A DNA stretch of 45,847 nucleotides, from positions 1 to 45,847 of the IMG/VR virus record IMGVR_UViG_3300016656_000172, one strand, 5' to 3'. Both the position numbers and the translations under genes were made by a program. The notes beneath the pieces were generated by a model. The model made no database searches. It was not told the DNA's origin and was given only the letters and a program-made list of their open reading frames with translations. The stretch comes from a virus (lineage: Duplodnaviria; Caudoviricetes). Shown one piece after another: positions 1 through 45,847 of the stretch. Numbering within the stretch: the first letter of the stretch is position 1; the number at the start of each line of letters is the position of its first letter.

Positions 1-501
1 TCAATTGTCGGTACCGGTGTAGGTGCGCCAAGGCACCTTCACACCGTTTACGAGGAATCCCCAGTCACCGCGCCACTTGCTGGTGATGAAGAGGGTGATG
101 ACGCCGCCGGGTGATACCTGGTCGATGCGGTGGTATTCGCCGTGGTTGAGGCGGGCGGTTTCTCCGGTCGCTCGACGGCGCCACATGATTTGGCGCTGCT
201 CGATGTACCAGCCGCGCAGGATGATGGTCCGGGCGTTCCACGGGTGATCGTGCAGATCCCGGTCTTCGTCCGGCCGCAGGATGTGGTGAATGCGGAACGA
301 CCACGGGCACCACCACAGCGCTGGCTTGTGCGTCTCCCGGCTGTAGGGGTTGAACAGCCACCAGCGGCCCATGTACATCTCGGTGCCGTCGGCGGACATG
401 ATGTGTTGGTACGGGGTGAGCTTGGCGCGGGCGATGAGCCAGTCGGCGACGGCCGGGCGGGCTAGGAGCTTGGCGATCAGGCGCCAGAGAAAGTTGATCA
501 T
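1..501 (-). CDS. Phage protein with cupin-like His motifs
   Basis: DLHDHPW...LRGWY.E...HRI signature. ATG at 501 overlaps the upstream stop (ATGA) and has a GGAGG SD. Confidence 0.7.
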   Translation of the reverse strand: MINFLWRLIAKLLARPAVADWLIARAKLTPYQHIMSADGTEMYMGRWWLFNPYSRETHKPALWWCPWSFRIHHILRPDEDRDLHDHPWNARTIILRGWYIEQRQIMWRRRATGETARLNHGEYHRIDQVSPGGVITLFITSKWRGDWGFLVNGVKVPWRTYTGTDN

Positions 502-776
502 GCGGCCTCCGTTTCGTGTCCTAGGCAACCGTTGCCGGCAAAATCGAAACCCTCACAGGGCGGCCCGAATGGCAGAACTTCTTTGCCTTGGGCCAAGGCC
601 TCGAGTAGATGATCCTTCGCCTCATCGGCGGTGCATTCGCGACCACCCTCCATGCGGAACATGCCTTTGAGCTGGCGCTTGCTGAAGTCACGCAGCGCGC
701 CGCGCACGCTCAGGTGAATGTGGAAGGTGCGGCCGTTCGGGCCGAATGGGTCAGCCGGTTTGTTTTCTGTGGGCAT
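498..776 (-). CDS. Hypothetical phage protein (92 aa)
   Basis: GAGG SD; translationally coupled to the next gene. Confidence 0.75.
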   Translation of the reverse strand: MPTENKPADPFGPNGRTFHIHLSVRGALRDFSKRQLKGMFRMEGGRECTADEAKDHLLEALAQGKEVLPFGPPCEGFDFAGNGCLGHETEAA

Positions 777-871
777 GGGGCGTCCTCGTCGATCGGATCT
801 TCTTGAGTTAGGTGGTTACTGGCTGTCTGAGCTAATCTGTTATTTAGACAGAGATAAAAGGGAGCGGTCGA

Positions 872-1750
872 TTGTTTAAATATTTCAGAGTTGATGGCTG
901 GTCCTTAAACAACCTCCGCAATAGCACTTTCTACTTAAATCATCATTCTGCTTTTAATGACCCCTTCGAGTGTCGATGCGAAGTTCGAAAAGGTTTTCCT
1001 CAGCTAGGTGATACTTCGGGTCGGTTTGCGGATGTCCTGCGAGCGTGGGGCTTTGAGAAAATAGATGACAAGGACGCGCTCGAGTACTATGAAGACTACG
1101 TCTTTAGCTTAGATGGTGGTGAGCCAGATATTGAGCACTACATCGACTGCGCTCGAATCACATGCTTCAGCAGAAGGCCAGATAACCTTCTCATGTGGGC
1201 ACATTACGCTGACGGGCTGCGGGGGTTTTGCGTCGGATTTGATAGACGCGAGATCGCTGACTCGTTGGGTAATGCCAAAATATATGATGTCTCATATGTC
1301 GAAACACCTTCTGTAGTCGACGCGTCTGTGATGGCCGTTCTGCATGATCAGTGGTATTTTAATAATGAAGCTTTCGTTGAAGTTGATGCCTTGTCAAAGC
1401 GTTTTGATGAGGACAGAAAGTGGGAATTATCCCTATATGAAGCTGGTATAGAAGATGCTTATTCCCAGCTTCAAGAGCTATACCAAAAAATGCTGGCTAC
1501 AAAGCCCTTGGCGTGGAGCTACGAAGAAGAATTGCGTTTGATTGAGTGTTGCTCGCGAGACAACTGCGCCGGGGTTATTCTTCCTTATCCAACATCAGCC
1601 GTTGTGTCAGTTATACTGGGAGAGAAAATTACGCAAGAGCATGAAAATGCCATCGTCGGCATAGTTTCCCAACATTTCCCAACTGCTAAAATAAAGAAAG
1701 CTATTAGAGTTAACGGCAGCTTCGACGTCCATATTGTCGACTATGTTTGA
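872..1750 (+). CDS. DUF2971-family protein (accessory gene)
   Basis: FNDPFE, CFS...LMWAHYADG.RGFCVGF and K...WSYEEELR motifs. AT-rich, antisense to the early operon, AAGGGAG SD before a TTG start. Confidence 0.85.
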   Translation: MFKYFRVDGWSLNNLRNSTFYLNHHSAFNDPFECRCEVRKGFPQLGDTSGRFADVLRAWGFEKIDDKDALEYYEDYVFSLDGGEPDIEHYIDCARITCFSRRPDNLLMWAHYADGLRGFCVGFDRREIADSLGNAKIYDVSYVETPSVVDASVMAVLHDQWYFNNEAFVEVDALSKRFDEDRKWELSLYEAGIEDAYSQLQELYQKMLATKPLAWSYEEELRLIECCSRDNCAGVILPYPTSAVVSVILGEKITQEHENAIVGIVSQHFPTAKIKKAIRVNGSFDVHIVDYV

Positions 1751-2673
1751 TCTTTAGGATCAGACAAGAATGTTGAATGCTGTTGCCGCCACTCGCGGAA
1801 CTTGTCCATTGCCAAGGGCTTTAATGCGGTCCACCCGATGGGCCACCCCATCAGCCACTCGACCCATTCCGGGTTCAGTTGGCCACCGTCGGAAGCCATC
1901 ACCGCGTGATCCAGCCGGTCGTTCGATCGGTCGGCCCCAGACTTGCGTGTCAGCGCCGCCGGCGACGACCCCTTCGCCATGCTTGCCACAGGCGTCGGCC
2001 AGGTGTGGACTGCATCCCTCAATCGAATGTGGTGGCCGCCCGCTTTCCGTTTTTGGACGCTCTGCGATCCGCCGCTGCATTCCGTCGAAGTCGGCGTGGG
2101 CCATAGTCGCGCTGCCGAGACCAAGCTCGGTGATCGACGATTGCGTTCCGACTGGCAGTCGCCGCGCCGGCTGTCTCCTGCCAACGGCGTTGGCAACAAG
2201 CCAAATCCTGTCCCGCTGATGGGGCGCTCCGCAGTCGGATGCTGAAACAATGCACCACTGCGCGTCATACCCCATTTCGGCAAGGTCACTGAGGACCAGT
2301 GCAAGTCCTCTTCCCACAAGCAGAGGTGAGTTTTCCAGGTAGACGAGCTCAGGTCGTACCTCGCCAACGATTCTCGCCATTTCACGCCAGAGCCCGGAGC
2401 GCGCGCCGTCAATACCGGCGCCAGTCCCGGCAGCTGAAATGTCCTGACACGGGAATCCGCCAGAAACCACGTCAACAAGGCCTCGCCATGGCTTTCCGTC
2501 AAAACTGCACACGTCAGACCAAATCGGGAAAGTTGGGAGGGCTCGATCGTTTTGTCGTTGCGCCAAAACTTGTGCTGAGTAGGCATCACGCTCAACGGCG
2601 CAGACGGTGCGCCACCCGAGGAGATGGCCTCCGAGTATTCCGCCACCAGAGCCTGCGAAAAGAGCCAGCTCAT
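1741..2673 (-). CDS. Alternative-frame methyltransferase partner (beta-like) with PTP repeats and motif IX
   Basis: 310 stop-free codons in the +1 frame over the whole MTase gene. Contains LLPTP/LWPTP/TWPTP and GQLNPEWVEWLMGWPIGWT, a motif IX-type sequence of phage C5 MTases. Confidence 0.75.
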   Translation of the reverse strand: MSWLFSQALVAEYSEAISSGGAPSAPLSVMPTQHKFWRNDKTIEPSQLSRFGLTCAVLTESHGEALLTWFLADSRVRTFQLPGLAPVLTARAPGSGVKWRESLARYDLSSSTWKTHLCLWEEDLHWSSVTLPKWGMTRSGALFQHPTAERPISGTGFGLLPTPLAGDSRRGDCQSERNRRSPSLVSAARLWPTPTSTECSGGSQSVQKRKAGGHHIRLRDAVHTWPTPVASMAKGSSPAALTRKSGADRSNDRLDHAVMASDGGQLNPEWVEWLMGWPIGWTALKPLAMDKFREWRQQHSTFLSDPKDQT

Positions 2674-2677
2674 TCAT
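1760..2677 (-). CDS. C5-cytosine DNA methyltransferase, catalytic (alpha-like) polypeptide
   Basis: Motif I FAGSGG, motif IV GGFPCQ, motif VI ENSP, motif VIII HQRDRIW, motif X KALGNGQVP. GGAGG SD upstream of ATG 2677. No recognisable motif IX in this frame. Confidence 0.92.
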   Translation of the reverse strand: MNELALFAGSGGGILGGHLLGWRTVCAVERDAYSAQVLAQRQNDRALPTFPIWSDVCSFDGKPWRGLVDVVSGGFPCQDISAAGTGAGIDGARSGLWREMARIVGEVRPELVYLENSPLLVGRGLALVLSDLAEMGYDAQWCIVSASDCGAPHQRDRIWLVANAVGRRQPARRLPVGTQSSITELGLGSATMAHADFDGMQRRIAERPKTESGRPPHSIEGCSPHLADACGKHGEGVVAGGADTQVWGRPIERPAGSRGDGFRRWPTEPGMGRVADGVAHRVDRIKALGNGQVPRVAATAFNILV

Positions 2678-2778
2678 TGTTCCTCCGTGCACCAGGGGGC
2701 TTCGCCGGCTGGCGTGATTCGTAGAAGTGGGGTATTTGTGTTCGGCCCGGCATGGGGCCGGATCAAGGAGAGCAGGCG

Positions 2779-3039
2779 ATGCAAACACACGGCGTTGTTC
2801 GAGCGATAAACCCGCGCCGGGGAATGGTGGGCGTATGGGTTGAAGATCAGAACGGATACACGATCATCGAGATGCTTTCATCGCATGAGATTGAGCTCGG
2901 GGATCAAATGACGTGGTCTGACGGCTACACAATGGGCGGTTGCCAATACCGCAACGTCACGAAAGGATGGGTTGCAGAGGTCTATGTGCAGAACCATGAC
3001 GTGAACGCCCAAAACCTCAAACAGCAACTGTTGGCTTAA
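2779..3039 (+). CDS. Hypothetical 86-aa beta-rich protein (accessory, antisense to operon)
   Basis: AAGGAG SD 8 nt before ATG 2779. Stop overlaps the stop of the convergent gene. Confidence 0.7.
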   Translation: MQTHGVVRAINPRRGMVGVWVEDQNGYTIIEMLSSHEIELGDQMTWSDGYTMGGCQYRNVTKGWVAEVYVQNHDVNAQNLKQQLLA

Positions 3040-3347
3040 TCGTCGAGCCTGATCCGCAGGGCCTCGCGGTTGTAGGCAAGTTTCAATTTCCGCGACACGT
3101 TTTCGGGAATGACGTATTCGTGTCGCGGCGGCGTGAGTAAGGGAAGGGCGCCGCCCGGGCCAAGGCCATGCAGGTGGTGAATCATAAGCGTGATGGCCTC
3201 GCCCTGTTCCTCGATGCCGCTCCAGGCCATCAGCTCAGCAAGAGCTTGGCGCGTAGCGGGCAGGGTGTGGAACCGAACCTCTACTTCGCCGCGGCTCTTC
3301 CTCTTCGCCGCGGCTTTCTCTGACCGTTCCGCGTTGCTCTTGGCCAT
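3036..3347 (-). CDS. Hypothetical phage protein (possible small DNA-binding protein)
   Basis: GAGG SD, basic N-terminus, lies in the early-left operon. Confidence 0.75.
   Translation of the reverse strand: MAKSNAERSEKAAAKRKSRGEVEVRFHTLPATRQALAELMAWSGIEEQGEAITLMIHHLHGLGPGGALPLLTPPRHEYVIPENVSRKLKLAYNREALRIRLDD
3090..3128. repeat. Inverted repeat CCGCGACACG-N19-CGTGTCGCGG (copy 1 of a dispersed element)
   Basis: Perfect 10-bp arms; related copies at 12496 and 19490. Confidence 0.8.
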
Positions 3348-3428
3348 GGCCTACCTCTTCAATTCCGCTGGCCGGCAAGTCCAGCCAGGTCTGTCGGCGG
3401 CGCGTGGCCGCCCGGTTGATGGTTCGTC

Positions 3429-3893
3429 TCACGCTGCGACCTTCACCTGATGCCAGGCGCCGGCGACGTAGAACAGCTTCGCGGCTTGGGCTTCATCCAT
3501 CGAAACCTCGTCCGGAATGGCGATCCAGCCTGACGCCACCAGATGGTTCGGGTTGGCGCTGTTGCGCAGCTCCAAGTAGTAATGCTCGATGGCATCGGTC
3601 AGGCGCTCGACCTTGTAGATGCCCTCGGGCGAGATCTCGACCGACTTGATGTACTCGGCGCCGCGCTCGTCGCGACACATGGCGCCGATGTAGATCGTCC
3701 AGCGGTAGGAGAAATCGAAGATCGCGTTGGCGATCGCCAGACTGCGGATCTGCTTGCAGCTCTTCCAGTTCGCCATGATCTGGCAGCCGCTGGGGTCGAT
3801 GTTCACCACCGCAACGTGGTTGGTGCGCAGCAGCGCCCGGCAGCTGCGTTCAGCCCGGGCGAAGCCGTTGTTGGGTTTGCGTTTCGACTTCAT
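3429..3893 (-). CDS. Hypothetical phage protein (154 aa)
   Basis: ATGA coupling to the upstream gene; operon context. Confidence 0.8.
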   Translation of the reverse strand: MKSKRKPNNGFARAERSCRALLRTNHVAVVNIDPSGCQIMANWKSCKQIRSLAIANAIFDFSYRWTIYIGAMCRDERGAEYIKSVEISPEGIYKVERLTDAIEHYYLELRNSANPNHLVASGWIAIPDEVSMDEAQAAKLFYVAGAWHQVKVAA

Positions 3894-4132
3894 AGCGAGT
3901 CCGCCATTCTGCGTAGGGCCTTGCGGTCGGCGGCCGAAATCGGCTTCGGGCGCCGCTTGAGGACCGTTTCAGGGTCTATTTTGTTGGAGCGGGGCGGTGG
4001 CAGCGGATTTCGCGGCGGACTTTTAAGTTGGTCGATCCGCCCGCCGGCGGCCAGGTACTGGGCGACTCGTTCAGAGATCGCCTCAGCGTCCGGCCGGTGC
4101 TGCTCCACCAGGTTGAGGTGGTTGCTGATCAT
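3890..4132 (-). CDS. Hypothetical phage protein (80 aa)
   Basis: Coupled by ATGA overlaps on both sides. Confidence 0.75.
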   Translation of the reverse strand: MISNHLNLVEQHRPDAEAISERVAQYLAAGGRIDQLKSPPRNPLPPPRSNKIDPETVLKRRPKPISAADRKALRRMADSL

Positions 4133-5751
4133 GCGGCCACCTTGACCAGCTTGACGCCGGCCATGCTGAACTTAGCGCCCTGGGCGGCGACCATTGCGTC
4201 GAGTGCCTCCCAGTCCACGGTCAGCACCGAAATAGGCGCTTGGCCGTAGGCGACAGCTTTGATCAGCGATTCCAGATCGAACACTTCAGCCTGCAGGTTC
4301 ACCGGCGTCGCGGTTGCAGTCGATGGTTTCGAGGCTGACTGAACTGGCGCCGCAGCTTTCATCGGTGCCGGGCTGGCAACTGGAGCCTGTTCGATCGGCG
4401 CCTTGGCCTTTGCCTCGTCCTCGATTCGCTTCAGCTCCTGCTGGCGGATCTGCTCGCGCTGGGCTTCGGCTTTCTGCTCCTCGGCCTTCTGGTGTTCCGA
4501 AATCCGCAATTTGATCAGCGTGATCAAATCGTCGTTTGCCTTCATCACCAGTTGCTGAATATCGTTAAACAGGAAAGCGTAGTCGGCCGCCAGCTCAGCC
4601 AAGCTGGCCAGGTTCAGGCGAATCGCGTCGGCGGCCTGGCTCGCGGCGATTTTCGCGCGGGCCAGCTCAGTATCTACAGCGTCCTGCAAGCTGGCGATCG
4701 TTCGCTTGTTCTTCATGACGCCGGCGAAGTCTGCGGCGACTACCGGCATGGTGACCCGGCCCAGCGTCTTGTTGATCGCCGCGATATGGTCTGTCAGCGA
4801 CTGCTCTGCTTTCTGCTTGATGTTGGTCTTCACCAGCAGCTCTTGAGCCTTCACCAGTTTGTCGACCTTCAGTCGAGTCTCGCGAGCGTGAGCGCTGATC
4901 CGATCCAGTGAGGAAAACAGGTCGTCAATGGTCTGGGTTTGAGATAGTGCCTGTTTCTTCGCCGTCGCCACGGCCTCTTCAACATCGCCGCACCATTTCA
5001 CGGCCTTCTTGGCGTCGGCGAAGTCCTGATCTGTAGTCAGCTCGGTCTTCACGGAGTCGATCACCGCCAGTGCCGATTCCTCGAACACTTTTAGGTTGCT
5101 CGCGGTGACCATGCCAGTCAGTTCGATGCGTAGCGCTGGCAGCTCGTCCGGGGCCTTGCCGACGACAATAGAAGGCGCCTCGGCCAATTCGAAGTTGGCC
5201 AGGTCGGCCTCGAACTGTTTCCAGCCTTCCACCAACTGCGCGGCCCGGCCAGCGACAGGCCGATACTCCATGTGCACGAAGTTTTCAGGGGTACCGTCTG
5301 AGCAAACAAAGATCACACGCTCGGCGCCGCTCACCAGCAGTTGCTGTTCAAGCTGCCAGTAGTAATGCGGCTCCAGATTTTCGGCACGAACCTGGGCAGC
5401 CAGCGATTCATTCCAGAGCTTGTGCTCGAAAAGCGTCTCGCCGAGCATCGTCGCGCCGTCCATAGAGGCGAGCAGGTTTCCGTCGGTACCTACAACCGGG
5501 TACAGCTCTTCGCCGATCATGACTTCAACCAGTGGCCGGGCCAGCGCTTCAGTGGCGTGGCCTTTGTCGAAGATGTACTGCTGAGCTTGGGTGACTTCCG
5601 GCGCAATTCCGGTTTTTTTCAGCGTCAGCAGCTCGGAACGGGTTTGGTACTTCGAGGCTCCCATCATTGCTGGGGCCTCGGAGGCGGTGAAGTGCTGGGC
5701 GCGGAGTGCATGCCACTCGGCGGAGCCTTGAGCTACGTTGTGAATTTTCAT
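4129..5751 (-). CDS. YqaJ / lambda-exonuclease-family recombination exonuclease with long helical C-terminal extension
   Basis: QGS.EW..LR, TASE, G...E, ASMDG, EHK and YYWQLEQQ motifs; adjacent to Bet. Confidence 0.92.
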   Translation of the reverse strand: MKIHNVAQGSAEWHALRAQHFTASEAPAMMGASKYQTRSELLTLKKTGIAPEVTQAQQYIFDKGHATEALARPLVEVMIGEELYPVVGTDGNLLASMDGATMLGETLFEHKLWNESLAAQVRAENLEPHYYWQLEQQLLVSGAERVIFVCSDGTPENFVHMEYRPVAGRAAQLVEGWKQFEADLANFELAEAPSIVVGKAPDELPALRIELTGMVTASNLKVFEESALAVIDSVKTELTTDQDFADAKKAVKWCGDVEEAVATAKKQALSQTQTIDDLFSSLDRISAHARETRLKVDKLVKAQELLVKTNIKQKAEQSLTDHIAAINKTLGRVTMPVVAADFAGVMKNKRTIASLQDAVDTELARAKIAASQAADAIRLNLASLAELAADYAFLFNDIQQLVMKANDDLITLIKLRISEHQKAEEQKAEAQREQIRQQELKRIEDEAKAKAPIEQAPVASPAPMKAAAPVQSASKPSTATATPVNLQAEVFDLESLIKAVAYGQAPISVLTVDWEALDAMVAAQGAKFSMAGVKLVKVAA

Positions 5752-6563
5752 GCTGTGTCTCCGTCGATGGCTTTCAGGTTATGGATGGTTTCGATCTGGT
5801 CGTCGCGTAGCGTGTATTTGCTACTGACGTTGGCGATGATGTGTTCCGGACTGGTGCGACCCGCGTCAATGAGCGGCTGCCACTTTTCGATGTTTGCCGC
5901 CAAAAGCTCGTCGGGGTAATCAGGTTTCGCATCCGGCTCTTGCTGGGTTTGTCGTGTCGGTGAAATGTCCTTTGCTGGCTCTTCGAACGACTTGCCTTCC
6001 ATTTCATCCGCCGTGGGAGCAGATCCGACCTCTGGAAAGGCCTTGCGCAGTGCCTGAGCCTCGGCACACTTCGCCAGCTGGGCGAAGGCGCGGCGCTTCC
6101 ACATGGAGTTCGGCGCAATGGTGTCTTTGGCTGCCGTGGCGTAGTTTTCGAGCCAGCGCTCATTAGCGGTGAACTCGGCGACAAGGCCGTTCGACATCTG
6201 CCTTTTGACGGTCACTCGGCACCACTCTGGATAAGTGACTTCAACGCCGCCCAACTTTGCTGTGATCGATGGCCCGTACTCCGGATCGCTGATTCCGGCG
6301 TATTGACCGGTGCGCGCAGCCTGAATGCGGTAAAGGCCGATACCGGGCATGACCGTGTCGACCATCCCGCGGCCTTTTTGGTAGATGGGAACGATGTGCA
6401 CCGGCTTGAGCATCGGATCGAGCTGAGCCGCCTTGCAGTAGGCCAGCACCATCACTACAGAGTTGTGCGCCGCGCCTGGATACAGGCTTCCGCTCAGCAC
6501 TTCGACGAGCGCGTCCTCGGAGATGGCTGGCAGATGGTCAGCCTGTTTCATTACTGCGGACAT
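5748..6563 (-). CDS. bet: Phage recombination protein Bet (ssDNA annealing protein)
   Basis: YCKAAQLDPMLKPVHIVP, GIGLYRIQAARTG and W...AQLAKCAEAQALRKAFP motifs. Confidence 0.92.
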   Translation of the reverse strand: MSAVMKQADHLPAISEDALVEVLSGSLYPGAAHNSVVMVLAYCKAAQLDPMLKPVHIVPIYQKGRGMVDTVMPGIGLYRIQAARTGQYAGISDPEYGPSITAKLGGVEVTYPEWCRVTVKRQMSNGLVAEFTANERWLENYATAAKDTIAPNSMWKRRAFAQLAKCAEAQALRKAFPEVGSAPTADEMEGKSFEEPAKDISPTRQTQQEPDAKPDYPDELLAANIEKWQPLIDAGRTSPEHIIANVSSKYTLRDDQIETIHNLKAIDGDTA

Positions 6564-6606
6564 GGGGAATCCTTGCCGCGCCCAGCGCAGCGATTGAATG
6601 CTTGGT

Positions 6607-6723
6607 TTATTGAGTGATGCGGTCGGCGAGGGCGCTGAGCAGCATCAGGAAGGTGAAAACGCCGAGGCAAGAGAACGCACCGCGCCAGATGATCAGGCGC
6701 CGCGCCCACTGGCGGCTGGTCAC
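6607..6723 (-). CDS. Small membrane peptide (38 aa, GTG start)
   Basis: GTGA overlap with the upstream stop; one hydrophobic segment. Confidence 0.55.
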   Translation of the reverse strand: MTSRQWARRLIIWRGAFSCLGVFTFLMLLSALADRITQ

Positions 6724-6845
6724 TGGAACACCTTGTAGGTGGTCGACTGCGGCGGCTGGCAGGTGCTGGAGGAATCGCGCGCCACGTTGTAGCTGGCCAT
6801 CACGATCAGCAAACCGCCGGCGAGAACCCAAAACATGATCTTCAT
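6720..6845 (-). CDS. Small membrane peptide (41 aa, MKIMFWVLAGGLLIVMAS...), not in the ORF track
   Basis: ATGA overlap with the upstream gene, GTGA overlap downstream, N-terminal hydrophobic helix. Confidence 0.6.
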   Translation of the reverse strand: MKIMFWVLAGGLLIVMASYNVARDSSSTCQPPQSTTYKVFQ

Positions 6846-7036
6846 GGCCTGGCCCTCACGGCGATGCGTCCGCCTTTCATGGTCACCGACAGACGCTGCG
6901 GGAGGTGGTCCACCAGATCCTCGCGCTTGCGGCCGATCACCTCGTTGAAGGGGAGGCCGAAACCCAGTACGGCGATCTTGCGCTCGATGTCCGCCAGTTG
7001 CTCATCAACCAGCGTTGTTACGATTGGCGTGGTCAT
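6842..7036 (-). CDS. Hypothetical phage protein (64 aa)
   Basis: AAGGAG SD; ATGA coupling. Confidence 0.75.
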   Translation of the reverse strand: MTTPIVTTLVDEQLADIERKIAVLGFGLPFNEVIGRKREDLVDHLPQRLSVTMKGGRIAVRARP

Positions 7037-7266
7037 GCTGCAGCTCCTTGCGTGACTGAAGCGTTGTAAGAGGCGTAAATCTGATCAATGCGAGCGCGGT
7101 AGTGGCGATGCTCTGCGTCGTCGATGGCTCGAAGCATGAACGCCAACGTGATGCAGGAAGTCGCCGCAGCGCTGGCGTTAGGTTGGCCGAGGTCGCGAAT
7201 CATGTTGTTGATCTCACCCTCGATCCAGGTGATCGCTGTCTGATGGTCACGCTGCTGGATGTTCAT
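7033..7266 (-). CDS. Hypothetical phage protein (77 aa)
   Basis: ATG 7266 overlaps the upstream stop. Confidence 0.7.
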   Translation of the reverse strand: MNIQQRDHQTAITWIEGEINNMIRDLGQPNASAAATSCITLAFMLRAIDDAEHRHYRARIDQIYASYNASVTQGAAA

Positions 7267-7499
7267 TTCAGCCCCCAGAATTCGCCGTAGGCGACGACAG
7301 CTGCTGCGACGCGCTTGGCTCGGGCCTTGCGGTCGATCAGTTCCTGCGCCGCGGCCTGCTGCTGCAACTGAGTGCACTTCAATACCGCGGCCTCGTAGTC
7401 GTGGAAGTCTTCAGGCTTCGGCGCTTTCGGGCGCCCCCAATCGTCGTAGCGCCTGTCCCACTCTCGGGCCTGCGCACTGTCTGCATAGCTGGTTGCCAT
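7263..7499 (-). CDS. Hypothetical phage protein (78 aa)
   Basis: GGAGG SD before ATG 7499. Confidence 0.75.
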   Translation of the reverse strand: MATSYADSAQAREWDRRYDDWGRPKAPKPEDFHDYEAAVLKCTQLQQQAAAQELIDRKARAKRVAAAVVAYGEFWGLK

Positions 7500-7537
7500 G
7501 GTCGCCTCCGTGGTGGCGGGGTGTTGATCCAACAAAA

Positions 7538-7597
7538 CTCGGATGCACTCGTTCGCTCCGCTGGTTGCCGTTGGGCGCGGAGGGGAGTGCATTCGGG
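7538..7597 (-). other. Long imperfect RNA hairpin in the early-left transcript
   Basis: CTCGGATGCACTC / GAGTGCATTCGGG outer stem with CTCCGC / GCGGAG inner stem. Confidence 0.6.
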
Positions 7598-7689
7598 TGG
7601 TGTCGAAAGGTGTAGGGAGGGATAACGGTGTAGCGCTTTAGTGGGGCCGGCGGTGGAGTCTTAGTCCTAGCCGCCGGCAACGAGCATGG

Positions 7690-7824
7690 TTACTCTACGA
7701 TGCAAATCCAGCGGTGATCTTCCCGATACGGCGCGCGAGTGAAGTGAACATCTGAAACCAGATTCATGCCTCGCTCTTGGAGCGCTTCGGTCAGTTGTAC
7801 GAGTGTCTCTGCTTGGATAGTCAT
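7690..7824 (-). CDS. Small hypothetical protein (44 aa, MTIQAETLVQLTEALQERG...), not in the ORF track
   Basis: GAGGTG SD, ATG 7824 to TAA 7690. Confidence 0.6.
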   Translation of the reverse strand: MTIQAETLVQLTEALQERGMNLVSDVHFTRAPYREDHRWICIVE

Positions 7825-8155
7825 TGCTGTCACCTCGTCAGATTTACTGCGTTCATAGTTCTTGACCGAGCGGGCAAGTCGCTAATTCATTTTTTCTACT
7901 TCGGCGATTGTTCAATCCATACCGCAGAGCGCTCCCTGACTGTCCCCTTCATCTGAGATTTAGGGCAAGGAGTACTCTGCGCTATGGATTGATGCCGCTT
8001 CAGAAAAGCGGCATCGATAAATCTTCTTGTTCTTCGCACCTGCTTACCAGGTCATTCGCTCAGTTCGATTAACACCTCGTCCGCCGTCGCAGTGGGCTGG
8101 CGTACTTTGCTGGCTAGTTGCTACTCTGCGATATGGCCAAGGAGTGGGGTTTCAT

Positions 8156-8761
8156 ATGGACGCCGATAAGCCGCAGCGGGTGAAGCTCAAAAAGAAGTCC
8201 AGCGATAGCAAGCCAGCGGTGCATGTGCCGGGGCAGGGGTTCAGCGAGGAGTCAGAGAAGTTCTTTTCTGATCTAGCCTCCCGCAAGGCTGCCGAGGTCG
8301 ACATGGATGTTCTTTTCGATCAGGCATACAAGGCTGATCATGAACTCGACGATGTAACCCGAGAGCTCCGATCCGAATTCGCTCTGCTCAACAAAATTAT
8401 TGAGCTTCAAGAAGTAGCCAAACAGAAGGGCACGAAGCTGAGCCGCAAGGCCGCGAAAGCGGCGATTAAAGAGGCGAAAAAGGCCAGCAAGGCAGCCAAT
8501 AAGCCCAAGACAGTATCCCCAGCAAAGCGAACGGAGCCATTTACAACCGAGCCTGAGTCAAAATGGCTTCGGAAGATATGTTGGCGGTGTGGTAGCAAAT
8601 TTTCAGTTCACGTGGACTGGGAACGCCCCCCAAGTCTTTGCCCTGCATGTACGAAAGACATTAACGAAACCTATCTCCCTACCGCTCCGGATCGATCTAA
8701 GCCCGTTGGATGGGTCCACATCGTTAATGGTGGAGCTCCAGGTATGGGCAAGCGTCGATAA
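8156..8761 (+). CDS. Accessory protein with Lys-rich helical region and C-terminal zinc ribbon
   Basis: AAGGAG SD; CWRC-x15-CPAC; antisense to the PL transcript. Confidence 0.75.
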   Translation: MDADKPQRVKLKKKSSDSKPAVHVPGQGFSEESEKFFSDLASRKAAEVDMDVLFDQAYKADHELDDVTRELRSEFALLNKIIELQEVAKQKGTKLSRKAAKAAIKEAKKASKAANKPKTVSPAKRTEPFTTEPESKWLRKICWRCGSKFSVHVDWERPPSLCPACTKDINETYLPTAPDRSKPVGWVHIVNGGAPGMGKRR

Positions 8762-9025
8762 CTACTATCCAGTAGGCTTCCGAAAGCGCCCGATGCAGGC
8801 GCTGACGTGAAAATTTCTGGAGCTGCCGGTTACCCGCTACTGGCGTCGGTGACCGGCTCATTCAAGTTGTTCCTCCAGCCGCGGGCCTTTCGGCTTGTTG
8901 TCCCGCTGGATAACTGCTTTCGACGTTTTACGCTGCACGCCCGGGTCAGTTGCCAACCCTCTGAACCGTTTAGGCCGGTTCATCGCTGCCTTTGAATCTG
9001 GGCCGGTGGTGATCCGGCAAGGGGT

Positions 9026-9056
9026 GTCGCAAAAGAGCGGCGCGGCTTTCGCTGCT
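9026..9056 (-). promoter_or_regulatory. Putative antitermination (nut-like) site: GAAA hairpin followed by boxA-like CGCTCTTTT
   Basis: Minus strand reads GCAGCGAAAGCCGCGCCGCTCTTTTGCGAC just downstream of PL. Confidence 0.5.
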
Positions 9057-9082
9057 GGGCCGGTGTTGTCTGGCTTGAACAT

Positions 9083-9112
9083 AATTTAGCTCCAAGCTAA
9101 ATATTGCGTCAA
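9083..9112 (-). promoter_or_regulatory. PL promoter with overlapping OL operator
   Basis: TTGACG-N18-TAAATT on the minus strand. Palindrome ATTTAGCT-CCA-AGCTAAAT at 9084-9102 matches the operators at OR. Confidence 0.8.
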
Positions 9113-9279
9113 TATCTTTCTGCTAAAAAATTTAGCTTGTGCATATTTTTTGATGCGGTGATGCAGTGCTGATCAATCAGCTCGCTGATCAGACGGGTTT
9201 TTAGGGCGGTGTAGTTCGCGCAGTTTGGGGCGTGATGGCATTTTGATAAGATGCTAGGACTCAAAAGGAGAATGGATTC

Positions 9280-10107
9280 ATGCAGAAAATCATCGTTGCA
9301 GTCGGGCTTGCTGCTCTTATCTCAGGGTGCGGCCAAGCTGATAAAGAAAAGTCTGAGAAACTTCAGCAAGAGGTTACAAAGCTACAGGCAGAGGTCGGCT
9401 CTCTGCGTGCAGAGCTGGAGGCAGAGCGGAATGGACCTCATCGGCTATTAGCCCGAGGCAAAAATGAGTTCGGTGCTTCTGGTTTGGGTATAGCGAAAGA
9501 GACGCTCACGGAATTGGTCGCTCGCTTCCCCGAGTCCGAGCAAGCTCAAGAAGCAAAAAAACTGCTATCCGAGATTAATGAAAAAATCGTTGCAGCAGAG
9601 AAGGCAAAGCAGCTTGAGGCTCAGAAGGCCGCAGAGGAGCAGCGAAAGGCGTTAGCTCGCCTGGACGCAAATTTGGTTAAAAACGTAGATGAAATAAAGG
9701 GTATCACTTGGGTGTCGCATAAATCCGTCCCCCTCCTTGAAAACTACATGACGTTATATTTTGGCGTCAAAGATGGATCCGCAGCTAGCTACCCGCTTCG
9801 TATGAAGCTCAATTACCACGCTGATAGCTGGCTTTTTATTGAGAGTGTCACTATCAAGGCTGACGACAAAGTCTTCGATTTAGGAAAGCTAGATTTTGAG
9901 CGTGATAACGCGGCCGGCAGCATTTGGGAGTGGTCTGACACGAGGGTCGAAGACATGGCTATGCTGAATTCGATACTTTCGGCTAAAAAGGTCGTGATAC
10001 GGTACGACGGCCGCCAGTATTACCATGACTTTGTTCTTCCGGAGTCGCAAAAAAACGCAATGAAAGAGTCCTTGCTAGCCTGGCAGAGATACGGTGGAAA
10101 GGCATAG
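9280..10107 (+). CDS. Lipoprotein with coiled coil and TPR-like helix pair (immunity-region accessory gene)
   Basis: Signal peptide with lipobox ISG-C; AAGGAG SD; AT-rich. Confidence 0.85.
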   Translation: MQKIIVAVGLAALISGCGQADKEKSEKLQQEVTKLQAEVGSLRAELEAERNGPHRLLARGKNEFGASGLGIAKETLTELVARFPESEQAQEAKKLLSEINEKIVAAEKAKQLEAQKAAEEQRKALARLDANLVKNVDEIKGITWVSHKSVPLLENYMTLYFGVKDGSAASYPLRMKLNYHADSWLFIESVTIKADDKVFDLGKLDFERDNAAGSIWEWSDTRVEDMAMLNSILSAKKVVIRYDGRQYYHDFVLPESQKNAMKESLLAWQRYGGKA

Positions 10108-10121
10108 CCAGTTCCGAACGC

Positions 10122-10145
10122 AAAAAGCCCGCTCAATGGCGGGCT
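10122..10145 (-). terminator. Intrinsic terminator of the cI operon
   Basis: AGCCCGC-CATTGA-GCGGGCT followed by TTTT on the minus strand. Confidence 0.75.
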
Positions 10146-10197
10146 GTCGATCGGTTCGGGGTAGGGTAAATACGGGGGCTCTCTCCGACCGGGATCT

Positions 10198-10518
10198 TTA
10201 CCGCTCGTAATGCTTGCCGCCAGTCGAGATTAGGTAAAGCCACTCCGAATATGGTAAGCGCGCAATGATTTTAGTCTTACTCACAACCGCGCCCATTGTT
10301 ACCCCTCTGCAAAGCAGGCTAACACTGCCCTGCAGTCGTTCACACATTGCGTCTGCACTATCAATGAAGTTTGTCTTATTCAGGCGCAGCATGATCACGG
10401 TGCGGCCTTCGGGAACCGCTCCAATTGGTGGCACTACGAAAATAGTCAATTGGGTGTAAATCACGATCGCAACTACTGCGACGATTACTAATGTCAACAA
10501 CTTCTTCACGGATTCCAT
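10198..10518 (-). CDS. Membrane-anchored 106-aa protein downstream of cI
   Basis: N-terminal TM helix, GAGG SD, Cys pair; rex-like position. Confidence 0.8.
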   Translation of the reverse strand: MESVKKLLTLVIVAVVAIVIYTQLTIFVVPPIGAVPEGRTVIMLRLNKTNFIDSADAMCERLQGSVSLLCRGVTMGAVVSKTKIIARLPYSEWLYLISTGGKHYER

Positions 10519-10549
10519 TCCTCTGTATCAAAATGTTTTGGTTTTGTTG

Positions 10550-11284
10550 CTACCTAGCGTACATGCCCCACCAAAAAACGTGACCAATGATGACGATCTG
10601 CTCTTCCTGGATATCCTGGAAGGTGTAGTCCTCATCCGGATGCTCGTCTCGATTAAAGCTGCGCAAACGAATTCCGGTCGGTATGCGGTAAAGCTGCTTC
10701 ACCCGCAACTGGCCGTTGTGGTTGATCGCATAGAGATCGCCATCAGTAATCTCGCTGACGCTGGTCACGCCGGTGTTTACGCCGACCGTTGCCCCGTCGC
10801 GTAGAACGGGGAGCATGCTGTTCCCCCGAACTGTTACGCACTTGGCATTCGAAAACTGAACACCATTTTGGCGAAGACTGCGCTTGCCAAAGCGTAGAAA
10901 TGAGTTGGGGCTTTCCTCGACAGTAAACCGACCCGAGCCCGCTGCCAGTTCAACCTCTCGCAGAAACGGAACGCAAATCTCATCATCCTCTATGGGCGTG
11001 GTGTCATCCCAAAGGTGAATGTCGCGTAACTCTGAGTGAGGGTGGCGCGGAACAGGTTCGGCCCGTATCGCATCGTCACGCACGTTATCCAAATACCCCT
11101 TCGGCAAATCCTCCGCTGCCTCAATCCTGCGCGCGAGTTCGTCCCCCAAGTTTCTGACAGGGTTCTTCGACAGGATCTGGCTGAGCACCGACGACGATGT
11201 TCCCCATTTCTCTGCACATTCTTTTCGCTTTCTGTCGCCTGCAAGGGCTTCCAGGTTGCGCTTTCTGATCGCGTAAATATCCAT
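10550..11284 (-). CDS. cI: CI-type repressor (HTH + S24 autopeptidase)
   Basis: N-terminal HTH, AAG cleavage site, GNSM catalytic Ser, VKQL catalytic Lys; divergent from cro. Confidence 0.95.
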   Translation of the reverse strand: MDIYAIRKRNLEALAGDRKRKECAEKWGTSSSVLSQILSKNPVRNLGDELARRIEAAEDLPKGYLDNVRDDAIRAEPVPRHPHSELRDIHLWDDTTPIEDDEICVPFLREVELAAGSGRFTVEESPNSFLRFGKRSLRQNGVQFSNAKCVTVRGNSMLPVLRDGATVGVNTGVTSVSEITDGDLYAINHNGQLRVKQLYRIPTGIRLRSFNRDEHPDEDYTFQDIQEEQIVIIGHVFWWGMYAR

Positions 11285-11295
11285 GCGCTAATGAT

Positions 11296-11372
11296 TGCAG
11301 CTCTTAGCTAAATGATAAATATTCTCGGAGCTAAACTCTGGCTTGCTAAACAATTTAGCTAAAGGCTAAACT
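11296..11372. promoter_or_regulatory. OR operators (three 17-bp sites) and PR promoter
   Basis: Sites ending in GCTAAA at 11296-11312, 11319-11335 and 11354-11370 (TTTAGC-N5-GCTAAA). TTGCTA-N18-TAAACT on the plus strand. Confidence 0.8.
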
Positions 11373-11398
11373 CTGTGCGAGACAATCGGAGAATACCC

Positions 11399-11638
11399 AT
11401 GACCACCCAAATGCAAGAGTGGCTCAAGAAGGCGACCGCATCTGAACGCGATCGAGTTGCGGCAGCGGCAGGCACCAGTGTCGGCTACCTCTACCAAATT
11501 GCAGGTGGTCATCGGAAGCCGTCGCTTGAGCTATCGAAAAAGCTCCAGGCCGCAACAGATGGAGACCTGACGATGTCCGGTTTGCGAGCTGATCTTTATG
11601 AACTCCTCACCCAATCAAAACCCCAGGTAGCCGCCTGA
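11399..11638 (+). CDS. cro: Cro-like HTH regulator
   Basis: VAAAAGTSVGYLYQIAGGHRKPS HTH; GGAG SD; divergent from cI. Confidence 0.88.
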   Translation: MTTQMQEWLKKATASERDRVAAAAGTSVGYLYQIAGGHRKPSLELSKKLQAATDGDLTMSGLRADLYELLTQSKPQVAA

Positions 11639-11690
11639 CGATCAGCGCATCGCTGTCTCGTTGAAGCCAGATTAGAAGAGAGCAGTACCC

Positions 11691-12308
11691 ATGGAAACGT
11701 CCAGTCCAAGACACACCGCCCAAACCCGTGATCAGGTTCTGATCGCGCACGCCCAAAACCAGATCGCACGCACCGCCCTGAGCCAGGACGATTTCGCCCA
11801 AGCGCTGAGCCGGGAGATCTGCCTGCGAGTTCCAGCAGCGAAACTCGTGCAGGCAAAAGTCCCGGACTTTGATGAGTTGGCGCGCCTGAACGACGTCGGC
11901 GAATTCGTGAAAGCGACCGGCCGCTGGTTGAAGCGTGTGCAGCGCTGGCTGTCCGGTGATCAGGAAATGCCGTCTTGGCTTGAGGAGTCCTGGGTAAACG
12001 CTTTGGAGCCAGAGTACCGCGACAACTGCATTAACGAACTGGCCGGTCGCCACGGCCTGACAGGTGCCCGCCAGATGCAGAGCGACCAATGCGCCAATAA
12101 AAGCTTCGGTGCGCTGATCCGCGCACTGGGCGATGTGATCGACACCGGCAGCGAAGTATTTGACGACCAGGTGATGTGCGAAGAGGACCTGCCGCACCTT
12201 CCGGCTTTCGCCGAGCAATGCCGTCAGGTTGAAGCGCGGGCAGGGGAGCTTGGCCGGAAGGCTGAAGCACTGATCGCAAGACACCGACCGAATTTGAAGA
12301 TCGCCTGA
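11691..12308 (+). CDS. Regulatory protein in the cII position
   Basis: Position after cro; helical protein. Function inferred from synteny only. Confidence 0.65.
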   Translation: METSSPRHTAQTRDQVLIAHAQNQIARTALSQDDFAQALSREICLRVPAAKLVQAKVPDFDELARLNDVGEFVKATGRWLKRVQRWLSGDQEMPSWLEESWVNALEPEYRDNCINELAGRHGLTGARQMQSDQCANKSFGALIRALGDVIDTGSEVFDDQVMCEEDLPHLPAFAEQCRQVEARAGELGRKAEALIARHRPNLKIA

Positions 12309-12309
12309 T

Positions 12310-12329
12310 TTTCCGCGCATGCGCGGAAA
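12310..12329. repeat. Perfect 20-bp palindrome TTTCCGCGCATGCGCGGAAA
   Basis: Loop-less dyad immediately after the cII-like stop. Confidence 0.8.
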
Positions 12330-12402
12330 TCCTGAGTTCACCACCAAAAAAGGGGTCTTTGGGTTCGCACTCTCAAGTAGCAGCCCCAGAAAGCCCAGGC
12401 AC

Positions 12403-12445
12403 AAAAAAGCCGACGGTCGAGGTCGGCTGATTCGTAAACTAGAGA
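12403..12445 (-). ncRNA. Putative OOP/sar-like antisense RNA
   Basis: Minus-strand TTGCTT-N17-CATAAT (12480-12452) and terminator AGCCGAC-N7-GTCGGCT-TTTTT (12428-12403). Confidence 0.55.
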
Positions 12446-12454
12446 GGCCCGATT

Positions 12455-13315
12455 ATGCAGAGCCAACCAAATTCAAGCAATACCCCCCAAAGTGTCGCGA
12501 CACGTTTTTCGAATTCTGAAAACGTGTCGCGCATTCAAACTCAGTTCAGCTTCCACGGCCTGCTGGTCCGCGTCATCGACGACGGAAGCGGTGAGCCTTT
12601 GTTTATCGCCAAAGATGTCGCTGAAGCCCTGGGCTACGCCAACACATCGAAAGCCATCAACGCTCACTGCAAGGCCGTCAGCACCTGCCATACCGAAATG
12701 GGAGGTCAGGTCCGTGCGGTGCAGATCATCCCGGAGCGCGACCTTTATCGATTGGTGATGAAGTCGAAGCTTCCAGCCGCTGAGCAACTCGAAGAGTGGG
12801 TAGTCGGCCAGGTCCTGCCGAGCATTCGCAAGACAGGCCAATTCTCCGCCCCCGCGCCGAACAACTCGAAGATCGTCGGCGAGCTGGCAATTCTCGAATG
12901 CTTCGATCGTCTGCTCAAGCCGGCGGCGTCCAGCAAGATGATGATGCTTGCCCAGATCGCCGCCAACAACGGACTGGATGCCAAATTCCTGCCCGGATAT
13001 GCCGTGGATGCCGCTCCTGATGCCGCCGGCGGCTCCTCGATGCCGACGAAGTCAGCTACCGCGTTGCTGAAGGACAGCGGAATCCGTTGCGCGCCGGCTG
13101 CTTTCAATCGTGCGCTGGCCGACCACGGATTCCTCAAGCAACTCCAGCGCAAGAACTCCAAACACGAGATGGTCGACTTTTGGTCCGTGACTGAAAAGGG
13201 CCTCAAGTACGGCAAGAACCTCACCAGCCCTCAATGCCCGCGCGAGACGCAACCTCACTGGTACGTCGATCGCTTCCTTGAGCTTGCCGTGCTTATCGGC
13301 AAAGGACGCCCATGA
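12455..13315 (+). CDS. BRO-N domain antirepressor-like protein
   Basis: FIAKDVAEALGY, IIPERDLYRLVMKS and WVVGQVLPSIRKTG motifs; KilAC-like C-terminus (SVTEKG.KYG). Confidence 0.9.
   Translation: MQSQPNSSNTPQSVATRFSNSENVSRIQTQFSFHGLLVRVIDDGSGEPLFIAKDVAEALGYANTSKAINAHCKAVSTCHTEMGGQVRAVQIIPERDLYRLVMKSKLPAAEQLEEWVVGQVLPSIRKTGQFSAPAPNNSKIVGELAILECFDRLLKPAASSKMMMLAQIAANNGLDAKFLPGYAVDAAPDAAGGSSMPTKSATALLKDSGIRCAPAAFNRALADHGFLKQLQRKNSKHEMVDFWSVTEKGLKYGKNLTSPQCPRETQPHWYVDRFLELAVLIGKGRP
12496..12531. repeat. Inverted repeat CGCGACACG-N18-CGTGTCGCG (copy 2)
   Basis: Perfect 9-bp arms, extendable by TTTT/AAAA; overlaps the palindrome GTGTCGCGACAC. Confidence 0.8.
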
Positions 13316-14121
13316 TGGCCAGATCCAGAAATATCAAACCGGGGTTCTTCTCGAACGAACACCTGGCTGAAGTAGATTTCGCAACGCGCCTCCTCTTCAT
13401 CGGTATGTGGACTGAAGCTGATCGGGAAGGGCGCCTGGAAGATCGCCCGCGCCGTCTGAAAATGGCCCTGTTCCCGGCGGACAATGTCGACATCGAAAAG
13501 ATGCTCGCCGACCTGGATCATTTGGGGTTCATCACGCGGTACACCGTCGGATCATTCAAGGCTATCCAGATCGTGAACTGGTCGAAGCATCAGAACCCTC
13601 ACGTCAAGGAAGCTAAGAGCATCATCCCTGAAATGCCCGGTTTAGAGGGTTCTTGCGGTGAGCATGGTGCAAGCCCGGTGCTAGCACCAGACAAGCACAG
13701 TTCTTTCCCTGCTGATTCCCTCTCTCTTGATTCCGGATTCCTGATTCCTGATTCCCTCACTCCGTCGCAGGCTCCGGTGGCGACCGAGGCCCTGTTCGCG
13801 TCGTTCTGGAAGCTCTACCCGCGCAAGGTTGGAAAGGACAAGGCCGAGAAGGCGTGGGCGAAGCTCAAGGTGGATCAGGCGCTGTACGACCTGATGGTCA
13901 CCGCTTTGGCAAAGCAGGTGCTGACGCCTGACTGGGTCAAGGAGCGCGGCCAGTTCATCCCGCATCCTGCGACATGGCTTAACGGCAAGCGCTGGCAGGA
14001 CGAGATCCCCGATGTGCCAACGAACGTGCACCCGTTCCCGCAATCGCGCCACACCGGCTTCGCTGAGCGCGACTACACGGCCGGCCTGATCCCAAGAGGA
14101 GATGGCAGCTATGCGCTCTGA
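13312..14121 (+). CDS. Replication initiator (O-like)
   Basis: ARSRNIKPGFF...ADREG N-terminus; FWKLYPRK and HPATWLN..RW.DE C-terminus; internal repeats. Confidence 0.88.
   Translation: MMARSRNIKPGFFSNEHLAEVDFATRLLFIGMWTEADREGRLEDRPRRLKMALFPADNVDIEKMLADLDHLGFITRYTVGSFKAIQIVNWSKHQNPHVKEAKSIIPEMPGLEGSCGEHGASPVLAPDKHSSFPADSLSLDSGFLIPDSLTPSQAPVATEALFASFWKLYPRKVGKDKAEKAWAKLKVDQALYDLMVTALAKQVLTPDWVKERGQFIPHPATWLNGKRWQDEIPDVPTNVHPFPQSRHTGFAERDYTAGLIPRGDGSYAL
13660..13756 (+). repeat. Putative replication origin: four 11-bp iterons followed by GATTCC repeats
   Basis: GAGCATGGTGC AAGCCCGGTGC TAGCACCAGAC AAGCACAGTTC, then five GATTCC copies in a pyrimidine-rich tract inside the initiator gene. Confidence 0.6.
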
Positions 14122-14917
14122 GCCAGTACAAGCCACTCCCGAATTGCCACCGGGAACCCGGATCCAGCCTGCTGACTGCGAAACCCATGGCGCCTACGAC
14201 CAGAAGATATTTGCACTGTTGGGCAAGGAGCTGAAGAGCGGTTGCCCAGAGTGCGGGCGCCTCGCTCGCGAGAAGACCGAGGCCGCTGAGCTGGCGATCA
14301 AGGCAATGGAGCTGCGCATGGCCATGGAGCGGAAGTTAGGCGCCGCGCTGATCCCGAAGCGCTTCGCCAGCAAGACGCTCGACGGATACATCGCGACCAC
14401 CACGGAGCAGCGCAAGGCGCTCAACACGTGCCGCCGGTACGCCGCCGAGTTTCCGCAGATCGCAGCCACGGGGCGCTGCCTGTTGCTGCTTGGCAAGCCT
14501 GGCACTGGCAAAACGCACCTTTCCGTGGCGATCGCCAACGAGATCATGGCCAAGTCATCTGCCACGGCGGTTTATCGCACCATCGGCGCCGTGCTGCAGT
14601 CGATCCGTGCTTCGTACGACCGCGCCACCGAACAGACAGAAAGTCAGATCCTGTCGAGCCTGATCAGCCCCTCGCTGCTCATCCTGGACGAGATTGGCGT
14701 GAGCAAGGAGAAACCGAGCGACTTCGAGCTGACGACGCTGTTCGCGATCATCAACGGCCGGTACGAGGAGATGCGACCGACGATCATCGTTTCAAACTTA
14801 AGCGCCAAGGCGCTCCCGGAAGCTATCGGCGATCGCTGCGTGGATCGCTTGCGGGAGGGCGGCGTGATCGTGCTTCCGTTCGAGTGGGAGTCTCAGCGCG
14901 GCAAGGAGGGCTTCTGA
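14111..14917 (+). CDS. DnaC/IstB-family helicase loader
   Basis: Walker A GKPGTGKT, Walker B LLILDEIG, SNL and DRL motifs, N-terminal CETH/CPEC. Confidence 0.92.
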   Translation: MRSEPVQATPELPPGTRIQPADCETHGAYDQKIFALLGKELKSGCPECGRLAREKTEAAELAIKAMELRMAMERKLGAALIPKRFASKTLDGYIATTTEQRKALNTCRRYAAEFPQIAATGRCLLLLGKPGTGKTHLSVAIANEIMAKSSATAVYRTIGAVLQSIRASYDRATEQTESQILSSLISPSLLILDEIGVSKEKPSDFELTTLFAIINGRYEEMRPTIIVSNLSAKALPEAIGDRCVDRLREGGVIVLPFEWESQRGKEGF

Positions 14918-14918
14918 C

Positions 14919-15113
14919 ATGGCCGTAAAACTGTGGAGCATGCGCGAGCAGTGTCACATCGTCCGAGGTGTTCGAGGAACCGTCTTTGAGCTGGCTAAGC
15001 ACTTCGGGATTCCGCCCAAGGTCGCGCAAAGCCGAATCGCTCGGTATGGCTGGACCGTCGAGAAAGCTGTCACCGAGCCTATGCGTGAAGACTCAAGGAG
15101 AAAGCGGCCATGA
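14919..15113 (+). CDS. Small HTH protein
   Basis: ELAKHFGI...SRIARYGWTVEKAVTEP; GGAGG SD. Confidence 0.65.
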   Translation: MAVKLWSMREQCHIVRGVRGTVFELAKHFGIPPKVAQSRIARYGWTVEKAVTEPMREDSRRKRP

Positions 15114-15586
15114 ACCCGTTGATTGTTCGCCAAATGCAACCTTGCCCGGTGAGTTGCGTTTCAACGTGCCTCGCGATGCTTGCCGGTCGACCTGCTGCTG
15201 AGGTCATCAATGAGCTGCACAAGTCCTACCGTGAGGGCGACTTGACTATGCGCGAAATGCTCGAATACCTCGGGATCAAATACACGGCGTTTTTCAGTGT
15301 TGACAACCCGCCACTGGCGGACGAGGGCGTTTATCTATGCACGGCGCCGTCGCTCAATATCGAGGCTGGTAATCACCAGATATTGATCGAGGTGACCGAC
15401 GAGGGGTACTTCGTAATTGACCCGGTTCAAGGCCGCGATGATCGTAAATATTACGTGCCGCGCGGCCAGGGCAACGGTGATCCGCTCGCCATCGATCTCG
15501 GAGGGTTCGTCGTCGATGCGTTCGTCTCACGCTCCCACCTGGTGGAGAAATACACGAAAGCTATGGCGACGGAGGTTGCGGCATGA
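15110..15586 (+). CDS. Peptidase C39-like protein
   Basis: Q-x5-C (QPCPVSC..TCLAML), downstream His (NHQ) and VIDP motif. Confidence 0.65.
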   Translation: MNPLIVRQMQPCPVSCVSTCLAMLAGRPAAEVINELHKSYREGDLTMREMLEYLGIKYTAFFSVDNPPLADEGVYLCTAPSLNIEAGNHQILIEVTDEGYFVIDPVQGRDDRKYYVPRGQGNGDPLAIDLGGFVVDAFVSRSHLVEKYTKAMATEVAA

Positions 15587-15981
15587 CCGAGTTCGCAATC
15601 CGCAGCCAGCGCGATATCAGCCGCCTCATGGGCGTGCTGCACGCCACCGACTTCACCAAACCCAAGATCGTAGTCATCAAGGACGAGAAGCGCCCTGACG
15701 TCTGCAACCGGAAGATGTGGGCAATGCTCAAGGATGTATCTGAGCAGGTCATCTGGCACGGCAAGAAGCTGAGCAGTGAGGACTGGAAGTGCCTCTTTAG
15801 TGCCTCGCTGGAGAAGCAGCGCGCCGAACCTGGCCTCGACGGTGGCTTCGTCGTGATGGCTGTATCGACCCGCAAGCAGTCGCAGAAGTGGTTCAGCGAT
15901 CTGTTCGAGCTGATGCATGCCTTCGGCGCCGAGCATGACGTGCGCTGGACTGAGCAGGACAAGTGGGGAGGGCGGTACTGA
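15583..15981 (+). CDS. ninB: NinB/Orf recombination protein
   Basis: NRKMWAMLKDVSEQVIWHG.KL..EDWK.LF; AFGAEHDV.W. Confidence 0.92.
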   Translation: MTEFAIRSQRDISRLMGVLHATDFTKPKIVVIKDEKRPDVCNRKMWAMLKDVSEQVIWHGKKLSSEDWKCLFSASLEKQRAEPGLDGGFVVMAVSTRKQSQKWFSDLFELMHAFGAEHDVRWTEQDKWGGRY

Positions 15982-16601
15982 TGCGCATAGCCATCACGGA
16001 ATCGAAGGCGCCCAAGCCGAAGAAGTGCAAGAACCCAGCGTGCGGGGACTCATTCGTCCCGCAGCGCCTTGGGCAGGCGGTGTGCGGATACAAGTGCGGT
16101 CTGGCCATCAAGGATGTCAATCGGGCGAAGGCCGGCAAGGCGTTGGCCCAGATTGGTCGCCGCGAGATCCAGGCACGCAAGGAGAAGCTGAAGAGCAGGG
16201 CGGATCACGCCAAGGATGCTCAGGCAGTCATCAACCGTTACGTGCGGCTGCGTGATGCTCATCTGGGCTGCATCAGCTGTGATAAGCCGGCGAGCTGGGG
16301 CGGCCAATGGCACTGCTCGCACTTTCGCAGCGTAGGCGCCGCCGCGCACCTCCGTTTCAACCTCTGGAACATGAACAAGTCCTGCTCCCAGTGCAATGCA
16401 CATCTGAGCGGAAACATCATGGTTTACCGCCCCCGCTTGGTCGAGAAGATCGGCGCGGAAAAGGTGGAATGGCTGGAGCGCAATCAGGATCTGGTTCGCC
16501 ATGAAATACCTTATTTGAAGCGCCTTAAGGCTGTCTTCACAAAGAAAGTGAGACGCCTTGAAAAGCGTTACGAGGAGGTCTTGTCATGTGCAGCGATGTG
16601 A
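15981..16601 (+). CDS. ninG: NinG/Rap endonuclease
   Basis: N-terminal Cys cluster, YVRLRD...CISC, HFRSVGA..HLRF..N...C.QCN.HLSGN. Confidence 0.9.
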   Translation: MRIAITESKAPKPKKCKNPACGDSFVPQRLGQAVCGYKCGLAIKDVNRAKAGKALAQIGRREIQARKEKLKSRADHAKDAQAVINRYVRLRDAHLGCISCDKPASWGGQWHCSHFRSVGAAAHLRFNLWNMNKSCSQCNAHLSGNIMVYRPRLVEKIGAEKVEWLERNQDLVRHEIPYLKRLKAVFTKKVRRLEKRYEEVLSCAAM

Positions 16602-17218
16602 TTCTTCTGCGCAAATTCACCGAAGTCCGTTCTGGGAACCGTCGATCTATTGGGGTTTTCCAGTGCCGCGACTGCCTTGGTGAGTTTGAGTCGCGCACGG
16701 AGCGGGCAAAGGTAATGACAGGGCTTTGCCTGCCTTGCGCCAACAAGCGTGGCGCCCAAAAGCGCTCTACGCACGGTTTCAATAACAAAAACAGCCGGCT
16801 GCACGTGGCCTGGTCGAACATGAAACGCCGCTGCCTGAATCCGCGCGGTACCGAAATTCAGAAGTACCAAGGCGTAACACTTTGCGAAGAATGGAAGAGC
16901 TTCAAGCCCTTCATGGAGTGGTCTCTCGCCAATGGGTACACCGATCAGCTGACGCTTGACCGGGTCGAATCCTCGAAAGGCTATGAGCCAGGTAATTGCC
17001 GTTACGCCGATTACAACGTGCAGGCGGCCAACCGCAAAAAGACGGACAAGAACACCAGCGGACACGTCGGGGTTTCTTGGGACCGTGGCAGATGGTGCGC
17101 GAAGGTCCAGTGGCAGAAGAAGCAGATACACCTCGGCCGGTTCAAGGATCTCAACGACGCAGTGAAGGCGCGCAACGATTACTTGGCGGCGCACGACCTG
17201 CCGCACTTGAGGGCATAG
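16586..17218 (+). CDS. HNH-AP2 homing endonuclease-like protein
   Basis: W.NMKRRC.NP, TLDRV....GY.PGNCR (HNH-like) and NTSG..GVSW...W.A......HLGRF (AP2). Confidence 0.88.
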   Translation: MCSDVILLRKFTEVRSGNRRSIGVFQCRDCLGEFESRTERAKVMTGLCLPCANKRGAQKRSTHGFNNKNSRLHVAWSNMKRRCLNPRGTEIQKYQGVTLCEEWKSFKPFMEWSLANGYTDQLTLDRVESSKGYEPGNCRYADYNVQAANRKKTDKNTSGHVGVSWDRGRWCAKVQWQKKQIHLGRFKDLNDAVKARNDYLAAHDLPHLRA

Positions 17219-17220
17219 CA

Positions 17221-17295
17221 ATGGACGAAATCAAAACCATCAAGGCCGAATACCGGGCCAAGACCCGAGAACTGAAAAAGGGGCAGGCAGCATGA
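17221..17295 (+). pseudogene. Relic 3' end of the original ninG (24 codons) coupled to Q
   Basis: DEIKTIKAEYRAKTRELKK resembles the NinG C-terminal helix. Stop overlaps the Q start (ATGA). Confidence 0.65.
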
Positions 17296-17972
17296 ATTAC
17301 CACAACGTGATCTCAGCAGTAGTCCGGGCCTTGGCTGCCGAGACGATCAACAGTTCCGGCGGATGCAACGTCGAGCCCCGGGTACAGGCCAGCAAGCTCA
17401 AGGGTGAAATATCCGGGAAGGATGCCGCGCTGTTGGCTGACTGCATCGTGCACAAGCTTCTGCACGCCCAGCTTTCTCCGCGGCACTGGAACGCCTTGGT
17501 GGCGAAGTACAGCACCCACCGTGGCCGAAAAATCGATTCCATCGGCCGGCTGGTCGCCGTGGTGAAGACCCCAGCACCGCAGCGCTTCACGCAACAGTCC
17601 GTCTTGGTCTGGGCGGTTCCGCAGCAGGTGAAGGGCATTCAGCGAGCGGTTACCCAGATCAAGGCGCCGAAGCACCGGGAGAACAAGGAGGAGGGGCAGT
17701 GGGATTGGCGCAACGCGGCAGCCGACGCTGATGTTGCCCGGGCCAACAAGCATGCGCGCGCGGTAGCAGAGGACAAGCCCGGCGAGATGATCGTCCTGGC
17801 CGACTCGAACTACGAAATGACGAATTGGGATTCCCAAGGGCTTACAGAGCGCACTTACCAGCGCTGGAACAAGGCCATCAAGGACGGCTTGGAGTCACTT
17901 GTGAACGAGGCTCTGGTCGAGGCGCAACACATGCTTGAAGCAGTCGGAGTGCTGGAAGGCGAAGCGGCATAA
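17292..17972 (+). CDS. Putative late antiterminator (Q position)
   Basis: Last gene before the late promoter and terminator; C-terminal HTH-like TERTYQRW. Confidence 0.7.
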   Translation: MNYHNVISAVVRALAAETINSSGGCNVEPRVQASKLKGEISGKDAALLADCIVHKLLHAQLSPRHWNALVAKYSTHRGRKIDSIGRLVAVVKTPAPQRFTQQSVLVWAVPQQVKGIQRAVTQIKAPKHRENKEEGQWDWRNAAADADVARANKHARAVAEDKPGEMIVLADSNYEMTNWDSQGLTERTYQRWNKAIKDGLESLVNEALVEAQHMLEAVGVLEGEAA

Positions 17973-17991
17973 AATAGTCCCTCAAAAGGGC

Positions 17992-18021
17992 TTGCAATGT
18001 CATGTCGCCATGTCGCATTAT
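17992..18021 (+). promoter_or_regulatory. PR'-like late promoter with ATGTC direct repeats in the spacer (candidate Q-binding element)
   Basis: TTGCAA-N18-CATTAT; ATGTC-ATGTCGCC-ATGTCGC. Confidence 0.6.
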
Positions 18022-18063
18022 TCACCCATCCTGTCATTCCTGCGTGTGTAGGACTGACGAACG

Positions 18064-18090
18064 AAACCCGGCCACCGCGCCGGGTTTTTT
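18064..18090 (+). terminator. tR'-like intrinsic terminator
   Basis: AAACCCGGC-CACCGC-GCCGGGTTT-TTT. Confidence 0.85.
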
Positions 18091-18122
18091 ATTGCCTCGA
18101 ATTCAACCTTCTGGAGCTGCGC

Positions 18123-18287
18123 ATGAAGCTGAAAGCCAAAAGCAATCTGCTGGAGCGCGCCAGAAAGGCTTGGGAAGCGGTCGCACGCCAAGTTGGCGAG
18201 ACCGACTTCTCGCGCAACCCGCGCACCGGCGAGTATCTGCACCCCGGTGTCGCCATGGGTTGGCGCATCCACAAAAAGAATCTGTAG
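18123..18287 (+). CDS. Small basic hypothetical protein (54 aa)
   Basis: GGAG SD; first ORF of the late transcript. Confidence 0.6.
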   Translation: MKLKAKSNLLERARKAWEAVARQVGETDFSRNPRTGEYLHPGVAMGWRIHKKNL

Positions 18288-18292
18288 TTACA

Positions 18293-18488
18293 CCTGTAGC
18301 CAGGACAGCCTTCGGGAATGCCTGGACGTCGATAGCCGGATAGTGCGACGTACGGAATCAACACCGGCAGCCCGCGCACCCTGACCTCAACTTGCTTTCG
18401 GGGTGGCGCGAGACTGGATCAGCGAGATCGATGCAACGGGGCGTCGACGCTGAGAAGGTCTTTGGCAGACAGCTCGGAAAGACGAGCG
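18293..18488 (+). ncRNA. Candidate structured ncRNA in the late leader
   Basis: Five or more stems, a cUUCGg tetraloop, a possible pseudoknot and no credible ORF. Confidence 0.55.
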
Positions 18489-18489
18489 A

Positions 18490-18732
18490 CTATTTCTTCC
18501 TCATTTGACGCCTGATGCGCATCCAGTCCTGATAAGCAGCGGTTCGTTTTGCATCGGCTACGGCTTTCATTTCCGTGAAGCGGGACCATGCTTCCGCGCT
18601 TTCCGGATCGGCTTGAATGATCTTATAAGCGGCGTCATCGAGTAGATCTGCATCACGAAACATTTTGGTATTGGCAGCAATTTCGTCATCCCAAGAGTGT
18701 TCATCGAAAAAGCCCAGAATGCTCTCTGTCAT
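18490..18732 (-). CDS. Hypothetical helical protein (80 aa), accessory
   Basis: GAGG SD; overlaps the upstream gene of the same leftward pair. Confidence 0.7.
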   Translation of the reverse strand: MTESILGFFDEHSWDDEIAANTKMFRDADLLDDAAYKIIQADPESAEAWSRFTEMKAVADAKRTAAYQDWMRIRRQMRKK

Positions 18733-18985
18733 TTGCTTGATCCTCTTCCCAGGCAATGGCGGAAGACTCGCGCCATCGCACATCGGTGACCCCGAAGCGC
18801 TCGGCCATAGGCTTGGTGTAGCGCTTGATGGGAGGGCGGCCTGGTCTTGGGATAGGAGCGATGCCCGCGTCACAGCTCGCCCATTGCCAGGCTTCTGCAT
18901 TGTTCATCACCTTAGTCCGAATGACGAACGACTTAGGTTCCCCATGAAGCTTGTAATCAACCACGAAAACATCGACCTGTTTCAT
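18701..18985 (-). CDS. Small Pseudomonas protein (DUF6555-like), accessory
   Basis: Y.LHG.PKSF.IR...M.NAEAW.WASCDAG motif; AGGAGG SD. Confidence 0.7.
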   Translation of the reverse strand: MKQVDVFVVDYKLHGEPKSFVIRTKVMNNAEAWQWASCDAGIAPIPRPGRPPIKRYTKPMAERFGVTDVRWRESSAIAWEEDQANDREHSGLFR

Positions 18986-19154
18986 GAGTCCTCCTATTGC
19001 TCATGAACTAATGATTTTGCGCCTTTCAGAAAATTCAAAGAATTGTCGGACAATCTGTAGTTCTTTGATTTAGGTCACTTATTTCCCATAGTCAGAGCGA
19101 TCCTTGCGAAGGCCCTGACAATGAATAGCCACTCCCTGACGGGGAGGAACCGAG

Positions 19155-19487
19155 ATGCCAAACATGCCAGACAAACCAGACACATGGGCGATAGCGCTTG
19201 CGTGGTTGAGCCAGCATTCGCCGATCCTCTATGCGGCTGCGCTGTCCTGCGCTATGGCCGTCTTGCGAATCACTTACGGTGGCGGTACGCGTCGCCAGAT
19301 GCTGGTGGAGGGCGCCATTTGCGGCGGCCTGACGCTGACCATCATCAGCGGGCTGGATTTCTTCGGACTGCCCCAGAGCATGGCGACATTCGCCGGCGGC
19401 TGGGTTGGCTTCCTGGGCGTGGAGAAGATCCGCAACATCGCCGACCGAGTGACTGACATTAAGTTACCGGCCCGCAAGGCAGAGTAG
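19155..19487 (+). CDS. Lambda-family holin
   Basis: Three hydrophobic segments, GG.VGFLGVEKIR, basic tail; GGAGG SD. Confidence 0.92.
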   Translation: MPNMPDKPDTWAIALAWLSQHSPILYAAALSCAMAVLRITYGGGTRRQMLVEGAICGGLTLTIISGLDFFGLPQSMATFAGGWVGFLGVEKIRNIADRVTDIKLPARKAE

Positions 19488-19489
19488 AC

Positions 19490-19524
19490 CGCGACACGAT
19501 TTGCGAATGGCAAAATGTGTCGAG
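19490..19524. repeat. Degenerate inverted repeat CGCGACACG-N17-TGTGTCGAG (copy 3)
   Basis: Same left arm as the copies at 3091 and 12496; directly after the holin stop. Confidence 0.65.
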
Positions 19525-19539
19525 TTGAGGACACTAGCC

Positions 19540-19728
19540 TTAAGACTCTTCGTACCCCCTATAGAGCTTTACCAATGCCTGACCATAATCTGCTTTGCTG
19601 AGCTTGGCTTTGAGCGCGGCCATTGTTTGGCTTGCATTGGCAACGGCGGTCGTTTCGCTTTTGTTCTTTCGTGCCGACCATTCCCGGGCAGCCTGTATCA
19701 CCAAGCTTTCAGTGATTAGCTCGGTCAT
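19540..19728 (-). CDS. Hypothetical protein (62 aa), accessory
   Basis: GAGG SD; antisense between holin and peptidase. Confidence 0.55.
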   Translation of the reverse strand: MTELITESLVIQAAREWSARKNKSETTAVANASQTMAALKAKLSKADYGQALVKLYRGYEES

Positions 19729-19796
19729 TGATTTTCCTCGTAGGCTGATCAGTCAATTTACCATAGACCATAAAGGTTCACTGGAAGGGGGAGCTG

Positions 19797-20423
19797 ATGT
19801 TGAATCGACCTATGCCTCCTACTTCACTAATCGAACTGTCGGAACTCTCCAGCTTCGGTATTCGCTTGATCCCTGCTCCGGAAGTGTGGAAGTGGCTCCA
19901 AGTCGAGATCCTTTCAGACACCGGCAGCATCCATAACGAAGACCACGCCCATCTGATCGATGCGGACATTCGTGTTATGTGGGCGTCTGCTGCCTTCACG
20001 AAGAAGGGGCGTACGGTCGTGGGCCAGGCCGAACAGGTCGCCTTCCGCGCCGGCGGTTGGCAGAAGGCCCGGATGGAGCAGCAGATGCTGGATTGGTTCG
20101 GCGACGTGCCGGCCTTCATCATCACCTTGGCCGCCGACTACTGCGCTGACTGTTCCGACGCTGACTTCTGCGCGCTGGTGGAGCACGAGCTATTTCACAT
20201 CGCTCAGGCGACCGATCAGTACGGCGCTCCCAAGTTCACCCAGGAAGGACTGCCCAAGCTTGAGATGCGTGGACACGACGTTGAAGAGTTCGTCGGTGTG
20301 GTGCGTCGCTATGGAGCAAGCCCAGCTGTTCAAGAGCTGGTGGACGCTGCAAACAATCCTGCTGAGGTGGGGAAATTGAACATATCGAGGGCCTGCGGAA
20401 CCTGTCTGCTCAAGTCGGCCTGA
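19797..20423 (+). CDS. Putative phage metallopeptidase
   Basis: ALVEHELFH (HExxH) and HDVEEF motifs; upstream of terminase. Confidence 0.85.
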   Translation: MLNRPMPPTSLIELSELSSFGIRLIPAPEVWKWLQVEILSDTGSIHNEDHAHLIDADIRVMWASAAFTKKGRTVVGQAEQVAFRAGGWQKARMEQQMLDWFGDVPAFIITLAADYCADCSDADFCALVEHELFHIAQATDQYGAPKFTQEGLPKLEMRGHDVEEFVGVVRRYGASPAVQELVDAANNPAEVGKLNISRACGTCLLKSA

Positions 20424-20454
20424 TTCTGGACAGGCTCTGGACGGATGAAAATCT

Positions 20455-20916
20455 ATGGCAGCCCTTCAAAACGACGTGAAGGCCTTTATCGTTCAGGCCT
20501 TGGCGTGCTTCGACACGCCGTCACAGGTTGTTGAAGCCGTCCAAAAGGAATACGGGATAACGGTGACCCGCCAACAGGTGGAGACACACGACCCGACAAA
20601 GACATCAGGGAAAGGCCTGGCCAAGCGCTGGGTGACGATGTTTGAAGATGCCCGCAAGCGCTTCCGCGAAGAAACCGCCGAGATCCCGATCGCCAATCGG
20701 GCCTATCGCCTACGAGCCATGAACCGGTTTGTCGAGCGGGCCGAGACGATGAAGAACATCGGCCTGGCCATGCAGATCCTCGAGCAGGCCGCGAAGGAAG
20801 TCGGCGACGTCTACGTCAATCGCCATCGGAAGGATGAGCCTGACGAGGAACCAGCAATCCCGACGCGCATTCAGGTCGACGTAGTGGATGCGAGGAAGCC
20901 GAATGCCGAGCCTTAA
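20455..20916 (+). CDS. terS: Terminase small subunit (DUF2280-like)
   Basis: FIVQALACFDTPS..V, IPIANRAYRLR; precedes TerL. Confidence 0.85.
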   Translation: MAALQNDVKAFIVQALACFDTPSQVVEAVQKEYGITVTRQQVETHDPTKTSGKGLAKRWVTMFEDARKRFREETAEIPIANRAYRLRAMNRFVERAETMKNIGLAMQILEQAAKEVGDVYVNRHRKDEPDEEPAIPTRIQVDVVDARKPNAEP

Positions 20917-22204
20917 CGTTCCGCAGTCGCAGTTCCTCCTATTACCCCACAAATTTCGCGCATTCGTCGCTGGATTCGGCTCCGGAAAGACCTGGGTCGG
21001 ATGCTCGGCGCTCAGCAAGCATTTCATGGAGTGGCCCGGCGTCAACGCGGGTTACTTCGCACCGACTTACCCGCAGATCCGCGACATCTTCTATCCCACG
21101 ATGGAGGAGGTGGCTTACGACTGGGGGCTGAAGACCAAGATCAACCAGGCGAACCATGAGGTTCACATCTACAGCGGCCGGCAGTATCGCGGCACTGTGA
21201 TTTGCCGGTCGATGGAGAAGCCGCAGACCATCGTCGGCTTCAAGATCGGTCACGCGCTGGTCGATGAATTGGACGTGCTGACGTCGATCAAGGCGCAGCA
21301 GGCCTGGCGCAAGATTATTGCCCGGATGCGTTACAACATCCCCGGGCTGAAGAACGGCGTGGACGTAACTACGACGCCGGAAGGCTTTAAGTTCGTCTTT
21401 CTCCAGTTCGTGAAGCAGCTGCGCGACAAGCCGGCGCTGAAGGAGATGTATGGACTTATCCAGGCTAGCACCTTCGACAACGAGTTGAACCTGCCTGACG
21501 ACTACATTGCATCGCTGATGGAGTCGTACCCCGAGCAGCTGATCCGCGCGTACCTGAATGGCCAGTTCGTCAACCTGACGTCCGGATCGATCTACCACGC
21601 CTACGACCGCAAGCTGAACCAGTGCTTCGACACTGTGCAGCCTGGCGAGCCGCTGTTCATCGGTATGGACTTCAACGTCGGCAAGATGGCGGCGATCACA
21701 CACGTCAAGCGTGATCAGGGCCTGCCGCGCGCCGTGGACGAGCTGATGGATGGCTACGACACGCCGGACATGATCCGACGCATCAAAGAGCGGTACTGGG
21801 AACACACCGGCAACGACTTCAGGAAAACCTGCGAGATCCGGATCTACCCGGACGCCTCAGGTGATTCGCGCAAGTCGGTCAATGCCAGTCTCACCGATAT
21901 CGCCATGCTTAAGCAGGCAGGCTTCACAGTCATCGCGCCGGCGGCCAACCCGCCGGTGAAGGACCGGATTAACGCCATGAACGCGATGTTCTGCAACGCT
22001 CAGGGCGAGCGGCGTTACTTGGTCAATCCGTTCACCTGCCCGACATACGCCGACGGCCTGGAACAGCAGATATGGGCGCCCAACGGCGAGCCAGACAAGA
22101 GCCAAGGAAACGACCACGCCAACGACGGCGGCGGTTACTTCATTCACCGCGAGTACCCGATCGTTAAACCGGTCACCTCAATGAAAATGGGAGTCGCCCG
22201 ATGA
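20903..22204 (+). CDS. terL: Terminase large subunit
   Basis: Walker A GFGSGKT, Walker B LVDE, TTTPEG, nuclease GMDFN and DH.ND. Confidence 0.95.
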   Translation: MPSLNVPQSQFLLLPHKFRAFVAGFGSGKTWVGCSALSKHFMEWPGVNAGYFAPTYPQIRDIFYPTMEEVAYDWGLKTKINQANHEVHIYSGRQYRGTVICRSMEKPQTIVGFKIGHALVDELDVLTSIKAQQAWRKIIARMRYNIPGLKNGVDVTTTPEGFKFVFLQFVKQLRDKPALKEMYGLIQASTFDNELNLPDDYIASLMESYPEQLIRAYLNGQFVNLTSGSIYHAYDRKLNQCFDTVQPGEPLFIGMDFNVGKMAAITHVKRDQGLPRAVDELMDGYDTPDMIRRIKERYWEHTGNDFRKTCEIRIYPDASGDSRKSVNASLTDIAMLKQAGFTVIAPAANPPVKDRINAMNAMFCNAQGERRYLVNPFTCPTYADGLEQQIWAPNGEPDKSQGNDHANDGGGYFIHREYPIVKPVTSMKMGVAR

Positions 22205-23661
22205 CGGACGTCACTTTTACTCGTCCCGAGTACAAGGCGGCACAGTACCGCTGGCGCTTGGTGCGCGACGTCTGCAAAGGGTCGGAAACCATCAAGACTG
22301 CCGGCGACCGTTACCTGCCGAGGCCGAACGCGGCCGACACCGGCGAGGACAACAAGCAGCGCTACGAGGCGTACAAGAAGCGGGCAGTGTTCTACAACGC
22401 CACGGGGCGCACGAAGCACAGCCTAGTCGGTGCGGTATTCCGCACCTGGCCCACGCTGACTGTTCCCGGCGCGCTCGATTACGTGGCCAAGGACGTCGAC
22501 GGTCAGGGTGTGAGCGTCTACCAACAATCCCAGTCGGTGATCGGGCACCTGCTCGAAGTGGGTCGCCATGGGCTGCTGGTGGATTACGCCGCGGTTGAGG
22601 CTGGAACTGTCAGCAAGGCCGACGAATTGTCCGGCCGTGCCCGAGCGAACATCGCGAGCTACACCGCAGAGTCGATCATCAACTGGAAGACCCGCCAGAT
22701 CGGCGGCCAGCACCTGCTCAGCCTTGTAGTGCTGCGTGAGACAGTCGATGTCGACACGGATGACGGTTTCGGTAGCGAGCAAGTCGTGCAATACCGCGTG
22801 TTACGCCTTGATCTTGCTGGCCAGTACACGCAAGAGGTTTGGGAGGAGGGTTCGAGCAAGACTTCTCAAATTGTTGCTCCGTTCACGCCGCTGAATGGGA
22901 TTGGCCGGCCATGGCAGGTGATCCCGTTCCAGTTTGTTGGCAGCGAGAACAACGACACGACCATCGATGATGCACCGCTGTACGACATGGCCGAGGTGAA
23001 CATCGGCCATTACCGAAACAGCGCGGATTACGAGGAAGCTGCCTATCTGGTGGGTCAGCCTCAGCCGTGGATGGCTGGTTTGGACGAGCAGTGGCGCGAT
23101 CACATGGAGACGAATGGGATATTCCTCGGCTCCCGAGCGCCTTGGCTGCTTCCGGTAAACGGCACCTGCGGAGTTTGGCAGGCTCAGCCGAACACGGTGG
23201 CCAAGGAGGCCATGGAATCCAAGAAGCAGGACATGGTGTCGCTCGGCGCGCGGCTCATTGAGCGTGGTAGCGCAGTGAAGACCGCAACCCAGGCCGACAA
23301 CGACAGCGCCGCCGAACACAGCGTCCTGTCGCTGGTGGTCAGCAACGTCAGCGAAGCCTACAGCCAGTGCCTTGAGTGGATGGCCGAGTTCGTGAACGCC
23401 TCGGGCGAAGTTGTCTACAAGCTCAACCAAGACTTCAGCCAGATCACTCTCGACGCGACGATCCTGGCTGCACTGTTCAATGCGGTGCAGGGCGGCAAGC
23501 TGCCGGAAGGCGACTTCTGGCAGTACCTGCGCGATCGCGGCGTGATCAACCCGGAGAAGACGGACGATGAAATCCGGGACGAACTGGAGGCGCAAGGAAC
23601 CGGTCCCGACCTGGGTGATGACGAGGTGATTCCGAATGGCGGCAAACCAAGCAATCCTTGA
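22201..23661 (+). CDS. Portal protein (DUF4055-like)
   Basis: Y.KRAVFYNAT.RT and N..HYR.SADYE motifs; follows terL. Confidence 0.9.
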   Translation: MTDVTFTRPEYKAAQYRWRLVRDVCKGSETIKTAGDRYLPRPNAADTGEDNKQRYEAYKKRAVFYNATGRTKHSLVGAVFRTWPTLTVPGALDYVAKDVDGQGVSVYQQSQSVIGHLLEVGRHGLLVDYAAVEAGTVSKADELSGRARANIASYTAESIINWKTRQIGGQHLLSLVVLRETVDVDTDDGFGSEQVVQYRVLRLDLAGQYTQEVWEEGSSKTSQIVAPFTPLNGIGRPWQVIPFQFVGSENNDTTIDDAPLYDMAEVNIGHYRNSADYEEAAYLVGQPQPWMAGLDEQWRDHMETNGIFLGSRAPWLLPVNGTCGVWQAQPNTVAKEAMESKKQDMVSLGARLIERGSAVKTATQADNDSAAEHSVLSLVVSNVSEAYSQCLEWMAEFVNASGEVVYKLNQDFSQITLDATILAALFNAVQGGKLPEGDFWQYLRDRGVINPEKTDDEIRDELEAQGTGPDLGDDEVIPNGGKPSNP

Positions 23662-24721
23662 TGCCACGATCCGACACGCCGTCTTCCTCGAGCAACTGAA
23701 GTCGGGTGAGGTGGCGAAGTTCGCGCCATTCCTGAGGGAGATCGACCGCTCGATCCGCGAGCGGCTGACTCGGGCGGATCTGACGGATTACACCGTTGCG
23801 CGTTTGGAGCGGCTGCTCAGCGAGGTCGACAGCCTGCTGCTGGGCATCTTCGACCGGTACAGCGAGAAGCTGAACCTTGATCTGGTGGATATCGCCAATT
23901 ACGAGGCCGAGTTCGAGGCGACCAGCCTGACCCGGGCGGCGCCGGTTGGCGTCTCGTTCGATGCAGCTGTGCCTGGCGCTGCTGCAATCAGGGCGGCAAT
24001 CCTCACCAACCCGCTCAGCGTGCGTGGTGCGGACGGCGGCAAGTTACTCAAGTCGTTCATTGATGGCTTCACCGCCACCGAGCGACAACGCCTCACAGGC
24101 GCGATCCGGCAGGGCTTCTTCGAAGGCCAGACCAACTTCCAGATCATCAAAAACATTCGCGGCACCAAGGCGCTGAACTACAACGACGGCATCCTTGCCA
24201 CTACCAACCGCAACGCTGGAGCCATCGTGCGGACGGCGGTGCAGCACGTCGCCACCCAGGCGCGCATGGAGACGCTGAAAGCGAACTCCGATGTCGTGCC
24301 GTCGGTGGAGTGGGTCAGCACGCTGGATTCGAAGACGACCAGTCAGTGCCGGACGCTCGATAAGCGCCGGTTCAAACTGACCGAGGGGCCGCGGCCGCCG
24401 ATCCACATCAACTGCCGCTCGACTGTGGTGGCGGTGACGCGCTTCAGCGCCTTGTTCGCCAAGGACGCCACGCGGGCATCCATCGGCGACGGCGGCGCGC
24501 AGCAGGTGAGGGCAGACCTCAGCTATTACGACTGGCTCAAGCAGCAGCCAGCAGCTTTTCAGGACAAGGCCATCGGCCCGGTTCGGGCGAAGTTGTTCCG
24601 TGATGGCGGCCTGAGTGTCGAGCGATTCGCAGAGCTGCAACTTGACCGGAATTTCAAACCGTTAACTCTGAAGCAGATGAAGACACTTGAGCCGCTAGCA
24701 TTTCAATCTGCGGATCTTTAG
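23636..24721 (+). CDS. Head morphogenesis protein (SPP1 gp7 / MuF-like)
   Basis: IVRTA, WVSTLD.KT...CR.LD and PPIH.NCRS motifs. Confidence 0.92.
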   Translation: MAANQAILDATIRHAVFLEQLKSGEVAKFAPFLREIDRSIRERLTRADLTDYTVARLERLLSEVDSLLLGIFDRYSEKLNLDLVDIANYEAEFEATSLTRAAPVGVSFDAAVPGAAAIRAAILTNPLSVRGADGGKLLKSFIDGFTATERQRLTGAIRQGFFEGQTNFQIIKNIRGTKALNYNDGILATTNRNAGAIVRTAVQHVATQARMETLKANSDVVPSVEWVSTLDSKTTSQCRTLDKRRFKLTEGPRPPIHINCRSTVVAVTRFSALFAKDATRASIGDGGAQQVRADLSYYDWLKQQPAAFQDKAIGPVRAKLFRDGGLSVERFAELQLDRNFKPLTLKQMKTLEPLAFQSADL

Positions 24722-24748
24722 TATTTTGGAAATTGCTAGGGACTGCGT

Positions 24749-25096
24749 ATGGCCAAACTATTTAATCTTCCGCCGGAAGAGTTATCGCATTTGTTGCGTT
24801 TTTATTGGTTTATTTTGAAGTCAGACATCAAAACTGATCCTGACAAAATCATCGCGAAGAAAGTGCAAATAGAAAACCTGGTTGCGAGGCAGTTTTCCCG
24901 AAAAAACCTACCTGATGAAGACTTGAAGGAAATCGTTTGGTTTATAGCTGGGTCAAAGGATCTGCTCAAAACTCTGGAGACGCGACGCCGTCTTACGTCA
25001 ATGATTGCTGATATTCATCGGGAGGTCAGAGCCGCTTATCCCGGTAATCTTTACGACCCCGCCACAGCCGGAACCGTTGACATTCTAATTTATTGA
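24749..25096 (+). CDS. AT-rich hypothetical protein (115 aa), accessory
   Basis: Composition shift relative to flanking head genes; followed by a terminator. Confidence 0.7.
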   Translation: MAKLFNLPPEELSHLLRFYWFILKSDIKTDPDKIIAKKVQIENLVARQFSRKNLPDEDLKEIVWFIAGSKDLLKTLETRRRLTSMIADIHREVRAAYPGNLYDPATAGTVDILIY

Positions 25097-25104
25097 GTAA
25101 TCCG

Positions 25105-25126
25105 ACCCGCTAACGCGGGTTTTTTT
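25105..25126 (+). terminator. Intrinsic terminator
   Basis: ACCCGC-TAAC-GCGGGT-TTTTTT. Confidence 0.85.
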
Positions 25127-25171
25127 ATTCCCGCAGGCAGGGCCTGCACCTAAGTCTCTGGGAGACAACCA

Positions 25172-25879
25172 ATGCTGAAATTCCAACTGGATACCCTGGA
25201 AGGGGTAGATGAAGCCGTGCGCGCTCTTTACACCGAGAAGGACGGCAAGTTCGTACTCGGCATTGAAGGTCTGCCGCAGCAAGAAGATGTATCCGGCCTG
25301 AAGGCCAAGGTTGATGAATTGCTTGGCGAGAAAAAAGCCGCCGAGAAGAAGGCGCGCGAAGCCGAAGAGGCTGCGCGTCTGGAGCGGGAAGAACTCGCTC
25401 GCAAGTCCGGCAACGTCGAAGAGCTCGAGCGTTCGTGGACAGAGAAATTCACTCGCCGAGAAGCTGAGCTAACCGGCACGTTGGAACAGGAGCGGGCAAC
25501 GTTGAGCGGGCAGATCCGGGATCTGACTGTAGGGCGTACCGCTACTGACATCGCCTCTGCACTTGCAGTGCAAGGCAGCGCAAAAGCCCTGTTGCCGCAC
25601 ATCGAACGCCGTCTGAGCGTCGAGCAGCGCGATGGGAAGCCTGTTGTGGTCGTCCTCGACGCACAGGGCAAGCTCTCGGCGGCAACGCTGGACGAGCTGA
25701 AAGCAGAAATCGCGAATGACGCGGCGTTCGCGCCGCTGATCGCGGGCAGTAAAGCATCTGGCGGCGGGGCCGGCGGTGCAGGTGGTGGGGGCGGGGCCCC
25801 GAAAGGAAAAATCGGCGGTACCAAAGAGGAACGCACGGCTGCGATCGCAAGCCGGTTCCCAGATCTCCCTCAATCGTAA
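25172..25879 (+). CDS. Capsid scaffolding protein
   Basis: Coiled coil, Gly-rich linker near the C-terminus, directly before the capsid gene. Confidence 0.85.
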   Translation: MLKFQLDTLEGVDEAVRALYTEKDGKFVLGIEGLPQQEDVSGLKAKVDELLGEKKAAEKKAREAEEAARLEREELARKSGNVEELERSWTEKFTRREAELTGTLEQERATLSGQIRDLTVGRTATDIASALAVQGSAKALLPHIERRLSVEQRDGKPVVVVLDAQGKLSAATLDELKAEIANDAAFAPLIAGSKASGGGAGGAGGGGGAPKGKIGGTKEERTAAIASRFPDLPQS

Positions 25880-25890
25880 GGAAATAACTC

Positions 25891-26859
25891 ATGTCCCTGT
25901 CGCAAATGCAGGTCTTCAACCAGTACATCATGCCTGCGACTCTCGAGACGCTGGATCAGTACCTGGCCGCTTTCAACGCTGCGAGTCGCGGCGCTATCGT
26001 GCTGTCCCCGGACGGCTTCACTGGCGACTTCCTCCAAGAGTCGTTTTTCCAGACCCTGGCTGCTGCTCAGCGCCGCGTGGACCGCTACAGCGCCAACGCC
26101 GCCGTTGCTGCAACCGACCTGACCGAACTGAAAAACACTTCGGTGAAGGTCGCCGGCGGCTTCGGCCCGATCCGCTATGAACCATCGCAGATGACCTGGC
26201 TGGAGCGCCCAACTGCGCAAGGCATCGAAGTCGCCAGCCGTGCGTTCGCTGAAATCCTGCTGAAGGACCAGTTGAACACTGCGATCGCGGCACTGGTTGC
26301 AGCAATCACCGCTCAAGCGGCAGCAGTCAACGATGTGTCGGCTACCGCAGGTATCAGCTACGCCGGCCTGAACAACGCGCATGCGAAGTTCGGCGACGCA
26401 AGCCAGAACTTGGTCACCCAAGTGATGCAGGGCACCAGCTACCATAAGTTGGTCGGCCAGAACCTGGCGAACCAGCAGCAGCTGTTCCAGGCAGGCAACG
26501 TTCGCGTGGTGGACATCCTCGGCAAGATCTCCGTTGTGACGGATGCCCCTGCGCTGATGCAGGCCGGCACCCCGAACAAGGAAATCATCCTCTCCCTGGT
26601 GCAAGGCGCTGCGCTGGTCCACGACGGCCGCGACATCATCAGCAATGTCCAGACCACCAACGGCAAAGAGCGCATCGAAACCACACTCCAAACCGATTAC
26701 ACCTTCGGCTTGGGCCTGAAGGGCTACACCTGGGATACCACCACCGGCGGCAAGTCGCCGACCGACGCCGAGCTGGCGACCGGTACCAACTGGGACAAGA
26801 CCGCTACCAGCATCAAGCACACCGCCGGTGTGGCTCTGATCGGTGACGCCTCCAAGTAA
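25891..26859 (+). CDS. Major capsid protein
   Basis: Position, size, strong codon bias; GLKGYTWD...SPTDAELAT..NW...K.TAGV. Confidence 0.9.
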   Translation: MSLSQMQVFNQYIMPATLETLDQYLAAFNAASRGAIVLSPDGFTGDFLQESFFQTLAAAQRRVDRYSANAAVAATDLTELKNTSVKVAGGFGPIRYEPSQMTWLERPTAQGIEVASRAFAEILLKDQLNTAIAALVAAITAQAAAVNDVSATAGISYAGLNNAHAKFGDASQNLVTQVMQGTSYHKLVGQNLANQQQLFQAGNVRVVDILGKISVVTDAPALMQAGTPNKEIILSLVQGAALVHDGRDIISNVQTTNGKERIETTLQTDYTFGLGLKGYTWDTTTGGKSPTDAELATGTNWDKTATSIKHTAGVALIGDASK

Positions 26860-26910
26860 CCCCGTGATGTCCAGGCCGGGACGTGTGCCCGGCTTGGCGG
26901 AGATGCAATC

Positions 26911-27486
26911 ATGAGCAATAAAATCTGGTATCTGCCCGGACCGTTTCACCAGTACCGGGAAGACGTGAAGGCGCTGGCGAAGGAACACGGCCTGCGCATC
27001 ATCGACGCGAGCATCACCGAAAATCGCGATGGTGAGGCCGATGATGTGCCGGAGGTGACGGTGCGGCAGGTCGAGCCGTCGCCGGTGTTGCTGATCGCCG
27101 ATAGTGGTGATCACGCTGCGCTGCAGGAGCTGATCGACAAGTTGAATGCGGAGCGTGACGGCATCGTGTTGTTAATCGACGCCGCTGAAGGTCTGTCCGA
27201 TCTGGAACACCCTGGCGCCGGCGAACTGCCAATCCGCCTGTTCGGTGCGCTGAGAGCCATTCATGAGGGGTTCGAAACCCTTACGGGTGAGCGCGACAAT
27301 TTGGCTGGCAAGGTTGAATCTCTCCGCGCTGAAGTCGAACGCCTGAAGGCGGCAGCGGAACCGGTCGACAATGCCGAGAAGATCGCCGGCCTCAAAGCGC
27401 AACTCGACGCCTCCAATGTGCCGTACCGGGCGAATGCTTCGGTTGAGTCGCTGGAAAAGGCGGTCGCTGAGCTTCCGAAGGCATAA
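26911..27486 (+). CDS. Head-associated hypothetical protein
   Basis: Follows the capsid gene; C-terminal LKAQLDASNVPYRANAS...L helical motif. Confidence 0.75.
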   Translation: MSNKIWYLPGPFHQYREDVKALAKEHGLRIIDASITENRDGEADDVPEVTVRQVEPSPVLLIADSGDHAALQELIDKLNAERDGIVLLIDAAEGLSDLEHPGAGELPIRLFGALRAIHEGFETLTGERDNLAGKVESLRAEVERLKAAAEPVDNAEKIAGLKAQLDASNVPYRANASVESLEKAVAELPKA

Positions 27487-27541
27487 TAATCCGGGTGCCC
27501 ATTCACTGGCGCCCGATTCAAACAACACAGCGAGCTGATTC

Positions 27542-28045
27542 ATGACTCTCATCATCGAGGACGGTACCGGCAAGCCTGACGCCGAAAGCTACGCATCTGC
27601 CGAGGACTTGGCCATGTACGCCGTGAAGTTCGGCGTGGTCATCCCGGCGGAAGTGCCAGCACAGGAAGCGCTGCTGCGTCGCGCCGCACTGGCGATGGAT
27701 GGCATGACGTGGAAAGGGCGAAAGTCCAACAGCGAGCAGGCTCTGGCCTGGCCGCGCCGCGGTGTCGAGTTAGATTACGAGATCAAGCCCGACAACTACC
27801 TGCCAGCGCGAATCCAGTACGGTCAGATGGCTTTGGCCGCAGAGATCCACACTGACGACGTCGACCCGATCGAGAAGCGCAAAGGCGCGGTAACGCTGGA
27901 GCGTGTTGAAGGCGCTGTCACACGCGAGTACGCGGCGATCCCGAACACCAGCGGCCGACTTTTGCCAGCGGCGCCGGACCGGCCAAGCGCTACGCAGTTT
28001 GCTGACTACCTACAGAAGCGCGGTCTGTTCGCCGTGCGCGCATAG
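27542..28045 (+). CDS. Head-tail adaptor (often annotated DnaT-like)
   Basis: LIIEDGTG...AESY; WKG......QALAWPR. Confidence 0.85.
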   Translation: MTLIIEDGTGKPDAESYASAEDLAMYAVKFGVVIPAEVPAQEALLRRAALAMDGMTWKGRKSNSEQALAWPRRGVELDYEIKPDNYLPARIQYGQMALAAEIHTDDVDPIEKRKGAVTLERVEGAVTREYAAIPNTSGRLLPAAPDRPSATQFADYLQKRGLFAVRA

Positions 28046-28061
28046 CTGAAACGGAGCCACC

Positions 28062-28430
28062 ATGGCCTTCTATGACGAAATGGCCTTGATGGCTCTGGAG
28101 ATGATCACAGAGTTCGGCCAGCCCGTGACCATCAGCAAGACGGAGCCGGGCGAGTACGATCCGGATATCGGCGGCGAAGCCCCTGGCGTGCCCGTAGAGC
28201 AAACCGCCCAGGGTATCCTGCTTGACTTCACCGGCCAGGAATACCAGAACAACAGCCTCATCAAGCAGGGCGACAAGAAGCTGAAGATCGCCGCGCAAGG
28301 TTTGGCCTGGGTGCCGGGCCTGCTCGACAACGTGGTCGCCCAAGGCCGTACATGGGCAATTGTCCCGCCGCTGAAAGAGGTCAACCCCGCCGGGACGCCG
28401 ATCCTATATGAGCTGCAGGTGCGGTCATGA
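28062..28430 (+). CDS. Head closure protein
   Basis: Synteny; GEYDP and IKQGD motifs. Confidence 0.75.
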   Translation: MAFYDEMALMALEMITEFGQPVTISKTEPGEYDPDIGGEAPGVPVEQTAQGILLDFTGQEYQNNSLIKQGDKKLKIAAQGLAWVPGLLDNVVAQGRTWAIVPPLKEVNPAGTPILYELQVRS

Positions 28431-29023
28431 GTAGGGCGGGTACCGGGCAATCTGGCAGCTTCGCGCTGAGTCTTGCCGAGTTTGCTGCCCAGGCCAGCGA
28501 AGCCATTGACGCGAGCGTGCGCGAGATCATCATCGAGGTCGGCAGTAGCCTGATCCGCATGTCTCCCGTGGGCAACCCGGAGATATGGGCGCAGAACGCT
28601 GTCGCGGCCCAGTACAACAAGGCCGTTGACGACCACAACTCCGCGCTGCGCAGCGACCCGGCCAACTTGACCAAAGGCGGCAGGCTCAAGAAAGGTCGCA
28701 AGCTCAACGACGGCATGGACATCGTCGCACCGGAGGGCTATGTGGGCGGCCGGTTCCGGGCGAACTGGCACCTATCCATCGGCGTGGTCGAGAATGTCAC
28801 CTTCGACGAGGTGGATCCGAGCGGCGCCGAGACCATCGCGGCCTTGGTCGCCGCCATCAGCGACTTCACCGCCGGCCAGATGGTCTACCTAATCAACAAC
28901 TTGCCCTACGCGATCCCGCTAGAGTTCGGCCATTCCAAACAGGCCCCCAGCGGGATGGTCCGGGTAACCGTGGCTCGCTTCCAGCAGATCGTGCAGGAGG
29001 CCATCAGGAACAATCAGGTATGA
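28427..29023 (+). CDS. HK97 gp10-like neck protein
   Basis: GRFRANW; NNLPYA.PLEFGHS.QAP.GMVR. Confidence 0.85.
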   Translation: MSRAGTGQSGSFALSLAEFAAQASEAIDASVREIIIEVGSSLIRMSPVGNPEIWAQNAVAAQYNKAVDDHNSALRSDPANLTKGGRLKKGRKLNDGMDIVAPEGYVGGRFRANWHLSIGVVENVTFDEVDPSGAETIAALVAAISDFTAGQMVYLINNLPYAIPLEFGHSKQAPSGMVRVTVARFQQIVQEAIRNNQV

Positions 29024-29436
29024 GTCACGCGATCATCGCCTCGATCTACGAGGCAAAGCTCATCACTTGGAACAATGCCAGGCCGCAGAAGCTGAAGATC
29101 GTCTTCGAGAACACGGCCTACACGCCGGCAGCGGATGAAATCTATGTGCGAGCGTTCACGATCCCGGGTGATACCGCGAGCAACACGCTCGGCGGCGATC
29201 ACCGGCTGTTCACCGGCGTGTTTCAGGTGAGCGTTATTGCGCCGGCCGGTACCGGGAAAACAAAGACGAACCCGATCGTCGAGGAGCTGACGAACCTGTT
29301 CCCCCTGTACGCTCGGGACACGAAAGGGGCTGTGACTGTGGTGACTATGTCGCCAGTTGACCAGGGCCCAGGCATCACTGGCGACTCCGCGTACACCGTC
29401 CCGGTCTCGTTCACCTATCGAGCCGACACCAACTAA
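29020..29436 (+). CDS. Tail terminator-like protein
   Basis: FEN, GVFQVSV..PAG.G; precedes the tail tube gene. Confidence 0.8.
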   Translation: MSHAIIASIYEAKLITWNNARPQKLKIVFENTAYTPAADEIYVRAFTIPGDTASNTLGGDHRLFTGVFQVSVIAPAGTGKTKTNPIVEELTNLFPLYARDTKGAVTVVTMSPVDQGPGITGDSAYTVPVSFTYRADTN

Positions 29437-29458
29437 TTCGCCCATTGGGCAAACCCAG

Positions 29459-29482
29459 AACCCGCCATCGAGCGGGTTTTTT
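29459..29482 (+). terminator. Intrinsic terminator
   Basis: AACCCGC-CATCGA-GCGGGTT-TTTT. Confidence 0.8.
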
Positions 29483-29506
29483 CATATCTGCAAAGAGGAA
29501 ATACCC

Positions 29507-30163
29507 ATGGGCTACAAGATCCCGAACGGCGGCACTTTCCAGCATGCTGCAACCTATGCTACTGCACTGGCGTTCGCCTCCATTACCAACGCCACTGAAG
29601 CTGTGGCCACCGTTGTGGGCGGCACGCTGAGCGCCGGCGATATCGTGTTGCTGACTTCGGGCTGGAGCAAGCTGGACAGTAAGGTGGTTCGAGTGAAGGC
29701 AGCGACCGCCACGGCAATCACGCTGGAAGGCATCGACACCACTGACACGCAGATCTTTCCGGCCGGCGGCGGCGCGGGCACCATGCGCAAGGTTCTGACC
29801 TGGGTGCAAATTCCGCAAATCTCCGACGTCGCCTTCTCCGGCGGTGAACAGAACTACCTCGACGTGGTTTTCCTCGAGGATGACCAGGGCAAGCAAATTC
29901 CGACCGACAAATCGGCGGCCAGCATGGTGCTGACCCTGGCGGATGACCCGGCGCAGGACTTCAACAAGGTGCTGATGAAGGCTGATGCCGGCAAACAGGT
30001 CGAAGCTGCGCGCCTGAACCTGCCGGGCAATGACACGCTTCTCTACGGCGCTTACACGTCGTTCTCCAAGCAGCCGGCAGTTTCCCGCAACAACCTGCTG
30101 ACCCGCACCGTGAACCTCGCGCTGCAAGCAGAGCCGACCCGTTACCTGACTGCGGTGGTGTAA
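29507..30163 (+). CDS. Major tail (tube) protein
   Basis: PNG, SGW.KL, W.QIPQI....SGGEQ motifs; GAGG SD. Confidence 0.88.
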   Translation: MGYKIPNGGTFQHAATYATALAFASITNATEAVATVVGGTLSAGDIVLLTSGWSKLDSKVVRVKAATATAITLEGIDTTDTQIFPAGGGAGTMRKVLTWVQIPQISDVAFSGGEQNYLDVVFLEDDQGKQIPTDKSAASMVLTLADDPAQDFNKVLMKADAGKQVEAARLNLPGNDTLLYGAYTSFSKQPAVSRNNLLTRTVNLALQAEPTRYLTAVV

Positions 30164-30166
30164 CCC

Positions 30167-30547
30167 ATGGCAAAAATCCGCATTGCCCAGAACCCGACGT
30201 TCAAGGCCATGGTGCTGATCCCAATCGTTGCCAGCGAACCTGAAAAGATCGAGTTCACGTTCAAGTATCGCGACCGGCTGGAGCTGGCCGCGCTTTTCGA
30301 TGAGTGGAACCAGAATCGCAAGGAGGCCATGGCTGCGCTCGGAGATCAACCATCGCTCTCTGAAGTGGTCGCTGCAGACGCACTCCAGCAGGTTCAGCAG
30401 ATCAAGGATCTGGTAGCTGGCTGGGCCTTCGACGACAAGTTCGATGAGAAGAGCATCACCGCACTGGTGAGGTCGTGCCAAGGCTCAACCGAAGCAGTGG
30501 TTGAGGCCTATCAAAGCGCCTACAACCAGGCCCGCCTGGGAAACTGA
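30167..30547 (+). CDS. Tail assembly chaperone (G-like)
   Basis: Between tube and tape measure genes; ends in RLGN at a slippery site. Confidence 0.88.
   Translation: MAKIRIAQNPTFKAMVLIPIVASEPEKIEFTFKYRDRLELAALFDEWNQNRKEAMAALGDQPSLSEVVAADALQQVQQIKDLVAGWAFDDKFDEKSITALVRSCQGSTEAVVEAYQSAYNQARLGN
30538..30544 (+). other. Programmed -1 frameshift site G GGA AAC
   Basis: X XXY YYZ heptamer just before the TGA; the -1 frame is open through to 30867. Confidence 0.85.
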
Positions 30548-30867
30548 CCGACGCCGCGCGCGCCCTATATGCGCCCGCGGCACCGGTTGAGTTGATGAGC
30601 ATGTTCGGCCTCGCACCGGGCGATCTGGAAGAGGAAACAGAGGTCTGGCCATGCAACTGGCCGGCCTTCCTATTGTTCAACCGAATGTCCACGCAGTGGC
30701 GGGTCGGCGCCGGGGGCGCCATCGGCCTCGATTACAACTGCATTCGAGACGTCGCCGGCTTCCTCGGCATCAAGAGAAAGAAACTCGCTGAAATCTTTCC
30801 TGACCTGCAGGTGCTGGAAGGCGAAGCCCTGCGCGTCATGGCGGAGGAAAGGGAAAACAGCTCGTAA
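30544..30867 (+). CDS. Tail chaperone frameshift extension (T-like, DUF1799-like)
   Basis: VWP.NWPA..LF..MSTQWR.G..G..GLDY; -1 frame relative to G. Confidence 0.82.
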   Translation: MTDAARALYAPAAPVELMSMFGLAPGDLEEETEVWPCNWPAFLLFNRMSTQWRVGAGGAIGLDYNCIRDVAGFLGIKRKKLAEIFPDLQVLEGEALRVMAEERENSS

Positions 30868-30894
30868 TCACGGGCACTTATTCAAGGTGAGTCG

Positions 30895-33800
30895 ATGAAC
30901 ATTGCAGAACTCGGCGTCAAGATCGACTCGGCCGATGCAATCGAGGCCAAAACGAGCCTTGATGAAATGGCGAAGGCCGGCGGCCGGGCCGAGCAGTCTG
31001 CCGTTTCGCTGATGAACGAAATGCAGGCGCTGGAGAAGTCGCTCTCTACCAGTGCCAAGACCACGCAGGACCTTGCCAAGCAGCGCGATGCGCTGGCGAA
31101 GCTGACCAAAACCGGCGCCTATGGCGAGGCTGAGGCCGCGAAGATCTCGGCGCAGCTCGACAAGCAACAGGTCGCACTGGCCAAGTCGGCCATGGATGAG
31201 CAGAAGGCGCTGAACAGTCTGATGGGCACCATTGACCCGGCCCGCGCCGCACTGGCGAAGCTGGATACCCAGGTCGAGCAACTGGGCAAGCATCTGGATG
31301 CCGGCCGGATCAGCCAGGACGAGTACAACACCGCCCTGAGCAAGATCGACAAGGATTACGACAAGCTCAACAAAACCACCACCGGTTTCGACAAGCTGCG
31401 CCTCGGTACACGCCAGGCACAGGAAAACGTCGTTCAGTTGGGGAATGCGCTGTCCTCGGGAGACTGGGGAAGTGGCGTACGTGCGGTTGCGCAATTGGGC
31501 GCCGGTGCAGGCGCGGGCGCAGCGGGACTGCTCGCCATTCTCGGCCCGCTCGCGCTTGCCACCGCCGCCGTAGGTGGTCTGGCGTATGCTTTCTACAAGG
31601 GAAGCGAGGAACAGGACAGCTACAACAAAGCGCTGATCCTGACCGGCAACTACGCCGGTGTGAGCGCCGGGCAATTGGGCGACATGGCCCGCCAGGTCAG
31701 CGCAACCGTTGGCACCACTGGCCAAGCCGCAGCCGTGCTCGCTCTGCTGGCCGACAACGGCAAGATCGCCGGCGAAAGCTTCACCGGAATCACCCAGGCT
31801 GCCGTGTCGATGCAGGAGGCGACTGGCAAGGCCGTAAGCGAGACCGTAGCCGAGTTCGCCAAGCTCGCCGACGACCCGGTCAAGGCGTCCGCTGCGCTGA
31901 ATGAGCAATACCACTACCTGACCGCGTCGGTTTACTCGCAGATCGCCGCGCTGGAAAAGCAGGGCGACCACGCCGGCGCTGTGAAACTGGCGACCGAGCA
32001 GTATGCCGACGCGATCAACGAGCGAACCCCGCGAATTCTGGAGAACCTGAGTTTCTGGGAGAAAGGTTACAACGCCGTTGCGCGAGCGGCGGACAACTTG
32101 AAGAACCTTGGCCGGCCGGATATCAACGCCGATATCGAGCAGGCTCGGCGCAATCTGGAATCGGCCCAGTCTGGCAATGTTGGTCTGTTCCAGAACAAGC
32201 AGGAGATGATTGATCTCTACCAGAATCGTCTCAACATGCTGGAGGATCGGAAGGCAGCGGAAGCCGACATCGCCAAATGGGAAGGGGAACAGGCAAAAGC
32301 CCAGGGCGAAGCTGTTACCGCCATGGGCAAGATCGATGCACTCACCAAGTCTGCGTGGACGAATGAACAGAAGCGTACCGAGGCGATCAAGGAGTACAAG
32401 CGGCAGCTCGAAGATATCCGCAAGGTCGCGCCCAACGACCCTCGCCTGAATCAGGCCGCGATCGACAAGAACCTGGCGAACATCAACGACCAATTCAAGG
32501 ATCCGAAGGCTGCCGGAACTCAGGTCGATTTGACCGGCTTCAACAATGCCAAGAACAACTTGGTAGCCATCAGCGAAGAGTACAAAAACGCCCAGAAGGA
32601 ACTGGACGCCGCGCAGAAGGCTGGGCTGGTCTCTCAAACCGACTATGCCCTGAAGCGCGAAGCGCTGATCGGCAACGAGCGCGACGAGGTGACTGCGGCC
32701 TACGAGGCGGAGATTGCCGCACTGGAAGCCGCGAAGGCGAAAAAAACCACTTCTGCTGCGCAAAGCATCCAACTCGACCAGAAGATCGCTGATGCGCGAG
32801 CCGGGATGGTCAAGGCGCAGAAAGAGGCGGACAGCCAGCTTGAGGTTCTGGCCACGAACGAGACCGGTCGCCTTGCTCGACAAGAGCGGTCGATCACGAC
32901 CTACGTCCAAGCCTTGGCCCAGCAACAGAGGGCTCTGGAATTGGCAGGACAGCGCGCCGTTCTCGGCGTCGGCCAGGGCGATCGTCAGAACGCTCTCAAC
33001 AACGAGTTGAACAGCCAGCAAGACCGGTTCGCACAGCAGGCGCTGGAACTCGCGAATCAGAAGTCCGATCCGTCGCGCAATATGTCGGAGGAGGAGTTCA
33101 GCCGTAAGTCGCAGGCGCTCGCCGACGCGAACAAGGCGGCCACCGACCAAATCCGCCAGAACTACGCGGATGTGGAGGCAGCGCAGGGTGATTGGACCAA
33201 AGGCGCGACATCGGCTTGGGCCAACTACCTAGACTCGGCGAGCAACATTGCCGGCCAGACGAAAACCCTGTTCGGCAACGCCTTCAGCTCGATGGAGGAC
33301 GCGGTCGTCAACTTCGCCATGACTGGGAAGCTATCGTTCGCCGACTTCACCAAGTCCATTCTGGCGGACATGGCGCGGATCGCGACCCGCCAGGCCAGTT
33401 CTGCGCTGCTGAGCAGCCTTGTCGGTGCTGCCACCAGTTACTTCACTGGCGGAGGCGGCGGTAACGGGCTGGCGGCTGGATCTGCTGGTGCAACGTCTTC
33501 GAATCTCGGCGCGTCCTCGGCTGGTTATTCCAGCAACTACTTCCCGCAGGCGCTCGGCGGTGCCTGGTCGTCGGGCGTGCAAATGTTCGCCAACGGCGGC
33601 GCCTTCACCAACAGCGTCGTCAGCACGCCGACCGCCTTCGGGATGGCCGGCGGCCGGGCGGGGGTCATGGGGGAGGCGGGGCCGGAGGCGATCATGCCGC
33701 TGACCCGGACTTCCAGCGGCAAGCTGGGTGTTCTTGCGGCCGGCGGTGGCTCCGGGACTGCGATCAGCATCAGCGCACCGGTGACGGTGGTGACCGAGGA

Positions 33801-33945
33801 TCGAAGCTCCGAAGGCATGCAGATTGACCAGCAGGCGCTGTCGAGAAACCTGCAATCGCAGATGCAGGCTGTGGCCGAAAAAGCCGTAGCCGACTCTTGG
33901 CGCGCTGGCGGTACCAGCTTCCGAAATGCAAATGGGAGGGCCTGA
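30895..33945 (+). CDS. Tail tape measure protein
   Basis: 1016 aa, Ala/Gln-rich helical; lambda H-like C-terminus; GEAGPEAIMPL. Confidence 0.95.
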   Translation: MNIAELGVKIDSADAIEAKTSLDEMAKAGGRAEQSAVSLMNEMQALEKSLSTSAKTTQDLAKQRDALAKLTKTGAYGEAEAAKISAQLDKQQVALAKSAMDEQKALNSLMGTIDPARAALAKLDTQVEQLGKHLDAGRISQDEYNTALSKIDKDYDKLNKTTTGFDKLRLGTRQAQENVVQLGNALSSGDWGSGVRAVAQLGAGAGAGAAGLLAILGPLALATAAVGGLAYAFYKGSEEQDSYNKALILTGNYAGVSAGQLGDMARQVSATVGTTGQAAAVLALLADNGKIAGESFTGITQAAVSMQEATGKAVSETVAEFAKLADDPVKASAALNEQYHYLTASVYSQIAALEKQGDHAGAVKLATEQYADAINERTPRILENLSFWEKGYNAVARAADNLKNLGRPDINADIEQARRNLESAQSGNVGLFQNKQEMIDLYQNRLNMLEDRKAAEADIAKWEGEQAKAQGEAVTAMGKIDALTKSAWTNEQKRTEAIKEYKRQLEDIRKVAPNDPRLNQAAIDKNLANINDQFKDPKAAGTQVDLTGFNNAKNNLVAISEEYKNAQKELDAAQKAGLVSQTDYALKREALIGNERDEVTAAYEAEIAALEAAKAKKTTSAAQSIQLDQKIADARAGMVKAQKEADSQLEVLATNETGRLARQERSITTYVQALAQQQRALELAGQRAVLGVGQGDRQNALNNELNSQQDRFAQQALELANQKSDPSRNMSEEEFSRKSQALADANKAATDQIRQNYADVEAAQGDWTKGATSAWANYLDSASNIAGQTKTLFGNAFSSMEDAVVNFAMTGKLSFADFTKSILADMARIATRQASSALLSSLVGAATSYFTGGGGGNGLAAGSAGATSSNLGASSAGYSSNYFPQALGGAWSSGVQMFANGGAFTNSVVSTPTAFGMAGGRAGVMGEAGPEAIMPLTRTSSGKLGVLAAGGGSGTAISISAPVTVVTEDRSSEGMQIDQQALSRNLQSQMQAVAEKAVADSWRAGGTSFRNANGRA

Positions 33946-34283
33946 TGGCCATCGAGAAATTCACCTGGCCAACCGAGCGCGGGGAAACACCCGATATCAA
34001 CTATCGGGTGCGCACCTCGAAATTCGGCAACGGCTACGCGCAGAACGTCGGCGACGGCCCGAACAACAAAGAGGACTCCTACCCGGTTACCTGCGTCGGC
34101 CAAAAGGCCACGGTGCTGGAGATCATGAAGTTCCTCGACCGGCACGCCGGCGCCAAGGCGTTTCTCTGGACAACACCGCTCGGCGAACTCGGGCTGTTCA
34201 CCTGTAAAAATCCCGCTCCCACACCAATGGGCGGCGGAGTCTTCAAACTCACCGCCACGTTCGAACGGGCATTCCAACCATAA
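33945..34283 (+). CDS. Minor tail protein M-like (distal tail)
   Basis: FG.GY.Q....G.N; FLDRH.GAKAFLWT.P. Confidence 0.9.
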   Translation: MAIEKFTWPTERGETPDINYRVRTSKFGNGYAQNVGDGPNNKEDSYPVTCVGQKATVLEIMKFLDRHAGAKAFLWTTPLGELGLFTCKNPAPTPMGGGVFKLTATFERAFQP

Positions 34284-34292
34284 GGGGCAATC

Positions 34293-35042
34293 ATGCCGCT
34301 GATCAGTGACATCCAGGTCCTTGAACCTGGCAGCGAAGTGCTGCTCTTTGAATTGGACGGCACGGACTATGGCGCGGATGTGCTGCGTTTCCACGGGCAC
34401 GCGATACCGCATACACCGGCTGAGCTGATCGCCGCCGGCGACAATGCCGACCAACTGCCGGCGCAGGCCATCTACTGGCAGGGCAACGAGTACAGCGCTT
34501 GGCCGATGCAGATCGATGGCATTGAGGCGAACGGCGACGGCACGGCAGTTCGGCCCACTCTCTCGGTGGGTAACGTCAATGGGCGCATCACAGCGCTGTG
34601 CCTAGCGTTCGAGGATCTGCTCGAGTTCAAGCTGACCATGCGTCACACGCTCGGCACCTACCTCGACGCGGCGAACTTCCCGGCTGGCAATCCAACGGCA
34701 GACCCAACCCAAGAGACGATCGAGGTCTGGTACATCGACCAGAAGACGAACGAGGACGGGGAAAACGTTAGTTGGGAGCTGGCCAGCCCGGGCGACGTTG
34801 GCAGCGAGTCGATCGGCCGGCAGGCCACGACGCTGTGCCACTGGTGCCTCACCGGTGGCTATCGCGGGCCGAACTGTGGCTACACCGGGCCGTACGTGAC
34901 CAAGGATGGCGTCGTCACCGACAACCCGGAACTGGACGAGTGTGATGCCACCCTGAGCAAGGGCTGCGTCCCGCGCTTCGGCGAGGGAAACCCGCTGCCT
35001 TTCGGTGGCTTCCCGGCCGTATCCCTGATCGCACGGAGCTGA
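34293..35042 (+). CDS. Minor tail protein L-like
   Basis: WQG.EY..WP; Cys cluster C.W..YRG..C.Y...C......C..RF; FGGFP. Confidence 0.92.
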   Translation: MPLISDIQVLEPGSEVLLFELDGTDYGADVLRFHGHAIPHTPAELIAAGDNADQLPAQAIYWQGNEYSAWPMQIDGIEANGDGTAVRPTLSVGNVNGRITALCLAFEDLLEFKLTMRHTLGTYLDAANFPAGNPTADPTQETIEVWYIDQKTNEDGENVSWELASPGDVGSESIGRQATTLCHWCLTGGYRGPNCGYTGPYVTKDGVVTDNPELDECDATLSKGCVPRFGEGNPLPFGGFPAVSLIARS

Positions 35043-35043
35043 T

Positions 35044-35808
35044 ATGCGTAAACACATTTTGAACGCGATCCAAGCTCACGCAGCGGCCGAGTACCCCAAA
35101 GAGTGCTGCGGCCTGCTGCTGGCCGTGGGTCGCAAACAACAGTACTTCCCGTGCCGCAACGTCTCCACCGAGCCGAACGAGGAATTCCGGATCGACCCGG
35201 AGGAATACGCGGCAGCGGAGGACATCGGCGAAGTGATCGGCGTGGTGCATTCGCATCCGGACGCCACCAGCAGGCCTTCGCCGCGCGACATGGCAATGTG
35301 TGAAGCGACGGCTTTGCCCTGGCACATCCTGAGCTGGCCCGAGGGCGATCTGCGAACCATCACACCGGCCGGCGAGGTGCCGCTGCTGAAGCGGCCTTTC
35401 GTCCATGGCGCCTGGGACTGCTGGCAGGTCTGCGCAGACTGGTACAAGCGCGAATGGGGGTTGGAGTTCGAAGCCTTCAAGCGCGCCGACGGCTGGTGGG
35501 AGAGCAAGGACAACACCAGCCTTTACGAAGCGAACTACGAGGCAGCCGGCTTCTATCGGGTCGACCAGCCGCAGCGCGGCGACATGATCGTGATGGAAGT
35601 GGGGCGCACGGTTTACCCGAACCATGCCGGGATTTTTCTCGGCGCCGATCCGGCGCTGCCAGGTGAGGATGCAGCAACGTTCGGCCCCGGGCCGTTCCTG
35701 CTGCACCACCTGTACGGAAGACCGTCTGGAGTCATCGTTTTCGGTGGCCCGTGGTTAGACCGAACACGCCTGATTCTCAGGCACAAAAATGCACAACCAA
35801 CCAAATAA
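35044..35808 (+). CDS. Tail assembly protein K-like (JAB + NlpC/P60)
   Basis: E.CG, HSHP..S..D (JAB); F.HG.WDC and NHAG (C40). Confidence 0.93.
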   Translation: MRKHILNAIQAHAAAEYPKECCGLLLAVGRKQQYFPCRNVSTEPNEEFRIDPEEYAAAEDIGEVIGVVHSHPDATSRPSPRDMAMCEATALPWHILSWPEGDLRTITPAGEVPLLKRPFVHGAWDCWQVCADWYKREWGLEFEAFKRADGWWESKDNTSLYEANYEAAGFYRVDQPQRGDMIVMEVGRTVYPNHAGIFLGADPALPGEDAATFGPGPFLLHHLYGRPSGVIVFGGPWLDRTRLILRHKNAQPTK

Positions 35809-35835
35809 TGCGGCCAGTCCGCGGGAGATAGATTT

Positions 35836-35931
35836 ATGAGTCAGCCATTTGAAGTAACACAAGACGGTAAAGTGCGCATTGTCGAAGCTGTCATTCGCGA
35901 CAATGCGCCAATCAAAGCTACAGCGGCTTAG
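35836..35931 (+). pseudogene. 31-codon ORF, possible gene relic
   Basis: GGAG SD + ATG, MSQPFEVTQDGKVRI...; resembles the PF.V..GQVF motif in the J C-terminus. Confidence 0.35.
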
Positions 35932-36166
35932 CTCCGATACCTTTCTTAATCGCATCCTGAACATTGCTCAGGTCGCCGCCAACTGCGTCGAGAGGCAGGT
36001 TAAACGCGCCCGATTCTGCATCCGGCTGACGGGTGTTTTTGAAGAAGTCGATGTACTTCGTCAGCTCCGCTTGGTCGTAATCCGGGCGTGAGCGGAGATA
36101 GAGCGAGATTGCACCGAGAGCGGACATCACCCCGGCTTCGAACGATGACAGTTGCGTTTTGCTCAT
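35918..36166 (-). CDS. Hypothetical protein (82 aa), accessory
   Basis: AAGGA SD; antisense to the tail operon. Confidence 0.7.
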   Translation of the reverse strand: MSKTQLSSFEAGVMSALGAISLYLRSRPDYDQAELTKYIDFFKNTRQPDAESGAFNLPLDAVGGDLSNVQDAIKKGIGAKPL

Positions 36167-36176
36167 TTCACTTTCC

Positions 36177-36238
36177 TTGCGTTAACGCGCCGAAATTGGC
36201 GCAATCCCAGTCCTTGGGCTTGCAGGCAAAGGACTGGG
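36177..36238 (-). other. Structured intergenic leader (two hairpins)
   Basis: CCCAGTCCTT / AAGGACTGGG 10-bp stem plus GCGCC / GGCGC stem. Confidence 0.6.
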
Positions 36239-36247
36239 GAATTCGTC

Positions 36248-36532
36248 CTAAATAAACACCGCACTTTGAACGACGGATATTCCCTCTAGCGTGTCCTCGT
36301 CGCTGTTTTTTATCTCGTCGGCCAATTCCTTGATGTAGTCCACATCTTTCTGGGTGACCGGTCGATCTCGGTTAAGGGGGAGATGTGCCGAAATGATTTT
36401 TGAGACTGGCATCCCGGTAGAACCCAGCTCTTCAATCAGGGCTGCGCGAGCAACGCATACTCCGAAATCATCGGCGCCGGGTGCGCACATTTTTCTATTA
36501 ATCGCCGCCGCGCGATCTTTGTTAATTCCCAT
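36248..36532 (-). CDS. Hypothetical protein (94 aa), accessory
   Basis: AAGGA SD; AT-richer than flanks. Confidence 0.65.
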   Translation of the reverse strand: MGINKDRAAAINRKMCAPGADDFGVCVARAALIEELGSTGMPVSKIISAHLPLNRDRPVTQKDVDYIKELADEIKNSDEDTLEGISVVQSAVFI

Positions 36533-36598
36533 GTCGCCGCTGTCCTTGTCATTGCCTGTGAAGGCATGAGGCTACTATCGGAGATTGGCGGGGTGTTA

Positions 36599-36614
36599 CT
36601 GATGATTCGTACAG
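36599..36614. promoter_or_regulatory. Possible LexA (SOS) box
   Basis: CTG-N10-CAG (CTGTACGAATCATCAG on the minus strand) between divergent accessory genes. Confidence 0.45.
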
Positions 36615-36660
36615 CGGTGTTCCGGTGATAAAGTCCGTGCTTTCAGGATGAGGACGAACC

Positions 36661-36948
36661 ATGAGGATGACCAAGTTCGCCGCTGCCGCTGTATTGGCAT
36701 TAGCCCTTGTAGGTTGTGCAGGGACAAGCTTTTCATACGATGAAGCAAGAAAAGTGAAGATAGGAATGACCGAGGATGAAGTTACCCAGATCATGGGGCC
36801 TCCCTACTCAGTAGTGTCCCGGGCTGATGGGCAAATGTGGGTCTGGAGTCATGCGAACGGTATGACTGGGGCGAGCCGCGTAATTTCATTCAGAATGGTA
36901 GACGGGAAAGTTGTCGAAGTGCCGACCATCCCTGCCAGTTTTAAATAG
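36661..36948 (+). CDS. SmpA/OmlA (BamE-like) domain lipoprotein
   Basis: Lipobox LVG-C; KIGMTEDEVTQIMGPP motif. Confidence 0.85.
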   Translation: MRMTKFAAAAVLALALVGCAGTSFSYDEARKVKIGMTEDEVTQIMGPPYSVVSRADGQMWVWSHANGMTGASRVISFRMVDGKVVEVPTIPASFK

Positions 36949-36959
36949 GAGTGACCTGC

Positions 36960-37361
36960 ATGAAATTGATCGTAGGAGCGTTGGCGGTAGCGCTGTTGGC
37001 GGGTTGTGCGACTTCGCCGGTGCCGGCGGATAAAGCTGATCCGGTTCCGAGTAACCGCCTGTATGCGTTCAGTGCCAAGTCGGAGTCGCAGTTGCTCGTC
37101 ACGCGTGACAGCGGTCTATATGGATCTGGCTGTAATTACCGGCTGTACATTGATGGAACCCTGGCAGCTGAATTCGCCTCAGGCGAGGTAGCTCGATTTG
37201 GAGTAAAAGCCGGAAAACATATCCTTGGAATCAAGCCGAGCGCCGCATGCGGTGGCTGGGGCTTGGTTGAGCGCGAGGTTGATGTGAAAACCGGTGAGAC
37301 GGTCAGGCGTCGTATCACGCTTTCGGGCGACAATTTTGATATATCCCCCACGGCAATTTAA
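36960..37361 (+). CDS. Phage lipoprotein
   Basis: Lipobox LAG-C; TRDSG..GSGC...YIDG...GE; AGGAG SD. Confidence 0.85.
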   Translation: MKLIVGALAVALLAGCATSPVPADKADPVPSNRLYAFSAKSESQLLVTRDSGLYGSGCNYRLYIDGTLAAEFASGEVARFGVKAGKHILGIKPSAACGGWGLVEREVDVKTGETVRRRITLSGDNFDISPTAI

Positions 37362-37373
37362 ATGCATTCCCAG

Positions 37374-37395
37374 GCCCGCATCAGCGGGCTTTTTT
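37374..37395 (+). terminator. Intrinsic terminator after the lipoprotein pair
   Basis: GCCCGC-ATCA-GCGGGC-TTTTTT. Confidence 0.85.
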
Positions 37396-37411
37396 GTGCC
37401 CGGAGAAGAAC

Positions 37412-38020
37412 ATGGCTGACGTTGCAGCTGCTTACAATCCAATGACCACGATCCTTCTATCTGGCTCACTGGCCAAAAAGTTTGGACGAGTACATCGTCG
37501 CCAAGTGGACAGCAAGCGGGTATGGGAGGCCTTCAAGGCGCTTAAGGTGACGCTGGAAGGCTTCGAAAATGAGATCCGCCGACTTGATCGGCTCGGCATG
37601 CGATTCGCCATCTTTCGAAATCGGAAGAACGAAGCGGTTGAGGCTTTTGATCTGGGTGGCACAAGGGAGATCCGAATCGTCCCGGTCGTATCGGGCAGCA
37701 AGCGCGCCGGATTGATGCAGACCGTTTTGGGCATCGTGCTCATCGCCGTCGGCTTTTTCGCCTATGGATCTACCACGGCCCAAGGGGCGGCATTGATCGC
37801 CGGCGGTATCGCCTCAACCGCCGGCGGCGTTATCCAGATGCTCAGTCCGCAGGCAAAGGGACTTTCTCAAAGCGCCTCCCCTGAAAACGCCCCGTCCTAC
37901 GCCTTCGGCAGCGCCAAGAACACCACGGCCAGCGGCAACCCGGTACCGATCTGCATCGGCGAGCGCCGGTGGGGCGGGATGATCATCTCGGCCTCGATCC
38001 TGGCTGAAGACAAAGTGTAA
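37412..38020 (+). CDS. Tail assembly protein I-like
   Basis: L.G.LAKKFG, IRIVPV..GSK, SYAF....NT...G.PVP...G. Confidence 0.92.
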   Translation: MADVAAAYNPMTTILLSGSLAKKFGRVHRRQVDSKRVWEAFKALKVTLEGFENEIRRLDRLGMRFAIFRNRKNEAVEAFDLGGTREIRIVPVVSGSKRAGLMQTVLGIVLIAVGFFAYGSTTAQGAALIAGGIASTAGGVIQMLSPQAKGLSQSASPENAPSYAFGSAKNTTASGNPVPICIGERRWGGMIISASILAEDKV

Positions 38021-38038
38021 GCAGGACAGCAACACACC

Positions 38039-38062
38039 AACCGCCCGCGAGGCGGTTTTTTT
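38039..38062 (+). terminator. Intrinsic terminator
   Basis: AACCGCC-CGCGA-GGCGGTT-TTTTT. Confidence 0.8.
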
Positions 38063-38078
38063 ATGCCTGGAGGAAAGC

Positions 38079-41000
38079 ATGGGCGCAGCGCAACAGATCG
38101 AGATCCACGGCGAGAAGGGCGGCAGCAGCAAGCCGAAGTCGCCGGTCGAAGCCAGCGATAGCCTGCGCTCGACCAACCTTGCGAAATTGCTGATCGCCGT
38201 GGGCGAGGGGGAGTTCGACAGCGTCCCGACCGATTACGATATCTACCTGGACAACACACCGATCCGCGATGCCAGCGGCAACTACAACTTCCCGAACGTG
38301 AAGTGGGACTGGCGCCCGGGTTCAGTGGATCAGACCTATATCCCGGGCATCCCGTCCGTGGAGAACGAGACCTCGCTGAACATTGAGCTGCGCAGCGATT
38401 CGCCGTGGGTGCGCTCGATCAGCAATACCCAGTTGTCGGCCGTGCGCATGCGCCTGGCTTGGCCGGCGCTGCAACGGTCGGACGATGAAGGCAATGTCGG
38501 CGGTTACCGCATCGAGTACGCCATCGACGTGGCCACCGACGGCGGCGCGTATCAGCAGGTGCTGGTGGACGCTGTCGACGGCAAGACCACCACACGCTAC
38601 GAGCGCTCGCGCCGCATCGATTTGCCGACCGCCACCACGGGCTGGCAGATCCGCGTGCGCCGCCTGACGCCGAACCAGAACAGTAACAAGGTCGCCGACA
38701 CCATGCTGGTGGCCGGTTACACCGAAGTGATCGACGCCAAGTTGCGGTACCCAAACACCGCACTGCTGTACATCGAGTTCGACGCCGAGCAGTTCACCAA
38801 CATTCCGGCGGTGACCGTGAAGTGCAAGGCCCGGCGCTGGATGGTGCCGAGCAACTATGACCCGATTCTGCGCACCTACACCGGGACGTGGGACGGCTCG
38901 ATGAAATCGGCCTGGACCAATAACCCGGCTTGGATCACCTACGGCGTCTGCACCGAAGACCGTTTCGGCCTGGGCAAACGCATCAAACCGTTCATGGTCG
39001 ACAAGTGGGAGCTGTACCGCATTGCCCAGTATTGCGACCAGCTGGTGCCGAATGGCCTCGGCGGTCAGGAACCGCGCTTCCTCTGCGACATGAACCTGCA
39101 GGGCAAGGCTGACGCCTGGTCGCTGCTGCGCGATATCTCGGCGATTTACCGGGGCATGACGTACTGGGCGCAGGGCCAGCTGGTGATGCAGGCCGACATG
39201 CCTCGCGCGCAGGATTTCGATTACGTCTTCACCCGGGCCAACGTCATCGACGGCAAATTCTCGTACGGTAGCGCCTCGGCGAAAACCCGGTACACGCGTG
39301 CGCTGGTCAGCTACGACAACCCGGCGAACAACTACGACACCGACGTCATTCCGTTCGCTGACCTGGACCTTCAGCGCCGCTACGGCGACCGGCCGACCGA
39401 ACTGAGTGCCATTGGCTGCACCCGCGCCTCCGAGGCCCAGCGCCGCGGCAAATGGGCGATCTTGAGCAACAACCAAGACCGCACCGTGTCGTTCAAGACC
39501 GGCATGGAGGGCGTTATTCCGCTGCCGGGCCACATCATTCCGGTGGCTGACTCGCTGCTGGCCGGGCGGGAGGTCGGCGGGCGCATCTCGTCAGCTGCTG
39601 GCCGCGTCGTCACGCTCGATCGCGATACCCAGGCCAAGGCCGGTGATCGGCTGATCATCAACCTACCGGGCGGCCGCGCCGAAGGGCGCACCGTGCAGAG
39701 CGTCAACGGCCGCGCGGTAACGGTGACTGTCGCCTACGGCGAGCCACCAGTCGCGCAACTGCAATGGGCGCTCGACGCTGACGATTTGGCGATCCCGCTT
39801 TACCGCGTGCTGCGCACCAAGCGCACCACCGAAGGCGACTTCGAGATCAGCGCGCTGCAGTTCGAGCCGAGCAAGTTCGCGCATATCGACACCGGCGCAC
39901 GCCTGGAGGAGCGGCCAATCAGCGTGATCCCGATCACGGTGGTTCCGGCACCGGCCAGTGTGACCCTCACGTCGACGTCGTCGGTGGTGCAGGGCTTGGC
40001 CGTGGCCACCATGACCATCAGTTGGCCCGCCGTGGATGGCGCGGTCGGCTACGACGTGGAATGGCGCAAGGACAGTGGCAACTGGATCAAGCTGCAACGT
40101 ACCGGCATGACCAACGTGGACGTGGTCGGCATCTACGCCGGTGCCTACGTGGCGCGGGTCCGTGCGGTGAGTGCCTTCGACATCTCGTCTCAATGGCGCA
40201 ACTCGATCCTGACCAACCTCAAAGGCAAGGAAGGCTTGCCGCCTGCACTCAGCTACCTGACGGCCACGCCGCTGCTGTTCGGCATTTATCTGAAATGGGG
40301 CTTCCCTGCTGGCGCTGAGGACAGTCAGCGCACTGAAATTTGGTACGGGCCGACCACCAGCTTGGACGCTGCGACCAAGTTGACCGATTTGGCTTACCCA
40401 CAGAGTGACTTTTCGTTGCTCGGCCTGCGGGCTGGCGTGACGTTTTACTTCTGGGGCCGGATAGTCGACAAAATCGGCAACATCGGGCCGTGGTATCCGA
40501 TCGGCATGGGGGTGCAGGGGCAGTCGAGCGCTGACGCTGCCGCGATTCTGGAAATGATCGCGGGCGAGATCGGTCGCACCGAGTTGGGCCAGGACATTCT
40601 CGACGAGATCGATAAGATCCCGGGTCTGCAGGCTCAGATCGATGCACTCGACGGGCTGAAAGGTTACAACCCTGACGATACCTACGAAGAGTACGACCTG
40701 GTGGTGCAGGGCAAGCGCATCTATCAGGCGACTGGCCCGGTACCGAATAACACACCGCCACCGAATTCTGCCTACTGGCTTGACGTCGGCCAGACGGTGG
40801 AAACCGCCAACGGCCTTGCGCAGCAGGTGGCGACCAACACCACCGAAATTACGGAACTCGACGGCGTAGTCACGGCTCAAGCAACCGCATTTCAGGCGCT
40901 GCGTGCATCTTCCAGAGACGACGGCGGGGAGGGAGACCTTGCCGACGCCCTGCAAGGCTGGAACAGTACATCCAGCATTGCGGCGGAATCGAAGGTCAGG

Positions 41001-41663
41001 GCGTCGGAGACAGAAGCTACTGCCCGCGAGCTGAAGACCTACGACGCGAAGATCACCTCCAACACCGACAACATCACTCAGGTAGCCGCCAACGTCACCG
41101 AACTGACTGAGGTGGTTGCTACCAACACCTCGGCGACCGCTACGAAGATCGAGCAGTTGAACGTGTCGGTTGGCAACAACTCTGCGGCCATTCAAGAGAC
41201 CTCCACTGCCTTTGCTGATACCAACGGCAAGTTGACGACGATGTGGTCGGTGAAGATGCAGGTCGCGGCGAATGGGCAGTACGTCGCGGCGGGCATTGGC
41301 CTCGGCATCGAGAATACTGGTGCTGGATTGCAAAGCCAGTTTCTCGTCGCGGCTGATCGGTTCGCCATCGTCAATACGATTGCTGGCGGTGCTATCTCGG
41401 TGCCGTTCGCAGTACAGGGTGGCCAGGTGTTCATGAATTCGGCGTTCATCGCTGACGGCACCATCACCAATGCCAAGATCGGCAGCTACATCAGCTCAAC
41501 CAACTACATCGCCGGCCAGCAAGGCTGGATTCTCAATAAAGACGGAACGCTTGAAATCAACGGCATTGTCCCGGGACAGGGGCGGCTGGTCATCAACTCG
41601 CTGAACGTCTCGGTCTACGACGCAAACAACGTGCTGCGGGTCCGTCTCGGCTATTTGGGGTAA
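38079..41663 (+). CDS. Host specificity / central tail tip protein J-like
   Basis: YPNTAL, WTNNPAW, ELY.IAQYCD, FN3-like domains, coiled coil, C-terminal QFLVAADRFA. Confidence 0.95.
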   Translation: MGAAQQIEIHGEKGGSSKPKSPVEASDSLRSTNLAKLLIAVGEGEFDSVPTDYDIYLDNTPIRDASGNYNFPNVKWDWRPGSVDQTYIPGIPSVENETSLNIELRSDSPWVRSISNTQLSAVRMRLAWPALQRSDDEGNVGGYRIEYAIDVATDGGAYQQVLVDAVDGKTTTRYERSRRIDLPTATTGWQIRVRRLTPNQNSNKVADTMLVAGYTEVIDAKLRYPNTALLYIEFDAEQFTNIPAVTVKCKARRWMVPSNYDPILRTYTGTWDGSMKSAWTNNPAWITYGVCTEDRFGLGKRIKPFMVDKWELYRIAQYCDQLVPNGLGGQEPRFLCDMNLQGKADAWSLLRDISAIYRGMTYWAQGQLVMQADMPRAQDFDYVFTRANVIDGKFSYGSASAKTRYTRALVSYDNPANNYDTDVIPFADLDLQRRYGDRPTELSAIGCTRASEAQRRGKWAILSNNQDRTVSFKTGMEGVIPLPGHIIPVADSLLAGREVGGRISSAAGRVVTLDRDTQAKAGDRLIINLPGGRAEGRTVQSVNGRAVTVTVAYGEPPVAQLQWALDADDLAIPLYRVLRTKRTTEGDFEISALQFEPSKFAHIDTGARLEERPISVIPITVVPAPASVTLTSTSSVVQGLAVATMTISWPAVDGAVGYDVEWRKDSGNWIKLQRTGMTNVDVVGIYAGAYVARVRAVSAFDISSQWRNSILTNLKGKEGLPPALSYLTATPLLFGIYLKWGFPAGAEDSQRTEIWYGPTTSLDAATKLTDLAYPQSDFSLLGLRAGVTFYFWGRIVDKIGNIGPWYPIGMGVQGQSSADAAAILEMIAGEIGRTELGQDILDEIDKIPGLQAQIDALDGLKGYNPDDTYEEYDLVVQGKRIYQATGPVPNNTPPPNSAYWLDVGQTVETANGLAQQVATNTTEITELDGVVTAQATAFQALRASSRDDGGEGDLADALQGWNSTSSIAAESKVRASETEATARELKTYDAKITSNTDNITQVAANVTELTEVVATNTSATATKIEQLNVSVGNNSAAIQETSTAFADTNGKLTTMWSVKMQVAANGQYVAAGIGLGIENTGAGLQSQFLVAADRFAIVNTIAGGAISVPFAVQGGQVFMNSAFIADGTITNAKIGSYISSTNYIAGQQGWILNKDGTLEINGIVPGQGRLVINSLNVSVYDANNVLRVRLGYLG

Positions 41664-41666
41664 TCA

Positions 41667-42023
41667 ATGGCTTTATTTGGCCTGCGTGTTTTTGACGAGA
41701 GCGGTCAGCTCGGCATGGACACCAATAGCTTCACCTACCAAGTGCTGTGGCAGGGCGTGATCGACTTCAGTGGCTCGACGCCCAGCTACACGCTGAACAT
41801 TCCGGGCTTCAACCCTGCCAACTGCGTGTTCATGATCATCCCGACGAGGGCTCAGGATGTGCAGTCATCTGAAACAGATGGGTCAGGCAACGCAAAGTCC
41901 TATCCATACGTGACGACGGCGGTGGGGCAAGTAGTGGTCCGGCCCAAAAACCCTTCAGCCGGCGCTTCAACAATTCAGACGAGGATCGTCGCCAAAGGCT
42001 ACGCAATCAGGTACGGGACATGA
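41667..42023 (+). CDS. Tail tip accessory protein
   Basis: FGLRVFDE.G N-terminus; follows J. Confidence 0.75.
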   Translation: MALFGLRVFDESGQLGMDTNSFTYQVLWQGVIDFSGSTPSYTLNIPGFNPANCVFMIIPTRAQDVQSSETDGSGNAKSYPYVTTAVGQVVVRPKNPSAGASTIQTRIVAKGYAIRYGT

Positions 42024-42682
42024 GTTACGGCTTTCAGAGCATCAATGACAACTCGTTTGTTCAAATTGACTCGGAGGCACCCAGGCTTTGCCTTCTCACC
42101 AAGGGCACGTATTCCGGTGTGGCAACTGCATCAGGAACGTTTGCCCGGGCGGTAACCAGCCAAGACCCGCCAATGGTGTTCATTCGACCTGATCAGGGCG
42201 GTGCGATTCAGGTTCCAATTTCGGTATGGTTCACGGGAGGGCCAGGTAACTGGACGGGGTTTGCCATGAACGCCTCTCGGGTGAATGAAACACTCAGCGG
42301 CCAGTATTTCGTGGCGGCCTGGGCTTCGATGGGCACCGCTGCTTATGGGATGCGTCTGTGGGATGGCGCTGGCGCGCTCGTTTACGACAGTGGCGCTCCG
42401 GCGGTGGTCGTAACGTTCGCCGCCGGCAACTGGACATATCTCGGAACCGAGCAGCTCAGTGTTGGGCGCCGATACTTATGGGGTATCAACAAGAGCCTCG
42501 GGGTAGGTGAGTACGTATCCCTCAATCCTTTCACGATGAACTGCCACAACGACGGTACCGGTGGCGGCTGCGCTCTTGGAGTCGATTACGCTGGCGGCCG
42601 TATCATGATGTACAGCCTTGCCTTCACGGCTTGGACCGACCAGGGCCACCGGCCCTTTCTCTGCGCCAAATTGCTGGCCTGA
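42020..42682 (+). CDS. Tail tip accessory protein
   Basis: Duplicated YG....D..G..V.DS motif; ATGA coupling. Confidence 0.75.
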   Translation: MSYGFQSINDNSFVQIDSEAPRLCLLTKGTYSGVATASGTFARAVTSQDPPMVFIRPDQGGAIQVPISVWFTGGPGNWTGFAMNASRVNETLSGQYFVAAWASMGTAAYGMRLWDGAGALVYDSGAPAVVVTFAAGNWTYLGTEQLSVGRRYLWGINKSLGVGEYVSLNPFTMNCHNDGTGGGCALGVDYAGGRIMMYSLAFTAWTDQGHRPFLCAKLLA

Positions 42683-42708
42683 TTCACAATAAATTCCGGA
42701 GATATTCG

Positions 42709-43902
42709 ATGCCCTGGTACAAAGCCGGGACGGTTTCTGTCGTCCAAAATTCCAACGCTGTAATAGGCGCAGGCACGGCATTTATTGCCAATAGCCGGGT
42801 CGGCGATGCGTTTCGCGGTCCTGACGGTGGCTGGTACGAAGTGACAAACATCGCGAGTGACACTGCGCTGTCGATTGCGCCACCCTATCAGGGCGCGACT
42901 AACGCCTCCGGGACCTTCGCGCTGGCGCCGATGCAGGGCTACGTCAAAGATTCGGCCGACGCCCTGCGAGCTTTGGTCAATCAGTTCGGCACCAAGCTCG
43001 CAGCATTGGGCACGACTGGTAACTATGAGGTTCTGCCCGTCACAAAAGGCGGTACCGGTGGCACTAATTCAGGGGAAGCGCTTACCGGTTTGGGTTTTTC
43101 AGATTTCATGAAGACCCTGGTGGACGATGCCAGCGCTTCAGCCGCTAGGGGGACACTCGTTGCTGCGAAGAGTGGACAGAACTCGGACATTACTGAGCTC
43201 AACGCTCTGACCAAGCCCATTTCAGTATCTCAAGGCGGCGTTTCACCGGGATATATTGAAGGGCTCTATCTGAGCTGGGGGAGCAGTAACTCGGTATCCG
43301 TAGGTAGTGGATCCGCATTCATTCCTGGCACAGGGAAAACACTGCAGGTCAGCTCCCCCATCACCGTTTCAGGATTGTCGCTTGCAGCGAACACCTGGTT
43401 CTACGCGTACCTTTTCGACAGCTCCGGCACGCCGTCCGTAGAGATCGCCGCAACGGCACCTTCGGCCACCTACAGCGGCACAGCGCGAACCAAATCTGGT
43501 GATGCAAGCAGGCGGTATCTGGGCGCAGTAAAAACCAATTCGTCCGGTCAAATTTTCCAGTTCCAGCACGACGCGACGAATTTTGTTTATTGGCTGAGTG
43601 CGACAAACGTCGTACCGTTTCGGGTACTCAATGGTGGGGTGCAAACGACGCCGATTGCATTTGCCCTCAGCCCGGTCGTGCCTCCTGTCAGCTTTACGGC
43701 CCTTATCAACGTCAGTCCAAACACTACTCCGGCACTGCTTTATCACGCGTCTTTGCTTGGGCAGCCGATTCGCCAGCAAACAGCGACAGCGGTATCTGCC
43801 GGCCTCGCTTTTCCACTGGATGCAACGCAGCGCATGGGATACGCCGTGCTGAGCGGTGGCTCTGTCGTCATTGATGTTTGCGGGTTTTTAAATGAGCGGT
43901 GA
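42709..43902 (+). CDS. Side tail fibre
   Basis: MPWYKAGTVSV N-terminal anchor, LPV.KGGTG and AAKSG.NSDIT.L motifs, then a divergent C-terminus. Confidence 0.88.
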   Translation: MPWYKAGTVSVVQNSNAVIGAGTAFIANSRVGDAFRGPDGGWYEVTNIASDTALSIAPPYQGATNASGTFALAPMQGYVKDSADALRALVNQFGTKLAALGTTGNYEVLPVTKGGTGGTNSGEALTGLGFSDFMKTLVDDASASAARGTLVAAKSGQNSDITELNALTKPISVSQGGVSPGYIEGLYLSWGSSNSVSVGSGSAFIPGTGKTLQVSSPITVSGLSLAANTWFYAYLFDSSGTPSVEIAATAPSATYSGTARTKSGDASRRYLGAVKTNSSGQIFQFQHDATNFVYWLSATNVVPFRVLNGGVQTTPIAFALSPVVPPVSFTALINVSPNTTPALLYHASLLGQPIRQQTATAVSAGLAFPLDATQRMGYAVLSGGSVVIDVCGFLNER

Positions 43903-44254
43903 ATCTATGTGGGCAATCCGAGAAGACGGCACCTGGCGGTTTGTGGACAGCGAAATCCCTCTGGACGCGGATGAAACTCTTTATGAGGACATCCCACAGT
44001 GGGCCGTTGATCTTCAAGCGGACGCGGCGATGCACCGAGAGCAGGTTTCAGTCGAAGCAGCATGGCAACAGACGGAAATTGATGTGATCGCGAATCAGCT
44101 GATGGCCCTTGAGGAGGCCGAGGCAACAGGTGAAAACACGGGCGCATTGCCCGGTACCCGCGTGCAGTGGCTGCAGTACCGCACCAAAGTTCGTAATTGG
44201 AAAGATGGGTCCGAGAACTTCCCCTCGTCAGATCATCGGCCTGTCCGGCCCTAA
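43892..44254 (+). CDS. Tail fibre assembly chaperone
   Basis: W..YR.KVR.W.....FP....RP.RP C-terminus. Confidence 0.8.
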   Translation: MSGESMWAIREDGTWRFVDSEIPLDADETLYEDIPQWAVDLQADAAMHREQVSVEAAWQQTEIDVIANQLMALEEAEATGENTGALPGTRVQWLQYRTKVRNWKDGSENFPSSDHRPVRP

Positions 44255-44272
44255 TAGTTTGCTAACCAAAGA

Positions 44273-44299
44273 ACCCGCCCCTTGAGCGGGTATTTTTTT
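44273..44299 (+). terminator. Intrinsic terminator
   Basis: ACCCGC-N7-GCGGGT followed by a T tract. Confidence 0.7.
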
Positions 44300-44314
44300 G
44301 CCTGGAGAAAAGTG

Positions 44315-44737
44315 ATGCCTGTCACCGATAAAGATCGCGACATCCTCGCCCGCACGCTGTGGGGCGAAGCCCGCGGCGAGGGAACTGCCGGCCAGATCGC
44401 CGTGGCCTGGACGATCCGCAACCGTGTGTTTGATGGAAAAGAAAAGTCTTGGTGGGGCGAGGGCTACGCTGGCGTGTGCCAAAAGCCGTACCAGTTCAGT
44501 TGCTGGAACAAGACCGACCCGAATTATCAGTTCCTGATCGGCGTGAAGGAAATCCCGTTCCGCGAACTCGCGCAATGCCGGATCGCCGCTGACCAGGTGA
44601 TCGACGGCAAGGTGCCTGATCCCACTGGCGGCGCCACGCACTACTACGCCACCAGCATCAAGGCGCCGGCTTGGGCGGCGAAGGCCAAACAAACGCTCAA
44701 GTTGGGCGGGCACGTCTTCTTCAAGGATGTGCCGTGA
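44315..44737 (+). CDS. Endolysin, SleB / Hydrolase_2 family
   Basis: LARTLWGEARGE, I.NR, QFSCWN, DPTGGATHYY, G.HVF motifs. Confidence 0.92.
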   Translation: MPVTDKDRDILARTLWGEARGEGTAGQIAVAWTIRNRVFDGKEKSWWGEGYAGVCQKPYQFSCWNKTDPNYQFLIGVKEIPFRELAQCRIAADQVIDGKVPDPTGGATHYYATSIKAPAWAAKAKQTLKLGGHVFFKDVP

Positions 44738-45261
44738 TGGTTGTTCCGTGGAAAGCGGTGGGCGCGCTGGCGCTGGTGCTGATCGGCGCCGGCAGCGCCT
44801 GGCAGTTTCAGGATTGGCGCTACGGTCAGCAGTTGGCCGAGCAAGCCCAGCAGAACGCCGAAACCCTCAACCAACTGACTCAGGCCGCGGCGACCGCGCA
44901 GCAGGCCGAGCAGGACAAACGTCTGGCGCTCGAGCAGCAGCTGGCGGACAGCGAGCAAACCCACTTCAGGAAAATGACCGATGCTCAAAAGAACCAAGAT
45001 CGCCTGCGCGATCGCCTTGCCACTTCTGATTTGCGGCTGTCAGTCCTCCTCGACGCAACCGACGCTGCCAAAGGCTGCGGTGTGCCAGCCACCGCCGGCG
45101 CCGGCGGCGTGGATCATGCAGCCGTACGCGCCCGACTTGACCCAGCGCATGCTCAACGAATTATCGCCATCACCGACACCGGCGACCGGGGGCTGATTGC
45201 CCTGCAGGCGTGTCAGGCGTATGTGAAGGCGGTCAGATCTTCAGCTCACGCAACTCCCTGA
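44737..45261 (+). CDS. Rz: i-spanin
   Basis: N-terminal TM helix, coiled coil, L.ACQAYV C-terminus. Confidence 0.9.
   Translation: MVVPWKAVGALALVLIGAGSAWQFQDWRYGQQLAEQAQQNAETLNQLTQAAATAQQAEQDKRLALEQQLADSEQTHFRKMTDAQKNQDRLRDRLATSDLRLSVLLDATDAAKGCGVPATAGAGGVDHAAVRARLDPAHAQRIIAITDTGDRGLIALQACQAYVKAVRSSAHATP
44981..45196 (+). CDS. Rz1: o-spanin embedded in the +1 frame of Rz
   Basis: Lipobox ICG-C; Pro-rich CQPPPAPAAW. Confidence 0.85.
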   Translation: MLKRTKIACAIALPLLICGCQSSSTQPTLPKAAVCQPPPAPAAWIMQPYAPDLTQRMLNELSPSPTPATGG

Positions 45262-45565
45262 GCAGTCGCTGGTTTTCATGGAAGAGGTGGTCTCTCTGGT
45301 GCGCCACGTCCGCAAATCTTCCCCTTTCGCTCAGTAAGTCCCCCTCGGCGTACTGAAGCTTTGCCCTAAGGGAATTTCTCTCCTGGGTGAGCGCGTCATT
45401 GTCACGAACCAAGCCCTCAATATTTTCAAGTGCCCGATCGAGCTTGAGGGTGAGCGCTTCGAATTCGTTTTCGTACATCCTGAGCTGGTGCCGGCAGGTT
45501 TCGAGCGAAGTTGGGGTGCCGAGCCAATCGTCGGTGTCTTCTATATAAAGGGGCTTCACGGGCAT
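45233..45565 (-). CDS. Coiled-coil protein under probable SOS control
   Basis: LexA box 12 nt upstream of the ATG; heptad pattern. Confidence 0.75.
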   Translation of the reverse strand: MPVKPLYIEDTDDWLGTPTSLETCRHQLRMYENEFEALTLKLDRALENIEGLVRDNDALTQERNSLRAKLQYAEGDLLSERGRFADVAHQRDHLFHENQRLLRELRELKI

Positions 45566-45576
45566 GCCTTGCTGAT

Positions 45577-45596
45577 TACTGGTTGTATATACAGTA
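45577..45596. promoter_or_regulatory. LexA (SOS) box
   Basis: TACTG-GTTGTATATA-CAGTA, close to the gammaproteobacterial consensus. Confidence 0.88.
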
Positions 45597-45637
45597 ATCG
45601 AGGCGCTGCGGACGGGCGAGGGTGAGGCGACGAGCTG

Positions 45638-45847
45638 TCAGTCGGGCGCCATCAAAACCGCCAGGGTCATCTTGATGAACTCCTCGTTCTTGTCGATCGT
45701 CCAGAGTGCGCCGCGGACATTCTCGGCGACATCTGCCGACCCGCGCTGCTCGACCCAGTTGGACAGCTCCATGATGGCGGCTTCGAGGGCGAGCTGGTTT
45801 TCGTTGATCTTGAAGAGTAGGGAAGGGAGCAGGTCGGAGTTGGGCAT
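45638..45847 (-). CDS. Small hypothetical protein (69 aa)
   Basis: Intact ORF at the window edge with host-like codon usage. Confidence 0.65.
   Translation of the reverse strand: MPNSDLLPSLLFKINENQLALEAAIMELSNWVEQRGSADVAENVRGALWTIDKNEEFIKMTLAVLMAPD

What the first reader, a model, noticed from the sequence alone, without database searches (positions are those of the whole stretch)
18293..18488. Complex, probably pseudoknotted ~195-nt ncRNA in the late leader
Seen: CCAGG/CCTGG (18300-18325) capped by cUUCGg; GCCGG/CCGGC (18335-18368) whose loop CGACGT (18346-51) is complementary to upstream ACGTCG (18326-31), forming a pseudoknot; CGCGCACCCTGA/TCGGGGTGGCGCG (18373-18410); AGACT/GGTCT enclosing TCAGCG/CGCTGA and TCGATGC/GCGTCGA (18411-18461); and a terminal GCTCG-GAAAGA-CGAGC hairpin. 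It lies downstream of tR', in the slot where lambdoid phages often carry tRNAs, but it is not a tRNA. Inference: a late-expressed functional RNA such as a ribozyme, protein decoy or anti-defence RNA.
Basis: partly seen in the sequence, partly recalled or inferred. Interest (0 to 1): 0.75.

Follow-up and report, generated by a model that had tools for sequence, protein, structure and literature searches.

The report
Extended Proteo-phage-1 pseudoknot RNA
The gap ahead of this Pseudomonas phage's lysis gene holds a conserved ~195-base stretch, predicted to fold as a knotted RNA, whose first 79 bases match a catalogued phage RNA family of unknown function and whose remaining ~115 bases lie outside that catalogue entry; it is likely a stable RNA made late in infection, alongside phage tRNAs.

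Summary
The structure is real; its core is already catalogued. Bases 18294-18372 match Rfam RF03044 (Proteo-phage-1, function unknown; 79.2 bits, cut-off 42). The model stops at 18372, but the fold goes on. In 64 Pseudomonas homologues a 56-pair structure over 18300-18487 is 95% paired, and 21 pairs change on both sides against 11 in shuffles. The 18326-31/18346-51 helix covaries across alpha-, beta- and gammaproteobacterial relatives. The second pseudoknot helix is nearly invariant, with two compensatory variants. A helix just after the pseudoknot, missing from Rfam, recurs across the family (23 of 39 clusters, 8.5 expected). The terminal GAAAGA hairpin is a separate phage module, often found alone and near tRNAs. 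The RNA sits after a terminator or 12-15 nt after a tRNA. It also occurs in Mu-like early operons, in satellite-like elements and in a chromosomal stress-gene cluster. Best reading: a tRNA-like cargo RNA, cut from the late transcript, that binds a conserved host factor (0.45). Main rival: a cis-acting elongation element (0.3). No discrete transcript or function is shown. This scan already reported the same element in another genome (e1-6200041).

The parts
17292..17972 (+). 226-aa gene in the Q slot after ninB/ninG; likely late antiterminator (lead only)
   Evidence: PHROG 3412, unknown function; no Pfam or NCBIfam hit; one ESM Atlas neighbour cluster at 0.92 has PF06323 Phage_antiter_Q in 13% of members; homologue upstream of the RNA in 39 of 83 loci
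17992..18021 (+). PR'-like promoter candidate (TTGCAA, 18 nt, CATTAT)
   Evidence: Seen in the sequence; 8 of 12 consensus matches, below the scan's threshold (one search found none); homologues L211, L238 and L257 have TTGACA at this place
18064..18090 (+). tR'-like intrinsic terminator (GC hairpin plus U tract)
   Evidence: Sequence; not reported by the consensus scan; similar hairpin-plus-U-tract before the RNA in several homologues
18123..18287 (+). 54-aa ORF inserted between terminator and RNA; accessory
   Evidence: No PHROG or Pfam family; present in 8 of 83 homologous loci at 89-100% identity
18294..18372 (+). Match to Rfam RF03044 Proteo-phage-1 (whole 82-position model)
   Evidence: 79.2 bits, gathering score 42, E 6.6e-13
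18300..18325 (+). P1 hairpin (CCAGG/CCTGG, internal loop, 2-bp cap)
   Evidence: 99% paired in 64 homologues, 1 of 5 pairs with a two-sided change; sequence and length vary in distant relatives
18326..18351 (+). P2, first pseudoknot helix (18326-31 with 18346-51)
   Evidence: 4 of 5 pairs with two-sided changes in 38 diverse cores, covariation score 0.303 vs 0.069 shuffled; see the selection caveat in the full report
18335..18368 (+). P3, second pseudoknot helix (GCCGG 18335-39 with CCGGC 18364-68), with conserved AGTG and AAC-N loops
   Evidence: 99% paired and nearly invariant, partly fixed by my search patterns; compensatory variants in L569 and L590, both found by model searches
18370..18466 (+). 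P4 domain outside the Rfam model: closing helix 18370-72/18464-66, arm 18373-18410, and inserted arm 18411-18461 (three-way junction)
   Evidence: Arm 18373-18410: 7 of 12 pairs with two-sided changes; helices 18419-53 and 18428-47: 4 of 6 and 3 of 7; a helix starting at the G after CCGGCA in 23 of 39 clusters vs 8.5 expected, maximum 16 in 1000 shuffles
18468..18487 (+). Terminal module: GACA linker plus hairpin with GAAAGA loop
   Evidence: 3 of 5 pairs with two-sided changes, 98.7% paired; occurs without the pseudoknot in 78 of 120 viral hits
18490..18985 (-). Two small accessory genes on the opposite strand (80 aa, 18490-18732; DUF6555, 18701-18985) where many homologues have a terminator
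   Evidence: present in 9 and 10 of 83 loci
19155..19487 (+). Lambda-family holin, first lysis gene downstream
   Evidence: TIGR01594 99.1 bits; PHROG 126; homologue downstream on the same strand in 44 of 83 loci

Best explanation
This is a full-length member of the orphan Proteo-phage-1 RNA family, about 115 nt longer than its Rfam model, which is likely co-transcribed in the antiterminated late transcript, likely cut out by host nucleases as a stable RNA in the way neighbouring phage tRNAs are, and predicted to act in trans by binding a conserved host protein or complex through its near-invariant pseudoknot. Shown: the sequence, the family match, the covarying fold, and the position after a terminator or tRNA. 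Inferred: transcription only on read-through of the upstream terminator, release as a discrete RNA, and a host rather than a phage partner. The partner is not identified.
For: (1) Family match and covarying fold. (2) Not protein-coding: across 123 homologues the core-to-end distance falls into all three frames (41/51/31) and an open frame spans the element in only 39 (+) and 15 (-). (3) Sharp, gene-like borders: homologues agree from about 18293 to about 18490 and diverge on both sides. (4) It shares the tRNA cassette: 15 of 128 loci have a same-strand tRNA, none an opposite-strand one; in 10 a tRNA ends 12-15 nt before P1; in L005 tRNA-Gly starts at the terminal hairpin. (5) A terminator lies within 45 nt upstream in 81 of 128 loci and within 70 nt downstream in 72 of 128, against 2 of 99 control windows. 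(6) No shared neighbour gene: lambdoid late leaders, after the Ner-like gene of Mu-like prophages, before exonuclease or Sak4-like genes, after a major head gene, after head-closure or terminase genes, and between metallothionein and KGG stress genes near DUF892 and Mn catalase on Pseudomonas chromosomes. (7) The same core occurs in Pseudomonas, Xanthomonadales, Rhodobacterales and Betaproteobacteria, which points to a conserved partner (inference).
Against: No discrete transcript is shown. RNA-library contigs from four studies carry relatives of the element, but contigs cannot show ends, strand or level, and those of X6 and X8 run on into flanking DNA. Three of the contexts (late leader, after Ner, early-left operon) are heads of long operons, where cis-acting antiterminators sit. 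In Mu-like prophages the next gene starts about 120-170 nt after the core with no terminator seen by eye. tRNA neighbours occur in only 12% of loci. No partner was identified, and invariance of P3 is partly built into my search patterns.
Confidence: 0.45

Rival explanations
1. A cis-acting element of the nascent transcript that modifies elongating RNA polymerase or recruits host Nus-type factors (works like HK022 put or a nut site), and so raises read-through into the genes behind it.
For: It lies at the head of long operons in lambdoid late leaders, after the Ner-like gene in Mu-like prophages and before recombination genes. HK022 putR lies ~270 nt downstream of PR and binds the host beta-prime zinc-binding domain (PMC9378689, passages). 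A terminator follows within 70 nt in 72 of 128 loci. Host RNA polymerase would explain an invariant core.
Against: A terminator lies directly upstream in 81 of 128 loci, so the RNA would be made only by polymerase that already reads through. In L183 and L188 it lies after packaging genes with an opposite-strand tRNA downstream, as at an element's end. The fold differs from the ~70-nt two-stem put, and my core model finds nothing in HK022.
Confidence: 0.3
2. A self-cleaving or processing ribozyme that cuts polycistronic phage RNA, for example trimming tRNA trailers as theta ribozymes are proposed to do.
For: Compact pseudoknot with near-invariant unpaired bases; intercistronic position; fixed 12-15 nt spacing after a tRNA in 10 of 128 loci.
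Against: No Rfam ribozyme family matches even at E <= 10. The fold is a single H-type pseudoknot, not the nested double pseudoknot of HDV-like ribozymes (PMC10879173, passages); loop 2 is 6 nt or less in 39 of 39 clusters. Most copies follow a terminator, where a cut adds little.
Confidence: 0.1
3. A base-pairing small RNA that uses the C-rich P4 loop (ACCUCA) against ribosome-binding sites, with the rest as scaffold; or an RsmA/CsrA sponge.
For: The P4 loop is pyrimidine-rich in many Pseudomonas copies; the window's loop 3 holds ACGGA.
Against: Complementarity to the phage's own genome is at chance: four 11-mers vs 4.1 expected, none of 12 or more. The loop varies freely among close homologues. 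ANGGA occurs in loop 3 of only 4 of 39 clusters. The host genome was not tested.
Confidence: 0.1
4. A DNA-level site or a functionless relic that only looks folded.
For: Some prophage copies are broken or truncated (L564, L566, L576, L577).
Against: G-U pairs outnumber A-C mismatches 270 to 64 at helix positions, which favours RNA of this strand; two-sided changes in 21 of 56 pairs; both pseudoknot helices have compensatory variants.
Confidence: 0.05

Closest known systems
Rfam RF03044, Proteo-phage-1 RNA (typed 'Gene; sRNA'; function unknown; that it comes from the Weinberg et al. 2017 survey, PMC5737381, is my recall, since the name is not in the searchable text)
   Same: Whole 82-position model matched at 79.2 bits; same P1 and P2 stems; phage context.
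   Different: The model as printed shows neither the P3 pseudoknot helix nor anything past 18372. Its last bases are the 5' strand of a family-wide P4 helix. This copy adds a three-way junction and a terminal hairpin. Xanthomonadales Mu-like relatives (L203, L239, L243, L258) and L260 fall below the cut-off: 15 of 20 loci tested were hit.
HK022 put antiterminator RNA (PMC9378689, passages)
   Same: Structured phage RNA in operon leaders that needs no dedicated phage protein.
   Different: put is ~70 nt, two stem-loops, downstream of early promoters. This RNA is ~195 nt, pseudoknotted, and usually sits just after a terminator; no model match in HK022.
Theta (minimal HDV-like) ribozymes (PMC10879173, passages)
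   Same: Pseudoknotted phage RNA found just 3' of tRNA genes in some loci.
   Different: Single H-type pseudoknot, no room for the HDV P3/L3 domain, and a tRNA directly upstream in only 10 of 128 loci.
GOLLD and ROOL RNAs (PMC5737381, Results part 1)
   Same: Orphan structured RNAs often in prophages and near tRNAs, also outside prophages.
   Different: Far larger (ROOL averages 581 nt); no Rfam match to either.

Membership tests
Rfam RF03044 Proteo-phage-1 | Covariance-model score above the gathering threshold over the whole model | tested here: met
   79.2 bits vs 42, positions 1-82 of 82
Rfam RF03044 Proteo-phage-1 | Both model stems (P1; P2) can form | tested here: met
   No non-standard pair marked; 99% and 96% paired in 64 homologues
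Rfam RF03044 Proteo-phage-1 | Exists as a discrete small RNA (the 'Gene; sRNA' label) | tested here: inconclusive
   Only contigs were available; they cannot show ends or strand
HK022 put RNA | About 70 nt, two adjacent stem-loops, downstream of an early promoter | tested here: not met
   Pseudoknot plus four further domains; terminator directly upstream in 81 of 128 loci; core model finds no match in HK022
HK022 put RNA | Binds the RNA polymerase beta-prime zinc-binding domain and suppresses termination in cis | not testable with these tools
   Needs transcription assays
HDV-like / theta ribozymes | Nested double pseudoknot with a P3/L3 domain | tested here: not met
   Loop 2 is 6 nt or less in 39 of 39 clusters; no GG after the helix in any of 39 (the GG/P1.1 feature is recalled); no Rfam ribozyme hit at E <= 10
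HDV-like / theta ribozymes | Self-cleavage | not testable with these tools
   Needs in vitro assay
tRNA / tmRNA | Cloverleaf or tmRNA model match | tested here: not met
   ARAGORN 0 genes; no Rfam match
RsmY/RsmZ-type CsrA sponges | Several conserved loop-exposed ANGGA motifs (recalled feature) | tested here: not met
   ANGGA in loop 3 of 4 of 39 clusters, GGA in 8 of 39

The most novel reading that the evidence does not exclude
Proteo-phage-1 is the binding core of a modular, trans-acting phage RNA class that targets a conserved proteobacterial machine (RNA polymerase, ribosome or a nuclease). It is built from swappable arms, capped by a GAAAGA hairpin that marks unit ends in phage stable-RNA and tRNA cassettes generally, and was kept by one Pseudomonas lineage as part of a chromosomal stress-gene cluster.
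Probability: 0.2. Interest if true: 0.8.

Novelty: new variant of a known kind. Interest (0 to 1): 0.45.

Why it matters
The family is common: 35 of 151 sampled genomes of one Pseudomonas genus carry it. It has no assigned function, and four paper searches for the name, accession or terminal motif found nothing (one search gave nothing on it). Anyone testing the 82-nt Rfam version would be testing a fragment that cuts a conserved helix in half. The full boundaries, the natural short and long forms, and a non-phage chromosomal copy in a culturable Pseudomonas group make the function directly testable without inducing a prophage. The stand-alone terminal hairpin is a second, uncatalogued motif.

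Tried and rejected
Rfam at relaxed thresholds found nothing for the 3' 115 nt or for the stand-alone hairpin in 20 loci. BLAST found only phage phiAH14a among 50,697 phage records (2 records) and nothing in plasmids; phiAH14a is annotated with an opposite-strand hypothetical ORF across the RNA, which the frame test does not support. Earlier notes claim divergent relatives in P22 and N4. My 54-position core model gave only a partial 16-bit match inside the P22 tailspike gene, nothing in N4, HK022 or phiEt88, and two weak matches in lambda. A descriptor scan found nothing in P22. So I could not confirm the claim, but my model is narrow. A partition-function test of the P4 helix was weak (19 of 39 vs 13.6 in shuffles); the direct complement test was clear, and both are reported. 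A 5'-3' long-range pairing (CUGU/ACAG) is broken in several homologues and was dropped (by eye). RNA-library contigs are not evidence of transcription; a second laying on a longer stretch did not complete. One search used a mistyped structure and is void (redone). The 54-aa ORF was first scanned one base out of frame and redone against PHROGs, Pfam and the loci, not against NCBIfam. The supplement of PMC5737381 could not be read; it may already draw the pseudoknot, mention 3' extensions or report ribozyme assays. The Minerva preprint (10.64898/2026.09.22.753630, passages) has no occurrence of 'proteo'.

Full report
Observation. The 18326-31/18346-51 and 18335-39/18364-68 helices cross, giving an H-type pseudoknot. 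Single-sequence folding is modest over the whole region (z = -2.0) and strong over the 3' part, 18370-18490 (z = -4.2, 0 of 200 shuffles). No tRNA or tmRNA is called in the window.

Identity. The only Rfam match in the window is RF03044, Proteo-phage-1, at 18294-18372 (79.2 bits, cut-off 42, E 6.6e-13). Nothing else in 17900-19200 reaches a family cut-off. Searches for the family name or accession found no paper. I recall that the motif comes from Weinberg et al. 2017 (PMC5737381). I saw that paper's outline and the first of four parts of its Results, and its supplement could not be read, so what it says of this motif is unseen.

Setting in this genome. The order is ninB, ninG, an HNH gene, a 226-aa gene in the Q slot, a promoter-like TTGCAA-N18-CATTAT (17992-18021), a terminator-like hairpin with U tract (18064-18090), a 54-aa ORF (18123-18287), the RNA, two small opposite-strand genes, and a lambda-family holin. 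The Q assignment is a lead from position and one ESM Atlas neighbour cluster (PF06323 in 13% of members). In 83 homologous loci with long flanks, NinG lies upstream in 53, the Q-slot protein in 39, and the holin downstream in 44, always on the RNA's strand.

Extent of the element. A core pattern gave 173 hits in viral and genome contigs. Of these 144 passed a filter for true homology; 130 of the 144 continue to a GRRAGA hairpin 150-170 nt downstream, 3 are a short form, and 11 lack a recognisable end (the viral scan covered 41 of 64 parts). I aligned the window with 63 of 96 non-redundant homologues. A 56-pair structure is 95.3% paired; 21 pairs change on both sides against 11.2 in shuffles (0 of 500), and slid controls are 32-43% paired. 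These sequences are related (82% mean identity), so the shuffle count is not a probability. Outside the Rfam model, two-sided changes occur in 7 of 12 pairs of the 18373-18410 arm, 4 of 6 and 3 of 7 pairs of the inner arm, and 3 of 5 pairs of the terminal hairpin. RNAalifold found an extra helix, 18370-72 with 18464-66, that closes a three-way junction; it does not vary, so it has no covariation of its own in this set. G-U pairs exceed A-C mismatches 270 to 64, pointing to RNA of the + strand. The spacing is not kept in frame (41/51/31 over 123 sequences). In a set found by the Rfam model rather than by my patterns (35 of 151 Pseudomonas genomes; 30 loci read), 19 of 30 carry the inner arm and 18 of 30 pass a strict script test for the terminal hairpin; the script misses a few seen by eye and passes one doubtful case. 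Short forms lack the inner arm but keep P4 and a terminal hairpin.

Distant relatives. Looser patterns brought in cores from Stutzerimonas, Xanthomonadales, Rhodobacterales and Betaproteobacteria. 244 distinct cores fell into 46 clusters; I dropped 6 as likely chance hits and, for P4 tests, one more with a mis-anchored loop. In the 40 kept, P2 positions 2-4 are paired in 40 of 40 with several pair types. My finder demanded at least 4 pairs, so that count is partly selected. The fifth position, not demanded, pairs in 31 of 40 against 20 in shuffles, and the sixth is not supported (18 vs 16). On a MAFFT alignment of 38 cores, in which three rows including the window are shifted by one column, the covariation score is 0.303 vs 0.069. 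P3 is almost invariant, partly by construction. Model-based searches gave two compensatory variants, GCCAG/CTGGC (L569, 1 of 30 loci) and GGCAG/CTGCC (L590, 1 of 9 matches), and some broken copies (L566, L568, L575, L577). The six bases after CCGGCA, which were not selected on, have a downstream complement in 23 of 39 clusters against 8.5 expected (maximum 16 in 1000 shuffles), with many pair types; a partition-function version of this test was weak (19 vs 13.6). The Rfam model therefore ends inside a family-wide helix. Many of the clusters are related Mu-like prophages, so they are not fully independent.

Where the family sits. Besides lambdoid late leaders, it lies after the Ner-like gene and before the transposase region of Mu-like prophages, before exonuclease or Sak4-like genes, after a major head gene, and after terminase or head-closure genes. 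A cluster of 15 copies, from genome records nearly all titled P. brassicacearum, P. corrugata, P. mediterranea or related Pseudomonas (one is titled Leclercia), keeps the full 3' domain; in the three loci I read it lies between a metallothionein gene and a KGG stress-repeat gene, near DUF892 and Mn catalase genes. Among 128 window-type loci a terminator lies within 45 nt upstream in 81 and within 70 nt downstream in 72, against 2 of 99 control windows. Same-strand tRNAs occur in 15 of 128 and opposite-strand ones in none; in 10 the tRNA ends 12-15 nt before P1.

The terminal hairpin is its own module. A pattern for it gave 120 viral hits (16 of 64 parts scanned): 31 with the standard core, 11 with variant or partial upstream domains, and 78 alone. 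Of the 78, 63 form a perfect stem, 16 have a same-strand tRNA in the locus, and in 9 a tRNA starts 1-9 nt after it. A second copy lies on the same strand in 12 of 73 loci and on the opposite strand in none. It is in the mEp390 early leader and the phiEt88 late leader. No Rfam family and no paper matched. I infer a boundary or processing signal; this is untested.

Expression. No run holds half of the sampled words of 17950-18600. Contigs from four RNA-labelled runs of four studies carry relatives over the element, but contigs show neither ends, strand nor level, so this is not evidence of a discrete transcript.

Mechanism. Shown: family membership, fold, borders, contexts. Inferred: with a terminator or a tRNA directly upstream and no promoter of its own seen, the RNA would be made only in read-through transcripts and released by host processing, like the tRNAs beside it. 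An invariant core across three proteobacterial classes and unrelated element types, with no constant neighbour gene, suggests a conserved host partner. I put this trans-acting reading at 0.45. A put- or nut-like cis element (0.3) is the serious rival, because several contexts are heads of long operons; the upstream terminator and the copies at the ends of operons count against it. Ribozyme (0.1) and antisense or sponge (0.1) readings failed the feature tests I could run.

Novelty. The core is a catalogued orphan family; the family-wide P4 helix, the Pseudomonas three-way junction, the terminal module and the chromosomal stress-cluster copy are not in the Rfam model as printed. Earlier notes of this scan describe the same 195-nt element in another genome and 13 findings on the family; these are AI notes, not independent support, and I could not confirm their P22 and N4 relatives. 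Verdict: new variant of a known kind, interest 0.45.

Noticed in passing
window 18468-18487; L543:1502; L544:1510; loci L423-L542: The UGACA-stem-GAAAGA-stem-ACA hairpin is a widespread stand-alone phage motif, often repeated about 210 nt apart in early leaders or 1-9 nt before tRNA genes; no Rfam family or paper found.
   Followed up: partly
L145, L562/L211, L257, L068, L568 (directly after the RNA); L544 about 1700-1830: A second conserved module beginning G(A/G)TGAATGCGCAGGCTGATGCG and ending in a T-arm-like hairpin follows the RNA in 3 of 128 loci and lies in the phiEt88 late leader; no Rfam match at E <= 0.5.
   Followed up: partly
L196, L210, L213, L214, L223, L253 and others: Apparently chromosomal copy of the full RNA in the P. 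brassicacearum/corrugata group, between metallothionein and a KGG stress protein near DUF892 and Mn catalase; L217 has a copy after a DUF2188 gene.
   Followed up: partly
L258, L289, L311, L316, L317 (P4 helix): In Xanthomonadales relatives P4 has tandem G-A pairs next to a 2-nt bulge, resembling a kink-turn (seen by eye).
   Followed up: no
window 17998-18016: The spacer of the late-promoter candidate holds a direct repeat (CATGTCGC twice), a possible binding site for the Q-slot protein.
   Followed up: no
window 16586-17218: An HNH endonuclease gene is inserted between ninG and the Q-slot gene.
   Followed up: no
L174 (phage phiAH14a, KU708004): The record annotates an opposite-strand hypothetical ORF (AH14a_p55) across the promoter, terminator and RNA; probably a false gene call.
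   Followed up: partly
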